A stretch of DNA of 64,000 nt from an uncultured Gemmatimonadaceae bacterium (GTDB lineage Bacteria; Gemmatimonadota; Gemmatimonadetes; Gemmatimonadales; Gemmatimonadaceae), in contig OY970320.1 in NCBI GenBank assembly GCA_963716745.1, positions 2,208,001-2,272,000 of the forward strand. The letters are read 5' to 3'. A program made the translations under genes and the position numbers. Positions 1-64,000 of the stretch are shown here, piece by piece (the stretch's first letter is position 1; each line of letters starts with the position of its first letter). The notes beneath the pieces were generated by a model. It ran no database searches. It had not been told where the DNA came from and worked only from the letters and a program-made list of their open reading frames with translations.

Positions 1-624
<624 letters not shown>

Positions 625-647
625 ACGTTCCACCCCCGAGGGCGACA

Positions 648-3074
648 ATGGGAATGCTTCTGCAGGATCTGCGCTACGCCTTTCGCGCTCTGCGGAAGAG
701 CCCGCTCTTCACCGCTGTCGCCGTCGTCACACTCGCCCTCGGGATCGGTGCCAATACCACGATCTACACCTGGCTGGAGGGCATCGTCCTCCGGCCCCTG
801 CCGGCCGTCAGCGATTACGACCGGCTCGTGCTCGTGATCACGCGCGGGCCGAACAACGTGCGGTGGAGTTTCTCCATTCCCGATTGGCAGGACGTGGCCA
901 AGAGTGCCACGCTCATCGAAGGGCCGGCGATCACCACCGGCCAGCCGCTGAGCGTGCGCACCGAGGGCCAAGCCGAGCGCGCCTGGGGCGAGATCGTGAG
1001 CGCCAACTACTTCAACGTGCTCGGCGTGCGTGCCATGCTCGGCCGCGGATTCCTGCCGGCCGAGGATAGCGCGCTCGGCGGGCATCCGGTGGTGGTGCTC
1101 TCGTACAACTATTGGCGCCGGAAGTTCGGTGCCGACTCCGGCATCGTTGGCAAGACGATCACGCTGAACAGTCATCCGTTCACGATCGTCGGCGTCATGC
1201 CGCCCTTCTTCACGGGGAAAACGGCGGCGCTCGCGTTCGACATGTGGGTGCCGCTCTCGATGGTGGGCGTCGCGAACGGCTCGCCGCAGCAGTACACGTC
1301 GCGCGGCTGGCAGAGCTATGACGCGATCGCGCGGCTCAAGCCGGGCGTCACGTTCGAGCAGGCGCAGCTCGAGATGCGGAAGATCGGCAAGGAGATGGCG
1401 GCCACCTACGACGCCGACCGCGGGATGGGGCGCGAGCTTCTGCCCATGAACGAGGACTACGTGCAGGCGATGTTCAAGCCGGCGCTCATCGCGGTGCTCG
1501 GGATCACGGCGGTGGTGCTGCTCATCGCGTGCGCGAACGTCGCGAATCTGATGTTGTCGCGGGCGGCGGCGCGGAAGCGGGAGATGGGGATACGGTTAGC
1601 CTTGGGGGCTAGACGTTCGGCGTTGGTACGGCAACTGCTCGTCGAGAGTGTGATCATCGCCATCGCGGGGGGAGGGCTCGGACTGCTCATCGCTTCGTGG
1701 GGGAGCGGCATGCTTCCGGCGCTCATGCCGCCGGTGGCGTACCCGGTGAGCTTCCATACGACGCTCGACACGCGGGTGCTCGTGTTCGCGATGCTCGTCA
1801 CCGTGGGCACGGCGCTGCTGTTCGGCGTGGTGCCGGCAATGCAGGCGTCCAAGCCCGATCTCGTCGTGTCGCTCAAGGACGGCGTTGGCATGGGCGGACG
1901 CGGACGCGGGTTGCTGCGCGGCACGCTCGTGGTCACACAGATCTCGCTCTCGGTGATCGCGCTTGTGGCGGCCGGATTGTTCATTCGCAGCCTGAATGCG
2001 GCGCAGCGGATGGACGCGGGATATCGCGAGCCGGAGAGAGTGCTGCTCGTGTCCACCGACCTGCTGCTCGCCGGCTACAACGCGAGCTCGGGGCGCGTGG
2101 TGCTGCAGCAGATGCTCGATCGCGTGCAGGCGTTGCCGGGCGTCACGTCGGCTACGATCTCCGGGATCGTGCCGCTCGGGTTCGGCGGGAACAACTCGAC
2201 CAGCCTCACGATCGAGGGCTACACGCCGCAGAAGGACGAGAACATGTCGCTGAACAACGACGGCGTGGGGCCGCGCTTCTTCGAGACCGTGGGCACACCG
2301 CTGCTGCAGGGACGTGATTTCACCGCGCAGGATGATTCCGGCACGGCGCGCGTCGTGATCGTGAACCAGGCGTTCGCGAAGAAGTATTGGCCGGGGCAGG
2401 ACGCGATGGGCCGCTGGATCGATTTCGGCGGCGGTAAGCGTACGGTGGTCGGCGTGGTCGCGACCGCCAAGCAGAAGCAGCTTGGCGAGACGCCGCTGCC
2501 GTTCCTGTTCCTGCCGCACGCGCAGGACTATGACGCGGCGGTCACAATGTACGTGCGCACGAGCGGCGATCCGAAGCTGCTCACCGAGACCGTGCGCCGC
2601 ACGTTCGCGTCCATCGATCCGAATCTCCCCTTCCTCGATGTGCGCACCTTCGCGGAGCACATGGGAGCGGCGACGTTCTTCATGAAACTGGGCGCGATCA
2701 TGCTCGGACTGTTCGGCGGCCTCGCGCTGTTGCTCTCGAGCATGGGCATCTACTCGGTGATCGCGTACTCGGTGAGCCAGCGCACGCGTGAGCTGGGCAT
2801 TCGCACCGCACTCGGCGCGGCGCGCCAGGACATCCTGTCGCTCGTGGTGGGAGAAGGGATGGTGCTCACCGCGATCGGTCTCGCATCCGGCGGTGTGCTC
2901 GCGTTCGGCGTGGCGATGCTGCTTCGCAGTCAGCTGCTGGGCGTGAGCGCGGCGGATCCGGTCACGTTCCTCTCGATCGGCGCGCTGCTCGCGGCGGTGG
3001 CGCTCCTCGCGAGCTGGATCCCGGCGCGGCGCGCATCGCGTACCGACCCCATGGTCGCGCTTCGCACCGACTAG
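648..3074 (+). CDS. ABC transporter permease, duplicated MacB/FtsX (ADOP-like), copy 1
   Basis: 808 aa; QDLRYAFR...[10 protein letters not shown] start, [11 protein letters not shown], two R..E.GIR.ALGA motifs, PARRAS..DPMVALR end. Confidence 0.93.
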   Translation: MGMLLQDLRYAFRALRKSPLFTAVAVVTLALGIGANTTIYTWLEGIVLRPLPAVSDYDRLVLVITRGPNNVRWSFSIPDWQDVAKSATLIEGPAITTGQPLSVRTEGQAERAWGEIVSANYFNVLGVRAMLGRGFLPAEDSALGGHPVVVLSYNYWRRKFGADSGIVGKTITLNSHPFTIVGVMPPFFTGKTAALAFDMWVPLSMVGVANGSPQQYTSRGWQSYDAIARLKPGVTFEQAQLEMRKIGKEMAATYDADRGMGRELLPMNEDYVQAMFKPALIAVLGITAVVLLIACANVANLMLSRAAARKREMGIRLALGARRSALVRQLLVESVIIAIAGGGLGLLIASWGSGMLPALMPPVAYPVSFHTTLDTRVLVFAMLVTVGTALLFGVVPAMQASKPDLVVSLKDGVGMGGRGRGLLRGTLVVTQISLSVIALVAAGLFIRSLNAAQRMDAGYREPERVLLVSTDLLLAGYNASSGRVVLQQMLDRVQALPGVTSATISGIVPLGFGGNNSTSLTIEGYTPQKDENMSLNNDGVGPRFFETVGTPLLQGRDFTAQDDSGTARVVIVNQAFAKKYWPGQDAMGRWIDFGGGKRTVVGVVATAKQKQLGETPLPFLFLPHAQDYDAAVTMYVRTSGDPKLLTETVRRTFASIDPNLPFLDVRTFAEHMGAATFFMKLGAIMLGLFGGLALLLSSMGIYSVIAYSVSQRTRELGIRTALGAARQDILSLVVGEGMVLTAIGLASGGVLAFGVAMLLRSQLLGVSAADPVTFLSIGALLAAVALLASWIPARRASRTDPMVALRTD

Positions 3075-3083
3075 GAGATCCCA

Positions 3084-5498
3084 ATGGAATCGTTCTGGCA
3101 GGACGTGCGCTACGCCGTGCGGCAGCTCCGCACGCAGCGCCAGTTCACGATTGCCGCGCTCCTCGTGCTGGGGCTCGGCATCGGCGCGAACGCCACGATC
3201 TTCACCGTGGTGGACCGCGTGCTGCTCTCGCCGCTGCCGTACCGCGCGCCGGGCGATCTCGTGATGATCTGGGAGCGCAACGCGCGCGGCAACGTCGAGC
3301 ATAACGTGGTGAGCCCGCAGAACTACCTGGACTGGAAGGAGCGCGCCACATCGTTCACCGATCTCGCGGACTTCACGTGGAGCTCGATGACGCTGCTGGG
3401 CGGCACGGCGCCCGAGCACGTGTACGGGCGCTCCGTGACGCCGAACCTCTTCTCAGTACTCGGCACCGCTCCGGCACTGGGCCGGACGTTCACCGCGGCC
3501 GAGTCGAAGCTGGGCGCGCCGAACGTCGTGATCCTGAGCGACGGACTCTGGCGGCAGCGCTACGGCGCCGACGCCGCGATCGTGGGCAAGACGATCCGTG
3601 TGAGCGGCGGCGACGCGACGGTGGTGGGCGTCATGCCCGCGAAATTCCGGCCGCTCGCGAACGAGGTGTACTGGGACCCGTTCCGTTACGACACCATTCC
3701 CGCCGGCCGGCGCGGCCGCTACACGATGGTGCTGGGCCGATTGAAGCCCGGCGTCTCGGTGGCGAAAGCGCAGGCTGAGATGTCGATGATCGCCAAGCAG
3801 CTCGAAGCCGAGGCGCCGCAGGCGAACACGGGCTGGGACGCGTCGGTGATCACGCTCGCCGACCAGGTGGTAGGCTCATCGAAGCGCGTGATCTGGATGC
3901 TCTTCGGCGCCGTCACGATCGTACTGCTCATCACCTGCGCGAACGTGGGTAACTTGATGCTCACGCGCGCGGCGTCGCGCCAGCGTGAGACCGCCGTGCG
4001 CACGGCGCTCGGTGCACCGCGCTGGCGGATTGCGCGGCAGTGGGTGGTGGAGAACGTCATTCTCGCGATGGCGGGCGGCTTCGTGGGGATCATGTTGGCG
4101 TCGTACGGCGTGGACCTGTTGGTCGCGTCGGGGCCGCGCGGCGTGCCGAGGCTCTCGGAGATCGCGGTGGATTGGCGCGTGATCGGTGTGACCGCGGCGG
4201 CGACGATCGTGATCGGCCTGCTCATCGGATTGCCGGCCGCGTTCAACCGGCGGTCAGGAATGCTCGCGTCGGACTTGCACGGTGCGAGCGGCCGCACCAC
4301 GGGCGGCGTGCACGCCGCGCGATTCCGCTCGGGGCTGGTGGTGACGCAGATGTCGCTCGCGGTGGTGCTGCTGCTCGCGGCCGGCCTGCTCGTGCGTTCG
4401 CTGGGGCGGCTCGCCGCGGTGGATCCCGGATTCCGCGCCGATCATGTGCTCACCGTGAGCGTGAGCCTGCCGGGCGACAAGTATCCGGACGAGGCGCGCG
4501 CGGCGCAGTTCTTCGCCGCGTTCGCGGATCGGATCAAGGCGCTCCCGGGCGTCGCGGCGGTGGGCGCGGTGAGCATGCTGCCGCTGCAGAATGGCGACGC
4601 GGCCACCAGCATCCACGTGGTGGGCCGGCCCGAGCCGCCGGCGGGGCAGGCGCCGATCGCATCCGTGCGCGTGGCCGACGAAGGCTACTTCGGCGCGATG
4701 AAGATCCCGGTTCGCCGCGGCCGGACGTTCTCGCCCGTGGACAACGCACAGGCGCCGCGCGCGATCGTGATCAGCGAATCGCTCGCGAACAAGATCTGGC
4801 CGAACGAGGACCCCATCGGACAGCGGCTGCGCGTGGATTACGCGCGCAACAAGGATGACGAGCTCGAAGTGATCGGCGTGGTGGGCGATGTGCGGCACGC
4901 CGGTCTCGATGAGGACACGCGCGAGACGATCTACTATCCCGTGAATCAGTTCAACTATTCGAACCTCACGTTCGTGGTGCGCGCTGCCGGCCGCGCCAAT
5001 GCGCTCGCGCCCTCGGTGCGGGGCGTGTTGCACGAGATGGATCCCAACGTTCCCGCCGAGGATCTGGCGACGATGGATCATTGGCTCGCGCGTTCGATGA
5101 ACGACCGGCGCGACCCGATGCTGCTGCTCACGATCTTCGCCGTGCTCGCGGTGACCATCGCCGCGGTGGGCGTGTACGCAGTGCTGTCGTTCGGTGTGAG
5201 CCAGCGCACGCGCGAGATCGGCGTACGCATGGCGCTCGGCGCGCAGCCGCGCGCGGTATTGGCGATGGTGCTGGGCGGCGGGCTGCGACTCACGCTCGCT
5301 GGCATTGCGATCGGCGCCGCGGCGGGCATGTTCGCCACGCGCGCGCTCGACAAATTGCTCTTCCATGTGCAGCCCACCGACCCGGTCACGATGGGCGCCG
5401 TGGCGTTGCTGCTGGCCGTGGTCGCGCTCGCGGCGATGTACGTACCCGCGCGCCGGGCGGCGCGCGTGGACCCCGTAGTCGCACTTCGCTCCGAGTAG
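3084..5498 (+). CDS. ABC transporter permease, duplicated MacB/FtsX (ADOP-like), copy 2
   Basis: 804 aa with the same motif set; AGGAG RBS. Confidence 0.93.
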   Translation: MESFWQDVRYAVRQLRTQRQFTIAALLVLGLGIGANATIFTVVDRVLLSPLPYRAPGDLVMIWERNARGNVEHNVVSPQNYLDWKERATSFTDLADFTWSSMTLLGGTAPEHVYGRSVTPNLFSVLGTAPALGRTFTAAESKLGAPNVVILSDGLWRQRYGADAAIVGKTIRVSGGDATVVGVMPAKFRPLANEVYWDPFRYDTIPAGRRGRYTMVLGRLKPGVSVAKAQAEMSMIAKQLEAEAPQANTGWDASVITLADQVVGSSKRVIWMLFGAVTIVLLITCANVGNLMLTRAASRQRETAVRTALGAPRWRIARQWVVENVILAMAGGFVGIMLASYGVDLLVASGPRGVPRLSEIAVDWRVIGVTAAATIVIGLLIGLPAAFNRRSGMLASDLHGASGRTTGGVHAARFRSGLVVTQMSLAVVLLLAAGLLVRSLGRLAAVDPGFRADHVLTVSVSLPGDKYPDEARAAQFFAAFADRIKALPGVAAVGAVSMLPLQNGDAATSIHVVGRPEPPAGQAPIASVRVADEGYFGAMKIPVRRGRTFSPVDNAQAPRAIVISESLANKIWPNEDPIGQRLRVDYARNKDDELEVIGVVGDVRHAGLDEDTRETIYYPVNQFNYSNLTFVVRAAGRANALAPSVRGVLHEMDPNVPAEDLATMDHWLARSMNDRRDPMLLLTIFAVLAVTIAAVGVYAVLSFGVSQRTREIGVRMALGAQPRAVLAMVLGGGLRLTLAGIAIGAAAGMFATRALDKLLFHVQPTDPVTMGAVALLLAVVALAAMYVPARRAARVDPVVALRSE

Positions 5499-5506
5499 GA
5501 GGCGAC

Positions 5507-7933
5507 ATGGAAACGCTGATCCAGGACCTCAAGTACGCCGCGCGCGCGCTCCGGCGGAATCTGGTGTTCACCGTCGCCGCCGTGCTCACGCTGGCGATCG
5601 CGATCGGCGCGAACACCGCGGTGTTCTCAATGGTGAACGCGGTGCTGCTTCGGGCGATGCCGTATCCCGATCCCGACCGGCTGGTGGTGATCTGGGGGAC
5701 AATGCCCACCGAGCCGCGCACGCTCGTCTCGCTGCCCAACATCGTGGAGTGGCGCACGCGCAGCCGCAGTTTCGATGAGCTGTCCATGGTGCGCTCGCAG
5801 AGCGTCAATCTCACGGGCGTGGACGCGCCCGACCGGCTCGTCGGCAGCTTCGTAAGCGCGAACGCGCTCACCGTGCTCGGCGCGCGCGCGGAGCGCGGCC
5901 GCTTGTTCACGCCGGAGGAGGGAGAGGGCAACGGCGCCGCGGTGGCAGTGCTCTCGCACGCAGTGTGGGCTACGCGTTTCGGTTCCGATCCGAACATCGT
6001 GGGGCGCACGCTCATCTTGAACGGCAAGCCGCACGTGGTGATAGGCGTGACCGCGGCGGACTTCCGAGACCCGATGGGCGGTGCTGATGATGTCTGGCTG
6101 CCGGTGACTTCGGCGCCCGGCGCGAGCCTGACGACGCGCGTCGATCCCACGGGGAATCTTTTCCGCGTGTGGAGCGTGGCGCGGCTCAAGCGGGGCGTAT
6201 CGCTCGCGCAGGCGCAAGCGGATCTCAGTGGCGTGGTCGCGGGCCTCGCGAAGGAATTTCCTACGAGCGACGCCGGACAGGGCGTGATCATCATCCCGCT
6301 CAAGCAGGAGGTGGTGGGAGCGATCCAGCCGGTGCTCGTCACGGTGTTCGCGTTCGTCGCGGTGGTGCTGCTCATCGCCTGCGCGAACGTCGCGAACCTG
6401 CAGCTCGCGCGCGCGGCCGCGCGTGAGAAAGAGCTGTCGCTGCGCGCGGCGCTCGGCGCCGGACGCTGGCGCATCGTGCGGCAGCTGCTCACCGAGAGTC
6501 TGCTGCTCTCGCTCGTTGGCGGCGCACTCGGTGTGCTCATCGGCGTATGGGCGATGCGCGCCCTGGTGGCCGGCGTCCCCGGCGGATTGCCGGGCTACGC
6601 CGATGTCGGACTCGACATGGGCGTGCTCTCGTTCTCGATCCTTCTGACCGTCGGCAGCGGCATGCTGTTCGGACTCGCCCCCGCGCTCTACGCCTCGCGC
6701 ACGAATCTCCGCTCCGGCGCGGGCAGTGGAGGCAACAGCCAACAGCCGACAGCCCGCCGTTGGCATTCGAGGGATCTCCTCGTCGCCGCGCAGTTGGCAT
6801 TGTGCGTCGTACTGCTCGCAGGCGCCGGCCTCCTCACGCGAAGCCTGATGGCGCTCAGTCGCGTGGACGCCGGCTTCGATGCGCGCAACGTGATCACCGG
6901 CGAGTTCCGTCTGCCGAGCACAAAGTACGACTCGCCGGCGAAGATCAATCTGTTCATGTCGCGCGCGCTCGCGGCGATCCGTGCGGTGCCGGGCGTGAGA
7001 GATGCGTCGCTGGTGCAGGCGGTGCCGCTCAGTGGGAATTTCGGGCTGGTGACGTTCGAGGTCGACGGGAAAGGCCCGTCCACCACGCCGCCCACCGCGC
7101 TGCAGAACGTCGTGGCCGACGGCTATTTCCGGACGATGGGCATCCCGCTGCGTGCCGGGCGTGACTTCGATGCGCGCGACCGTGTGGACGCGCCGCCGGT
7201 CGCGATCGTGAGCGAGGCGTTCGCGCGCGCGGCGTGGCCGGGCGAGAACGCGATCGGGCGGCGGGTGAAGGTGTTCGGGCCGCCGGATGTGTGGGTGACG
7301 GTGGTGGGCGTAGTGGGCGATGTGAAGCAGCGGTCGTTCGACGATGGGCCGGATGGAGGCCAGATCTATCAGCCGCTGGAGCAGGGGATCAGCATCTTCA
7401 ATTCGGTGGTCGCGCGCACCGAGGGCGACCCGGATGTGCTCGGCAAACAGGTGCGCGCCGCGATCTGGAGCATCGATGCGGACCAGCCGGTGTGGAAAGT
7501 GCGGTCGCTGCAGTTCCTGGTGACGCGCGGCTTCGCGTCGCGACGATTCGCATTGACGCTCGCCGGCGCGTTCGCGCTGCTGGCGGTGATCCTCGCGGCC
7601 ATCGGCGTGTACGGCGTGATGAGTTACATGCTCGTGCAGCGGACGCGCGAACTCGGAATACGGCTTGCTCTAGGCGCTAAGCGCTCGGCGCTAGTCGGGC
7701 TCGTGCTCGCGCATGGGACGCGCGTCGCGCTCGCGGCGACGATCGTTGGCGTGATCGCCGCGTTCGGCGTGGCGCGATTGATGCAGAGTCAGCTGTACGG
7801 CATCAGCGCGGCGGATCCTGTCACGTTCATCGCGGTGCCGCTGCTGCTTTTCGCCGTCGCGTTTGTGGCTACTTACCTGCCCGCGCGCCGAGCGGCGAGC
7901 GTGGACCCCCTGATCGCCATCCGCTCGGAGTAA
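5507..7933 (+). CDS. ABC transporter permease, duplicated MacB/FtsX (ADOP-like), copy 3
   Basis: Start reassigned to METLIQDLKYA after AGGAGG; same motif set. Confidence 0.93.
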   Translation: METLIQDLKYAARALRRNLVFTVAAVLTLAIAIGANTAVFSMVNAVLLRAMPYPDPDRLVVIWGTMPTEPRTLVSLPNIVEWRTRSRSFDELSMVRSQSVNLTGVDAPDRLVGSFVSANALTVLGARAERGRLFTPEEGEGNGAAVAVLSHAVWATRFGSDPNIVGRTLILNGKPHVVIGVTAADFRDPMGGADDVWLPVTSAPGASLTTRVDPTGNLFRVWSVARLKRGVSLAQAQADLSGVVAGLAKEFPTSDAGQGVIIIPLKQEVVGAIQPVLVTVFAFVAVVLLIACANVANLQLARAAAREKELSLRAALGAGRWRIVRQLLTESLLLSLVGGALGVLIGVWAMRALVAGVPGGLPGYADVGLDMGVLSFSILLTVGSGMLFGLAPALYASRTNLRSGAGSGGNSQQPTARRWHSRDLLVAAQLALCVVLLAGAGLLTRSLMALSRVDAGFDARNVITGEFRLPSTKYDSPAKINLFMSRALAAIRAVPGVRDASLVQAVPLSGNFGLVTFEVDGKGPSTTPPTALQNVVADGYFRTMGIPLRAGRDFDARDRVDAPPVAIVSEAFARAAWPGENAIGRRVKVFGPPDVWVTVVGVVGDVKQRSFDDGPDGGQIYQPLEQGISIFNSVVARTEGDPDVLGKQVRAAIWSIDADQPVWKVRSLQFLVTRGFASRRFALTLAGAFALLAVILAAIGVYGVMSYMLVQRTRELGIRLALGAKRSALVGLVLAHGTRVALAATIVGVIAAFGVARLMQSQLYGISAADPVTFIAVPLLLFAVAFVATYLPARRAASVDPLIAIRSE

Positions 7934-7936
7934 CGC

Positions 7937-10366
7937 GTGGACACACTCTGGCAGGACATCCGCTATTCCATTCGGCAGCTCGCGAAGCATCGCCAGTTCA
8001 CGTTCGCGGCGTTGCTCGTACTGGGACTCGGTATTGGCGCCAACGCGACGATCTTCGGATTGATGCAGGGGATGCTGTACCGGCCGCTGCCGGGAGTGGC
8101 GCACTCCGACCGGCTGGTATCGTACACCGAGAGCGTTGTCTCGTATCCGGCGCTGCGCGACCTGCGCGCCGATGCGCGCGCCGTAATGGACATCGCGGGT
8201 GCGAGCGGGCGGAGCATGACCTTGTCGGGCGACGGGCGTGCGACGCTCATATCCACGCAGGTGGTGAGTGGGAATTATTTCCAGGTGCTGGGCGTGCGCG
8301 CGCTGCACGGGCGGCTGCTCACGAACGAGGATGATGTCGCGGGCGTGGCGCCCGTAGCGGTGCTGAGCGCGAACTATTGGCGCCGCGAGTTCGGCAGCGA
8401 CCTGAGCGTGATTGGACGCACCGTGCTGCTGAACGACCGTCCGGTGATGGTGGTGGGCATCGCCGCGCCGGAGTTCCGCGGGCTCTGGCTCGAGAGTTCG
8501 CCGGCGTTCTGGGTGCCGATGAGCGCATGGCCCGGTCTCGCGCCCACGAACATGGCGCGGTTGGGCCTCGAGAATCGCAATTGGGGCTGGATCCGAGTGT
8601 TCGGGCGTCTTGCGCCAAATGCGACGCCCGCGGCGGCGGCGAGCGCGATGACGGCGTCCATTGAGCGACAGCGCCTCACGTATTCGCCCTCTGATAAGCC
8701 CGATCCTCCGGTGGTGTTGGAGTCCTCAGTGCAAGCGTTCGCCGGCGGCTCGCACGGCAGCATCGCGCGATTCACGGGCGTGCTCATGGGCGTTGTTGGC
8801 ATCGTACTGCTACTCGTGTGCGCGAACGTCGCGAATCTCCTGCTCGCGCGCGGCGCGGCGCGACGGCGCGAGGTGGGTGTGCGTCTCGCGCTCGGCGCCA
8901 CGCGCGCGCGCCTGATGCGTCAATTGCTAACGGAGAGCGCAGTGCTCGCGCTCGCCGCCGTCGCGATCGCCTTCGGCGTCGCGAGCCTGGCGGGCGACGC
9001 GCTGGGCCGCATGTCGTTCGACGGCACGTCGTTCGCAGGACTCAACATCGCGCCCGACGCCGCCACGCTCGCCTTCATGTTGGCGCTCGCGGCGGCATCG
9101 ATGCTGATCTTCGGCTTCGCGCCGGCGCGGCAGACGCTCGCCGTGGATCTCACACCGGCGCTGCGCGATGGCACGGCGGGCGCCGGACAGCGGCGCACGC
9201 GGTTGCGCGGCGTGCTGCTCGCGTCACAGGTGGCGCTCAGTCTCGTGCTGCTCGTGGGTGCGGGGCTCTTCTCGCGCGCCCTGCAGCGCGCGCTCACGAT
9301 CGACCCGGGTTTCGCCGTGGGGCACGTCGCCGTCGCGGCGGTGAACATGGGGCTATCGCACTACGACGCTCCGCGCGCAACGGCGTACTACGCGCTGGCG
9401 GCGGACCGTCTCACGGCAGTGCGCGACGTGACCGCGTTCGCGTGGGCCACCGATACGCCGCTCAGCAGCGGATTGGACATGGAGTCGTTCAGCATTCCGG
9501 GATACACGCCCGCCGCGGGTGAACGGCTGTTCGTGGAGAACGCCGTGGTGAGTGCCGGCTACTTCCACGTGCTCCATGTCCCGGTCGCATCGGGCCGTGA
9601 GTTCGACGAGCACGATACGCCCTCCAGTATGCCTGTCACGGTGATCAACGCGACGATGGCGGCGAAGTATTTTCCCGAGGGCGCCGTGGGGCGGCACATC
9701 ACGATGGGTGACGCGGACCTGACCATCGTGGGCGTGGTGAAGGATGTCGCATACCACCACTTGGGCGAAAAACCGCGCCCGTATCTGTACGGCGCGCTCT
9801 CGCAGCACCTGGGCGATGTGGGCCTGGGCGGTATAGTGCTCCTCGCGCGCACGCAGGGCGATCCGAACGCCGCCGGCCCCGCGATCCGCGCCGCGCTGCT
9901 GGGCGCCGATGCGCACGTCACGCCCTTCGCGTTCGGCGCGCTGGATGACCGTCTCTCGGAAGTGCTCTTCCCGCAGCGCGCCGGTGCGTTCGTGCTCGGC
10001 GCGTTCAGCCTGCTCGCGCTCATCGTGGCGCTCGTGGGAGTACATGGCGTGGTGAGCTACGCCGTGAGCCGCCGCACGCGCGAGATCGGCATCCGCGTCG
10101 CGCTCGGCGCGCGCGGCGACCGGGTGGTGCGCGAGCTCGTGCGCGAACATGTTCCATACATCGCCGCCGGCGTGATCGCGGGACTCGCGCTTTCGATCGC
10201 CGGCACGCGCGCGCTCGCGAGTTTCCTGTATGGCGTAAGCGCCACCGATCTGCCCACGTTCGCCGGCGCGTCGCTCGCGCTGGCGGCCGCCGCACTGCTC
10301 GCGGCCGCGATCCCCGCGCGCCGCGCCGCCAAAGTCGATCCCATGACCGCACTGAGGTACGAGTAG
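7937..10366 (+). CDS. ABC transporter permease, duplicated MacB/FtsX (ADOP-like), copy 4
   Basis: 809 aa, GTG start, same motif set. Confidence 0.93.
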
Positions 10367-11035
10367 ATGATCTCGCTCAAGAGTGTCGAGAAGAGCTATC
10401 CTATTTCGGGCGGGCAGGTGTACGTGCTCCGCCACATCACGCTCGACATCAAGAAGGGCGAGTTCGTGACCATCATGGGTCCGTCGGGTGCGGGGAAGAG
10501 CACTTTGCTCTCCGTGGTCGGCATGCTCGACGGCGCGTGGACGGGCGAGTACCAGCTGATGGAGCACGCGGTGCACAAGCTGGACCCCAAGCGCCGTGTC
10601 GCGCTGCACAAGCAGTACGTGGGCTTCGTCTTCCAGCAGTATCACCTGCTCGACGATCTCACCGTGGCCGAGAACCTCGACCTGCCGCTCTCGTACCGCG
10701 ACATCAAGAAAACGGAGCGACAGGCCGTGGTGGCCGACACGCTCGACAAGTTCGGCATCGTCGCGAAGAAGGACCTCTACCCCACGCAGCTCTCGGGCGG
10801 CCAACAGCAGTTGGTGGCCGTCGCGCGCGCGGTGATCCACCAGCCGTCGCTCATCCTCGCCGACGAGCCCACCGGCAATCTGCATTCGGCGCAGGGCCGC
10901 GAGATCATGGAGTTGTTCAAGCGCTTGAACGCCGCCGGCACCACGATCATCCAGGTGACGCACTCCGAGGAGAACGCGACGTACGGCCACCGGATCATCC
11001 GCCTCAAGGACGGCTGGCTGGACAAGGAGGCGTGA
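10367..11035 (+). CDS. ABC transporter ATP-binding protein, MacB/LolD-like
   Basis: [30 protein letters not shown]. Confidence 0.95.
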
Positions 11036-11037
11036 AC

Positions 11038-13479
11038 ATGGATCTACTCCTTCAGGATCTGCATCGCGCAGCGCGTGCGCTGGTGCGCACGCCGGCCTTC
11101 ACGCTCGCGGTGATCGCGACGCTCGCGCTCGGCATCGGCGCGAACACCGCGGTGTTCAGCGTGGTGAACGCGGCGCTGTTGCGCGCGCTGCCGTTCCCGG
11201 AGTCCGGGCGCGTGTACGCGGTATGGGAGACGAAGAACGGCCAACAGACCAATGGACCGTCTCGCCGCCGGACTTCTTCGACGTGCGCGCGCAGAACCAC
11301 TCGTTCACCGCGATGGCGGCGGCCACCGGCGGCGGCGCGACGCTCACCGGCGCCGGCGACCCCGTTTACTTCGCAGGGACTTCGCGTCACCGTGGATTAT
11401 TTCCGCGTGCTCGGCGTGAAGCCCGCGATGGGCCGCGCGTTCGACTCTACGGAGTTCGAGAAAGGCCGCGATCACGTGGTCATCCTCTCGAACGGCGCCT
11501 GGAAGGAACGCTTCGGCGGCGATCCCGCGATCATCGGCCGCGTGCTCCAGCTCAATGCCGAGGGCTACACCGTGTGGGCGTGCTGGCGGCGGGCGAGGCG
11601 TTCCCGGAGAGCGTGGACTACTGGTCGCCGCTGAGCTTCACCGCGGAGGAGCTGTCCACGCAGCGCGGCGCGCACTATTTGCTCGTGACCGGCCGGCTGC
11701 GCAACGGCGTGTCGCCGGAAGAAGCGCGGACGGATGTCGTGCGCGATCGGCGCACGGTTGGCAGCGGCATATCCGAACTCGAACACCGGCGGCGGCTTGA
11801 CGACGCAGAGCGTGCGTGATTCGCTCACCGGCGATCTGCGCACGATGCTGTTCGTGCTGCTCGGCGCCGTGACGCTCGTGCTCATGATCGCGTGCGCCAA
11901 TGTCGCGAATCTGCTGCTCGCTCGCGCGAGCGGCCGCACGCGTGACGTGGCGGTGAGCATGGCGCTGGGCGCGAGGCGCGGCGATCTCATCCGCCGCTCG
12001 CTCGCGGAGAGCCTGCTGCTCACGACGGCGCGGGCGCGAGTCGTGGGCCTGCTGCTCGCGAGCTGGCTGACGAGCGCGCTCGCGGCATTGCGCCCCGAAT
12101 GCGCTGCGCAACGTGAGAGACATCGCGATCGACGGGCCGGTGCTCGTCTACACGCTGTCTCGTCGCGTGCGGAACCGGCGTCCTGTTCGGCCTCGTTCCC
12201 GTGTGGCGCGCCGGGCCGCGCCCGCGATGTGCACCAGCTGCTGCGCTCGGGCGGACGCGGCGTGGTGGGCGCGGGCGCCTCGTGGCGCGTGCGGGGTGGA
12301 CTCGTTGCCGCAGAGCTGGCGATCGGCGTGATGCTGCTCGCCGGCGCAGGACTTCTCGTCCGCAGCTTCATACGGCTGCAGCATGTGGATCCCGGGTTCG
12401 CGACCGTGCAGGCCTGGACCTTCCGCGTGGGGCTGCCCAATGCGCGGTATCCGAAGCCGGAGAACGCGCGCCAATTCTTCGGCGCGCTCGAGGAGCGTCT
12501 CGCCGCGATCCCCGGCGTCGCCGGCGTCGCGGCCGCGAACATCCTGCCACTCGACGAATACAATTATTCCATCAGCGTCCGTTCGATCGACGGCGTGGTG
12601 ATCGAGGACGCGAAGCAGCCGTCGGTGCAGATCCGCGTCGTCACGCCGGATTTCCTGAAGGGGCTCAGCGTGCCCTTCGTGGCGGGGCGCGACTTCGCGG
12701 CGACGGACCGCGATTCCGCGCCGGTCGTGGCCATCGTGAACGAGGCCGCCGCGCGCCTGCTCTTCCACGGCGAGAACGCCATGGGCCACCATTTCGAACT
12801 CGGTACGAAATTCGGCCTTGGCGGTCCGCGCGCCGGCGGTGAAGTGATCGGCGTCGTGCGTGACGTGCATGACGACGCGATCGCGAAGCCGGCGAGTCCC
12901 ACCGTCTATGCGGCGCATGCGCAGTTCCCGTTGAGCGACATGTCCGTCGTGATCCGCGCACAGCCGGGCACGGACGCGCGCACGCTCGCGGCGCCGGTGC
13001 GCGCCGCCTTGAAGGCGGGCGATCCGCTGCTTCCCCAATCGGCTCTCAAGCCGCTCGCCGAGTTGGTGAGCGGGTCCATTGCTCGGCCGCGGTTCTCGAT
13101 GCTCGTGGTGGGGCTCTTCGCCGCGATCGCGCTGGCGCTCGCGGCCGTCGGCATCTACGGCGTGATGGCCGGCCTCGTGAACCAACGCGAGAGCGAGATC
13201 GGCATCCGCATGGCGCTCGGTGCGGGCGGTGCGCGGGTGGTGTCGGAGATCGTCCGCACCATGCTGCCGGCCGTCGCCTTCGGATTGGGCGCGGGCCTCG
13301 TGGGCGCGCTGGCGCTCACGCGATTGCTCGGCAGCCTGCTCTATGAGATCGGTCCGTCCGACCCGGCGACGCTTGCGGCCACGCTCGGCGTGCTCATGGT
13401 GGTCGCCTTCCTCGCCAGTTATCTGCCCGCGCGCCGCGCATCGCGCGTCGACCCGATGACCGCGCTCCGCGCGGAGTGA
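11038..13479 (+). pseudogene. ADOP-like ABC permease copy 5 with multiple frameshifts (pseudogene or assembly errors)
   Basis: [11 protein letters not shown] start and DPMTALRAE end; permease motifs switch frame near 11250, 11376, 11575, 11740 and several times at 12100-12220. Confidence 0.8.
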
Positions 13480-13486
13480 GTCGCTC

Positions 13487-15893
13487 ATGAACGACATCAA
13501 GCTCGCATTCCGCCGCCTGATCAAATCGCCGCTCTTCACCGGCGTCGGCGATGCTCACGCTCGCGCTCGGCATTGGCGCGAACAGCGCGGTGTTCTCGGT
13601 GGTGAACGCGGTGCTGCTCCGGCCGCTGCCGTACCCGAACGAAGGGCGGCTGATGATGCTTTATCCGCATGACGCCGACGGAGAGGAGACATTCTCGCCC
13701 GTGGATTTCATGCGATTCGAACGCGACAGCCGGCTCGTGTCGCCGGTCGCGGCATTTCGCTCGTGGACGTTCAACGTCGGTGCCGGCGGCCGCCCTGAGA
13801 AAGCCAATGGCGCGATCGTCACCGCGGGTTTCTTCAAGACGCTCGGCGTGTCGCCGGAGCTTGGCCGGTGGCCCGAGGAAACGAGCCCGGGCCGGCTGAA
13901 CACTGGCGAAGTCGTGATCTCGGACGGCTACTGGCGCAGCAGTCTCGGCGCTCGCGCCGGCGTGCTCGGCACGGTGATCGACCTGAACGGCGAGCCGGTG
14001 GCGATCGTGGGCGTGATGCCGCCGGGCTACGACGTGCCGGTGGGCGCGGAGATCTGGAGGCCGTCGCCGTTCGCGGTGCCTCCGACCCCGCTGCGGCCCA
14101 CGGAGGACGTTTCGACCGAATCGGACACGCACTATTTCGAGTCGATCGGACGCGTTCGCCCCGACGTCTCCATCGAGGCCGCGCGCGCCGAGGCGAGCGC
14201 GATCGTGAATCGCAACGCGCGGATCGAGAACGGAAAGCCGGAGTTCGATGGCGCGACGCTCATCACGATCCACGAGGACCGTGTGGGCGACAGCCGCGCG
14301 GCGCTGTTGCTGCTCGTCGGCGCGGCGGGCGTGCTGCTGCTCATCGCGAGCGTGAATCTCGCGAACCTGCTGCTCGCGCGCGCCGCATCGCGGTCGCGCG
14401 AGTGGCTCGTGCGCTCCGCGCTCGGCGCCGGCCGCTGGCAGCTGGCCAAGGAGCAGCTCATCGAGAGCGTGATGCTCGCGCTCCTCGGCGGCGGGGCGGG
14501 GCTGCTCATCGCGACGTGGGGCGTGGCATCGCTGCGCTCGCTCGCGCCGTTCGACCTGCAGGGGCTCATCGATGCGTCGCCCGACTGGCGCGTGGTGGGC
14601 TTCACAATGGCGGTCGCGATCGCGACTGGCATCGCGTTCGGCGTGGGACCGGCGCTGCAGACCGCGCGCGGCGATATCGCGACGGGCATGCGTGAGGGCG
14701 GCCGAGGCGCCGTGGATTCGCGTGCGCGGCGCCGCGTGCGCGATACGCTCGCCGTGAGCGAAGTGGCGCTCGCCTGCGTGCTGGCCGTGGGCGCCGGACT
14801 GTTGGTGAAGGCGTTCGTGTCCGTGCAGAACGTGAGCGAGGGATTCGAGACGCACGGCGTGGTCACAATGGCGCTCACGCTCCCGCAGGTGAAGTATCCC
14901 GACGGCGACCGGCGCGCCGCATTCGTGGACCAAATAGTGCCGGCGATCGCGGCGCTGCCGCAGGTGACGTCGGTGGGCGTGATCAGCCGTTTGCCGCTCA
15001 ATCCGGGAGCCAGCCGCAGCGACCTGAAGATCGAAGGGCGCGAGACGCGGCCGGACGACCCGAATCCCGACTATCTCGTGGCGTCGCCGGGCTACTTCAA
15101 GTCACTCTCGATCCCTGTCATTCGCGGGCGCGATTTCGACGAGCGCGACCGGTTGAACGCGGCACAAGTCGCGATCGTCACCCAGAGCACCGCGCAGCGA
15201 TTCTGGGGGAAGACCAATGTCCTCGGCGCACGGATCCAGATCCGCGACGACCGGTGGCGCACGGTCGTAGGCGTGGTGGCCAATGTGCGCCAGCATGAGC
15301 TCGACCGTAAGCCGATCCCCGGCGTGTATCTCCCGTACGATCAGGATGCATGGGCGAACTTCACGATCGCGGTGCGCGGCACCGGCGACGCCGCGTCGAT
15401 GACCGGCCCGATCGAGCGCGCGATCCACGCGCTCGATGCGGATCAGGCGGTGTACGCGATCCGCACGATGGATGAAGTGGTCGCGCGCTCGCTCGCGGCG
15501 CGGCGGTTCACGCTGATGCTCATCTCATTGTTCACGGCGGTCGCGCTCGCGCTCGCGGCGGTTGGCGTCTATGGCGTGATCGCCTATGGCGTCGCCCAGC
15601 GGACGCGCGAGATGGGCGTGCGCGTCGCACTCGGTGCGCTGCCGAGCGACGTGGTGCGTCTCGTGGTGCGCGACGGCATGCTCGTCGCGGGGGCGGGCGT
15701 GGCGGCGGGCTTGCTCGTTGCGCTCGCGCTCTCACCGGTGCTCAAGGCGATGCTCTACGCGGTGCAGCCTCGCGATCCGGTCACTTTCCTGGCGGTGGGC
15801 GGTATGGTGGCGGCGGTCGCGCTGCTCGCGAGCTGGATCCCGGCGCGGCGCGCCTCGCGCGTGGATCCGCTGGAGGCGCTGCGCGAGGAGTGA
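13487..15893 (+). CDS. ADOP-like ABC permease copy 6 (one frameshift near 13547)
   Basis: MNDIKLAFRRLIKSPLFTGV continues as [12 protein letters not shown] in another frame; the remainder is intact. Confidence 0.88.
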
Positions 15894-15926
15894 CGCTCCG
15901 CCCTCGCGGGCGATAATCTTAGCACC

Positions 15927-17288
<1,362 letters not shown>

Positions 17289-17296
17289 CGCTCCGG

Positions 17297-18610
17297 ATGG
17301 CGGGCAGCCATGAGCGCAGCGTTACGACCATCGCGGTCGCCGGCAGCTTTCCCGCGCTCGCGCTCGCACTGATCCTGCTGTGGACCGGCGACTTCGCGCC
17401 GCGCACGCAGTGGACGCTCACGATCATCATCGGACTCGCATTCCTGATCGGGATCATCGCGCTCCGCGAGCGCGTCGTGCGGCCGCTGCAGACGCTGAGC
17501 AACATGCTGGCCGCGATCCGCGAGCAGGACTATTCGCTGCGCGCGCGACGCGCGAACGCCGACGACGCGCTGGGCCTCGCGATGCTCGAACTGAATTCGC
17601 TCATGGCCGAGTTGCGCGCGCGGCGCCTGGGCGCGCTCGAGGCCACCGCGCTGCTGCGGCGCGTGATGGAAGAAGTCGACGTCGCAGTACTCGCATTCGA
17701 CGACGCGGGCGCGCTGCGCCTCGTGAACGCCGCCGGCGAGCGGATCCTCGAGCAGCCCGCCGAGCGATTGCTGGGCAAACGCGCCGAGGATCTGAATCTC
17801 GCCGAAGCACTCGCCGGCGATGCGCCGCGCGTGCTCGATCTCGCGCTGGGTGGGAAATCGGGCCGCTGGGAAGTGCGCCGCGGCAATTTCCGCCAGGACG
17901 GCAAGCCGCACACGTTCTTGTTGCTGGCCGATGTGAGCCGAGCGCTGCGCGAGGAGGAGCGACTGGCGTGGCAGCGGCTGATCCGAGTGCTGGGGCACGA
18001 GATCAATAATTCCGTGACGCCGATCAATTCACTCGCCGAACGCTTGGGCCAATTGCTGGGCCGCTCGCCGCCGGAGGGCGAATTGCGCGAGGACTTGAAG
18101 AAGGGTTTAAGCGTGATCTCGAGCCGCTCGCAGGGCTTGAGCCGATTCCTGGCGAGCTACACGCGCTTGGCGAAACTCCCGCCGCCGAAACTGGCGCCGG
18201 TGAAAGTGGATACGTGGGTGCAGCGCGTCGTGCGATTGGAAACGCGCTTGCCCGTCGCGATCGAGGCGGGCCCGCCGATCACCCTGAGCGCCGACGGCGA
18301 TCAACTCGACCAACTCCTGATCAACCTGATCGCGAACGCCGTCGACGCCGCCCAGAGCACGGGCGGAGGCGTGCGCGTCCGGTGGACACGCATCGACGGC
18401 AATTTCGAGTTGAGCGTCCTCGACGACGGCCCCGGCCTGCCGAAATCCGCGAACCTCTTCGTCCCATTCTTCACCACGAAGCCGGGCGGCACAGGAATCG
18501 GTCTTGTTCTCTCGCGCCAGATCGCGGAGGCGCATGGAGGCCTGGTCACGCTCACAAACAGGCCCGACGCAAAGGGATGTGAAGCGAGATTGACGCTACC
18601 GCTGAACTGA
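17297..18610 (+). CDS. Membrane sensor histidine kinase (2 TM, HAMP/PAS-like, HisKA, HATPase)
   Basis: GHEINN H-box, NLIANA N-box, DDGPG, FFTTKPGGTGIGL. Confidence 0.93.
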   Translation: MAGSHERSVTTIAVAGSFPALALALILLWTGDFAPRTQWTLTIIIGLAFLIGIIALRERVVRPLQTLSNMLAAIREQDYSLRARRANADDALGLAMLELNSLMAELRARRLGALEATALLRRVMEEVDVAVLAFDDAGALRLVNAAGERILEQPAERLLGKRAEDLNLAEALAGDAPRVLDLALGGKSGRWEVRRGNFRQDGKPHTFLLLADVSRALREEERLAWQRLIRVLGHEINNSVTPINSLAERLGQLLGRSPPEGELREDLKKGLSVISSRSQGLSRFLASYTRLAKLPPPKLAPVKVDTWVQRVVRLETRLPVAIEAGPPITLSADGDQLDQLLINLIANAVDAAQSTGGGVRVRWTRIDGNFELSVLDDGPGLPKSANLFVPFFTTKPGGTGIGLVLSRQIAEAHGGLVTLTNRPDAKGCEARLTLPLN

Positions 18611-18623
18611 ACCGCACGAACAA

Positions 18624-18772
18624 GGGAAACGGGATACGGGAAACGGGAGGCGGTGGGCTCGGGAATCCGTTTTCTGTTGACTGTCGACTGTAGACTGTCG
18701 ACTGGCAGTCACTCGATCACTGTTGACTGTTGACTGCTATTCTAAGAGAGCAGGTGGCAGTAGTCAGCAGTT
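18624..18772. repeat. Heptameric short tandem repeats (GGGAWAC x3; CTGTHGA x4 plus x2)
   Basis: gggaaac gggatac gggaaac; ctgttga ctgtcga ctgtaga ctgtcga; ctgttga ctgttga. Confidence 0.8.
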
Positions 18773-18782
18773 AATGGAGGTC

Positions 18783-18799
18783 CCGGCACGAGGTATGCA
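18783..18799 (+). promoter_or_regulatory. Putative sigma-54 (-24/-12) promoter
   Basis: CCGGCACGAGGTATGCA: GG-N10-GC spacing, close to the YTGGCACGNNNNTTGCW consensus; lies next to an NtrC-type activator gene. Confidence 0.65.
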
Positions 18800-18813
18800 C
18801 TAGAGAGATCACC

Positions 18814-19017
18814 ATGCGCCTCCCCCCTCTCTCCGCCCTCGCAACCCTCCTCCACATGTCCGCTTCCGGGATGCACCGTCCGCCAGCGAACAGCGAGGCC
18901 CTGAAGCCAACTATCTACGCCCCGAGCCTGTCCAACCTGCGACCGGAGCGTGCTCGGGGCGCCGAGAACTGTCTCGAATCGCAGGACCACGAAGCCGCAA
19001 ACGAGGTGGCTAAATGA
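18814..19017 (+). CDS. Hypothetical 67-aa leader ORF
   Basis: Follows the sigma-54 motif; its stop overlaps the permease start (ATGA); no recognised domain. Confidence 0.35.
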
Positions 19018-21468
19018 GCGAGCTCCTGTTCGACCTGAAATACTCCCTCCGCCGCCTCGCAAAATCGCCTGTGTTCTCGGCGATCATCATCCTCACCCTC
19101 GCACTCGGCATCGGCGCCAACACCGCGATCTTCTCGGTCGTGAATACGGTGCTGCTCACTCCCGCGCCGTACCGCGAACCAGGACAGCTCGTCGAAGTCT
19201 TCCACTGGTACGAGAACCTCAAGCTCCACGCCGGCGTCTCCGCCCCCGGCTTTCACACTTATCGCGATGAGACACACGACTTCGACGCCGTGGCCGTCAC
19301 TGCCGGCTGGGGCGTGAATCTCACGGGCGTCGGCGATCCCCAGCGCGTCACCGGCGTCCGCGCGAGCGGCGACTTCTGGAAAGTGCTCGGCGTTCCGCCG
19401 GCGCTGGGCCGCGTGTTCGGCCGCGATGAAGATGAACCGGGCAAGGAGCGCGTCGCGGTGATCAGCGACGGTCTCTGGAAGCGCGTCTTCGGCGGCGACG
19501 CCTCGATCGTGGGCAAGAACGTGTCGATCAATGGAGAGCCCTACACGATCGTCGCAGTCATGCCGCCCGGCTTCGTCGATCCGTGGAATCGCAATGCCGA
19601 TATGTGGCGCCCGCTCGCGCTGCCGGTCGCGAACTTCGCCGTCGGCAATTTCACGAATGAATTCATGAAGCTCATCGCGCGCCTCAAGCCCGGCGTCACG
19701 GTCGAGCAGGCGGACCGCGACATGGGCGCGCTCGCCACGGATCTCAAGAAACGCTACCCCGATCAGTTCGGCCCCAGCTGGACGCTGCGCACTACGACGT
19801 ACGCCGAGTCGACCACGGGCAACGTGCGCACGCCGCTGCTTTGGCTGCTCGGCGCCGTGGGCGTCGTGCTGCTCATCGCCTGCGCGAACGTCGCGAACAT
19901 GTTCCTCGCGCGCGCCGCGGGGCGTCAGCGTGAAGTGGCCGTGCGCACCGCGCTCGGCGCCGAGCGTTGGGCGCTGATAAGACAGTTCCTCGTGGAGAGC
20001 GTGATGCTGAGCGTGGCCGGCGGCGCGCTCGGCTTGTTCGTCGCCGACAGCACGCTGCGCGCGCTCGTGGCGCTGAACCCGGCGAGCATCCCCGGCGCGG
20101 CCACACTGCACGTCGACGGCAGGGTGGTGCTGTTCACCGCGCTCATCGCGGTGGCCACGGGCGTCGTGTTCGGCATCGCGCCCGCGCTCCACGCCTCGGC
20201 GGGCGATCTGCATGCGTCGCTCAAGGAAGGCGGACGCGGAGGCACCACCGACAAGAAAGGCCAACTCGTGCGCCGCTCGCTCGTGGTGTCCGAGATGGCG
20301 ATGGCCGTGGTGTTGTGCTTCGGCGGCGGCCTGATGATCAAGAGCTTCGCGAAGCTGGCGGACGTCGATCCCGGGTTCGATCCGCACAACATGCTCACGT
20401 TCACCCTTTCGCTGCCCAAGACGCAGTACCCGAACGACACCGCGCAGCGCGCCTTCATGGCGCGCCTCGTGCCGCGCATCGCGGAAGTGCCCGGCGTTCT
20501 TGCCTCCGGCATCACCTCAGTGCTTCCGTTCAGTGGCGACTGGTCCACGGGCAGCTTCAACGTCGAGGGCTACACGCCGCCGCCCAAGATGAACTCGCCG
20601 TGGGGCGACCTGCGGTTCATCTCGCCCGGATTCCTGTCCGCCATGAAAGTGCCGCTGCTCGCCGGCCGGATGCTCGATGCGCGCGACACGCACGAGGCGC
20701 CGCAGGTCTGCATCGTGGACGAGGAATTCATCCACAAGTATTACGGGAAGGACGTGACGCCCGCCTCGGCGCTCGGCAAGCGGATCTTCTTCGAGAACCT
20801 GCCGGTCACCGACTCGACGCACTTCATTAGCATCGTGGGCGTGGTCGGCCACACCAAGCACGAAGGGCCTCGACGCCGATCCGCGCGTGCAGGTCTATTT
20901 CCCGGTGGACCAGCAGAGCTTCAACTTCAATTTCATGTACGTGATCGCGCGCACGGCCGGTGATCCCAAGCTCTCGGTGAACGCGGTGCGCAGCGCCGTG
21001 CTCGACGTGGACCACAATCTTCCGATCGCGCAAGTGAACACGCTCGAGAAGCAGGTGAACGACTCCATGGGGCGCCGCCGCATTGCCGCGATCCTGCTCG
21101 GCGTCTTCTCGTCGCTCGCGCTGCTGCTCGCATCACTCGGGATCTATGGCGTGATGAGTTACGCCGTGGCGCAGCGCACACGTGAGATCGGCGTGCGCGT
21201 GGCATTGGGCGCGAGCCGCGGCAGAGTGTTGCAGCTCATCGTGGGGCAGGGCGCGACGCTCGCGGTGATCGGTGGAGTCGTCGGCATTGCCGGCGCACTC
21301 ACCGGCGCGTGGGTGCTGCGCTCGCAGCTCTATGCGGTGCAGTGGTGGGATCCGGGAACGCTGGTGTCCATCGTGGCGCTGCTGTCGGGCGCTGTTGTCG
21401 TGGCGTCGATCATTCCCGCGCTGCGGGCGGCCGCGATCCATCCGACTGAGGCTTTGAGAGAAGAGTGA
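19014..21468 (+). CDS. ADOP-like ABC permease copy 7 (one frameshift near 20865)
   Basis: GHTKHEG continues as [12 protein letters not shown] in another frame if one G is removed from GAAGGGC. Confidence 0.88.
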
Positions 21469-23927
21469 ACAACAACGACGCGGGAAGCGGGAAGGGGGAA
21501 GCGAGACTGCTCAATCAAGTGCGGCAGGACATTGGTTACGCCCTCCGTTCGCTGCGTAAGGCGCCGGGGTTCGCGGTGATCGCGATCGCGACGCTCGCGC
21601 TGGGGATCGGGGCGAACACGGCGATCTTCTCCGTCGTGAACGGCGTCCTGCTTCGGCCGCTGCCGTTCCAGGACCCCGACCGCCTCGTGCTCGTGGCCGC
21701 CAGCTACGACGGCCGCCGCGCCGCGCCCGCCTCGCCCGCCAACATCGCGGACTGGCAGACGCAGAGTCACTCCTTCACCTCGATCGCCGTCGTGGGCGGG
21801 CACTCGGTGGTGCTCACCGGCAGCGGCGATCCGGAACGGCTGCGCGGCGCCGACGTCGGCGCCGACATGTTCACGATCCTCGGCGTGAAGCCGGTGCTCG
21901 GCCGCGTCGCGTTCACGCCGCAAGAAGCGGCGTTCAACGGCTCGAAGGCGGTGCTGCTCAATGAATCGCTCTGGAAGACGCGATTCGGCAGCGATCCCGC
22001 GCTCGTGGGCAAGTCGATCATCCTCGACAACGAGAGCTATCTCGTCGCGGGCATCGTGCCCGCGGCGTCGGCGTGGCCCGCGAACGCGGTGGTCTGGATG
22101 CCGTACAGCTACGATCCCGCGCGGCTCGCGCAGAGCCGGGGCGCGGTCTATCTCAACACCATCGCCCGGCTCAAGCCGGGTGTGTCGCTCGCGAGCGCGG
22201 CCGCCGACATGCGCGCGGTCCAGGAGCGCCTCGACAAGGATTACCCCGAGGCGAACACCGGCGTCGGCTCGAAGGTCATCACCATGCAGGAGAGCATCAC
22301 CGGCGACCTGCGGCGCCCGCTGTACGTGCTGTTGGGCGGCGTCGCATTCGTGCTGCTCATCGCGTGCGCCAACGTCGCAAATCTGCTCCTCGTGCGCGGA
22401 GTCGCGCGTGAAGGCGAGATCGCCGTGCGCACCGCGCTCGGCGCCGGCCGCGGGCGGTTGATCCGCCAGCTCGTGACCGAGAGCGTCGTGCTGTCGCTCC
22501 TTGGCGGCGGGGCGGGGCTCATGCTCGCGCTGTACGGCACGCAAGTGCTCGTGAGCCTCGCGCCGTCGAGCATCCCGCGCCTCGATTCCATTCGCGTAGA
22601 TGGCATCGTGCTGGGATTCACTTTGCTCATCGCGGTCGCGACAGGCGTGATCTTCGGTCTCGTGCCATCGCGCCAGCTCACGCGCCCCGATGTCGCGAAG
22701 ACGCTTCGCGAGGGCGGGCGCGGCGGCGGGCGGGCCGGAACGCATCGCGCGCGCAGCGCGCTCGTGGTCGCCGAGGTGGCGCTGAGCGTGATGCTCCTGG
22801 TGGGCGCGGGACTGCTCATTCGCAGCTTCGGACAGCTCACGGCTGTGGACCCGGGATTCCGCACGGAGAGCTCGATCGCCTTCAATTTGAGTTTGCCGCA
22901 GACCAAGTACGAAACGCCGGAGAAGACGGGTCTCATGCTCTCGCAGATCATGGAGCGCGTGCGCGCGATCCCGGGCGTGGCGCAAAGTGGTGCGGCGTTC
23001 GGTCTGCCCCTCACGAATTTCAGTTTCGGCTTTTCGTTCTCCATCGCGGGACGACCGCCGGCGAAGCCCGGAGAGGAGCCGGATGCGCAAGTGCGCATGG
23101 CGACGCCCGACTATTTCCCGACCATGGGCATCAAGGTGCTGAAAGGGCGCGGCATGACGCCGGAGGATCGCGCCGGTGCGCCGGTCGCTTTGCTCATCAC
23201 CGAGACCGGCCGTCAGCGATTCTTCCCGGACGAGGATCCCATCGGGAAGCACATCACGATCGGCATCGGGCGGAACGGGCACAATCTGGAGGGTGACATT
23301 GTAGGCATCGTCGCCGACACCAAGCAGAGTTCGCTCGCGACGGCGACGCTGCCGCAATTCTGGATCCCCTACGCCCAGTGGCCGATGAACAGCGTGACCG
23401 TGGTGATGCACACCACGCGCGATCCCTTCGCGGCGGTGGCCGACGCGCGGCGCGCGATCAAGGAGCTCGATCCCGATCTCGCGCTTTCGGGCATCAAGAC
23501 GCTGGACCAGGTCGTTTCCGAATCGGTCGCGCAGCCGAGGTTCTACATGGTGCTTCTGGCGGTCTTCGCCGGCGTGGCGGTGCTCCTCTCCGCGATCGGC
23601 ATTTACGGCGTGATCGCGTACCTGGTGGGCCAGCGCTCGCGGGAGATCGGCATTCGTCTCGCCCTTGGCGCGAGCCAGACCACCGTGATCCGCATGATCG
23701 CCCGCGACGGCGCGATCATGACCGCAACGGGCATTGGCGTAGGACTCGTCGGAGCGTTCGCGTTAACGCGCTCGATGACGGCGTTGCTATTCGACGTGAA
23801 GCCGAGCGACCCGATCACTTATCTCGCGGTGACGGCATTGCTCGCAGCCGTGGCGCTCGCGGCCAGCTGCATCCCGGCGCTGAGAGCGGCCCATGTGGAT
23901 CCGGCATTGACCATGCGAGCGGAGTAG
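21465..23927 (+). CDS. ADOP-like ABC permease copy 8
   Basis: 820 aa, full motif set; GTG start overlaps the previous stop; start uncertain. Confidence 0.92.
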   Translation: MNNNDAGSGKGEARLLNQVRQDIGYALRSLRKAPGFAVIAIATLALGIGANTAIFSVVNGVLLRPLPFQDPDRLVLVAASYDGRRAAPASPANIADWQTQSHSFTSIAVVGGHSVVLTGSGDPERLRGADVGADMFTILGVKPVLGRVAFTPQEAAFNGSKAVLLNESLWKTRFGSDPALVGKSIILDNESYLVAGIVPAASAWPANAVVWMPYSYDPARLAQSRGAVYLNTIARLKPGVSLASAAADMRAVQERLDKDYPEANTGVGSKVITMQESITGDLRRPLYVLLGGVAFVLLIACANVANLLLVRGVAREGEIAVRTALGAGRGRLIRQLVTESVVLSLLGGGAGLMLALYGTQVLVSLAPSSIPRLDSIRVDGIVLGFTLLIAVATGVIFGLVPSRQLTRPDVAKTLREGGRGGGRAGTHRARSALVVAEVALSVMLLVGAGLLIRSFGQLTAVDPGFRTESSIAFNLSLPQTKYETPEKTGLMLSQIMERVRAIPGVAQSGAAFGLPLTNFSFGFSFSIAGRPPAKPGEEPDAQVRMATPDYFPTMGIKVLKGRGMTPEDRAGAPVALLITETGRQRFFPDEDPIGKHITIGIGRNGHNLEGDIVGIVADTKQSSLATATLPQFWIPYAQWPMNSVTVVMHTTRDPFAAVADARRAIKELDPDLALSGIKTLDQVVSESVAQPRFYMVLLAVFAGVAVLLSAIGIYGVIAYLVGQRSREIGIRLALGASQTTVIRMIARDGAIMTATGIGVGLVGAFALTRSMTALLFDVKPSDPITYLAVTALLAAVALAASCIPALRAAHVDPALTMRAE

Positions 23928-23971
23928 GGAACTCACTGCGCTCGTCGTTCTCCTTGCGCCGAAAGACAAGT

Positions 23972-24173
23972 ATCACGGTTCATGTTCAATGGGATGCGGC
24001 GGAAAACTGCACGGATTGACTCCGAGTGGCGAAAGGCTCTCTCGCGCGCAGTCGGCGCTGTGTTGTTGTTGTTAACAACAAATACAGAAGCCTGACCGGC
24101 GGAGTGATCTCTCATCGCACTCGGAGTCAATCTGTGCTTCTTCCGCCGCATCCCATTGAATATGAACCGTGAT
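23972..24173. repeat. Palindromic element family A, copy 1 (about 200 bp, MITE/REPIN-like)
   Basis: Arms ATCACGGTTCATGTTCAATGGGATGCGGCGGAA...TTCCGCCGCATCCCATTGAATATGAACCGTGAT; central TTGTTGTTAACAACAA. Confidence 0.9.
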
Positions 24174-24278
24174 TCATGTGTTCCAGCGCATCGTACGTGA
24201 CGAGCGCGCGGGCAACCGTTCTTGCGGCCTCGGTCGCGAAGGCGTACCTCACAGGACCCATTCCCGTCCGGAGCCCTC

Positions 24279-25832
24279 ATGCGTCGCACCGTCGTACTGC
24301 TGGCGATCGCCATTCTCACCATGCCTTTCGCGGCCCGGTCGCAGGATACCGCGCTCGCCGCGAAGATCAACGCCATCACCGGCCGGCCGGAATTCCGCCA
24401 CGCGATGTGGGGGATCAAGATCGTCGACCTCGACGCGAAGAAGACGCTCTATGAGTTGAACGCCGACAAGCTCTTCTTTCCCGCCTCCACCACAAAACTC
24501 CTCACCATGGGCACCGCGCTCGCGCTGCTCGGCCCCGACTTCCGTTTTCGCACGAATGTCTACGCCGTCGGCACCTGGGGCGCGAACGGCACGCTCAATG
24601 GCGATCTCGTGATCGTCGCCAGCGGCGATCCGAATCTGAGCGGCCGCGTCCGTCCCGATGGCACGCTCGCATTCGAGAACGAGGACCACGCGTACGCCGG
24701 CAACGACTCCATGGCGCGCGCCGTGTCGGGCGATCCACTGCTCGTGATCAAGGAGATGGCGAAACAGGCCGCGTCGAAGGTGAAGACGCTCAACGGCCGC
24801 GTGCTCGTGGATGTCTCGATGTTCCCCGAGGGGCAAGCGGAGGGCGGCTCCGGCGTCATCATGTCGCCGATCATGGTGAACGACAACATCATCGACATCA
24901 CCATCACTCCGGGCACGACGGCGGGTTCGCCGATGACGTTCGTAGCCTCGCCCATGACCGCGTACGCGACGTTCGTGAACAAGACCATCACCGGCGCGGC
25001 AGGCTCGGCGAATACGATCACGCTGGCGGGCGACAGCGTCACGCCGGAGGGAAATCACGTCGTGACCGTGTCCGGTTCATTGCCGGCGCACGGCCCGGCG
25101 ATGCTATTCCCCTATGACGTTCCGTTGCCGAGCCGCTTCGCGGCGGTGACGTTCACCGAGGCGCTCACGGCGGCGGGCACGAGAGTGATCGCACCCGCCG
25201 CGCCCGCGAAACCGGACTGGCCGAGGCTCGCCACCGGTTACACGTCAGCCAACGTCGTCGCCGAGCACGTCTCGCCGCCATACAGCGAAGAGGTAAAGGT
25301 GACGCTCAAGGTGAGCGATAATCTGCATGCGGCGGTCACGCACTACATCCTCGGCGCCGTGATCGGCAAGAAGGATACCGCGAAGACCGGCTTCGATCTC
25401 GAGCGGGAATTCCTCTTGAAGGGCGGGCTCGATCTCAGCGGCGCGCAGCAGGCCGACGGACTCGGCGCCGACGATCATTTCACGCCCGATTTCATGGTGA
25501 GCTATCTCAGCTGGTACACCACGCTGCCGACGTATCCGGTATTCCTGAAGGCGCTGCCCATTCTTGGGCGCGATGGCACTCTGTACAACATCCAGACGAC
25601 TTCGCCGGCGGCCGGCCATGTCTTCGCGAAGACGGGCACGTTCGCCAGCGGCGATCCGCTGAACAAGACGTTGCTCGTGACCGCGAAGGGGCTCGCGGGC
25701 TACATCACGACCGCAGCTGGCCGGCATCTGGTGTTCGCGGTGTACGTGAACAACGTGGCGGTGCCGAGTGGGGACGATGTGACGAAGATCGTGGGGCAGG
25801 CGGTGGGAGCGGTGGCGGCGGCGGCGTACTAA
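24279..25832 (+). CDS. dacB: D-alanyl-D-alanine carboxypeptidase/endopeptidase (peptidase S13, PBP4-like)
   Basis: Signal peptide; PASTTK (SxxK), SDN (SxN), AKTG motifs, GDPNL. Confidence 0.9.
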   Translation: MRRTVVLLAIAILTMPFAARSQDTALAAKINAITGRPEFRHAMWGIKIVDLDAKKTLYELNADKLFFPASTTKLLTMGTALALLGPDFRFRTNVYAVGTWGANGTLNGDLVIVASGDPNLSGRVRPDGTLAFENEDHAYAGNDSMARAVSGDPLLVIKEMAKQAASKVKTLNGRVLVDVSMFPEGQAEGGSGVIMSPIMVNDNIIDITITPGTTAGSPMTFVASPMTAYATFVNKTITGAAGSANTITLAGDSVTPEGNHVVTVSGSLPAHGPAMLFPYDVPLPSRFAAVTFTEALTAAGTRVIAPAAPAKPDWPRLATGYTSANVVAEHVSPPYSEEVKVTLKVSDNLHAAVTHYILGAVIGKKDTAKTGFDLEREFLLKGGLDLSGAQQADGLGADDHFTPDFMVSYLSWYTTLPTYPVFLKALPILGRDGTLYNIQTTSPAAGHVFAKTGTFASGDPLNKTLLVTAKGLAGYITTAAGRHLVFAVYVNNVAVPSGDDVTKIVGQAVGAVAAAAY

Positions 25833-25938
25833 CAGTGCAGACAGCCGGGAACCGCTGTCCGGGAACCGGTGAGGAATAACAAGATATTTTGTCATGCCTC
25901 ACCGGTTCCCGGAAACCGGTTCCCGGTAGTCCGCACTG
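25833..25938. repeat. Palindromic element family B, copy 1
   Basis: CCGGGAACCG x2, AT-rich centre ATAACAAGATATTTTGTCAT, CGGTTCCCGG x2; begins immediately after the dacB stop. Confidence 0.85.
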
Positions 25939-25971
25939 AAACATCCCTCCGCGTCGGTCCGTAGAAACATT

Positions 25972-27777
25972 ATGACCACTACTATGTTTCGGGCCGCGGC
26001 GGCGATGGTGGTGCTCGCCGGCTCCGCGGCGCAGGCGCAGGGAACGTTCCGCGGGAACGATCTCCGGCTGGGGACGTATCCGGCAAGCACGAAGCCGCAG
26101 CTCGCGGGGATCGCGTGGCGGGTCTACACCGGCGGCGAGGTGATCGCGAGTCCCACGATCGTCGATGGCGTCGTCTACATCGGATCGGGCAACGGCGTCA
26201 TGTACGCGATGGACGCCGCCACGGGGGCTAAGCGCTGGAGCGTCTCCCTCGGCAACCCGATCAGTGCCACAGCGGCCGTGGACGGCGGCAACGTGTACGT
26301 CGGCGCACGCGACGGCAGCCTCTATGCGCTGAGCGCCGCCACGGGCAAGCAGATCTGGCGCTTCGCGAGCGGCGCACCCATGGAACTGCATTGGGGGCAC
26401 GAGAGCGGCGACTACTGGACGTCGTCGCCCGCGGTGCAGGGCGGCACGGTGGTGTTCGGTGGCAGCGATGGGAACGTGTACGCCGTGAGCGCCGCGACGG
26501 GCAAACTGCTCTGGAAGAGCTTCACCGAGGGGCGCGTGCATTCGTCGCCCGCGATCAATGGCGACAATGTCGTGATCGGATCGTTCGACGGCACGGTGCG
26601 CTGCTATTCGCTCGCGACCGGCAAGGAGCGCTGGAAATTCGCGACGACCGGCACGACGCTCGAGTCGAAGAACTTCGGCTACGACCGGCGCACGGTGCAA
26701 TCTTCGCCCGTGATCGCGAACGGCGTGGCGGTCGTCGGCGCGCGCGACGGGTTCATCTACGCGATCGACGTGGCCACCGGCAAGGAAAAGTGGCACTACG
26801 ATCACAAGATCTCTTGGATCAATTCGTCGGCCGCATTCATGGACGGCACGCTCTACGACGCCAGCTCCGACGCGGCGTTCGTGCAGGCGCTCGACGCCGC
26901 CACCGGAACGCAGAAGTGGCGCTACACCGCCGACGCACCCGTATGGAGCTCTCCGGCCGCGACCGGCGACTGGCTCTATGTGGGTGACTTCGTCGGCCGC
27001 CTGCACGCGATCTCGCGCGCCGACGGCAAGCGCCAGTGGCTGCTTCGCACCGGCTCGATGATCCTCAGCTCGCCCGTGCCCTTCCGCGATCTCGTGATCG
27101 TGGGCAGCACCGATGGCGCGGTGTACGGCGTGCGCACGTCGGACACCGCGGTGCAGCGCGCCGTGTTCTTCGACAGCGCGTATCTCAAGGCCGCGCACGT
27201 GGACGATCCGGGCAAGACCGCCGCGTACTTCTCGCGTCGCGGCTACACGCAGGTGGATGCTGCCGCGCTCAAGACGTGGATGGAAGCCCGTATCTCGGAC
27301 AAAGCGCCGAGTACCGTCGTGTTCGCCGTCGATTTCGCGCCCGAAGCGATCGCGGGCAAGCCGTACGCGTCGAGTCTGTTCCGGCGCTATCTCGAGAGCG
27401 GCGGCAAGATCGTGTGGGCGGGCCTCCCGCCCGCGCTCTGGCCGCGCGACAGCACCGGCGGTCCGGTGCAGAGTCTTCTCGCGATCGACTGGAAGGCGTC
27501 CAGCGAGCTACTCGGCGTGAACGTAGACGACGCGATCTTCGACGCGCGCGGCGTGCAGGCGACGAATGCGGGGCTCGCATGGGGCATGACGCCCGGTCAC
27601 TATCGCGACGCGTGGAGCGTGGACGTGCGCGGGGTGACGACTGTGCTCGCGCAGGACGAATGGGGACTGGCCGCCGCGTGGGTGAAGAATTACGGCGGAG
27701 CGCCGGGAACAGGCTTCGTGAAGGTGCCGAGTTCCGATCCGTTCGTGATTTATCTGGCGGCGGAGTATAGACCTTGA
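25972..27777 (+). CDS. Secreted PQQ-like (BamB-type) beta-propeller repeat protein with extra C-terminal domain
   Basis: Signal peptide; many SSP...G..DG..YA.DA.TG...W repeats. Confidence 0.88.
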   Translation: MTTTMFRAAAAMVVLAGSAAQAQGTFRGNDLRLGTYPASTKPQLAGIAWRVYTGGEVIASPTIVDGVVYIGSGNGVMYAMDAATGAKRWSVSLGNPISATAAVDGGNVYVGARDGSLYALSAATGKQIWRFASGAPMELHWGHESGDYWTSSPAVQGGTVVFGGSDGNVYAVSAATGKLLWKSFTEGRVHSSPAINGDNVVIGSFDGTVRCYSLATGKERWKFATTGTTLESKNFGYDRRTVQSSPVIANGVAVVGARDGFIYAIDVATGKEKWHYDHKISWINSSAAFMDGTLYDASSDAAFVQALDAATGTQKWRYTADAPVWSSPAATGDWLYVGDFVGRLHAISRADGKRQWLLRTGSMILSSPVPFRDLVIVGSTDGAVYGVRTSDTAVQRAVFFDSAYLKAAHVDDPGKTAAYFSRRGYTQVDAAALKTWMEARISDKAPSTVVFAVDFAPEAIAGKPYASSLFRRYLESGGKIVWAGLPPALWPRDSTGGPVQSLLAIDWKASSELLGVNVDDAIFDARGVQATNAGLAWGMTPGHYRDAWSVDVRGVTTVLAQDEWGLAAAWVKNYGGAPGTGFVKVPSSDPFVIYLAAEYRP

Positions 27778-27783
27778 ACAGCT

Positions 27784-27875
27784 AACTGCCGGGAACCGAT
27801 TTCCGGGAACCGGTATGGCATGACAAGATATTTTGTTATGCCTCACCGGTTCCCGGCAATCGGTTCCCGGCAGTT
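27784..27875. repeat. Palindromic element family B, copy 2
   Basis: AACTGCCGGGAACCGATTTCCGGGAACCGGT...ATGACAAGATATTTTGTTAT...ACCGGTTCCCGGCAATCGGTTCCCGGCAGTT. Confidence 0.85.
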
Positions 27876-27979
27876 CTTTCCGCGCCTGGCCTCCGGCCAT
27901 TAGCCGCGTCTAACGCGACCGTTTGCATTCTCCGTTCCCATCGCACAAGCTTGCCGCATCCTCTTCTCATGAGCGGTTA

Positions 27980-29323
27980 ATGCGAGCGTGCGATAATGCG
28001 GATCGTGTGCGCCTGCTCGGGAACATTGCCACTGCCGTCGCGATGCTCGGCATCGCCGCGTGCGCTGGCAGTGGGTCGAACACCACCGCGCCCCCCGCGA
28101 CGGGTTCGGTGACCGTCAGCGTGACCGTGCACGGGAACGGCCATGATGCCAACGGGTTCGCCGTGAACATCGGCAATCTCTTCGCGCCGGTGCAGCCCGG
28201 AACTCCGGCGACGCTGTCATCGATCCCGGCGGGCAATGTCACCGCGACGCTCTCCGGCCTCGGCCCCGGGTGCTCCGCGGACATGGATTCCATCGTGACG
28301 CACGTGACGGGAGGAGACACTGCCGCGGTGCAGTTCGCCGTCGGATGCTACGGCGCGATCGCGTATGGCATCGCGAACGGCGTGAACGAGACTCAGATCG
28401 TGTATCTCGACGAGAATGGCCACGCGGTGCAGGTCACCTCGGGCACGAGCCGGAACGTGATGCTCGATTTCTCGCGGGATGGCTCCCGCATCCTGTTCGC
28501 GAGCAACCGGAATGGGTCCGACAAGCTCTTCGCCGTGGGGATCGACGGGGCGGGATTGGTGCAATTGACGTCCGGATCAGATGAGGACGTGACGGGGCGC
28601 TGGTCGCCCGACGGAAGCAAGGTCGTATTCTACCGTGCATCAGCTGGCGGGTCCGGCTCGTACTCCGTCTACGTGGTTGACGCGAACGGCTCGAATGAGA
28701 CGCTGTTGCTTGATAGTGCGCACATTGACTTCGACCCATCATGGACGCCGGACGGGAGCAAGATCATCTTCGCGTGCGATCGCTTCAGCTCGTTGACGCG
28801 GGAATTGTGCTCCATGACGCCGACCGGCACCGGCCTCGCACAGATCGGCTCGTTCAGCGACGTGCAGTTCCCGGTGACCGATCCGACCGGCGCATACATT
28901 GCGTTCCAGGGTTATGGAAGTGCGACGACGATCTGGGTGACCCCAGTCAATGGCTCCTCGGCCGTGAATCTGACCCCCAGCGTAGAGTCGCTCGGGTTCG
29001 ACTGGGCGCCGGATGGCACCAAGCTGGCACTCTACACGTCGGGCGGGAGCGGAGGCTACCTCGTTCAGCGCATCAATCGCGACGGCAGCGGCTTGACTCC
29101 GCTGACCACCGCCGCCGATTCGGCGGGTGATCCGCATTGGTCTCCCGATGGCGGCCGCATCGCATTTCGTGCGGTGCGAGGGGCGACGGGGCAGATCTGG
29201 GTGGTGGATCCGAATGGCGGCGATTGGCACCGCGTCACGTCCGATGTGAGCGGTACGTTCCTTCCGTTCTGGAGCCCGGCCGCGCATTCCACCGCCGCCG
29301 TCGCGCGCGCGGTTCGGCGCTGA
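27980..29323 (+). CDS. TolB-like (PD40 repeat) lipoprotein
   Basis: Lipobox-like IAAC; repeated W(S/T/A)PDG motifs; start uncertain. Confidence 0.82.
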   Translation: MRACDNADRVRLLGNIATAVAMLGIAACAGSGSNTTAPPATGSVTVSVTVHGNGHDANGFAVNIGNLFAPVQPGTPATLSSIPAGNVTATLSGLGPGCSADMDSIVTHVTGGDTAAVQFAVGCYGAIAYGIANGVNETQIVYLDENGHAVQVTSGTSRNVMLDFSRDGSRILFASNRNGSDKLFAVGIDGAGLVQLTSGSDEDVTGRWSPDGSKVVFYRASAGGSGSYSVYVVDANGSNETLLLDSAHIDFDPSWTPDGSKIIFACDRFSSLTRELCSMTPTGTGLAQIGSFSDVQFPVTDPTGAYIAFQGYGSATTIWVTPVNGSSAVNLTPSVESLGFDWAPDGTKLALYTSGGSGGYLVQRINRDGSGLTPLTTAADSAGDPHWSPDGGRIAFRAVRGATGQIWVVDPNGGDWHRVTSDVSGTFLPFWSPAAHSTAAVARAVRR

Positions 29324-29395
29324 TTCGCGGTGGACTTGCGCGCCGCGCCGCTGCACCTTCTTCTCGTCGCGCCACCTCCACTCCAGGACGCAGCC

Positions 29396-29491
29396 ATGGA
29401 CGCCGGTGAGAAGAAGATCCACAAGAAGATCGTGTTCGGCGGTGTGATCATCCTGATCGCAATGGCAGGATGGATCCTGCTCATGATGTGA
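29396..29491 (+). CDS. 31-aa single-pass membrane microprotein
   Basis: MDAGEKKIHKKIVFGGVIILIAMAGWILLMM; AGGA RBS; stop overlaps the next GTG start. Confidence 0.55.
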   Translation: MDAGEKKIHKKIVFGGVIILIAMAGWILLMM

Positions 29492-29949
29492 GATCCGTCC
29501 AGGCGCTCTCTCCCACCAAGCAACTCGCCGCCTTCATCGACAAATACGATCCCTCGGTCGCCAAACTCGCGCGCTCGCTCCGCGCCGCGATGCGCAAGCG
29601 GCTCCCCACCGCCAACGAACTGGTCTACGATAACTACCAGTTCCTCGCGATCGGCTACTGCTCCACTGAGCGGGCCTCCGATTGCATCTGCTCGCTCGCA
29701 GTGTCTCCCAAGGGCGTAGCGCTCTGCTTCACGTACGGCGCAAAGCTGCCTGACCCGGCGAAGATCCTCTATGGTGGCGGCAACCAGGTGCGCTTCGCAC
29801 GGCTCGAGAGCGCCGCCTCGCTCGCCAAACCAGCGCTCGCGAAACTCATCCGTGTCGCGGCCGAGCGAGGCAAGGTTCCGCTCCCCAAAGGCACGCGCGG
29901 GAAGCTTATCATTAAGTCGATCTCGGCGAAGCAGCGGCCGAGGAGATAG
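29488..29949 (+). CDS. DUF1801/YdhG-like domain protein
   Basis: ELVYDNY...IGY and L.F..GA.LPDP..IL.G.G.QVR patterns. Confidence 0.7.
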   Translation: MRSVQALSPTKQLAAFIDKYDPSVAKLARSLRAAMRKRLPTANELVYDNYQFLAIGYCSTERASDCICSLAVSPKGVALCFTYGAKLPDPAKILYGGGNQVRFARLESAASLAKPALAKLIRVAAERGKVPLPKGTRGKLIIKSISAKQRPRR

Positions 29950-29989
29950 CGACCGATCCGCGCGGCGTCTCCCCTTTCACGGCAGCAAC

Positions 29990-30508
29990 ATGAGATCTGT
30001 CTCTGCGACCCGTATCGCTCTTGCATTCACACTCTGCGTCGTGCCGGGCTACGCCACCGCCCAGGCCGCTGCCCCTGCCCACGTCGAACTCCGCGGCTCC
30101 GCCGGCCAGCTCCGCTTCGTCACGGACTCCGATCTCGCCACGATGCCGCGCACGGAGGTCAAAGCCGCGGCCCACGAAGTGTCCGGCACCTTCAGCGGCG
30201 TCAGACTCTCCGACCTCCTTCACCTGGTGGGCATGCCGGGCGGCGATTCCCTCCGCGGCCAGGCGCTTGCGCAGTACGTGCTCATCGAAGCGGCCGACGG
30301 CTATCGCGTCACTTTCTCGATCGCCGAACTCAGCCCGAGCTTCACCGACAAACTCGTCCTCCTCGTGAATCGCAGCAACGGCGCGCCACTCTCCGCCAGC
30401 GACGGACCCTTCCGCCTCGTCGTGCCCGACGAGAAACGCCCCGCGCGCTGGGTGCGGCAAGTGACCCGTATCAGCATCATCGCCGTCCCCAAGTCCGCCG
30501 CGCCGTGA
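29990..30508 (+). CDS. Secreted molybdopterin-dependent oxidoreductase-like protein (Oxidored_molyb domain)
   Basis: FSGVRLSDLL, AADGYRV.FS..EL, GPFRLVVP.EKR.ARWVR. Confidence 0.78.
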   Translation: MRSVSATRIALAFTLCVVPGYATAQAAAPAHVELRGSAGQLRFVTDSDLATMPRTEVKAAAHEVSGTFSGVRLSDLLHLVGMPGGDSLRGQALAQYVLIEAADGYRVTFSIAELSPSFTDKLVLLVNRSNGAPLSASDGPFRLVVPDEKRPARWVRQVTRISIIAVPKSAAP

Positions 30509-31595
30509 CCTCCATGCCGGACATACGCGCCGCTACGGCCGCGTATGAGAAATGGCTTGGCGCGCGCGTGCCGCTCATCGCGCCCGACCTCGCGCGCAAG
30601 CACGACGCGATGCGCGGCGATCGCTTCTCCTTCATGCGCGCGACGTACTACCGCTGGGCGCAACTGTGGCCGGACGCATGCGAGCACGAAGCCGGCGCGC
30701 CGCGCGTGCTCGCGGTCGGCGATCTGCACGTCGACAATTTCGGAACCTGGCGCGACGCCGAGGGCCGGCTCGTCTGGGGAGTGAACGACCTCGATGAAGC
30801 CTGGCGCCTCCCGTTCACGAACGACCTCATTCGCCTCGCGGTCTCGGCGCGCATCGCGGTGGAGGAACACGCGCTCGCACTCGACGCCGACGCCGCGATC
30901 GACACGATCCTCGAGGGATATCGCGAGGGATTGGCGGCACCGCCGGCGCCGTTCGTGCTCGCCGAGGCGCATCCGAGCGCTGCACCGAATGGCCACCGCG
31001 CGCCTCAAGGATCCCGAACAGTTCTGGGACAAGTTGCGCGCGTCGCGATTCGTGACGTCGCCCGTGCCCGCCGCGGCGCTCGTCGCGCTGCGCCGCGCGA
31101 TGCCCGACCGCGAGAGCCCCAAGCGCATCCAGCATCGCATCGCGGGACTCGGATCGCTCGGCCGGCCGCGCTACGTGGCGGTCATGGAGTGGCACGGCGG
31201 GCTGATCGCGCGCGAAGCGAAACCGATCGTCGCGTCGGCCGCGGCGTGGGCGGCGGGCAAGCGCGCGAGCGTGCGCGCCGCTCTACGGCAAGTTGTTGGC
31301 GACCGCGGTGCGATGTCCCGATCCCTTCGTATTTCCGAGCGGACGCTGGCTCGTGCGACGGCTCGCGCCCGATTGCTCACGCATCGATCTCGAAGCACTG
31401 CCGCGCGAGCGCGATGAGGCGCGCTTGATGCACGCGATGGGCCGCGAGACGGCGAACATCCACCTCGGGTCGATCGACGCCAAGAAGCTCGCGGCCGACC
31501 TGCGGAAGCGCCCGAAGCGATGGCTCGGAAAGGCGGTGGACCGGATGACCGGCGCCCTCGAGCGGGACTGGAAGGAGTGGCGCAAAGGGCGGTAA
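30505..31595 (+). CDS. DUF2252-family kinase-like protein (frameshifts near 30975 and 31285)
   Basis: F.RATYYRW, GDLHVDNFG, GVNDLDEA, then AGLGSLGRPRY and REAK in a second frame and the C-terminus in a third. Confidence 0.75.
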
Positions 31596-31605
31596 GTTGG
31601 AGGAC

Positions 31606-32151
31606 ATGATGCCCAACGAATCGCGCGCGCCGATCACCGTCCGCTTCAAATTCACACTGGAAGAGCTCGCCGAGGTGACGGAGCGGGGGATCACCAGCCG
31701 CCCGGCCCATCTGCGGCGCCGTCGCAACGCCGCGATCCTCCTGGGTCTCGTCGCGGCGGGCGGCGCGTATCTTGCGACCATGTCGCGGCCGAACGCAGGG
31801 TTGCTCCCGATGCTGGCCGCATTCGTGATCGCCGCCGGTGGAAGTTACTTCCTGGTGCCGCGATTCTACCGCCCGCGCATCGTGGAACTGCTCAAGGAGC
31901 GCGTGCAGGGCGAGGGCCCCTTCGAGTGCGTGGTGACGCTCGACGCGAACGGCTGCACCTTCGAGCAACTCGACATGATCATCACCCGGAAATGGCGCGC
32001 GATCCGCGACGTGAGAGACGGCGACAAGGGCGTTGACCTGACCGGCCGCGACGGCACGATCTCCCTCGTGCGCGATCGGGCGTTCGCGACTCCGTTTGCG
32101 AGGGAAGAGTTCGTCGCATATGCGAAAGAGATGATCGCATCGGCGCACTGA
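31606..32151 (+). CDS. YcxB-like membrane protein
   Basis: Two TM helices followed by a PH-like domain with W..I..V and RAF motifs; GGAGG RBS. Confidence 0.65.
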   Translation: MMPNESRAPITVRFKFTLEELAEVTERGITSRPAHLRRRRNAAILLGLVAAGGAYLATMSRPNAGLLPMLAAFVIAAGGSYFLVPRFYRPRIVELLKERVQGEGPFECVVTLDANGCTFEQLDMIITRKWRAIRDVRDGDKGVDLTGRDGTISLVRDRAFATPFAREEFVAYAKEMIASAH

Positions 32152-32176
32152 TCGCTTTTGTCGTGGCCGATCCGAG

Positions 32177-32378
32177 ATCACGGTTCATGTTTAACGGGAT
32201 GCGGCGGAAACAGCACGGATTGATTCCGTGCGTGATGGCAGATCGCCGCGCGCGGTCGGGCTTCTGTAGTTGTTGTTAACAACAAAAACCCGGCGCTATT
32301 GAGAAGGGGTGATCCATTCCGCCGCATGGAGTCGATCCGTGCTGTTTCCGCCGTATCCCGTTAAACATGAACCGTGAT
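32177..32378. repeat. Palindromic element family A, copy 2 (inverted relative to copy 1)
   Basis: Same terminal arms and central palindrome; perfect 16-bp outer IR extends it to 32161-32394. Confidence 0.9.
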
Positions 32379-32422
32379 CTCGGATCGGCCACGATGATGC
32401 TGAGGCTCCATGGGACCAAATG

Positions 32423-32457
32423 AAAAAGCGGCGGGCGAAGATCTCGCCCGCCGCTTT
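32423..32457 (-). terminator. Rho-independent terminator for the minus-strand DUF305/LVIVD operon
   Basis: GCGGCGGGCGA-loop-TCGCCCGCCGC stem followed by TTTTT on the minus strand. Confidence 0.75.
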
Positions 32458-32479
32458 GAATTCGAATCCGGTCCAACCA

Positions 32480-34468
32480 CTACATCGTCGTCGTCTTCCC
32501 CAGCATCTTCACGACGCCCGCGAGCATACCCACCTTCGCCGCGTCGCTCGAACCCTTCTCGTCCGCATCCAGCGACGCGGCGAGCTTGTTCAGTTCGTCC
32601 GACCGCGCTGTGCCCGACGCCTTCTCGGCGCGCTCGAGCGCCTCACGCGCGTCCTTGATCTTGCCGCTCGACAAACCCTCCGACCGCTCCAGCTGGTCGA
32701 GATAGGCCTGCGCGAGCACGAACGTCGCCGGCCACACCAGCTTCGGCTGGCCCTGCGTGTTCAGATAGTCGAGGTGCACTGTCTTCGCGGCCGCGATCTC
32801 GTTCGCCGTGAGGTACGGGCTCGGCGTGAGTTCGAAGATGTCGAGGCCGCGCGCGATCTCGGAGCTGATCATGTAACCGTTGTACCAGTACACCGACCAG
32901 CTGCCGCCCATCGCCATGCGAGCGGAGTCCACCGGTCCGCGGTCGAAGAACGCGATCTCTTTCGCGTGCGCCGCATCGGTCCAGTCGAACACCGACACGC
33001 CGCCCTGGTACCACGCCTGCACCATCACGTCGCGGCCGGGGATCGGGATCAGGCCGCCGTTGTGCGCCACGCAATTCTCCTGCGGCGTCTGCGCCGCCGG
33101 CATCTTGTAGTAGCCCTGGAACACGAGCTTGTTGTCGACGATCGTGAAGAGCGCGTCGGCGCCCCAGTCCTTCGGGTCCGTGGCACGGCACTTCGGCTGG
33201 CCGCCGCCGCCCCACTCATCGGAGAAGAGCAGTTTCGTGCCGTCGTTGTTGAACGTCGCCGAGTGCCAGTACGAGAAGTTCGAATCGCTCGCCGCGGCCA
33301 AGCGCATCGGATGCGTCGGGTCCGAGATGTTGAGCAACAGCCCGTAGCCTTCGCACGCGCCGCCGGCGAGTCCGATCGCCGGATAGACCGTAATGTCATG
33401 GCACTGCGTGGGACCCGGGCGCGGACCCGAGCCCGGCGTGGTGGGCGTGATGCCGAACATCTTGTTGATGATGCCGTCGAGCGCCGGACGCAGCGCCGCG
33501 CTGTCCGCGGCCGTCGGAGCGCCCGTGCCGCCGCGCGCCTTCACGATGCTGTCGAGCAGCGGATCGATCGTGCGCGGCGACAGGATGCGGGGCATTCCCT
33601 GGTAGACCCAGATGAACGCGCCCTTCGCGCTCGCCGAGTCCGCGGCCTTCTTCGCCGCGGCCATGTCGGTCGCGGTCTCGCCGTGCCGGGCCGGCGCGAC
33701 GAGGTCGTTGAAGATGCGCGGCGAGTTCACGATCGCGGCCTGCTCCGGATGCGCGAGCGGCACCTTGATCACTTCGATGCGGAACAGCGCCGAGTTCGGA
33801 TCGGCTGACGGCGCGGCCTTGGAGCAGCCCGGCATCTCGTTCGGCGAACGCACGCCCGCCGAGCCCGAGATGTAGACGTACACGTTCTCGGGATCCTTGG
33901 GATCGTAGAGCACCGTGTGCGTGTGCGAGCCGCGGCACGTTTGCACGTTGCCGACGTTCACTGGGTGCTGGATGTCGCTGATGTTGAAGATGCGCAGTCC
34001 GCGCAGGCGCTCCGTGCTCACTGTGTCCTTCACGCCCTGGGCGCCGCAATCGAGCCGGCCGCTCAGGCCTTCACCCGACACGAACAGCAGGTTCTTGAAC
34101 ACCGACACGTCGCTCTGCGACGCGGGGCAGTAGAACGCGATCTTGAGCGCCGGCTTGCTCGCGTCGGACACGTCCCACACCTGGTAGCCGGCGTAGCTCC
34201 CCTGGATCACATAGGGGCCGGTGAAGGCGAGATCGGAATTCGTCTGGCCCACGAACTTCTCCGAGGGCGGTGTGTTGGACACGAGCTTCATGTTCCACGA
34301 CGCTTCGCCGGCGTTGTTGAGGCCGGCCTTGAGTCCGACGCGCGGGTCGGGGCTCGGCGCGACGACGTTCAGCCCCTTCGACGACGGATGCGTGCACGCG
34401 GCCACGGACAGCAGGCCGGCGGCGAGCGCGAGGGGGAATGAGCGGCGGATCTGATGCAGCAATGCCAT
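32480..34468 (-). CDS. LVIVD-repeat-like lipoprotein
   Basis: Lipobox VAAC; NSDLAF, Q.DVSV, CRGSHTHT, CHDITV, WHSATF, DEWGGG, ENCVAHN. Confidence 0.8.
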   Translation of the reverse strand: MALLHQIRRSFPLALAAGLLSVAACTHPSSKGLNVVAPSPDPRVGLKAGLNNAGEASWNMKLVSNTPPSEKFVGQTNSDLAFTGPYVIQGSYAGYQVWDVSDASKPALKIAFYCPASQSDVSVFKNLLFVSGEGLSGRLDCGAQGVKDTVSTERLRGLRIFNISDIQHPVNVGNVQTCRGSHTHTVLYDPKDPENVYVYISGSAGVRSPNEMPGCSKAAPSADPNSALFRIEVIKVPLAHPEQAAIVNSPRIFNDLVAPARHGETATDMAAAKKAADSASAKGAFIWVYQGMPRILSPRTIDPLLDSIVKARGGTGAPTAADSAALRPALDGIINKMFGITPTTPGSGPRPGPTQCHDITVYPAIGLAGGACEGYGLLLNISDPTHPMRLAAASDSNFSYWHSATFNNDGTKLLFSDEWGGGGQPKCRATDPKDWGADALFTIVDNKLVFQGYYKMPAAQTPQENCVAHNGGLIPIPGRDVMVQAWYQGGVSVFDWTDAAHAKEIAFFDRGPVDSARMAMGGSWSVYWYNGYMISSEIARGLDIFELTPSPYLTANEIAAAKTVHLDYLNTQGQPKLVWPATFVLAQAYLDQLERSEGLSSGKIKDAREALERAEKASGTARSDELNKLAASLDADEKGSSDAAKVGMLAGVVKMLGKTTTM

Positions 34469-34493
34469 TGTCGGTTCCTCGAGAGAAGCCTGC

Positions 34494-35180
34494 TCAGGGT
34501 GAGCTGGACGCGGGGGGGAGAGCGGCGAGCATCTTGTTCATGCGCGCGATCTCCGTGGTCTGATCGACCTGCACATCGTTCGCGAACTTGAACACCAGCT
34601 CGTCTTCGCCGGCGCCGGTGGTGCCGAAGAGCTGGTTGACCATCTGCACGGCGCCGGTGTGGTGCTGGATCATGAAGGTCAGGAAGAGACGGTCGAACTC
34701 GGTGCCGCGCGCGGCGTCGAGCGCCTTCATTTGCTCGGGGGTGAGCATGCCGGGCATGAGCATCATCTGCTCCTTGCCGCCCATCTCCATCTTCATGCCG
34801 TTCGCGTCGGCGGCCGGCACGGGGAGCTGGCGGTCCACCAGCCACTGCTGCATGGTGACGATCTCATCGTTCTGCGCATTGATGATGCGCGCCGCGAGCG
34901 TCTGGATCGACGAACTGGCGCCGTGCGTCGGCGCCCACTTGGCCATGACGATGGCCTGCGCGTGATGGCCGATCATCCCCTGCATGAAATAGACATCGGC
35001 CTCGACATACGGATGCCGCACACTGTCGGCCTTGGCCTTCGCGATGTGGGCCGCGTCGGGCGTCACGACGCCAGGCTGCGTGTTGCCGGGCGCGACACCC
35101 TGCGCCGCCACCTCCATGGAACAGACCGCGAGCGCCGCGAGCGCGGCGCGAATGGTGACCGAATTGAAGCTTCGCATCAT
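34494..35180 (-). CDS. DUF305 domain (ferritin-like) secreted protein
   Basis: FMQGMIGHHAQA..M and FL..MIQHH.GA..M, Q..EI motifs. Confidence 0.88.
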   Translation of the reverse strand: MMRSFNSVTIRAALAALAVCSMEVAAQGVAPGNTQPGVVTPDAAHIAKAKADSVRHPYVEADVYFMQGMIGHHAQAIVMAKWAPTHGASSSIQTLAARIINAQNDEIVTMQQWLVDRQLPVPAADANGMKMEMGGKEQMMLMPGMLTPEQMKALDAARGTEFDRLFLTFMIQHHTGAVQMVNQLFGTTGAGEDELVFKFANDVQVDQTTEIARMNKMLAALPPASSSP

Positions 35181-35370
35181 CGGGATTCTCCGGCTGGGGC
35201 GCGGGAAGCGCGCCCCCCACTATTAAGACAACCCTTCGAGCCTTAGAGATTGCCACACCGTTCCCGCCCACGCAACCCGCATGGGCGCGACGGGATGAAT
35301 ACGCTCGGCGGGGCTGGTTCGTTGGGGGCGGCGGCCTGGGCGCCCGTCAGGCTCCGCGCCCCAGGCTGAT

Positions 35371-35574
35371 ATCACGGTTCATGTTCAAGGGGATGCGGCG
35401 GAAAGAAGCACGGATCGACTCCATGAGGCGGAATGGATCGGTTCTCTTCGTCGGCGCTGTGTTGTTGTTGTTAACAACAACAACCGAAACCTGACACAGC
35501 GCGGCGACCTTTCATCATGCACGGAGTCGATCCGTGCTGTCTTCCGCCGCATCCCCTTAAACATGAACCGTGAT
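35371..35574. repeat. Palindromic element family A, copy 3
   Basis: Same arms; 24-bp central palindrome GTTGTTGTTGTTAACAACAACAAC (35461-35484). Confidence 0.9.
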
Positions 35575-35698
35575 CTCAGCCTTGTCGCGCGGAGGCCGGC
35601 GGGCGCTCGGAGCTCAGAGAATCATCGTCGCCACGATCTGAGTGGCGGACCGGGCACATTATCCGTATCCATTCAGCGGCACTCCACGGAGGCACGAC

Positions 35699-36148
35699 AT
35701 GCGGGCGTACATCATGGCGGTGGCGGCACTCGGCATCGCGTCGCTCAATCCGCAGAAGGATCCGCCGATCTCTCTGCATCAGGATGTGCAGTTCACGGTG
35801 GGCACGAAGCAGGTGTACGACGTGCTCCTCAGCAGCAAGGATTTCGCCGCCTTCTCAGGCCGCAATGCGACGATCGATCCGCACGTCGGCGGCGCGTTCC
35901 TGTTGTTCGACGGGCACATCTCGGGCGTCAACGTCGAACTCGTGCCCAACGAGCGGATCGTCCAGGCGTGGCGCTCGGCCGATTGGCCGGCCGGCGTCTA
36001 CTCGATCGCGCGCTTCCAGTTGAACGCGCAGGGCGCTGGCACACAGCTCGTGTTCGACCACATCGGGTTCCCGGCGGGACAGAAGGACCACCTCGCCGCC
36101 GGCTGGGAAGCGAATTATTGGTCGCTCATGAAGAAGTACCTCAAATAG
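35699..36148 (+). CDS. SRPBCC/AHSA1 domain protein
   Basis: GGAF.LFDG.I.G..VELVPNERIVQAWR...W, GW...YW; GGAGG RBS. Confidence 0.85.
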   Translation: MRAYIMAVAALGIASLNPQKDPPISLHQDVQFTVGTKQVYDVLLSSKDFAAFSGRNATIDPHVGGAFLLFDGHISGVNVELVPNERIVQAWRSADWPAGVYSIARFQLNAQGAGTQLVFDHIGFPAGQKDHLAAGWEANYWSLMKKYLK

Positions 36149-36161
36149 GAGACTCGATCTC

Positions 36162-36959
36162 GTGATGCTTCGCATCCCCGTGCGAGTCGTGGCCACGTGC
36201 GCCGCGCTCGCGATCGCCGCTGCCGCGGCGCGCGCCCAGACCGCGCCGGCCTCCGGCCTCGCCCTCTTCGACCAGATGTACCAGGCCTATAAGGGGAAGT
36301 GGTACACGACACTCACCTTCGTGCAGAAGACCACGAACAAGCGCGCCGACGGCACCGACTCCGTCGCCACGTGGTACGAGAGCATTCGCTATTCGCAGCC
36401 GCGCGGCTCCCAGTTGCGCATCGACTTCGGATCGCCCACACTCGGCAACGGCGTGCTCTATACCGCCGATTCGCTCTGGGTGATGAAGGCTGGGCAGCTC
36501 TCGCTCACGCGCGGACACGGCAACGCCCTGCTGCCGCTCATCGATGGAGTGTATATGCAGCCCGCGTCGCGCACCGCCGCCGAGCTGGCGGGCACCGGCG
36601 TGGACCTGTCGCGCAAACCCGTGCTGGGCCGGTGGGACGGGAAGCCCACGTGGATCATCGGCGTCACCTCGCTCGCCGACACGACGTCGCCCAGCTTCTG
36701 GGTGGACTCCGCCACGCTGAACGTGGTGCGAGCGGTGTTCACGATCGCACCGGGCCGGATGATCGACGCGCGGTTCGAGAACCTGGTGCGCGTGGGCGGC
36801 GGCTGGCTCGCGGTGCGCTGCGAGTTCTTCGAGCACGGCTCGCTCGCCACCACCGAGGAATATTCCGACTGGAAGGGGAACGTGGACCTTCCAGCCTCGT
36901 TGTTCGATCTCGCGCAGTGGACAACCGGTCCGCACTGGGCGGCGGCGCGCGCACCCTGA
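36162..36959 (+). CDS. Conserved hypothetical secreted protein (possible LolA-like fold)
   Basis: Signal peptide; GKWY.TLTFVQKT, WYE, LRID, FW.D motifs. Confidence 0.7.
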   Translation: MMLRIPVRVVATCAALAIAAAAARAQTAPASGLALFDQMYQAYKGKWYTTLTFVQKTTNKRADGTDSVATWYESIRYSQPRGSQLRIDFGSPTLGNGVLYTADSLWVMKAGQLSLTRGHGNALLPLIDGVYMQPASRTAAELAGTGVDLSRKPVLGRWDGKPTWIIGVTSLADTTSPSFWVDSATLNVVRAVFTIAPGRMIDARFENLVRVGGGWLAVRCEFFEHGSLATTEEYSDWKGNVDLPASLFDLAQWTTGPHWAAARAP

Positions 36960-36993
36960 TCGGCCCAGCTATGTCCTGAACGAAGGCTCTTCC

Positions 36994-38275
36994 ATGCCAC
37001 ACCCATCGCTGAATCCGCCGGGCCTGAACGCGATCCACCGTGCCGCATGCGCGACCCTGCGCGTCGAGCTCGCGCATGTGTTGAAACAGATCCAACAGAC
37101 GACCGACGTGCGGACTCTGCAGAACCTTCTGAAGCAGGCCGCCGTGCTCGAGATCGCGATCCAGAATTGCCCCGAACCATCTCCTCCAAAGACGTCGCCT
37201 CCGGATCTCAGCGATTGGCTCGCCCACAATCCGAAGGTCACGGGCTCGATCCTCTGGCAGAAGCAGGCGGCGAGTCCCGGGAATGCCTACGTTCCGCCGG
37301 CGGCGGGCGATAAGGTCGCGTGGGTGGACTGGACTCCGACGCAGAAAGCGCAACTCGAAGCAGGTCTACCTCGACTGCTGCATCTGGCTGGACGCGGGGG
37401 CGCCCTCCGTTCTGCTCGATCCCGCCGGCTTGACCGATGCGCCTCAGAACGTGGATCCCGGGACCTCAAACGATCTTGGGAGCGTGATCGAGAAAGTGAG
37501 CGCGACGTATATGTGGGAGATCTATCTCGCGCACGTCGGCTTCGCGTTGGCGGCCGAGCTCACGAACCTCTTCCCGTGGAAGATCGCTGCGTACAACGCG
37601 CTCGAGTTGCGCTACGTGTTCGACAGTACGACAATGGCGTGGCTCATGCCCTCCGGCGAATTCTGGATGGGCACATACGACGTGTATGTTCCGGCACTCC
37701 GGGCCGACAATCGTCCGCAAACGGCCTTCGCGCCCCCCGAATGGAGTTATCGCTTTCTCAAGCAGAACAACCTCATCGGGGCATCGAAGATCGAGACGAT
37801 CGGCCTCGTGTTGGAATGGGCGCGCCAGCATTTGGTCCATTTCTACGGGGCTGAGAATTTCGGAACGTGCGACAATGTGTGGCACTATCGCGGCTTCCCT
37901 CCCATCTCGCGCGTGACCGGTGGCACGATCGACTCCGCGAATCCTGGCCTGGGGCCGGCATGCTACACGATGGGATGCCACGGCACGGTCGGATTCCTGA
38001 ACGCGATCCTTCGGGCGGTGAACATCCCGGTGCAGCCGATCTGGGTCGCCGGCCACGAGCTGGCGTGCTTTCTCACTGAAGGGAAGTATCTCGATCATGG
38101 GGACGATCCGTACAACAGCATCGTGAGAGCGTCCTCGCAGCCGATCCTGCAAGTACTCATCGATGAAGCCACTTACCAGGCGCGATTCACGACCGACCTG
38201 ACGGCGAACATCGTTGACCTGAACAGCCCGGCGCTCGCGTATGTGGGTTACAGCGCCGTCAATTTTCCGCCGTGA
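36994..38275 (+). CDS. Hypothetical protein with transglutaminase-like Cys-His-Asp region (frameshift near 37360)
   Basis: GCHGT..FL..ILRAVNIP...AGHE...YLDHGDD; N- and C-terminal parts lie in different frames. Confidence 0.6.
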
Positions 38276-38296
38276 ACGCGACCCAGAGCGTGTGAC

Positions 38297-38731
38297 ATGA
38301 TCATCACCTTTCACGGCGCCGTGCCGATCCTTCGCGTCCGCGATCTCGCCGCGAGTGTCGATCACTACGCCAAAGTGCTCGGCTTCTCCGTGGACTGGCA
38401 CGACCGCGGGATCATGGCCGGCGTGAGCCGCGGGAAATGCCACATCATGATCTGCGAGGGCGACCAGGGACACGCCGGCGGATGGGTGTGGATCGGCGTG
38501 AGCGACGCCAGCGCGCTCGAGAACGAGTTGCTGGCGCGCGGCGCGAAGATCCGGCACCCCGCCACGAACTATCCGTGGGCCTTCGAGATGCAGGTGGAGG
38601 ATATCGACGGCAACGTGCTGCGCTTCGGCTCCGACGAGAAGCCCGACGAACCCGCCGGCGAGTGGCTCGATGCGACCGGAGCGCGCTGGGAGATGAGGCC
38701 CGACGGAGGATGGAAGCGCGTGGAGGGCTGA
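38297..38731 (+). CDS. VOC / glyoxalase-bleomycin resistance family protein
   Basis: PILRVRDL..S..HY..VLGF, PW..EM.V.D.DGNVLRF. Confidence 0.88.
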   Translation: MIITFHGAVPILRVRDLAASVDHYAKVLGFSVDWHDRGIMAGVSRGKCHIMICEGDQGHAGGWVWIGVSDASALENELLARGAKIRHPATNYPWAFEMQVEDIDGNVLRFGSDEKPDEPAGEWLDATGARWEMRPDGGWKRVEG

Positions 38732-38732
38732 C

Positions 38733-39629
38733 GTGATCGCCGTCCTCTCCGAATCGGATGTCCGCGCCGCGCTTCGCTGGGACGAACTCATTCCCGCGAT
38801 GCGGCGCGCCCTCGCCGATTTCTCCGCCGGAAGAGTCGTGCAGCCCACGCGCAGCTGGCTCACGCTCGAGGCCGGCCAGCGCCACCTCGGCGCGATGCCC
38901 GCCGCCTCCGAGCGCGCCGCGGGCGTCAAACTCGTGAGTCTCTACGCCAAGAACGCCGGCACCGCGATCCCTACGGTGATGGCCACGGTGCTGCTCGTGG
39001 ATCCGCAGACCGGCGCGCCGCTCGCAGTGGTAGATGGCACCTTCCTCACCGCGATGCGCACGGCCGCCGTGTCGGCCGCGGTGGCCGACGCGATCGCGCC
39101 GCGCGACGCAGCGATCCTCGCGATGCTCGGCAGCGGGGTAGAAGCGGGTACGCACTTCGAAGCGATGTCGAGCATCCGGAAGTTCCGCGAGGTGCGCGTA
39201 TGGAGCCGCACGCCCGGGCACGCCGCGCGATTCGCGGCGCGCTACGGTGCGACAGCGCTGAGCGCCGAACAGGCCGTACGCGGCGCAGACATCATCGTGT
39301 GCGCGACTGCCACACGCACGGCCATACTCGAGGGCGCGTGGCTCAAGCCCGGCGCGTTCGTCGCGTCGATCGGGGCACCAATGCCCGAATGGCGCGAAGT
39401 GGACGACGACGCGATGTCCAACGTGATCGTGGTCGATTCACGCGAAGCGTCGCTCGCCGAAGCCGGCGACATCATCCAGACGCGCGCGCCGATCCACGCC
39501 GAGGTAGGCGAGATCTTCGAGGGCACCGCCACGATCCCGCCGGGCGCCATCGTGATCTTCAAGTCCAACGGGCTGGCCGTCGAAGATGTTATCGCGGCAC
39601 AGATGGTGGTTGACCGAACAGCGCGCTAG
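38733..39629 (+). CDS. Ornithine cyclodeaminase / mu-crystallin family protein
   Basis: GVKLV, LTAMRTAAVS, GSG.EA, ADII.CAT, FKSNGLAVED. Confidence 0.9.
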   Translation: MIAVLSESDVRAALRWDELIPAMRRALADFSAGRVVQPTRSWLTLEAGQRHLGAMPAASERAAGVKLVSLYAKNAGTAIPTVMATVLLVDPQTGAPLAVVDGTFLTAMRTAAVSAAVADAIAPRDAAILAMLGSGVEAGTHFEAMSSIRKFREVRVWSRTPGHAARFAARYGATALSAEQAVRGADIIVCATATRTAILEGAWLKPGAFVASIGAPMPEWREVDDDAMSNVIVVDSREASLAEAGDIIQTRAPIHAEVGEIFEGTATIPPGAIVIFKSNGLAVEDVIAAQMVVDRTAR

Positions 39630-40234
39630 GTCCCAGTCGACATTGCCGACGAGTACCCCGCCAGTCTCGACACGATGACGCCGACCACCACGAAGAGAAC
39701 GACCGCGGCAATGATGACGGTGATCGTGTAGCCCATCGCCTTGTCTTCCGGCACCTTCATCAGGACCGGCAGCCCGAGATAGATGAGGTACAGACTGTAG
39801 AGTCCGAGCAGCGCGAGGATCCCGAGCGCGGGAATGATGCCGAAGATCCCCGCGAGCCAGCCAGCGGTGCTCGCGTACGCGCACACCTTGAGCGCCTGCA
39901 CCATGTTCTTCGTGCCGCCGAACGTCGGCGCGAGCGCGTCCACGATCATCGCGAGCACGTACACGGTGCAGAGGCCGAGCACGTAGCGGATGACGGCGCC
40001 GGTGAGCGCCGTCATGAAGGGAATGTGGATCGTGCCGACGAACGGCATGGGGACACCGAAGAGCGACATCCCGATCAGCCCGGCGATCGGCCCGATCGCC
40101 GAGAGCGGGACGATGTAGCCCATGTAGAGCGACTGGACCGTGGCGCTCTCGCCGTCGATCACCGGCCATTCGGAGCGCGGCTGGAGGATGATGTTCTTCG
40201 CGCGCGCCATCAGCGCTCCCTGGGCTGCGTTCAT
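39626..40234 (-). CDS. Yip1-family membrane protein
   Basis: RAKNIIL.P..EW, LAPTFGG, YSLYL.YLGLP.LMK.P.DKA. Confidence 0.85.
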   Translation of the reverse strand: MNAAQGALMARAKNIILQPRSEWPVIDGESATVQSLYMGYIVPLSAIGPIAGLIGMSLFGVPMPFVGTIHIPFMTALTGAVIRYVLGLCTVYVLAMIVDALAPTFGGTKNMVQALKVCAYASTAGWLAGIFGIIPALGILALLGLYSLYLIYLGLPVLMKVPEDKAMGYTITVIIAAVVLFVVVGVIVSRLAGYSSAMSTGT

Positions 40235-40256
40235 CGTGTGCTCCTGGGGTTGGAGG

Positions 40257-41117
40257 TCACTTCGGCGGCGGCGGCCGCGTGGGCGCGCCGCGATCCACCT
40301 TGGTATAACCGGCCGGCACTTCGAACACGCTGGCGGGGATCGGCCCCTTCTTCACGTTCGAGATGAGCGTCGTCGTGGTGCTCGTGTGTGTCTTGCCACT
40401 CTGCGTGCTCACCGAAGTACTGACGCGTTTCATCATCACGCCGGGCTTCACGTTCGCATACGCCTTGATGATCGCGCTCGTGAGCGGCGCCATCGGGCCG
40501 GTCGCTTCCGCGATCTTTCCCACATCGGGCCGCGCCGACGGATTCATCAGTGCGTTCAGCGCGGGCGCGATCCAGATGTCGGAGGTGGTGTGCGTGGGCG
40601 TCTTCGTCTCATTGCCCATCATCGTGAGGTCCATGGTGTAGCTCTCGGTGAGGCGATACTTGAGGGTCGAGTAGCCCTCGATCTTCTCGCCGGCGCCGAG
40701 CGGCTCCATGCTCACATGCACGTCGGTGACTTTCATCGACACCATGCTCGGCGCGGCCTTCATCGCATTGCTCGCGTCCCGGGAGAGTTCAGCGAGGTCG
40801 AGCTGCATGTACTGTCGCTTCGAGGGGTCCACGAAAGTCACCGTGCGAGCGGCGCTATTCGAGATCATGAAGTTGCCGGCGCCCATCATGCTGGCCCGGT
40901 TCATCGATTCGGAGAAGTCGAGGCGCGACACGCCGCTGGCGAATTGCCCGTGCGCCCGCAGGAAGGTGACCGTGGTGTCCTTGCCGGTCGCGCGATCCGC
41001 GCGCGTGACGGTCGTGGTGAGGTCGTAGCTATAGCCCTGCGCCGCGAGCGGTAAGGCGAGCACGATCGCGAGCGCGATCGCGGCGCGGCGAGCGGGCGCG
41101 GAGCGTGAATTTCGCAT
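40257..41117 (-). CDS. DUF4412-like secreted protein
   Basis: Signal peptide; E.I.GY.T.KY, IWIAP, FEVPAGY. Confidence 0.7.
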   Translation of the reverse strand: MRNSRSAPARRAAIALAIVLALPLAAQGYSYDLTTTVTRADRATGKDTTVTFLRAHGQFASGVSRLDFSESMNRASMMGAGNFMISNSAARTVTFVDPSKRQYMQLDLAELSRDASNAMKAAPSMVSMKVTDVHVSMEPLGAGEKIEGYSTLKYRLTESYTMDLTMMGNETKTPTHTTSDIWIAPALNALMNPSARPDVGKIAEATGPMAPLTSAIIKAYANVKPGVMMKRVSTSVSTQSGKTHTSTTTTLISNVKKGPIPASVFEVPAGYTKVDRGAPTRPPPPK

Positions 41118-41161
41118 CGAGGTAACGTAGCGCCGGTCGCCGGCGGCCGCCATCTTACAGC

Positions 41162-41698
41162 ATGCGAGTCCAGGACCTGCTGCTCGAAGCGCTGCATGCG
41201 AAGCGCGAGAACCGGCTGGAGGACGCTCGCCGTGACCTGCGCGACGCCGCGGCGCAGCTGCGCGAGAAGAACGTGCCGAGCGAATTGGCCGACGTCCTGC
41301 GCGACCTCGGCGAATTGGAACGCCGCCTGCGGAACGCCGACGCGGCACGCGGGCACTATGAGGAGGCGGTCGCGATCCTGAGCGGCGTGGACGATCCGTT
41401 GCGGCTCGCGCACACCATGCGGCATCTGGGCGACGTGCACTACGAGGCGGAACGCACCACCGCCGCCGAACTGGCGTATCGCGAGTCTATCGTGCTGTAC
41501 CGGAACGCGGGCCGCACCAAGCCGCTCGATCTGGCGAACGCAATCCGGAGCATGGCGGTGTTGAAGAGCGACTTCGGGCCGGCCGAGGAAGCGCGCGCGC
41601 TGTGGCAGGAGGCGCTGGAACTGTACGCCGACGCCAACGTGCAACCTGGAGTGGCGGAGTGTACGGCGAGGCTTAAGGTGCTGAGTCTGCGGACCTAG
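41162..41698 (+). CDS. Tetratricopeptide repeat protein
   Basis: LA..L..LG......A...Y..A..I helical repeats. Confidence 0.85.
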   Translation: MRVQDLLLEALHAKRENRLEDARRDLRDAAAQLREKNVPSELADVLRDLGELERRLRNADAARGHYEEAVAILSGVDDPLRLAHTMRHLGDVHYEAERTTAAELAYRESIVLYRNAGRTKPLDLANAIRSMAVLKSDFGPAEEARALWQEALELYADANVQPGVAECTARLKVLSLRT

Positions 41699-42136
41699 GG
41701 CAGCGCCATCGACGCCTGTCCGAACACGTAGCTCCATCCGTTCGGAGTGCGAACGTACACATCGCTGAACCAGAGTTTCTTGTCGAACGCATTGCCTCCT
41801 GTAGTGCCTTTCTCCCAGAGCAGCGCGGTGACCACCGCGGTGTTCCCCCAGACGCGCACCTTCTGCAGCGTGTCCTCCTGATGCTCGTAGATCGTGCTCT
41901 TCTGGCGCGCGGCCTCGAGCAGCTCGGCACGTGTGAACACCGCGCCGCGCCCGGTGACGAGGATGAAATCATCGGCGAGGATCGCGGCCATGCCATCGGC
42001 GTCATTGGCCTTCACCGCGGCCTGGTACTTGGTGTCGAGCGACGGCGACCGTGGCGGCATCATCGGGCGCCGGCGGCGTTGCGCGGGTTAGGATGAGCAG
42101 ACCGAGTGCCAGTGGAAGGGTGAACAGGGGACGCAT
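41695..42136 (-). CDS. NTF2-like (DUF4440) secreted protein (frameshift near 42042)
   Basis: Signal peptide MRPLFTLPLALG in one frame; LD..YQ.AV..ND...ILADDF...GNTAVVT...FSDVYVR in another. Confidence 0.78.
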
Positions 42137-42213
42137 GCGACGCTCCATGGGAGTGGTCTGACCCAATCGTGCCGCCGCAAGGGTTGAGGTGTCAACCCGC
42201 GCGCCGCACCACG

Positions 42214-42242
42214 TTGACGGGCTGTCCCGGCGCATCTATGTT
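42214..42242 (+). promoter_or_regulatory. Putative sigma-70 promoter of the four-gene secreted operon
   Basis: TTGACG-N17-TATGTT, about 30 bp upstream of the ATG at 42272; GGAGG RBS at 42261. Confidence 0.55.
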
Positions 42243-42271
42243 CGCCGAGTCGGGAACTATGGAGGGTCGCG

Positions 42272-42940
42272 ATGCGATTCCATGGAGTAGCCGGCGTTGT
42301 TTTATTGGTGGCCGTGAATTCTCCGGCGGTTGTGGCACAAGCGAGCCCCAAGAACGGTGCGACGAGCGCGTCTCTCACGTTCGACGCCGTGCTCGCGAGC
42401 CCGGCGCGCGCGGCGCGGAATGCGTTCAAGGCCGGCGGCGTGGAGTGGTCGTGCACCACGACACACTGCACGGGGAAGGGTCCGGCCAACGATCCGAGCG
42501 GCACGTGCAAGGCGCTCGTCGGTATCGTGGGTCCGCTCTCGAGCTGCGGCGCGAAGATCCCGCAATCAATGGCGATGAGTTCGGTTGCCACGACGGTCCA
42601 GAAGCCCGCGGGCATGACGCCGAGCGTCACGCCGCAGCACGCCGTTCCGGCGGCGGTCGCCGCTGGCGCTCCGCCGGTGAAGACCGGCATCACACCGCCG
42701 GCAGCGCCCCCGCCGAAGAGCAGTGGCAGCACGCACCCGACGATCGCGATCACCACGCCGCAGTTCACCCTCACGGGCACCGGCGTCTACACGCCCGCGA
42801 CACACCCCGCGTTGGCGTGGACCGCGCCAATGATCACGCTCACGGGCACCGGTGCTCTCGATGCCTCGGCGACCCGCCCGCCCGCGAACATCGCGTTCAC
42901 GACTCAGCCGTTCACGATCACCGGCACCGGAAGCCCATAG
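42272..42940 (+). CDS. Secreted protein: Cys-rich N-terminal domain (CC_3452-like), P/A/T linker and 3 TTPxxTLTGTG repeats
   Basis: Signal peptide; GGVEWSC...HC...CKALVGIVGP; ITTPQFTLTGTG, WTAPMITLTGTG, FTTQPFTITGTG. Confidence 0.75.
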   Translation: MRFHGVAGVVLLVAVNSPAVVAQASPKNGATSASLTFDAVLASPARAARNAFKAGGVEWSCTTTHCTGKGPANDPSGTCKALVGIVGPLSSCGAKIPQSMAMSSVATTVQKPAGMTPSVTPQHAVPAAVAAGAPPVKTGITPPAAPPPKSSGSTHPTIAITTPQFTLTGTGVYTPATHPALAWTAPMITLTGTGALDASATRPPANIAFTTQPFTITGTGSP

Positions 42941-42969
42941 ATGAATCCCCGATCCTGGAGGGCTGTCCC

Positions 42970-43458
42970 ATGAGGATCCTCAGTGTTGCCGTGCTGCTCA
43001 CGGGTGCGACGATCGCCGCGTCTGCGCAAGCCGGCAGTTCGACTTCTGGACCGAGTGACTTCACGATCACGATTCCGCTCAAGGTGAAGGGGATCCCGTC
43101 GAACGTCACGCGGATGGGCATCAGCTGTTACGTGATGCCCGCCGACGTGAGTAACATGACGAACGAGATCGGCTACGGCGCCGCGACGGTGGTGGTGCAC
43201 CCGGCGACATCACCGCCTCCGGGCGGCTCGACCCAGGCGAGCGTCACGATCTCGTTCAACGCGCTGCCGGGAAAGGATCCGTCGCTCGCACGCTTCTACT
43301 CGTGCACAGCGCAATTCTCCGGGACCGAGCGCGGCGCGCCGGCGACCTATTTCGCGAACGGCGCAACAACACCGCCCGTGTTCCCGCTCTCGCCGGGCCA
43401 GCCGTTCTACCTTGGGAGCGCCACGTGGACGCCGATCCCCGGCACGAGTTCGCATTGA
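42970..43458 (+). CDS. Secreted two-Cys beta-rich protein (paralog of 43884-44282)
   Basis: GGAGG RBS; signal peptide; DFTITIP...CYV...EIGYG...A.FYSC. Confidence 0.75.
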   Translation: MRILSVAVLLTGATIAASAQAGSSTSGPSDFTITIPLKVKGIPSNVTRMGISCYVMPADVSNMTNEIGYGAATVVVHPATSPPPGGSTQASVTISFNALPGKDPSLARFYSCTAQFSGTERGAPATYFANGATTPPVFPLSPGQPFYLGSATWTPIPGTSSH

Positions 43459-43868
43459 TGAGGGCCTCCGCCGCGCTCGGCGCGCTCGCCCTCCTGATCG
43501 CGCCGCGTGCGCCCGCGCAGCAGCCGAAGGTCGCGGCGCCGATGAAACCCGCAGTCGCGTCGCCGGTGAAGACGATGGCGCCAGCGCCTACGACGATGAT
43601 GAAGGTGCCGGTCGCGCGCGTCATCACCACGCCGGCGATCACGTTCTTTGGCGCGGGGGCCGGCGGCCGGGCGATCACGACGCCGGCGATCACGTTCGCC
43701 GGGAATCCTTCCGGCGGAGTCGCGATAAACACGCCCGCGATCTCGTTCATCGGAGGCGTCGGGGGCAAAGGCATCATGACGCCCGCGATCACGTTCATCG
43801 GCGTACACACCGGCCCAACGACCATCACGACCGACCCGATCTCCTTCACCGGAAATCCTTCACACTAG
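43458..43868 (+). CDS. Secreted protein with five ITTPAITFxG repeats
   Basis: TGATG coupling to the upstream gene; signal peptide; repeats spaced 16-17 aa. Confidence 0.78.
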   Translation: MRASAALGALALLIAPRAPAQQPKVAAPMKPAVASPVKTMAPAPTTMMKVPVARVITTPAITFFGAGAGGRAITTPAITFAGNPSGGVAINTPAISFIGGVGGKGIMTPAITFIGVHTGPTTITTDPISFTGNPSH

Positions 43869-43883
43869 CGGCGGAACCCCACC

Positions 43884-44282
43884 ATGAAAACCCTGCTCGT
43901 CGTTCCCGCGCTGCTGCTCGCGCACCACGCCTTCTTCGCCGACTTCACCTTCAATGTGCCGGTGAATCTGCAGGACTACCAGCAGCCGTCCACATACGTC
44001 GGCTCGTCGCAGTCCATCTACTGCGTGGTGCTCACGGGAACCACGGAGCTAGGCACCGGACGCACGCCGATCTCGATCCCGGCGAGCGGGAACTTCAACG
44101 CCACGGTGAGCGTGGCGGTCACGATGCGCTCAGGACACGCGCCGGGCGAGGCGACGGATTACCGCTGCTACTTCACGGTGGCCGACGGCGTGACCGCCGC
44201 CAGCGCGGTCTCAAGCGGGCAGCTGCACCCGCGCTCGGGAACGACGCCGGTGCTCCTCGTGAGCGGGCACATCACGCATTAG
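43884..44282 (+). CDS. Secreted two-Cys beta-rich protein (paralog of 42970-43458)
   Basis: Signal peptide; DFTFNVP...CVV...ELGTG...A.DYRC. Confidence 0.78.
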   Translation: MKTLLVVPALLLAHHAFFADFTFNVPVNLQDYQQPSTYVGSSQSIYCVVLTGTTELGTGRTPISIPASGNFNATVSVAVTMRSGHAPGEATDYRCYFTVADGVTAASAVSSGQLHPRSGTTPVLLVSGHITH

Positions 44283-46730
44283 TAGATCGCGTCCTCGTCC
44301 TCGCCGAAGGGATCGCCCGGCGGCGCGCGCAGCGCCGGCGTGAATGACGGGAGGGTGCCCTCCTCCTGATAGTGCGCGATGTCGCTCGCGATGAGCGACC
44401 AGAAAGCGCGGTCCTCCACGCTGCCCGTGGCGGACCGCGTTTTCGCCATGGTCTTCCACGCGCCCAGCTTGTACGCCGCGATCGCGCGCACCTGACCGAG
44501 CGCGGTGGAATCGGCCGCGAGCAGCATCACGCGGTCCACCAGCGCTCGGCGCGAGACCTTGAGCAGCGCCTCGCTCTTGGGGTCGGTGCCACTCTTCGTG
44601 AGCGTCGCCGCGGCGAGCGCGTCGATGGTCTCGCTCAGCGTGAGCGGATTGGTCTGGTGCGGCGCGAACTCCACCAAGCGCGCCGCGCGGTCCTTCTGCA
44701 GCACGTTGTCGATGATCATCTGCGCGAGCGTGCGCGCGGCGCCGAACTCGTCGAACGCCGGCCGCGTGCGGCTCGCGAAGCTCTCCACACCGCCGCCGTA
44801 GCCCGGCGGGGCTGGGGCGAGCAGCCGCAGAATGGTGTCGGGGATCGCGAGCTCACTCGGTGACAGGGCGCCCACCAGCATCTTGAGCGCCGCGCGTTGC
44901 CGCGTGGGATCGATGAGCCGCGTCGCGTTCTCGCCGTCGCCACGCACGGCGAATGAATATTCCATGCCGCCGAGCGTACGCGCGGTGGCGCTGATGCCGA
45001 AGCGATGGAAGAGATAGAGCGGCACGAACCGGTCGTGCAGCAGCGCCACCGCTTCGCCCTCGCGAATGTTGCGGAGCCCGAACTCCTTCATCGCCACGCG
45101 CCGCACATCCATCTGGCGCTGAAGGAAGAGCGTGGCCGTCGCGGCGTCGTCCCAGAGATTCGTGCGCGGGTCGGAGCTGAAATCCGGGCGCGCATCCTGG
45201 TCGGTAAGGTACAGGTATCCCTTCTTCAATCCCTCGGTCATGATCGCCTTGAGCGAGTCCGCTTCGCTCGCCGCGGGGAAAATGCCGTAGCCCCACCGGA
45301 TGGCCCACACATCGTAATCTCCCGGGCCCATCGCGTACGCCTGGCTTACATCCACGGCGCCCTTCGCGTCGAGCATGATGCGCGGCGCTGGATAATCCAT
45401 GACGGATCCGCGCTCGTACGTGCTCGCGATGTAATTGTGCGCCATCCCCAGCGTGTGCCCGATCTCGTGCGCCGTGACCTGGCGCACGCGGCCGAGCACG
45501 AAGTGCGTATCCGCCGGCGATGGATCGGCTCCCATAAGCGCAGCGTAGAGATTGTACGCGGTGCGATTCCGGTGCGAATCCATGTGCGCGACGCCCTTGA
45601 GATTCTCGCCGGTGCGCGGATCGCCGAGCGATCCGCCGAAGCTCCAGCCGCGCTCGTTGCGATTGATCCAGAGCACCATGTTGTAGCGCACATCCATGGG
45701 ATCGGCGCCGGCGGGAAGATCTCTCACGACGAAGCCGCCCTTGAGCCCCGCACGGTCGAACGCCTCGCTCCAGAACTTCGCGCCCGTGACCGACGCCGAG
45801 TGCATCGGCTCCGGGATCGCGGGGTCGATGTAGTAGACGATCGGATTCTTGATCGGGCTGTTCGGATCGTTCGGGTTCGTGCGCTCGAGGCGGAAGCGCG
45901 AGATCCAGTGCACGTCGAGCCGGCCCTGCACGGGCTGGCCGAAGTCCTTGAAATCCACGCCGAAGAATCCGATGCGCGGGTCGGCGACGCGAGGGCGGTA
46001 CTCATCGTTCGGCAGACGCACGAGGCTGTAGTGCACGCGCAGCGTGAACGCGCGCCCGTCGGCCGCGACCTGGCTCACGGTGTTACCCGGCGTGCCGTTC
46101 GCGACGAACGTCTGCGCGATGTCGATCTCGGTGTTGTCGGGAAATGCCTTCGTGAACGGTGTGTACACGCTCGAGCGGTCCTTCGACAGCGAGTAATTCC
46201 CCTCGTGCTCGCTCTGCAGCCGCTCGCCAACCGAGAGCCAGTCGCGCACGAACAGATCAGTTGCATCCACGAGGATCCGCCCGTTCTCGCTCGCGAGTAC
46301 CGGCATGCTCGCCATGGTGCTCGGCGGGAACGATTCCATCACCGACTCGCCATTGGGCGAATTCGCGCCGAGCGAGCTGCGGTATTTCCAATTCTCGACG
46401 ACGAGCAGCAGGCGATCGCCGGTGCGCTGCACGTGCACGACGCGGTCGTCGTCTGCCGCGCCGCGATCGAAGCCAAGCGGATTGGAGCCAAGCCCAGTGG
46501 CTTCCTGTGCGAAGAGGAGGAAACGCATCGAGTCGCGCGGCAGCTCGAGCAGGATCTTCCCGTTCTTCTCGTCGAGGTAGAGGGGAATGAAGCCGTCGCG
46601 CTTCTCCATGCCGCTGGTCTTGGACGCGATCGTGGCAGGGCCGGACGAAGCGGGCTGTTGTTGTGTGGCGGCAGGAAGCCGCGAGGGAGAGAGCGGCGAG
46701 AACGGAGAGCGCGCGCGAGAATTTCAGCAT
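44279..46730 (-). CDS. Zinc-dependent metalloprotease (DUF5117/DUF4953, EcxA-like); frameshift near 46670
   Basis: HEIGHTLGMAHN, SVMDYP Met-turn, PR.AD.RIGFF, PIVYYID; signal peptide MLKFSRALS lies in another frame. Confidence 0.88.
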
Positions 46731-46787
46731 GGCTCGGGTGTGTCGAGGGGAGGTCATTATGGCGCGCGGGGAGCGCAAGTTCAACTA

Positions 46788-46865
46788 CAGACTGAGACGT
46801 TAGACTTAGACTTAGAATGCGCGAGCAGTGAGTAGTCTAACGTCTTAGTCTAACGTCTCAGTCTG
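46788..46865. repeat. Palindromic element family C, copy 1 (AGAC(G)TT-unit arms)
   Basis: CAGACTGAGACGTTAGACT...AGTCTAACGTCTCAGTCTG. Confidence 0.85.
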
Positions 46866-46880
46866 CAGGTACGACTCAGA

Positions 46881-47264
46881 ATGCCGCCTCCGCCGACGAT
46901 CTCGAAGGTTCTCTCAAGGGCTCTCCGCCGTAGATGTCCCAACTGCGGCGCCCAGCCCATCTTCGTCGACTGGTTCCACATGACGCCCGGCTGCATGCAC
47001 TGCGGGCTCGCGCTCGAGCGCGGCGAGGAGGGATACCAGGTGGGCGCGTACATGATCAACATCGGCGCGTCGCTCTTGCTGTTCGTGCTCGGGTTCCTCG
47101 GCGCGTTGCTGGCCACGTGGCCCTCGCCACCATGGGCAGTCATCACGTATGTTGGCGCGGCGCTGATGGTCGCCTTCCCGATATTCTTTTATCCCTATTC
47201 CAAGACGCTCTTCCTGGGCTTCGACATCTTGATCCATCCACCATTCGAACCGGGTGACACGTGA
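46881..47264 (+). CDS. DUF983 domain membrane protein
   Basis: RCPNCG, CMHCG, two TM helices, YPYSK. Confidence 0.82.
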
Positions 47265-48850
47265 GCCCGCGGCGCACGCGCAGCATCGTCGTGGGCGGAG
47301 CGCCGCGCTGGCGCACGGGACCCATCCTGTCGCCGGCGGCGATCGAATTCGTCACCGAGCTGGTGCGCACGCACCGCCCAACGCTGGCCAAGCTCCTCAC
47401 GCGCCGCGCCGAGCGAGCGAGAGAGATGGATGCGCGCGCGGCCGCCGGGCAGCCGATCCTCGATTTCCTCGAGAGCACGCGCACGGTGCGCGAGAGTGAA
47501 TGGACATGTGCGCCGATCCCCGCCGACCTGCGCGACCGCCGCGTGGAGATCACGGGTCCCGTGGATCGCAAGATGGTGATCAACGCGCTCAACTCCGGCG
47601 CGCGCGTGTTCATGGCGGACTTCGAGGATTCCACGACGCCCACGTGGGCGAATCTCATCGCCGGCCAGCAGAACCTGTACGACGCCGTGCGCCGCACGAT
47701 CACGTTCGAAGCTGGCGGCAAGCAGTACGCGCTCAGTGCGAAGACCGCCGTGCTCATGGTGCGCCCGCGCGGACTGCATTTACCGGAAGCGCACTTCATG
47801 GTGGACGGCGAGCCTGCGCCGGGCGCGCTCTTCGATTTTGGATTGTACTTCTTCCATAATGCCAAGGCGCTCCTCGAACGCGCTACGGCGCCGTACTTCT
47901 ATCTCCCCAAGCTCGAGAGCCATCTCGAAGCGCGGCTCTGGAACGACGTATTCATCCAGGCGCAGCGCGCACTCGGCGTGCCACTCGGAACGATCCGCGC
48001 GACGGTGCTCATCGAGACGCTGCCCGCCGCGTTCGAGATGGACGAGATCCTGCACGAGCTGCGCCAGCACGCCGCCGGCCTGAACTGCGGTCGCTGGGAT
48101 TACATCTTCTCGTTCATCAAGAAGCATCGCGCGAGCAGCGCCGCGATCCTACCCGACCGCGCGCAGATCACGATGGACAAGGGATTCTTGCGCGCGTACT
48201 CGCAGCTCCTCATCCGCACCTGCCACCACCGTGGCGTGCACGCGATGGGCGGCATGGCGGCGCAGATCCCGATCAAGAACGATCCCGCGCGCAACGAGGC
48301 GGCGCTCGACCGCGTGCGTGCGGACAAGAAACGCGAAGCCGGCGACGGCCACGACGGCACATGGGTCGCACACCCGGGGCTCGTGCCTGTAGCGATGGAG
48401 ATCTTCGACGCCGCGATGCCCGGCCCGAACCAGATCGGGAAACTGCGTGAGGACGTGAAGTCGTCCGTCTCCGATCTCCTCAGTGTGCCCGCGGGCACGC
48501 GCACCGAGGCGGGCCTTCGGCACGATGTGCGCGTCGGCATCCAGTACATCGAGGCCTGGCTGCGCGGCGTCGGCTGCGTGCCGCTCTACGATCTCATGGA
48601 AGACGCCGCGACCGCCGAGATCAGCCGCGCGCTGGTGTGGCAGTGGCTGAAGCACGGGGTCACGGTGGGAGACGCCCCACTCACCGCCACGCGCTTCAAT
48701 GCGATCGTCGAAGAGGAGACGCGCGACTTCGCCGGCGGGAAATTCGCCGAGGCGCGGGAGATGTTCGTGTCGCTGTCCTTGGCGCCAGAGTTCGCAGATT
48801 TCTTGACGATCCCGGCATACGAGCGGATCGTGTCGGAAGAGCAGACTTAG
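47261..48850 (+). CDS. aceB: Malate synthase A
   Basis: [71 protein letters not shown]. Confidence 0.96.
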
Positions 48851-48921
48851 ACGTTAGACTGAGACGTTAGACTACGCACTACCCACGCCTTCTAACGTCT
48901 AAGTCTAGAGTCTAAGTCTGC
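48841..48921. repeat. Palindromic element family C, copy 2 (contains the aceB stop codon)
   Basis: GCAGACTTAGACGTTAGACTGAGACGTTAGAC...TCTAACGTCTAAGTCTAGAGTCTAAGTCTGC. Confidence 0.85.
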
Positions 48922-48955
48922 AGTTACGACGCTGGGCCAGTCGAGGTTGCCTGCA

Positions 48956-49879
48956 TCACGGCGCCTCAATGAACGTCCCATCCCTAAGGTCGCTCAAGGC
49001 TTTCCTCAGTTCCTGTTCCGTATTCATCACGATCGGCCCATACCAAGCCACGGGCTCTTCGATCGGCTTGCCGCTCACGAGCAGAAAGCGGATGCCGCGC
49101 TCGCCGGCCTGCACGGTGATCTCGTCGCCGCTGCCGAAGAGCACGAGGTTGCGGTCCTGTGCGAAATCCTCATCCGCGCGCTTCGCCTCGCCGGGCGTCA
49201 CGAGCGTGCCGACCTGCTCGGTCTCGATCGCGCGCGGCGCCGAAGCGTCGCGGAACTTTCCGTCGCCCTCGAACACATATGCGAACGCGTGCGCGCCACG
49301 CTCTACCTTGAGCGATTTCTTCTTGCCGGGCGGCACCCAAACGTCGAGGTAGCGCGGTTCAGCGGCGACGCCCTCCACCGGTCCCTTCTTTCCCCAGAAA
49401 TCGCCGACCACCACGCGCACGTGCGTGCCGTCATCGTCGGTGACTTCGGGAATGTCCTTCGCGAAGATGTCCTGATAGCGCGGGTGCGTCATCTTGAGCG
49501 ACGACGGCAGATTCGCCCACAGCTGGAAGCCGTGCATGCGTCCTTTCGCATCGCCCTGCGGCATCTCCTGGTGCATGATGCCGCGCCCCGCGGTCATCCA
49601 TTGCACGTCGCCGGCGCCGAGGCTGCCGCGATTGCCGAGACTGTCGCCATGCTCGACGGAACCGGCGAGCACGTAGGTGATGGTCTCGATGCCGCGATGC
49701 GGGTGCCAGGGGAACCCCGCGAGATAGTCGGCGGGATTCTCATTTCGGAAATCGTCGAGCAAGAGGAACGGGTCGTACTCTTCGGTGTCACCGAATCCGA
49801 AGGCGCGGCGGAGACGAACGCCCGCGCCTTCCATCGTGGGCTTGGATTCTATGATCCGTTTGACTGGACGTATGGACAT
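48956..49879 (-). CDS. Pirin family protein
   Basis: DPFLLLD, GFPWHPHRGIETITY, QWMTAGRGI.HQEMP, GPIVMNT. Confidence 0.95.
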   Translation of the reverse strand: MSIRPVKRIIESKPTMEGAGVRLRRAFGFGDTEEYDPFLLLDDFRNENPADYLAGFPWHPHRGIETITYVLAGSVEHGDSLGNRGSLGAGDVQWMTAGRGIMHQEMPQGDAKGRMHGFQLWANLPSSLKMTHPRYQDIFAKDIPEVTDDDGTHVRVVVGDFWGKKGPVEGVAAEPRYLDVWVPPGKKKSLKVERGAHAFAYVFEGDGKFRDASAPRAIETEQVGTLVTPGEAKRADEDFAQDRNLVLFGSGDEITVQAGERGIRFLLVSGKPIEEPVAWYGPIVMNTEQELRKALSDLRDGTFIEAP

Positions 49880-49884
49880 AAAGG

Positions 49885-49919
49885 GCAGACTTAGACGTTA
49901 GATCTAGACGTTAGACTAC
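49885..49919. repeat. Family C half element
   Basis: GCAGACTTAGACGTTAGATCTAGACGTTAGACTAC with no complementary arm. Confidence 0.75.
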
Positions 49920-49971
49920 AACGGCCCGCCATGGGGCTTATCTGCAAGATAGAAATCGTGTCAATGGGCCC

Positions 49972-50802
49972 TCACTTCAGGCTAGCGAGTTTGTCCTTCA
50001 TCCGCTGGCTTTGAGGGAACCTCGCCACGAGTGCGGTGAGAATCACCCTCGCCGAATCCTTTTGGCCCATCGCGATGAATGCATCCGCTTTCGTCGACTG
50101 GTAGCGGCCCCACATGCGGGAGCTGTCGGCGGGCGTGGGGAGCTTCGCGAGCACGGCCATCGCGGCGGCGCCATCCTTTTTGTCCATAATGAGCGACTGC
50201 GCGTACGCGAGCTGGATCTGCTGGTCGTTGGGGAAACGGCGCGCGAGTTCCTCGAATTCCTGCGCGGCCGCGGCCGTGTTCTTTTGATCGCGGTCGAGCA
50301 GCGCCCGGTTGTACAGCGCGGCGACAATGGTGTGATTCACGTCGGTGGTGTCCTGGGTGCGCTCGCCCACGCCGCCGGCGTACGAGTAGACCACAACGCC
50401 GCCCAGCCGCCCGACATCATAGACCTCGTAGGCGCCCCACAAACAGAGCAGTGCCGACGCCATGATGATCCACCGCTTCCACTTCGCGAGCGCCGGCACG
50501 AGCGCGAGGAGCTCGATCGCCGCGATCACGAGGAAAAGGTTCCGAAGATCCTTGCCCGCATCCTCATGCGCTTGTACCGCCGCCGCCGCGCCCGGAATGC
50601 GCTCGGAGAGTTGATGCGTGTCCGTGCCGGACTGGACGGCGAACACCGCCGCCACAGTGCCGATGAGGAGCACCGTGGTCGCCGCCCGGTCGGTCCACGG
50701 CAGCTTGCCGGTCACGGACACCACCCGGAACAGGATGCCGAGCGAGAGGCCGGCGATCACGAAATGAACGATCTGCGGATGGTAATAACCGATGTCGGGC
50801 AT
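49972..50802 (-). CDS. DUF2231-like membrane protein with C-terminal TPR
   Basis: HPQIVHF, four TM helices, HE..G, GG..VY..AG; helical C-terminus. Confidence 0.75.
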   Translation of the reverse strand: MPDIGYYHPQIVHFVIAGLSLGILFRVVSVTGKLPWTDRAATTVLLIGTVAAVFAVQSGTDTHQLSERIPGAAAAVQAHEDAGKDLRNLFLVIAAIELLALVPALAKWKRWIIMASALLCLWGAYEVYDVGRLGGVVVYSYAGGVGERTQDTTDVNHTIVAALYNRALLDRDQKNTAAAAQEFEELARRFPNDQQIQLAYAQSLIMDKKDGAAAMAVLAKLPTPADSSRMWGRYQSTKADAFIAMGQKDSARVILTALVARFPQSQRMKDKLASLK

Positions 50803-50872
50803 CAGACGGGATTCGGGTGAGGGTGATGAAGAAGCTTATCGAATCACACGTGCCGCGTTAAGTAGCTACGGC

Positions 50873-50960
50873 AACTGCTTCATGACAGGATTGACATGAT
50901 GATCATGATTGAACGGCGTGGTTCAATCATGTTCATCATGTTAATCCTGTCAAAGCAGTT
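50873..50960. repeat. Palindromic element family D, copy 1
   Basis: AACTGCTT..TGACAGGATTGACATGATGA..ATGATTGAAC-loop-GTTCAATCAT..TCATCATGTTAATCCTGTCAAAGCAGTT. Confidence 0.85.
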
Positions 50961-51902
50961 CTACTTGATAGGCTCCGCGGTGAGCGCCAGTGGCACACGT
51001 CTCAGGCCGTGCCACGCATATACGGCGCCATCCGCTCCAACAATGCGCAGCTGCGCCGATACCCCGCCGTCGAGCGCGACCGCTCTACGGCAGCCGAGCG
51101 CGCCCATGAGCGCGGCGGTCTCCGGGATCGTGAGGCCGAAGGGGATGCCTCCAAGCGATGTGCCCAGCGCATCGAATCGCGTGAGCGCCACGACGATCGT
51201 GCCGTCGGCCAGCTGGCCGATCGCCAGGCGCGCATCGCGATGTTCGAGATCGATGAGCCCGGTGGTCTCGCGCAATAGTCGCGGCACTTCGCCGCCACTC
51301 TCGAGGAGCGTGGGATACGACTGGAATGCTTCGCGCACGCCCGCGGGGTGATCGGCGGTGCCGCGCAGCCGGCGCATCGCGACGCTCGCATCGTTCTCGA
51401 ACGTGACGTTCCCCGCGGAGTCAATGATCACCGCGCTCGCGAGCGGGCCCGCACCGGGCGCACGGTACTCGACGCCGTCGTGGACGACCCATCCCCATAC
51501 CGCGCCGCCCGCGAATTGGCCGGCGTTGAACGCGACGACAGCCTCCGGTGGCGCCGCATCGATCGTCCACGTTCCCACGCCGCCATCCGGCGCGGCGCCA
51601 TTCGCCAATCCCAGCGCCACGCGACGCGGATCGATGTGCGCGACCACCACGCGCGTGCGCCACGCTTCGCCGCTGCCGGCGAGTTCCAGTTCCGCCCACC
51701 GCACGCCCGATGCCCCTTCCTTCCACTCGAGCGCTGCGCTCACGGCCGGATCGGCCGCCGTCCACCGCGCCGGCGCATCCTGCGCGCGCCACCACGTGAC
51801 CCACACTCCTTTCGTGTCGCGCACGCCCAGCGCCGCGCCGCTCGGCGGCGCGCCGAGCGACGGCAGCAGCGCCGCCAGGATCAGGAAGCGCCGGCCGATC
51901 AT
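50961..51902 (-). CDS. Phosphodiester glycosidase (NAGPA/DUF2233) family protein
   Basis: FNAGQF, QSYP.L, R.AIG, G...AV.LDGG.S. Confidence 0.8.
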   Translation of the reverse strand: MIGRRFLILAALLPSLGAPPSGAALGVRDTKGVWVTWWRAQDAPARWTAADPAVSAALEWKEGASGVRWAELELAGSGEAWRTRVVVAHIDPRRVALGLANGAAPDGGVGTWTIDAAPPEAVVAFNAGQFAGGAVWGWVVHDGVEYRAPGAGPLASAVIIDSAGNVTFENDASVAMRRLRGTADHPAGVREAFQSYPTLLESGGEVPRLLRETTGLIDLEHRDARLAIGQLADGTIVVALTRFDALGTSLGGIPFGLTIPETAALMGALGCRRAVALDGGVSAQLRIVGADGAVYAWHGLRRVPLALTAEPIK

Positions 51903-51909
51903 GCGGTGC

Positions 51910-52870
51910 CTACTTCGCCGCCGCCTTGCACTTCGCCATCGCCGCGTTCTGCAGCTGCGACATTGTCTGCGCGTATTGCATCAGCTTCGCCGTGTCGCCC
52001 GCCTTCTGCGCGGCTTCCATGTCGGCCTTGTGTGCCGCGGCATAGTCCTGCGCCGCCTTCGATTCCTTCTGGAAGCAGGCGGCGAACGTCATCGAGCCGA
52101 CGCCCGACGCCGCGGCGGCGCCCGCCGGCATCGCCGCCGCCGGGGGCGGCGCGTTCTGGGCCGCGATCATGGCATCGGTCTTGTATCGCACACCGAGCAG
52201 TTGCGCGAGTTCAATGCGGTGTGCCTTCACCGCGGCGATCTCCGCCGCCGAGAATCCATTCGGATGTCCCCACGCCGAGATCTGCTGGCTGGTGGCGTTC
52301 GGGTTCGTCGCGAGCGCGTTCACGAGCATCGGCATCACATCCACGACGGCGGTCCAGCCGCAATAGTCGAAATCGCCGGCATGCTCGGCGGCCACATCCA
52401 GTCGATCGTTGCCCGCCTTCTGAGTTTCCCACGGGAGGTGCGGCAGCGTCACCGATTGAGGATCCGGTTTCACGCCCTGCATCTGCCGCGCCGCCGAGGT
52501 GTCGCCCGATTGCACGCGTTTCTGCAGCGCCAGATACTTGTCCCAGTCGGGGCCCGTCTGGTTGTCGAAGTCGTACTCGCGCCGTTGGAGGCTCCGCTGC
52601 TGCATCAGCGCGGCGTAGTACTGTCCCGTGGGCGAATTCTCTTTCGCGATCACGCCCATCATCGAGTCGCGCGCCTGGAGCGCCTTCATGTAGCGTGCGA
52701 CGAGATCGTCGGTGACCGTCGGCGCGCCCGCGTCGCACTTGGGCGGCTTCGCGCTCGGCGTGCTGGCCGTCGGCGTGCTCGGCAACTTCGGCGTCGGCAA
52801 TCCGAATTGAGCGTTCGCGGACATGACGAACAGGAAAAGCGATGGCGACGATCGAGAGCGAGCGGGTCAT
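51910..52870 (-). CDS. Hypothetical secreted helical protein (frameshift near 52836)
   Basis: MTRSLSIVAIAF joins LFVMSANAQFGLP if one T is removed from a T-run; AGGAG RBS. Confidence 0.7.
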
Positions 52871-52916
52871 CGGTCGGCTCCTGATTGGATGGCGTGTTTC
52901 GAGCTAACGAACTGAT

Positions 52917-53006
52917 ACAACTGCTTTGACAGGATTAACATGATGAATGTGATTGAACTGCGCCGTTCAATCATTCTCATCATGTAAATCCTGTCAAAGC
53001 AGTTGT
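52917..53006. repeat. Palindromic element family D, copy 2 (inverted relative to copy 1)
   Basis: ACAACTGCTTTGACAGGATTAACATGATGA...TCATCATGTAAATCCTGTCAAAGCAGTTGT. Confidence 0.85.
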
Positions 53007-53094
53007 TAAGATATGGCGATACCGCGAGACCGGAGCCGTGACCATGGCCGTCTCCCGTTCCGCGTCGTCCGTTCGCGGACTAAACTACCTCTTA

Positions 53095-54669
53095 ATGACG
53101 AAGAAGAAAGAACCGCCCGCCGGCGACACGGACGCCGAACTCCTCGCGCGCTTGCGCAGCACCACGGAGCTGCTCGAGCAGATCATCGCCGATCGGGGCG
53201 TGCTCGTGGGCATTCCGGCCGAGGAACGGAGACGCCTGCTGCACGCGGTGGGGCAGGTCTACCATCCCGACGCGAATGCGCGCCGGCAGATGGTGCGCGC
53301 CACGACGCGCCGGCGCAAAGCCGAGCGCATCAAGAAGGAGGACAAGTCGCTCCACGCGACCGGCATCCGCACGCTGCGGCGCCAGACGGTGTTCACCACG
53401 CCCAACGTCTTCCCGCCCGAGGGATTCACACAGCAGGACATGGACGCCGAGCCCGAATTCCGCGAGGCGCTCGATCCGCAGCATTGCTACGTCTGCAAGA
53501 AGAAGTTCACGAAACTGCACCACTTCTACGATCAGCTCTGCCCCACGTGCGCGGAGTTCAATTTCGAGAAGCGCACGGAGCTCGCCGACCTGCGCGGCCG
53601 CGTGGCGCTGCTCACCGGCGGACGCGTGAAGATCGGCTACCAGGCCGGACTCAAGCTGCTGCGCTGCGGCGCGCGGCTGATCGTCACGACGCGCTTTCCG
53701 CGCGACTCGGCGCAGCGCTATGCGAAGGAGCCGGATTTCGCGGAGTGGGGCGATCGCCTCGAGATCTTCGGTCTCGACCTGCGGCACACGCCGAGCGTGG
53801 AAGCGTTCTGTCACGAGATGCTCACGACGCGCGACCGGCTGGATTTCATCGTGAACAACGCGTGCCAGACCGTGCGCCGTCCGCCGGATTTCTACGAGCA
53901 CATGATGGCGGGTGAGAAGGCGGCGCTGCGCGACATGTCGCGCGAGGTGCGCAAATTGCTCGGCGCGTACGAGGGGCTGCGCGGCTATCACATGCTGCCC
54001 GAGTCGGAGGGGACGGGTACCGCGGCGGTGCCGACGGATCGGAGGCTGACCGATGTCGCGGGCATTACGCACGCGGCGGAACTGTCGCAGCTCAAACTGT
54101 TGCCCGAGGAGCGCGAGGCGCAGAAGGCGCTCTTCCCCGAGGGGCGGCTCGACCAGGACCTGCAGCAGGTGGACCTGCGCGAGCGAAACTCCTGGCGCCT
54201 GCTCATGGCCGAAGTGCCGAGCGTGGAACTGCTCGAGGTGCATCTCGTGAACGCGGTGGCGCCGTTCATCTTCAATGCGCGCTTGAAACCGCTCATGACG
54301 CGCACGCCGGAGCGCGACAAACACATCGTGAACGTGTCGGCGGTGGAAGGGCAGTTCTACCGGAAGTTCAAGACCACGCGGCATCCGCACACGAACATGG
54401 CGAAGGCCGCGCTGAACATGATGACGCGCACGGCGGCCACGGATTACCAGCACGACGGCATCCACATGAACAGCGTGGACACGGGGTGGGTGACCGACGA
54501 GGACCCGGTGGAGATCGCGGCGCGGAAGGTGGCGGAGCATCGCTTCCATCCGCCGCTCGATATCGTGGACGGGGCGGCGCGCATCGTGGATCCGATCATC
54601 GCGGGCATCAAGACCGGAGATCATGTCTGGGGGCAGTTCCTGAAGGACTATCAGCCCACAGATTGGTAG
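53095..54669 (+). CDS. Atypical SDR-family oxidoreductase with CxxC...CxxC Zn-finger
   Basis: CYVCK..CPTC, TGGRVKIG, NNA, VNVSA, HTNMAKAAL, VDTGW; start uncertain. Confidence 0.85.
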   Translation: MTKKKEPPAGDTDAELLARLRSTTELLEQIIADRGVLVGIPAEERRRLLHAVGQVYHPDANARRQMVRATTRRRKAERIKKEDKSLHATGIRTLRRQTVFTTPNVFPPEGFTQQDMDAEPEFREALDPQHCYVCKKKFTKLHHFYDQLCPTCAEFNFEKRTELADLRGRVALLTGGRVKIGYQAGLKLLRCGARLIVTTRFPRDSAQRYAKEPDFAEWGDRLEIFGLDLRHTPSVEAFCHEMLTTRDRLDFIVNNACQTVRRPPDFYEHMMAGEKAALRDMSREVRKLLGAYEGLRGYHMLPESEGTGTAAVPTDRRLTDVAGITHAAELSQLKLLPEEREAQKALFPEGRLDQDLQQVDLRERNSWRLLMAEVPSVELLEVHLVNAVAPFIFNARLKPLMTRTPERDKHIVNVSAVEGQFYRKFKTTRHPHTNMAKAALNMMTRTAATDYQHDGIHMNSVDTGWVTDEDPVEIAARKVAEHRFHPPLDIVDGAARIVDPIIAGIKTGDHVWGQFLKDYQPTDW

Positions 54670-54724
54670 GGCGCGGGACTTGGGGCTCGGGACTCGCCGC
54701 GGGACGCGCAACTACGGGAGGTCC

Positions 54725-55837
54725 ATGCGCTATCGAAGGATGCCGATCGAGGTCGAGTCTCCCGAGGAGATGGGGTACGCCTCCATCCGCTGCAATCTGG
54801 CGGAGAGTTCAATGCGGGACCGGGTGCTCGGGGATCTTGGGCTCGACGTGGACCTCGGGAAGACGATCCTCCTTTATGGCGATCATCGGGGGCATCCGGA
54901 GCTGCGGGCGTTGCTCGCTGGCGAGAGTGGGTGCTCGGCGTCCCAGGTGCTCCTCACGCCGGGCGCAGCGGGAGCGCTGTTCATCGTTTCCACGAGCCTG
55001 CTCTCGGCGGGCGATCATCTCGTGGTGCTGCGGCCCAACTACGCGACCAATATCGAGACGCCGCGCGCGATCGGATGCGACATCTCGTTCGTCGAACTGT
55101 CGCTCGACAAGGGATTCCGCTACACCGCCAGCGACATCGCGGCGGCGATGACGCCGCGTACGAAGCTCGTGAGCATCACGAATCCGCATAACCCCACCGG
55201 CACGGTGCTCGATCAGGCGGAGCTGGCGCGGATCGTCGAAACGGTATCGGCGCGCGGCGCGTATCTGCTCGTGGACGAGACCTACCGGGACCTCACCGTT
55301 TCGACGCCGCGGCCCTTCGCGACCACGTTGAGCGATCGCGTGATCAGCGTCGCGTCGCTCTCCAAGGCGTACGGCATGCCGGGGCTCCGCATCGGCTGGC
55401 TCATGACGCGCGATACCGAGCTCAACGAGACATTCTTGGCGGCCAAGGAACAGATGCTCATTTGCGGCGCCGTGCTCGATGAGGAGATCGGCTATCGCGT
55501 GTACAAGCGCCGCACGCAGGAGCTGCCCAAGATCGCCGCTTCAGTACAGCGCGGCGTCGCGTCGCTCACGGCGTTCATGGCGCGCGAGCCGGCTATGGAG
55601 TGGGTCGCGCCGGCGGGCGGCGTCGTGGCGTTCCCGGCCATCCGGAAGGACGCCGGCGTGAACGTGCCCAAGTTCTACGAGACGCTGAACGGGGCGCACG
55701 CGACATTCGTGGGGCCCGGCCACTGGTTCGAGCAGCACGACCGGTTCATGCGCGTCGGATTCGGCTGGCCCTCGGCGGGAGAGTTCGAGGAAGGACTGCA
55801 GAACATCAGCGCGTCCATCGCCACGGCGCGCATGTGA
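54725..55837 (+). CDS. PLP-dependent aminotransferase class I/II
   Basis: NPHNPTG, DETY, SLSKAYGMPGLRIGW. Confidence 0.92.
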   Translation: MRYRRMPIEVESPEEMGYASIRCNLAESSMRDRVLGDLGLDVDLGKTILLYGDHRGHPELRALLAGESGCSASQVLLTPGAAGALFIVSTSLLSAGDHLVVLRPNYATNIETPRAIGCDISFVELSLDKGFRYTASDIAAAMTPRTKLVSITNPHNPTGTVLDQAELARIVETVSARGAYLLVDETYRDLTVSTPRPFATTLSDRVISVASLSKAYGMPGLRIGWLMTRDTELNETFLAAKEQMLICGAVLDEEIGYRVYKRRTQELPKIAASVQRGVASLTAFMAREPAMEWVAPAGGVVAFPAIRKDAGVNVPKFYETLNGAHATFVGPGHWFEQHDRFMRVGFGWPSAGEFEEGLQNISASIATARM

Positions 55838-56595
55838 GGCGAGTGCTCGCGGCTGGCGCACTCTTGGCGGCGGTCGCGTCCGCTACCGCGCAGACCGACG
55901 AGATCCAGGTCTACGACGGCGCCATCGCCAAGCCCGGCGAGCTCACGATCACGCTCCACACCAACTTCGTAGCGAGCGGCGATACGACGCCCGGATTCCC
56001 GGGAGCGGTGACCGCGAACCACTCGCTGAATGGCGTTCCCGAGTTCGGCTATGGCGTTGCCGATTGGTTCGAGGCAGGATTGTATCTGCCACTCTGGAGT
56101 CTCGATGCGCATGAGGGATTCGGGCTTAATGGCTTCAAGCTGCGCGCGCTGTTCGTGTCGCCGAACGCCGACGATCGAAAGTTCGCGTACGGCGTGAATT
56201 TCGAATTCAGCGTGAACGCGCCGCGCTGGGACCCCAAGGAGTTCACCTCGGAGATCAGAATGATCCTCGCATGGCATCTCAAGCCGGTGGACATCATCGT
56301 GAATCCGATCTTCGACACCGACTATTCCACTTTCGAGAATCTCGATTTCGCCCCCTGCGCGCGCATCGACTACAACGTGGGCACCGTGTGGTCGTTCGCG
56401 CTCGAGGAATACTCGGACTATGGCCCGGTGCACGACATCCAACCGTGGAACGATCAGTCGCACCAGCTTTTCGCGGTGGTGGACCACTACGGCAAGACAT
56501 GGGATGCCGAGTTCGGAGTGGGCGTGGGACTCACGAGCGCATCCGACCGGCTCACGCTCAAGATGATCCTGGCCCGTTCCCTGAACGGAAAGTGA
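55834..56595 (+). CDS. Putative outer-membrane beta-barrel protein
   Basis: GTG start overlapping the previous stop; signal peptide; EIQVY, E.GYG..DWFE.GLY, amphipathic strands. Confidence 0.7.
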   Translation: MRRVLAAGALLAAVASATAQTDEIQVYDGAIAKPGELTITLHTNFVASGDTTPGFPGAVTANHSLNGVPEFGYGVADWFEAGLYLPLWSLDAHEGFGLNGFKLRALFVSPNADDRKFAYGVNFEFSVNAPRWDPKEFTSEIRMILAWHLKPVDIIVNPIFDTDYSTFENLDFAPCARIDYNVGTVWSFALEEYSDYGPVHDIQPWNDQSHQLFAVVDHYGKTWDAEFGVGVGLTSASDRLTLKMILARSLNGK

Positions 56596-57140
56596 GCGCC
56601 CGCACTCGCTGGTGTCTCGCGTTCGCCGCGCTGCTCGCCGCGACCGCGCCGGTGCCCGCGCAGGATGTCCTGTCATTCACCGTCCCCGCGGCGCCCTGGT
56701 ATCTCACGCTGCCCAAGGGCAGGATCACCGTGCAGGAGCAGAAGGTCGATACCAGCGGACGTTCCGGATATTTCACCATGACCGATGGCGCGGGTGACAT
56801 CACGATCACGTTCAACATCCAACCGGCGGTCATGTGCCACGACAGCGCCGCATGCCGCGACAGTCTGCGGGCGCGTGGCAATCCCGAATGGACGAACGCC
56901 GAGCGCAAGTCGGACGGCAAGATCGGCGACATCTCCTACTTCGAGTTCTACATCGCGTCCTACGGCGGGATCCCGGTGAAGCAGGAGAACGTCTACGCTG
57001 AGTTCGTGCACGACGGATTCTGGGTGGATCTGCACATCTCCAAGGTGCAGTACACCAAGGAAGCTCACGTGCTATTCGAGAATATCGTGAAGTCCATCCG
57101 CTTCGTGTCGAAGGAGCAGAAGCCGGCGAAGGGACGGTGA
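56592..57140 (+). CDS. Hypothetical secreted protein
   Basis: GTGA coupling; signal peptide; W.DLHISK. Confidence 0.65.
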   Translation: MSARTRWCLAFAALLAATAPVPAQDVLSFTVPAAPWYLTLPKGRITVQEQKVDTSGRSGYFTMTDGAGDITITFNIQPAVMCHDSAACRDSLRARGNPEWTNAERKSDGKIGDISYFEFYIASYGGIPVKQENVYAEFVHDGFWVDLHISKVQYTKEAHVLFENIVKSIRFVSKEQKPAKGR

Positions 57141-57141
57141 C

Positions 57142-57831
57142 GTGAGAGTCCTGCTCTTCGGCGCCACCGGCATGGCGGGACGCGCCGTGTTCGAGGCGTG
57201 CATCGCGTCGCCGGTGGTCACGCAGCTGCGCGCCGTGACCCGAAGACCGCTCACCGACCCCTCGCGGAAATTCGTCAGCGTGGTGCACACGGACCTGGGC
57301 GACCCGGCGGCGATCGAGTTGGCGTTCGTGGACGTGGACGTCTGCCTCTTCTGCGTTGGGATCTCGGTGAGCCAGGTGTCCGGCGAGGACGAGTACCGGC
57401 GGATCACCTATGACTTCCCGCTCATCTCAGCGGACGCGCTGCGCAAGTGCAGCCCGGCGGCGCAATTCCAATACCTGAGCGGCGACGGCGCCGGCCTCGA
57501 GAGCCGCTTCATGTGGGCGCGCGTGAAGGCGGAGGCCGAGCGCGATCTCATCGAGGTGTTTCAGGCCGTGTGCTGGCGCCCCATGGCGATCGGCGCGAAG
57601 CCCTCGGGCAACACGCCGTTCGCGTTCAAGCTCGTGCGGCCGTTCTTCCCGCTGCTCAAGTATTCGCGGCGACTCTTCGTGAGCGGCGAGGACCTCGGCC
57701 GCGCGATGCTGCAAGCGCAGATCGCGGGAGTGCGCAGCCGTGTGCTGCACTCGGCGGAGATTCGGGATTTCGCGGATCGATATAGTGCATCGCACATCGG
57801 GCATCGTGCATTGGGGCCTCGAGCCGTCTAG
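57142..57831 (+). CDS. NAD(P)-binding epimerase-like (atypical SDR) protein
   Basis: FGATGMAG, C.FC.G.S, MWARVK..AE. Confidence 0.85.
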   Translation: MRVLLFGATGMAGRAVFEACIASPVVTQLRAVTRRPLTDPSRKFVSVVHTDLGDPAAIELAFVDVDVCLFCVGISVSQVSGEDEYRRITYDFPLISADALRKCSPAAQFQYLSGDGAGLESRFMWARVKAEAERDLIEVFQAVCWRPMAIGAKPSGNTPFAFKLVRPFFPLLKYSRRLFVSGEDLGRAMLQAQIAGVRSRVLHSAEIRDFADRYSASHIGHRALGPRAV

Positions 57832-57841
57832 GAGGAGATTC

Positions 57842-58492
57842 ATGTTCGTCGGGCATTACGGTGCAAGCTTCGCGGGGAAGAAGGTGGATACGACGGTGCC
57901 GCTCTGGGTGCTCTTCCTCGCGGTGCAGTGGCTCGATGTCATGTGGAGCGTGCTGGTGTTCGCCGGTGTCGAGAAGGTGCGCATCGCGCCCGGCTTCACA
58001 GGCACGAATCCGCTCGACCTCTACTACATGCCGTACACGCACGGGCTGATCACCGCACTCCTCTGGTCATTCGGCGCGATGTTGGTGTACCGCTCATTCT
58101 GGCATGGCGCGACCGCGCGCGCGGGTTGGGTCGTCGCGGCGGCCGTCCTCTCGCATTGGGTACTCGACTTCATCGTCCACACACCCGACCTGCCACTATA
58201 CGGGAACAGCGCGAAGGTCGGACTCGGGCTGTGGAATATGCCCGCTCTGTCACTCGGTCTCGAGATCGTAGTCTTCTTCGGCGGACTCTGGTTGTACTTC
58301 AGCACGGGCGTGAGGCGCCGCGCGCAGTTCGTGATCTTCGGTGTGGTGATGTTCGCCGTGCAGATCTTCAGTTCATTCGGCCCGCCGCCGCCGACGGATA
58401 GGGCGATGGCGGCGGAAGCATTCTCGGCTTACATCATGTTCGCCGCGATCATCGCGTGGTTGGAGAAGCGAGAGATCGCCGCGAGAGCCTAG
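57842..58492 (+). CDS. Membrane protein, metal-dependent hydrolase-like
   Basis: MFVGH, YTHGL, SHWVLD..VH; several TM helices; AGGAGGAG RBS. Confidence 0.75.
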   Translation: MFVGHYGASFAGKKVDTTVPLWVLFLAVQWLDVMWSVLVFAGVEKVRIAPGFTGTNPLDLYYMPYTHGLITALLWSFGAMLVYRSFWHGATARAGWVVAAAVLSHWVLDFIVHTPDLPLYGNSAKVGLGLWNMPALSLGLEIVVFFGGLWLYFSTGVRRRAQFVIFGVVMFAVQIFSSFGPPPPTDRAMAAEAFSAYIMFAAIIAWLEKREIAARA

Positions 58493-59887
58493 AACGGATT
58501 ATCCGGCAGCACGATGAATCGCGGCCGGTCCACCACCACGCCGTCGAGATGCAGCAGCGAGAGTCCCGACGCCCGCGGCGCCCTGCATCATTCCCGTCTG
58601 CGCGACCACATCCGCGGGCGAGATGCGGTTCTCGGCCTGGACCCACTTCATGCCGTCGCCATCCAGCGTCGCGCGCGCGAGTGTATCGTTCGCCACAGTC
58701 ACAGCGAATACGAGATGCCGGCGCTCCTTGGTGATCCCGTGCAGCGACACGAAGAACTCGCACACGCCTGAATTGCCGCAGCACTGCGAGATGTTGTTCC
58801 AGTAGCCCGAGAGATCGGGATGTTTCTCGGGCACGCCGCTGTCGATGATCCCCTGCGCGAGCTTCGGCACATAGCTGGTGTACTTCGAGTCGCCGGTCGC
58901 GACACCAAGCTGATGATAGAGTCGCGCGGTGCCCGCCGGCCCATGGCACCAGCTGAGATAGAAGAGATCCTCGCCGCCGGGCTCGTGATGGAAGACCTTC
59001 TTGCCTGTGGGTCCCGTGGGCGTCGCGATCGCGTCGAGATACGTCGCGCCCGCGATCGCCGCGTCGAGGAATGCGCGGTCCTTCGTCGCGAGGTACAGCG
59101 TCGCGAGAAAGTATGACACGCCCCCCGTGCCGTGCGAGAAGTTCGGATACAGTTTCGGCACTTCCGGCGCGAGCATCCACTTGAGCCCACCCTTCTCGGG
59201 GATCCCCACCTCGACGAGATGCCGCCCCGCGCCGATCGCCGCGTCGCGCGCCTTGGCGTCGCCGAGCGCTTTCTCCGCCCAGAGCATCGTGAGACCGATG
59301 CCCGCACTCCCGGCGATGATGTCGTTCACGCTGTTCCAGGCCATGCCGTTCCCCGCGGGCTTCGCGGCGGCATGCAGCAGCGACATCGCGCGCTGCGCCC
59401 CAGCGTAGTAGACATCGCGCCCGCTCGCGGCGTGGGTGCGCTCGAGCACGTATGCGAATCCGGCGGCGCCGGTGTACAGTCCCGCACCCTCGTCGCCGAG
59501 CTGCGACGCGTCGGCGGGAAGCGTCGCGATGAGATAGTCCGCGCCACTCGTGGCGCGCTCGAGCATCGCCGGATCCTTGGTGGCGGCGTACATCTCCAGA
59601 TAGAACAGCACGACGCCCGGCATGCCGTTGTACAAGTCCGTGCTGATGCTGTCGGGTTTGAGCGGATCCGCCGGCCACGCGGTGCCGCGCGCGTCACGCA
59701 CCGCGCTGCGCCTGATCCAGCGCTCGGCCTGGAACGACGCGTTGTACCACGGCCGGCTGGGCGCGAAGAAGTCGAGGAAGAACCGGCGCCATCCGGCCGG
59801 CGCGGTGATCATCGCCGCGAACGCCGCCCCGCGCTCGAGCAACGCGCGCCGCGTGAACCCCTCGTGTGAGCCGGTGTCGTACGCCAT
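58489..59887 (-). CDS. Tat-exported LanC-like (lanthionine synthetase C family) protein; frameshift near 58566
   Basis: TRRALL Tat motif; LY.G..G repeats, SHGTGG, WCHGPAG, QCCGNSG; C-terminus LSLLHLDG...PDNPF lies in another frame. Confidence 0.85.
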
Positions 59888-59978
59888 TCGCTATCCTATG
59901 GAAAGTCTCATGCGCATGTCAATGTGGGACTACTACAGTTCCGAGAGCTCTCAAAGCTCCGCGCGCGGGAACACAGCT

Positions 59979-60196
59979 ATCACGGTTCATGTTTAACGGG
60001 ATACGGCGGAGGAAGCGCGGATGCGCTGGATCGTTCCTTGGGTGCGAGGGGGCCGCTCTACCGAATCATGTTTGTGTCTTTGTTGTTAACAACAATAGCA
60101 ACGGCATGTTTGTGTCGCGGAGATCGGTTCCGCGCACGGGGCGATCCAGCGCATCCGCGCTTCCTCCGCCGCATCCCGTTAAACATGAACCGTGAT
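59979..60196. repeat. Palindromic element family A, copy 4 (218 bp, divergent interior)
   Basis: Same terminal arms and central TTGTTGTTAACAACAA; outer 16-bp IR at 59959-59974 and 60201-60216. Confidence 0.9.
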
Positions 60197-60312
60197 CCAC
60201 GTGTTCCCGCGCGCGGCCAGCCGCGGGCGCGCGGCGCCAGCCGTTCAGCTAGCCACATAGCATCTAAAGTCCTACTATTTGAATCTCACCTGATCGATCA
60301 CAGGAGCCACTG

Positions 60313-62367
60313 ATGCGCCATCGTCTGTTCTCTCTCGCCGCGGTCGCGGCGTGCGCCATGTCCGCTCACGCGCAGAAGGCCGCCTCCGATAAGCTCTCGC
60401 TCAAGGACATCTTCGAGCTCCAGTGGGCGGCCGATCCGCAGATCTCGCCTGACGGCAAGCGCGTCGTCTTCGAGCGCCAGGGCTTCGACATCATGAAGGA
60501 CAACACGAAGTCGTCGCTCTGGATCGTGAACGCCGACGGCTCCGATCTCCGGCCGCTGCTCGACCCCGCGCGGCAGGCCGGCAGCCCGCGCTGGTCGCCC
60601 GATGGCACGAAGCTCCTCTTCGTCGCCACGGTCGATGGCAAGAGCGACATCTTCGTCCGCTGGATGGACACCGGCGTCGAGGCGAAGCTCACGCATCTTC
60701 TCGAAGCGCCGCGTTCCATCGCGTGGTCGCCCGACGGCAAATGGCTCGCGTTCGACATGTTCGTGCCCGACGATCCGAAGCCGTTCGTGCAGCTTCCCGC
60801 GCCTCCGGCGGGCGCGGACTGGGGACCGCCGGTGCAGTTCATCGATCAAGTGCAGTACCGCTTCGACGGCCGCGGCTATCTCCGCCGCGGGCACGTGCAC
60901 ATCTTCGCGCTGCCCGCCGAAGGCGGCACGGCGCGCCAGATCACCGACGGCGCGTGGGATGATGGCGCGCCGGAATGGAGTCCCGACGGTGCGGCCATCG
61001 TCTTCTCCGGGAATCGCAGCGTCGATGCCGAGTATGAGCCGAACAACAGCGAGATCTATGAAGTACCCGCGGCGGGCGGCGTGGTGAAGACGCTCACCAC
61101 GCGTTACGGCCCCGATAACGAGCCCGTCGTCTCGCCCGACGGCAAGACCATCGCCTACACCGGATTCGACGACAAGCATCAGGGTTATCAAGTCACGCAG
61201 ATCTACCTCATGGATCGCAGCGGCTCGAATTCGCGCTCGATCTCCGCGAAGCTCGACCGCGACGCCGGCGGTCTCGTGTGGAGCCGCGACGGAAAGGGAC
61301 TCTTCTTCCAGTACGATGACCAGGGCGACACCAAGATCGGATTCATCACCACATCCGGCGCGACCTCCGTCCTCGCGTCGCACCTCGGCGGCCTCGACCT
61401 CGGCCGCCCCTACGGCGGCGGATCGTTCACCGTGGCGAACACGGGCCGCTTCGCGTTCAACATGACCGCGCCGGATCATCCCGCCGACATCGCGGTGGGC
61501 GCCGCGGGCCAACAGGTGGTGCGCCTCACGCAGCTCAACGCCGATCTCTTCGCGCATCGCAGTCTCGCGCCGGTCGAAGAGGTGTGGTTCGCTTCGAGTT
61601 TCGACCAGCGCAAGGTGGAAGGCTGGATCGTGAAGCCGGCCGGATTCGACGCGTCGAAGAAATATCCATTGTTGCTCGAGATCCATGGCGGGCCGTTCGC
61701 GAACTACGGCGCGCGCTACGCGACCGAGATCCAACTCTACGCGGCGGCGGGCTACGTGGTGCTCTACACGAACCCGCGCGGCTCCACGAGCTACGGCCAG
61801 GAATTCGGGAATCTCATCCATCACGATTACCCGAACCACGACTACGATGACCTGATGAGCGGCGTGAACGCGGTGATCGCGAAAGGCTACGTGGACACGA
61901 CGAACATGATGGTCACCGGCGGCAGCGGCGGCGGTGTGCTCACGGCGTGGATCGTCGGGCACACGAACCGCTTCCGCGCGGCGGTGGTGCAGAAGCCGGT
62001 GATCAACTGGTACAGCTTCGTGCTCACCGCCGACGCCGACGCGTTCTTCACGAAGTACTGGTTCCCCGGCATGCCGTGGGACAATCAGGAGCAGTACATG
62101 AAGCGCTCGCCGATCACGTACGTGGGCAACGTGACCACGCCCACGATGTTGATCACGGGCGCCGTGGACTACCGTACGCCGAGTTCGGAGGCGGAGCAGT
62201 TCTATGAGGCGTTGAAGCTGCGGAAGATCCCGACCGCGATGGTGCGCGTGCCGAACGCATCGCACGAGATCTCCGCGATCCCGAGCCACATGATGGCGAA
62301 GGTCGCGTACATCCTGGGATGGTTCGCTCAGTACCGCACGGGCACGGGCGTGCCGTTGACGCCGTAG
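60313..62367 (+). CDS. S9-family (prolyl oligopeptidase / acylaminoacyl) peptidase
   Basis: Signal peptide, PD40 propeller, IHGGP, GGSGGG nucleophile, D.R.P, SHEI. Confidence 0.93.
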   Translation: MRHRLFSLAAVAACAMSAHAQKAASDKLSLKDIFELQWAADPQISPDGKRVVFERQGFDIMKDNTKSSLWIVNADGSDLRPLLDPARQAGSPRWSPDGTKLLFVATVDGKSDIFVRWMDTGVEAKLTHLLEAPRSIAWSPDGKWLAFDMFVPDDPKPFVQLPAPPAGADWGPPVQFIDQVQYRFDGRGYLRRGHVHIFALPAEGGTARQITDGAWDDGAPEWSPDGAAIVFSGNRSVDAEYEPNNSEIYEVPAAGGVVKTLTTRYGPDNEPVVSPDGKTIAYTGFDDKHQGYQVTQIYLMDRSGSNSRSISAKLDRDAGGLVWSRDGKGLFFQYDDQGDTKIGFITTSGATSVLASHLGGLDLGRPYGGGSFTVANTGRFAFNMTAPDHPADIAVGAAGQQVVRLTQLNADLFAHRSLAPVEEVWFASSFDQRKVEGWIVKPAGFDASKKYPLLLEIHGGPFANYGARYATEIQLYAAAGYVVLYTNPRGSTSYGQEFGNLIHHDYPNHDYDDLMSGVNAVIAKGYVDTTNMMVTGGSGGGVLTAWIVGHTNRFRAAVVQKPVINWYSFVLTADADAFFTKYWFPGMPWDNQEQYMKRSPITYVGNVTTPTMLITGAVDYRTPSSEAEQFYEALKLRKIPTAMVRVPNASHEISAIPSHMMAKVAYILGWFAQYRTGTGVPLTP

Positions 62368-62387
62368 CGCGAACGGAGGGAGAGATC

Positions 62388-63041
62388 ATGAGACCGTCGA
62401 TCGCGGCTTGGTCCTGTTCGAGTGTCGCGTTGTTGCTCGCGGGCGCGCTCTCGGCGCAGAACACGACCGTGCGATGCGCCAATGGCACGACCGTGGCCGG
62501 CGATGCGGCGAGCGCATGCGTCTCGCACGGAGGCGTGAAGAAGATCCCGCCGGTCGCGCATCCGACGACTACGAAATCGGGCGCTGCGGGCGCGGTATCC
62601 GGTGGCGCGGCATCCGGTGGCGCCGCGGGCTCGGCCGGCGGCGCTGCAGGCGGGGCGGGTGCATCGGCCGGCGCGTCACCCGGCGCGGGCACCGCCGGCG
62701 GGAGTGCGGCCGGAGCAGCGGGCGGGAAGGGGGGCGCATCGGCTGGCGGTGGCGCGGCCGCTGGCGCAGCGGGAGCGAACGGCGCCGCGAGCGGTGCGCC
62801 GGACGCGGCCGGCGGAGCGGCGGCGTCGGGTGGCGCCGCCGGCAACAAGGGCGGAAGTGCGACTGGCGCCGCGGGCGGCGCTGCTGGAGCCGCCGGCGGC
62901 GCGCCGGTGGGCGGCGCTGCCGCGACTAGCAGCGTCGCGAAAAAGAAGCACACCGGCCAGTGCAAGGACGGATCCTACACCAGCGAGAAAGACAGAACGA
63001 CCGCGTGCGCGTCCCATGGCGGCGTGGCCAAGTGGTACTGA
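62388..63041 (+). CDS. DUF3761-like secreted protein with long Gly/Ala linker
   Basis: Two C..G.....C.SHGGV modules separated by a Gly/Ala-rich tract. Confidence 0.72.
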   Translation: MRPSIAAWSCSSVALLLAGALSAQNTTVRCANGTTVAGDAASACVSHGGVKKIPPVAHPTTTKSGAAGAVSGGAASGGAAGSAGGAAGGAGASAGASPGAGTAGGSAAGAAGGKGGASAGGGAAAGAAGANGAASGAPDAAGGAAASGGAAGNKGGSATGAAGGAAGAAGGAPVGGAAATSSVAKKKHTGQCKDGSYTSEKDRTTACASHGGVAKWY

Positions 63042-63448
63042 GTGCGCATGCGCCCACGCTGCCGCTGACGCTCCTCGTTGAGCCGCTCGCGATGTGCCGG
63101 TTGCCCGCTGGCTCCGCGGTGCCGCCGTGGACGAGCGAGGCCAAGACATTCCTCACCATCAGTCGCACGCCTACGGAACTCTCCATCGTCGGCGATGAAC
63201 GCGCGTTCCCGGGCGGCATCGCGGCGCAGCGTGGATATCGCGCGTTCCGCGTGCAGGGTCCGCTCCCGCTCGATCTCGTCGGCATCTTCGCGTCGCTCGC
63301 TGCGCCGCTCGCGGCGGATGGCCTCGCGATCTTTCCCATCGCGACGTTCGAGACGGACTATCTGCTCGTGCATGGCGCCTATCTGGCACGCGCGATCGCG
63401 GCGCTTCGCTCCGCAGGCCATACGATCACCGAAGAGCCATCCCGCTAA
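63032..63448 (+). CDS. ACT-domain protein
   Basis: F..I.RT..ELSIV, GPL..DLVGI, I.TF.TDYLLV; start uncertain. Confidence 0.85.
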   Translation: MVLSAHAPTLPLTLLVEPLAMCRLPAGSAVPPWTSEAKTFLTISRTPTELSIVGDERAFPGGIAAQRGYRAFRVQGPLPLDLVGIFASLAAPLAADGLAIFPIATFETDYLLVHGAYLARAIAALRSAGHTITEEPSR

Positions 63449-63460
63449 GGAGCGTTCACA

Positions 63461-63919
63461 GTGCGCCTCTCGATCTTCGCCGCGCTGGCCAGCAGCGCAC
63501 TACTTCTCGGAAACTCGACCCAGCATGCGCCCGATCTCGCCGACGATCCCACGCAGCAGGTTATGCGCACCGAGATCGCCTTCGCGAAAACGATGGCCGA
63601 TCGCGACTACGCGGCGTTCGGCACGTTCGTCTCGGGCGAGGCGGTGTTCTTCACCAGCGACCAACCGCTGCGCGGCAAGCAGGCGGTGCTCGACCATTGG
63701 AAGCGCTACTATGACAAGGGACCTGCGCCATTCTCCTGGGCGCCGGAGAAGGTGGAGGTGCTCGAATCGGGCAAGCTCGCGCTCAGCACCGGCCCCGTGC
63801 GCGACCAGAGCGGCAAGGTGATCGGGACGTTCACATCCATTTGGCGGCAGGACGCGCCAGGAGTGTGGCACATTGTGTTCGACAAGGGGAATCCTGTATG
63901 TAAGAGCGAGGCGCAGTGA
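63461..63919 (+). CDS. NTF2-like (DUF4440) secreted protein
   Basis: E.AFA..MA.RD...F, FSW.P..VEV..SG.LA.S.GPV, IVFDKG; AAGGAG RBS. Confidence 0.85.
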   Translation: MRLSIFAALASSALLLGNSTQHAPDLADDPTQQVMRTEIAFAKTMADRDYAAFGTFVSGEAVFFTSDQPLRGKQAVLDHWKRYYDKGPAPFSWAPEKVEVLESGKLALSTGPVRDQSGKVIGTFTSIWRQDAPGVWHIVFDKGNPVCKSEAQ

Positions 63920-63920
63920 G

Positions 63921-64000
63921 ATGAATCGCATCCTGGGCTCGCTCGTTCTCGCCGCGTCCGTCATCTTTGCCGCGCCCGCGCAGATCGTGCATGTGGACCA
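63921..64000 (+). CDS. Secreted protein, N-terminus only (truncated by window edge)
   Basis: MNRILGSLVLAASVIFAAPAQ signal peptide starting right after the previous stop. Confidence 0.55.
   Translation, partial: MNRILGSLVLAASVIFAAPAQIVHVD

Follow-up and report, generated by a model that had tools for sequence, protein, structure and literature searches.

A predicted secreted two-gene module, present in two divergent copies in a probable Gemmatimonadaceae genome, pairs C-terminal repeat proteins with Ig-like partners

What do four small neighbouring genes do that all seem to encode exported proteins and that resemble no familiar operon? We pursued this question for a locus within a 64,000-nucleotide stretch of DNA (the window) from an uncultured bacterium whose family is given as probable Gemmatimonadaceae. 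The genes, here called A1, B1, A2 and B2, had been described in a first-pass annotation as co-oriented and as lying behind one promoter-like site. Both the coordinates and the site were borne out (Table 1). The latter was the sole sigma-70-like site within positions 41900-44600, where shuffled sequences gave a mean of 0.2 (sd 0.5), and no terminator-like site was found in the same scan. The B1 stop codon overlaps the A2 start in the coupling sequence TGATG (43456-43460), also as described. By eye, the N-termini of A1, B1, A2 and B2 open with basic residues, continue into a hydrophobic core and close on a small-x-small pattern. All four proteins thus look like carriers of Sec/SPase I signal peptides, in agreement with the earlier assignment, and for B2 the predicted cleavage lies directly before DFTFNVPV.

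A Pfam scan (E<=1) returned 0 families for A1, B1 and A2 and one sub-threshold match for B2 (12.6 bits vs a cut-off of 27). The earlier statement that the proteins contain no enzymatic motif held in so far as Pfam found no enzymatic family in the four. The window flanks contain DUF4440, TPR, DUF4412 and Met-zincin families. The Met-zincin gene adjoining the cassette is retained in one genome of the same genus (G005) and absent in another (G003). A horizontal-transfer signature was considered and rejected, as the GC content of the cassette (0.67-0.68) equals that of the genome (0.669).

Table 1. Features of the A1-B1-A2-B2 locus (window coordinates)
Feature	Position	Strand	Description
Promoter-like site TTGACG-N17-TATGTT	42214..42242	+	30 nt 5' of A1 start; consensus match
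A1, 222 aa	42272..42940	+	predicted signal peptide, CC_3452-like N-domain, linker, three C-terminal repeats
A1 repeat region, 3 copies	42729..42930	+	family D2; repeat HMM E 8e-3
B1, 162 aa	42970..43458	+	predicted signal peptide and Ig-like beta-sandwich, Cys53/Cys112 conserved
A2, 136 aa	43458..43868	+	predicted signal peptide; linker rich in Pro/Ala; C-terminal block of five repeats
A2 repeat region, 5 copies	43622..43861	+	families D1, D3, D4; 16-17 aa apart
B2, 132 aa	43884..44282	+	predicted signal peptide, then Ig-like two-Cys domain

The two A proteins are related solely through their repeat regions, and BLASTP between them was not significant (best E 0.29). In A1 the signal peptide (about residues 1-24) is followed by a Cys-rich N-terminal domain (residues 25-91), a Pro/Ala-rich linker and three repeats, AITTPQFTLTG, AWTAPMITLTG and AFTTQPFTITG, which follow the pattern x-T-T/A-P/Q-x-h-T-h-T-G-T-G and are spaced by 69 and 78 nt in the DNA. 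The five A2 copies follow h-T/N-T-P-A-I-T/S-F-x-G at a spacing of 48-51 nt. At the DNA level Tandem Repeats Finder reported no array, and a PDB sequence search with A gave no match. We built a repeat HMM from 32 units of 9 loci, all outside the genus of the window. When all 28,855 six-frame ORFs in this genome were scored, the model ranked A2 first (E 1.2e-4) and A1 second (E 8e-3), and the third ORF had E = 1. Since the model came from outside the genus, this ranking places the repeats above chance. It found five domains in A2 and three in A1, the copy numbers claimed before.

Across the module the repeat extends to the consensus F-x-P-V-x-[IV]-x-T-x-x-L-T-[IV]-T-G, of which h-T-T-P-x-h-T-h-x-G is the form in the window. 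The units are 16-26 aa long, with alternating hydrophobic and Thr residues and a Gly at the end. In all A proteins seen, the repeats terminate at most about 8 residues from the stop codon. Their number ranges from one (L047/L048) over two (L018, L023) to a maximum of seven (L019), and the N-terminal domain is absent, of the CC_3452 type, a CARDB domain (L018, 23.7 bits) or unassigned.

The CC_3452 type is the one met in A1, whose residues 25-91 align to the NCBIfam model NF047636 (CC_3452 family) with 30.4 bits, or 33.4 in the six-frame search, below the cut-off of 40. The A1 orthologues of the genus lie just above it (G003 40.9, G005 41.5 bits). At 10 other loci nine A1-type proteins scored 40.9-62.7 bits and the tenth (L045) 39.8, with the more distant ones at 48.9-62.7 bits. 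Among 14 control genomes the model also matches Caulobacter vibrioides. Its 92 positions cover the N-domain only, such that the C-terminal repeats and the B partner lie outside the model, and A2-type proteins are entirely without this domain. Judged by these alignments, the A1 N-domain is the sole catalogued part of A, and its family has no assigned function. A literature search with CC_3452, CCNA_03566 and the motif strings retrieved just one transcriptome table and one re-annotation paper. For the Caulobacter member (CC_3452 / CCNA_03566) a table in PMC3751524 gives a 2.5-fold rise under iron limitation, the one hint at function that turned up. The earlier impression of an unrecognised module therefore stands for the A-B pair, which no searched library knows, but not for the N-domain of A1-type proteins.

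B1 and B2 share 26% identity over 88 residues (BLASTP E 4e-5). All motifs listed for them before are present, and by sequence comparison they are distant paralogs. A profile of the family recovered B1 with E 1.9e-52 and B2 with E 7.7e-46, and among 1.84 billion proteins it matched 1189 clusters at E<=1e-3. None of the 55 clusters sampled had a Pfam match, and the nearest ESM Atlas clusters were all named 'hypothetical protein', with no common Pfam family. The idea of a genus-only family, suggested by the 2 matches of a word search with B1, was overturned by this exhaustive profile search. Conserved columns comprise F, V, P, C, Y, C and the start M, among which no catalytic motif was found. One protein of 311 aa (P0011) carries two B domains. 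Scoring of 8000 candidates with lengths of 316-2000 aa brought up no fused or longer form at E<=1e-3, which is weak evidence that such forms are absent. The resemblance of 'GTTPVLLVSG' in B2 to 'ITTPAITFAG' in A had prompted the idea that the repeats are copies of the last B strand. It was rejected: none of 161 B-family proteins reached 4 bits with the repeat HMM, compared to 1 of 805 shuffled and 1 of 161 reversed sequences.

The AF2 model of B1 (pLDDT 84.7, pTM 0.74) contains six long strands and an ordered C-terminal segment. An earlier model from 10 sequences had reached a pLDDT of 68.2, and its fold search was uninformative. VIA-align found 42 chains at Z>=5, mostly Ig/FnIII-like domains. 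The best match was the IL-17RB FnIII domain (7uwl_E, Z 7.4, rmsd 3.4 A over 92 residues), followed by Ig-like domains of GH2 glycosidases (7nit_A, Z 6.6, 2.6 A over 88 residues; 6hpd_A, Z 6.5, 2.8 A over 86 residues); Z values under 8 are in the range for unrelated sandwiches, such that a shared function is not derivable from them. Foldseek, proposed before as a check, gave a best E of 3e-3 at TM values of at most 0.40. A PDB sequence search with the B profile gave nothing significant (best E 0.19). Its sub-threshold matches to nanobody/VH domains (E 0.19-0.53) fit a B-F-type Cys pair preceded by Y-x-C. On the strength of the model, B is confidently predicted to be a generic Ig/FnIII-like two-sheet sandwich, about 120 aa long and with a single conserved Cys pair, in agreement with the two-Cys beta-sandwich proposed earlier; no specific solved relative of this modelled fold was found in the structure searches run.

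Does the pairing of A and B extend beyond this locus? Within the genome the repeat HMM and the B HMM each match just two ORFs, and these alternate in position. Related loci were sought with a 13-row alignment, among other searches, and 37 loci were compared with the window; five of them are near-duplicates of others (L024, L029, L040, L042, L047). Together with the window these hold 46 B genes. A script flagged 36 of them as having a repeat-motif ORF directly upstream on the same strand; one flag (L034) was spurious by eye, which leaves 35 of 46. The earlier reading of the locus as two (A, B) pairs is supported, and the A and B families also adjoin each other in many other genomes. Among the remaining 10 B genes, four have too little upstream DNA, three are a second B after another B, two (L013, L004) have an A3-type gene missed by the motif, and one (L042, near-identical to L034) has its A-like ORF downstream of B, not upstream. 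The genes of a pair are separated by 1-30 nt or overlap.

Loci were found in the genus of the window (G002, G003, G005) and in two other genera of the same family (G300, G241). Outside the family, Acidobacteriota and Gamma- and "Delta"-proteobacteria are represented: the loci come from Acidobacteriota, Sedimenticolaceae and Thiohalospira, from one Pseudomonadota MAG and two 'Deltaproteobacteria' MAGs, and from metagenomes. Within the phylum, the B profile matched 3 of 301 genomes. The A profile had strong matches in two of the same 301, both B-positive, and weak matches in another two, without repeats and without B. Read from the sequences, the region carries one self-contained two-gene module twice over, in divergent copies. 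The module is predicted to be secreted, occurs in several bacterial phyla and is apparently previously undescribed.

B genes next to a CC_3452-type A form two neighbouring clades in a quick tree, from which the five near-duplicate rows had been dropped. With A-subtype labels taken from the NCBIfam matches (those of L037 and L025_2 were assumed), the label changes 3 times on the tree, compared to a shuffled mean of 11.4 with 0 of 500 shuffles as low, a statistic that is overstated because related rows share labels. That A and B lie side by side and diverge together shows, at the level of genes and sequences, that they are functionally linked, as distinct from physically bound.

Our preferred explanation of this link, to which we assign a probability of roughly 0.4, takes the repeats as docking tags to which the cognate B binds. 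A, predicted to be Sec-exported, has as its constant part 1-7 beta-strand-type repeats at the extreme C-terminus; a Pro/Ala-rich linker precedes them, and the N-terminal domain varies or is lacking. B, encoded next downstream and likewise predicted to be Sec-exported, would bind each repeat tag in the cell envelope with its Ig/FnIII-like sandwich, probably via edge-strand pairing. A2, with five repeats and no other domain, would string together several B2 molecules, and A1 would tether its CC_3452-like domain to B1. Co-folding of B2 (residues 20-132) with A2 (residues 47-136) scored 0.55, while the best of its 3 controls reached 0.02. When the procedure was calibrated, 116 of 157 solved complexes passed, as did 2 of 215 mismatched pairs; 18 of these 157 complexes and both mismatches did so with scores <=0.60. 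The pLDDT of the partner A2 was at least 42 (42-47). The run-to-run contact agreement was at least 0%, such that the three runs may have no contacts in common, and the output named no interface. These predictions lend weak support to A-B docking and to the multivalent scaffold proposed in the first-pass annotation. Strictly C-terminal repeats, 1-7 in number and combined with variable N-domains, are best fitted by docking; the B model, as predicted, has no obviously missing strand, which argues against it.

The first-pass annotation had also offered a fibre. In curli, CsgA/CsgB repeat subunits occur with the small Ig-like CsgC/CsgH. Likewise, strand-turn-strand rungs of A could stack into an extracellular cross-beta or beta-solenoid fibre of curli or Fap type, with B as a CsgC/CsgH-like periplasmic chaperone or nucleator. 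The likeness is a secreted protein with few imperfect strand-forming repeats (2-7 units with the hydrophobic/Thr alternation and terminal Gly described above) beside the gene of a small secreted Ig-like partner, as CsgC is, and A2 consists of a linker and repeats and nothing else. We nevertheless consider such a fibre unlikely. The A repeat motif differs from that of curli and goes down to one or two copies in some proteins, while many A proteins have folded, unrelated N-domains and long linkers. Pfam found no Curlin, CsgC, CsgG/E/F, Fap (FapC-type repeats or FapF channel) or other channel family and no usher, PapD-like chaperone or fimbrial family, neither in the four proteins nor in the flanks of the window, and none of these turned up among 86 flanking ORFs of 17 other loci (E<=1e-5). 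B is Ig-like and has no Pfam family; the absence of CsgC among its listed fold matches is no evidence against a CsgC-like chaperone. The lack of a confident fold in the A2 repeat region is weak evidence against a fibre, as the alignment had just 13 rows. The same family searches bear on a donor-strand complementation pilus, in which an A repeat, a single amphipathic strand followed by Gly, would complete an incomplete pilin-like B and form a polymer as in chaperone-usher or type V pili. B is Ig-like, but its design is that of a monomer, and neither terminus carries an extension that could be donated. No pilins are among the 50 VIA-align matches listed, which counts neither for nor against pili, and the only trace of such pili is a non-significant FimG match of one B homologue (E 0.095, 12.4 bits vs a cut-off of 220). 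We rate a pilus as the least probable of the explanations.

Near-identical repeats within a protein, Gly/Pro-rich spacers between them and the lack of another domain in A2-type proteins would also suit a multi-copy precursor, cut between repeats into signal or antimicrobial peptides, with B as carrier, immunity protein or processing helper. That is very improbable, since no conserved peptidase, maturase or transporter lies beside the pair (the Met-zincin is kept in G005, not in G003), one-repeat proteins with large N-domains fit poorly, and the conserved B residues contain no catalytic motif. A and B may instead be co-regulated and serve one envelope process, e.g. by coating or binding a shared polymer or surface, with no direct contact between the two. 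Conserved adjacency by itself proves no contact, and the co-folding score lies in a band where passes are mostly wrong unless binding is already likely. Moreover, Thr-rich flat strands and Ig-like domains occur in surface- and glycan-binding proteins, and the low-scoring fold matches of B include a porphyran-binding CBM besides the GH2 domains. Against this stand the strict A-then-B order with its short or overlapping junctions, the B subtype that follows the A subtype, and co-folding controls of at most 0.02; we regard a link without contact as improbable. Taken as a whole, the earlier interpretation is partly supported.

If the repeats dock to B, the closest counterpart would be cohesin-dockerin. 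In cellulosomes, Ca-binding helical dockerin repeats bind a beta-sandwich receptor. The likeness is one of architecture only: a short duplicated C-terminal tag, varied N-domains and an adjacent beta-sandwich receptor of about 120-150 aa, a layout that would give modular, multivalent assembly. In contrast to that system, A and B have no Dockerin or Cohesin Pfam match, the A repeats look like beta-strands, A-B binding is weakly predicted, and the hosts, bacteria of soil and sediment, belong mostly to Gram-negative phyla. Ester or isopeptide adhesin domains of the tag/catcher kind were not found either: B has no conserved Gln, Lys or His, and it compares weakly with 8f9l and 5u6f (TM at most 0.38, Z 5.3-5.4). 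The broader claim would be an undescribed, widespread docking system in which a portable strand tag, F-x-P-V-x-I-x-T-x-x-L-T-I-T-G in 1-7 C-terminal copies, and a co-evolving Ig-like receptor join envelope proteins with varied N-domains into multivalent complexes of defined make-up, a beta-strand analogue of cohesin-dockerin. As a joint claim it is tentative and, in our judgement, rather doubtful.

If binding is true, the pair would represent a compact new docking principle, with a tag of about 12-20 residues and a receptor of about 120 residues. Two unannotated families would be named, and the C-terminal part of the CC_3452 family explained. Orthogonal tag/receptor pairs would be on offer, because the divergence between the B1 and B2 types is old. 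The A-B assemblies may serve as an envelope scaffold, an adhesion layer or otherwise. The module occurs in over a thousand protein clusters from bacteria of soil and sediment, for which every name seen reads 'hypothetical', and even if binding fails its strict gene pairing marks an envelope function yet to be described.

The four-gene arrangement that the first-pass annotation had described was confirmed: four plus-strand genes with signal-peptide-like starts lie behind a promoter-like site in the order A1-B1-A2-B2. The A genes encode putatively secreted proteins ending in short strand-type repeats, and the B genes encode paralogous small Ig-like proteins with two Cys. B1 and A2 are coupled by TGATG, in which the B1 stop overlaps the A2 start, and gaps of 29 nt and 15 nt separate A1 from B1 and A2 from B2, respectively. 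The site 5' of A1 is the single sigma-70-like site in 41900-44600 (0.2 expected from shuffles), and no terminator-like hairpin was found at the cassette. Read by eye, the N-termini of all four products look like Sec signal peptides; for B2 the cut is predicted immediately N-terminal of DFTFNVPV. At 0.67-0.68, the cassette has the GC content of the whole 3.29-Mb single-contig genome (0.669). The stop codons of B2 and the Met-zincin gene share a few bases.

Coordinates of the cassette, its neighbours and features at homologous loci (L numbers)
Feature	Sequence	Position	Strand	Remark
DUF4412 protein gene	window	40257-41348	-	further upstream
TPR protein gene	window	41162-41698	+	further upstream
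DUF4440/SnoaL-like gene	window	41695-42063	-	divergent from A1; upstream edge of cassette
TTGACG-N17-TATGTT	window	42214-42242		5' of A1
A1	window	42272-42940	+	222 aa
B1	window	42970-43458	+	162 aa
A2	window	43458-43868	+	136 aa
B2	window	43884-44282	+	132 aa
Met-zincin gene (DUF5117 + DUF4953)	window	44279-46609	-	776 aa; convergent with B2; E 1.6e-32 and 1.1e-57
A3-B3 pair	L013 (genome G005)	2945-3789
A3-B3 pair	L004 (genome G002)	428-1273
A-like ORF	L034	3675-5156		repeat HMM E 1.4e-5
A'-B' and A-B pairs	L048	63-2717		near-identical to L047
A-like protein and two B genes	L028	3-2541		5'-truncated
Beta-rich domain	L015	395-1495	-
Beta-rich domain	L016	2016-3110	-

The motif h-T-T-P-x-h-T-h-x-G (h, hydrophobic) occurs three times at the C-terminal end of A1, with DNA spacings of 69 and 78 nt, and five times at that of A2, with spacings of 48-51 nt. 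Tandem Repeats Finder detected no DNA array, so the A repeats are old and diverged. An HMM was built from 32 units of 9 loci, all outside the window's genus. Run against the genome's 28,855 six-frame ORFs, it put A2 at the top (E 1.2e-4, 5 domains) and A1 next (E 8e-3, 3 domains); the third-ranked ORF had E = 1. B1 and B2 are 26% identical (E 4e-5), have in common every motif previously listed for them, and were the only matches in the genome to a profile made from ten B proteins.

B belongs to a large family without a name. Among named homologues, the one nearest to B1 comes from a Gemmatimonadaceae MAG (59% identity), which makes that family the probable affiliation of the organism; it is labelled "hypothetical protein", like every other B homologue whose source name was available. 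Word-based searching with B1 as the sole query returned 2 matches. An exhaustive profile search across 1.84 billion representatives recovered 1189 proteins at E<=1e-3 and 315 at E<=1e-10, nearly all of 125-180 aa. The consensus starts with a signal peptide and [DE]-F-T-F-x-V-P-V, followed by the first Cys and G-x-Y-x-G-x-V-x-V-x-F-N-A-x-x-G-x-D-P-x-x-A-x-x-Y-x-C. At E<=0.01 none of 55 sampled members matched Pfam and none of 16 matched NCBIfam, where the sole trace was a non-significant FimG match of one homologue (E 0.095). Neighbours in the ESM Atlas were unnamed clusters, most often from Pseudomonadota. The AlphaFold2 model of B1 (142-row alignment; pLDDT 84.7, pTM 0.74) shows six long strands packed as a sandwich, with an ordered C-terminal segment. 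Its fold matches are generic Ig/FnIII-like only: Foldseek reached at best E 3e-3 with TM <=0.40, while VIA-align found the IL-17RB FnIII domain (Z 7.4, rmsd 3.4 A, 92 residues) and then GH2 Ig-like domains (Z 6.0-6.6), values in the range the tool gives for unrelated sandwiches. In the PDB the B profile gave sub-threshold, non-significant nanobody/VH matches (E 0.19-0.53), consistent with an Ig-type Cys pair. Repeats as mimics of B's own last strand failed their test and were rejected. One protein of the representative search (P0011, 311 aa) was the only match to carry a second B domain on the same chain; by eye, an A-repeat-like segment follows each domain, with no score against the repeat HMM.

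A followed by B is a conserved unit. Of 301 sampled genomes of the phylum, 3 matched the B profile (G000, G300, G241); in the latter two, from other genera of the family, the gene immediately 5' of B ends in repeats of this type. Strong A-profile matches in the same 301 genomes were confined to two, both B-positive, and two weak matches had neither repeats nor B. Pattern scans added 6 loci in named MAGs (Sedimenticolaceae, Acidobacteriota, two "Deltaproteobacteria", a Pseudomonadota MAG, Thiohalospira) and 25 in metagenome contigs. The neighbourhood co-occurrence of A and B, which the first-pass annotation had suggested as a check, was found in a scripted tally of the window and 37 loci: a same-strand ORF ending in the motif lies upstream of 35 of 46 B-domain genes (36 by script, the L034 flag being spurious by eye). 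Four B genes had too little upstream DNA (the first B of L026 and those of L029, L030 and L041), three were second B genes behind another B (L028, L034, L044), and two followed an A3-type gene whose last repeat has no final Gly (L013, L004). L042, near-identical to L034, has its A-like ORF after two B genes instead. The number of independent pairs is lower, since five loci are near-duplicates (L024, L029, L040, L042, L047). In L048, an unrelated metagenome contig, a diverged A'-B' pair directly upstream of an A-B pair with a CC_3452-type A reproduces the window's four-gene layout; its A' repeats, like those of L047, are of type LLIDAGTLRYVGG. The A-like protein of L028 (at least 516 aa) has two kinds of repeat, three each, followed by two tandem B genes.

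The repeats always form the extreme C-terminus of A, with at most about 8 residues beyond the last Gly. Their number varies from one (L047/L048) over two (L018, L023), three (most loci) and five to six (A2 types) to seven (L019); in other phyla the extended unit reads F-x-P-V-x-[IV]-x-T-x-x-L-T-[IV]-T-G. A Pro/Ala-rich linker precedes them, and before it stand either nothing, a Cys-rich domain, a CARDB domain (L018, 23.7 bits vs cut-off 22.7) or unassigned domains. The Cys-rich domain is the CC_3452 family (NCBIfam NF047636, cut-off 40 bits), reached by nine related loci with 40.9-62.7 bits; L045 scored 39.8 and the window's A1 30.4 bits, under the cut-off. The model also matches Caulobacter vibrioides, and the sole functional note found for the family is a table entry in PMC3751524 giving 2.5-fold induction under iron limitation. 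L015 and L016, from two further genera of the family to which the window belongs, have in common an unassigned beta-rich domain with a conserved Cys pair. In G241 this domain makes up the N-terminal portion of A, whereas in G300 it has its own gene 3' of B and a Gly/Ala-rich tail behind it.

For 41 B domains (five near-duplicate rows dropped), a quick maximum-likelihood tree placed those adjoining a CC_3452-type A in two neighbouring clades. The label required 3 changes vs a shuffled mean of 11.4, with none of 500 shuffles as low; since related rows share labels, this shows clustering, not strict co-evolution. The labels of L037 and L025_2 were assumed from repeat type, and two unlabelled rows within these clades (L026, L041) had no upstream DNA. 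B1 falls with the CC_3452-linked set and B2 on a different major branch. The window's pairs are thus old paralogous pair types rather than products of a recent tandem duplication.

Within the genus the cassette was found in 2 of 5 genomes, G003 and G005 (B1 identity 57% and 43%). In G005 (L003) it is flanked by the same DUF4440 and zincin genes as in the window; in G003 (L002) the neighbours differ and the Met-zincin does not adjoin. The query used found nothing in G001 (89% complete) or G004 (76% complete). A third pair, A3-B3, lies at a separate locus in G005 and G002; the B profile detected no such pair in the window's genome. The A3 frame of G002 is apparently broken, with signal peptide, linker and repeats in differing frames, from either a pseudogene or a MAG assembly error. 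Seventeen related loci contributed 86 flanking ORFs, whose family matches were heterogeneous, none recurring beyond close relatives (MYG1, GspH, aminotransferase, GH57, acetoacetate decarboxylase, hexapeptide transferase, ZnuA, ABC ATPase, PAS/GAF, YceI, LRR, DUF5916). Within about 2 kb of a pair we noted resolvases (L020, L021, L033), a phage-type integrase (L032), an IS110 transposase (L033) and a PIN gene (L046). The recombinase and transposase genes, together with the patchy distribution in the phylum, hint at lateral spread.

How might A and B work together? We propose that the A repeat would serve as a C-terminal strand-type docking tag of variable copy number, the N-terminal end of A as variable "cargo", and B as a dedicated Ig-like receptor for the tag, encoded next door. 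A fibre or scaffold of A repeats with B had been suggested. A curli-like fibre built by A would call for self-stacking, which fits the constant features less well than docking does, because the tag is strictly C-terminal, the cargo variable and the adjacent Ig-like B diverges in step. Moreover, curli and Fap assembly families were absent from all four proteins and from their flanks in the window, as were usher, chaperone, sortase and secretin families; we consider such a fibre unlikely. That A and B form a donor-strand pilus, or that A is a peptide precursor, appears very improbable in both cases.

Co-folding of B2 (residues 20-132) with the repeat region of A2 (residues 47-136) scored 0.55, 0.60 and 0.52 in three runs, against at best 0.02 for three controls, which the tool rates as "weak support". 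When the tool was calibrated, 116 of 157 solved complexes reached the mark, compared with 2 of 215 mismatched pairs; scores up to 0.60 accounted for 18 of the 157 and both mismatches. No interface was reported for B2 with A2 (partner pLDDT at least 42, inter-run contact agreement at least 0%). Given this weak-band result, we assign docking of A and B a probability of roughly 0.4; co-function of the two without contact is, like the fibre, rather doubtful.

The view of the module as undescribed was largely borne out: no library or solved structure that was searched gives a name to B or the repeat, and open-access full texts yielded no description under the family name, under the Caulobacter locus tags or for six motif strings. 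The only catalogued part is the CC_3452 domain of A1, itself uncharacterised. A-B is a solid, widely conserved gene pair, and the mechanism proposed for it is testable and potentially useful.
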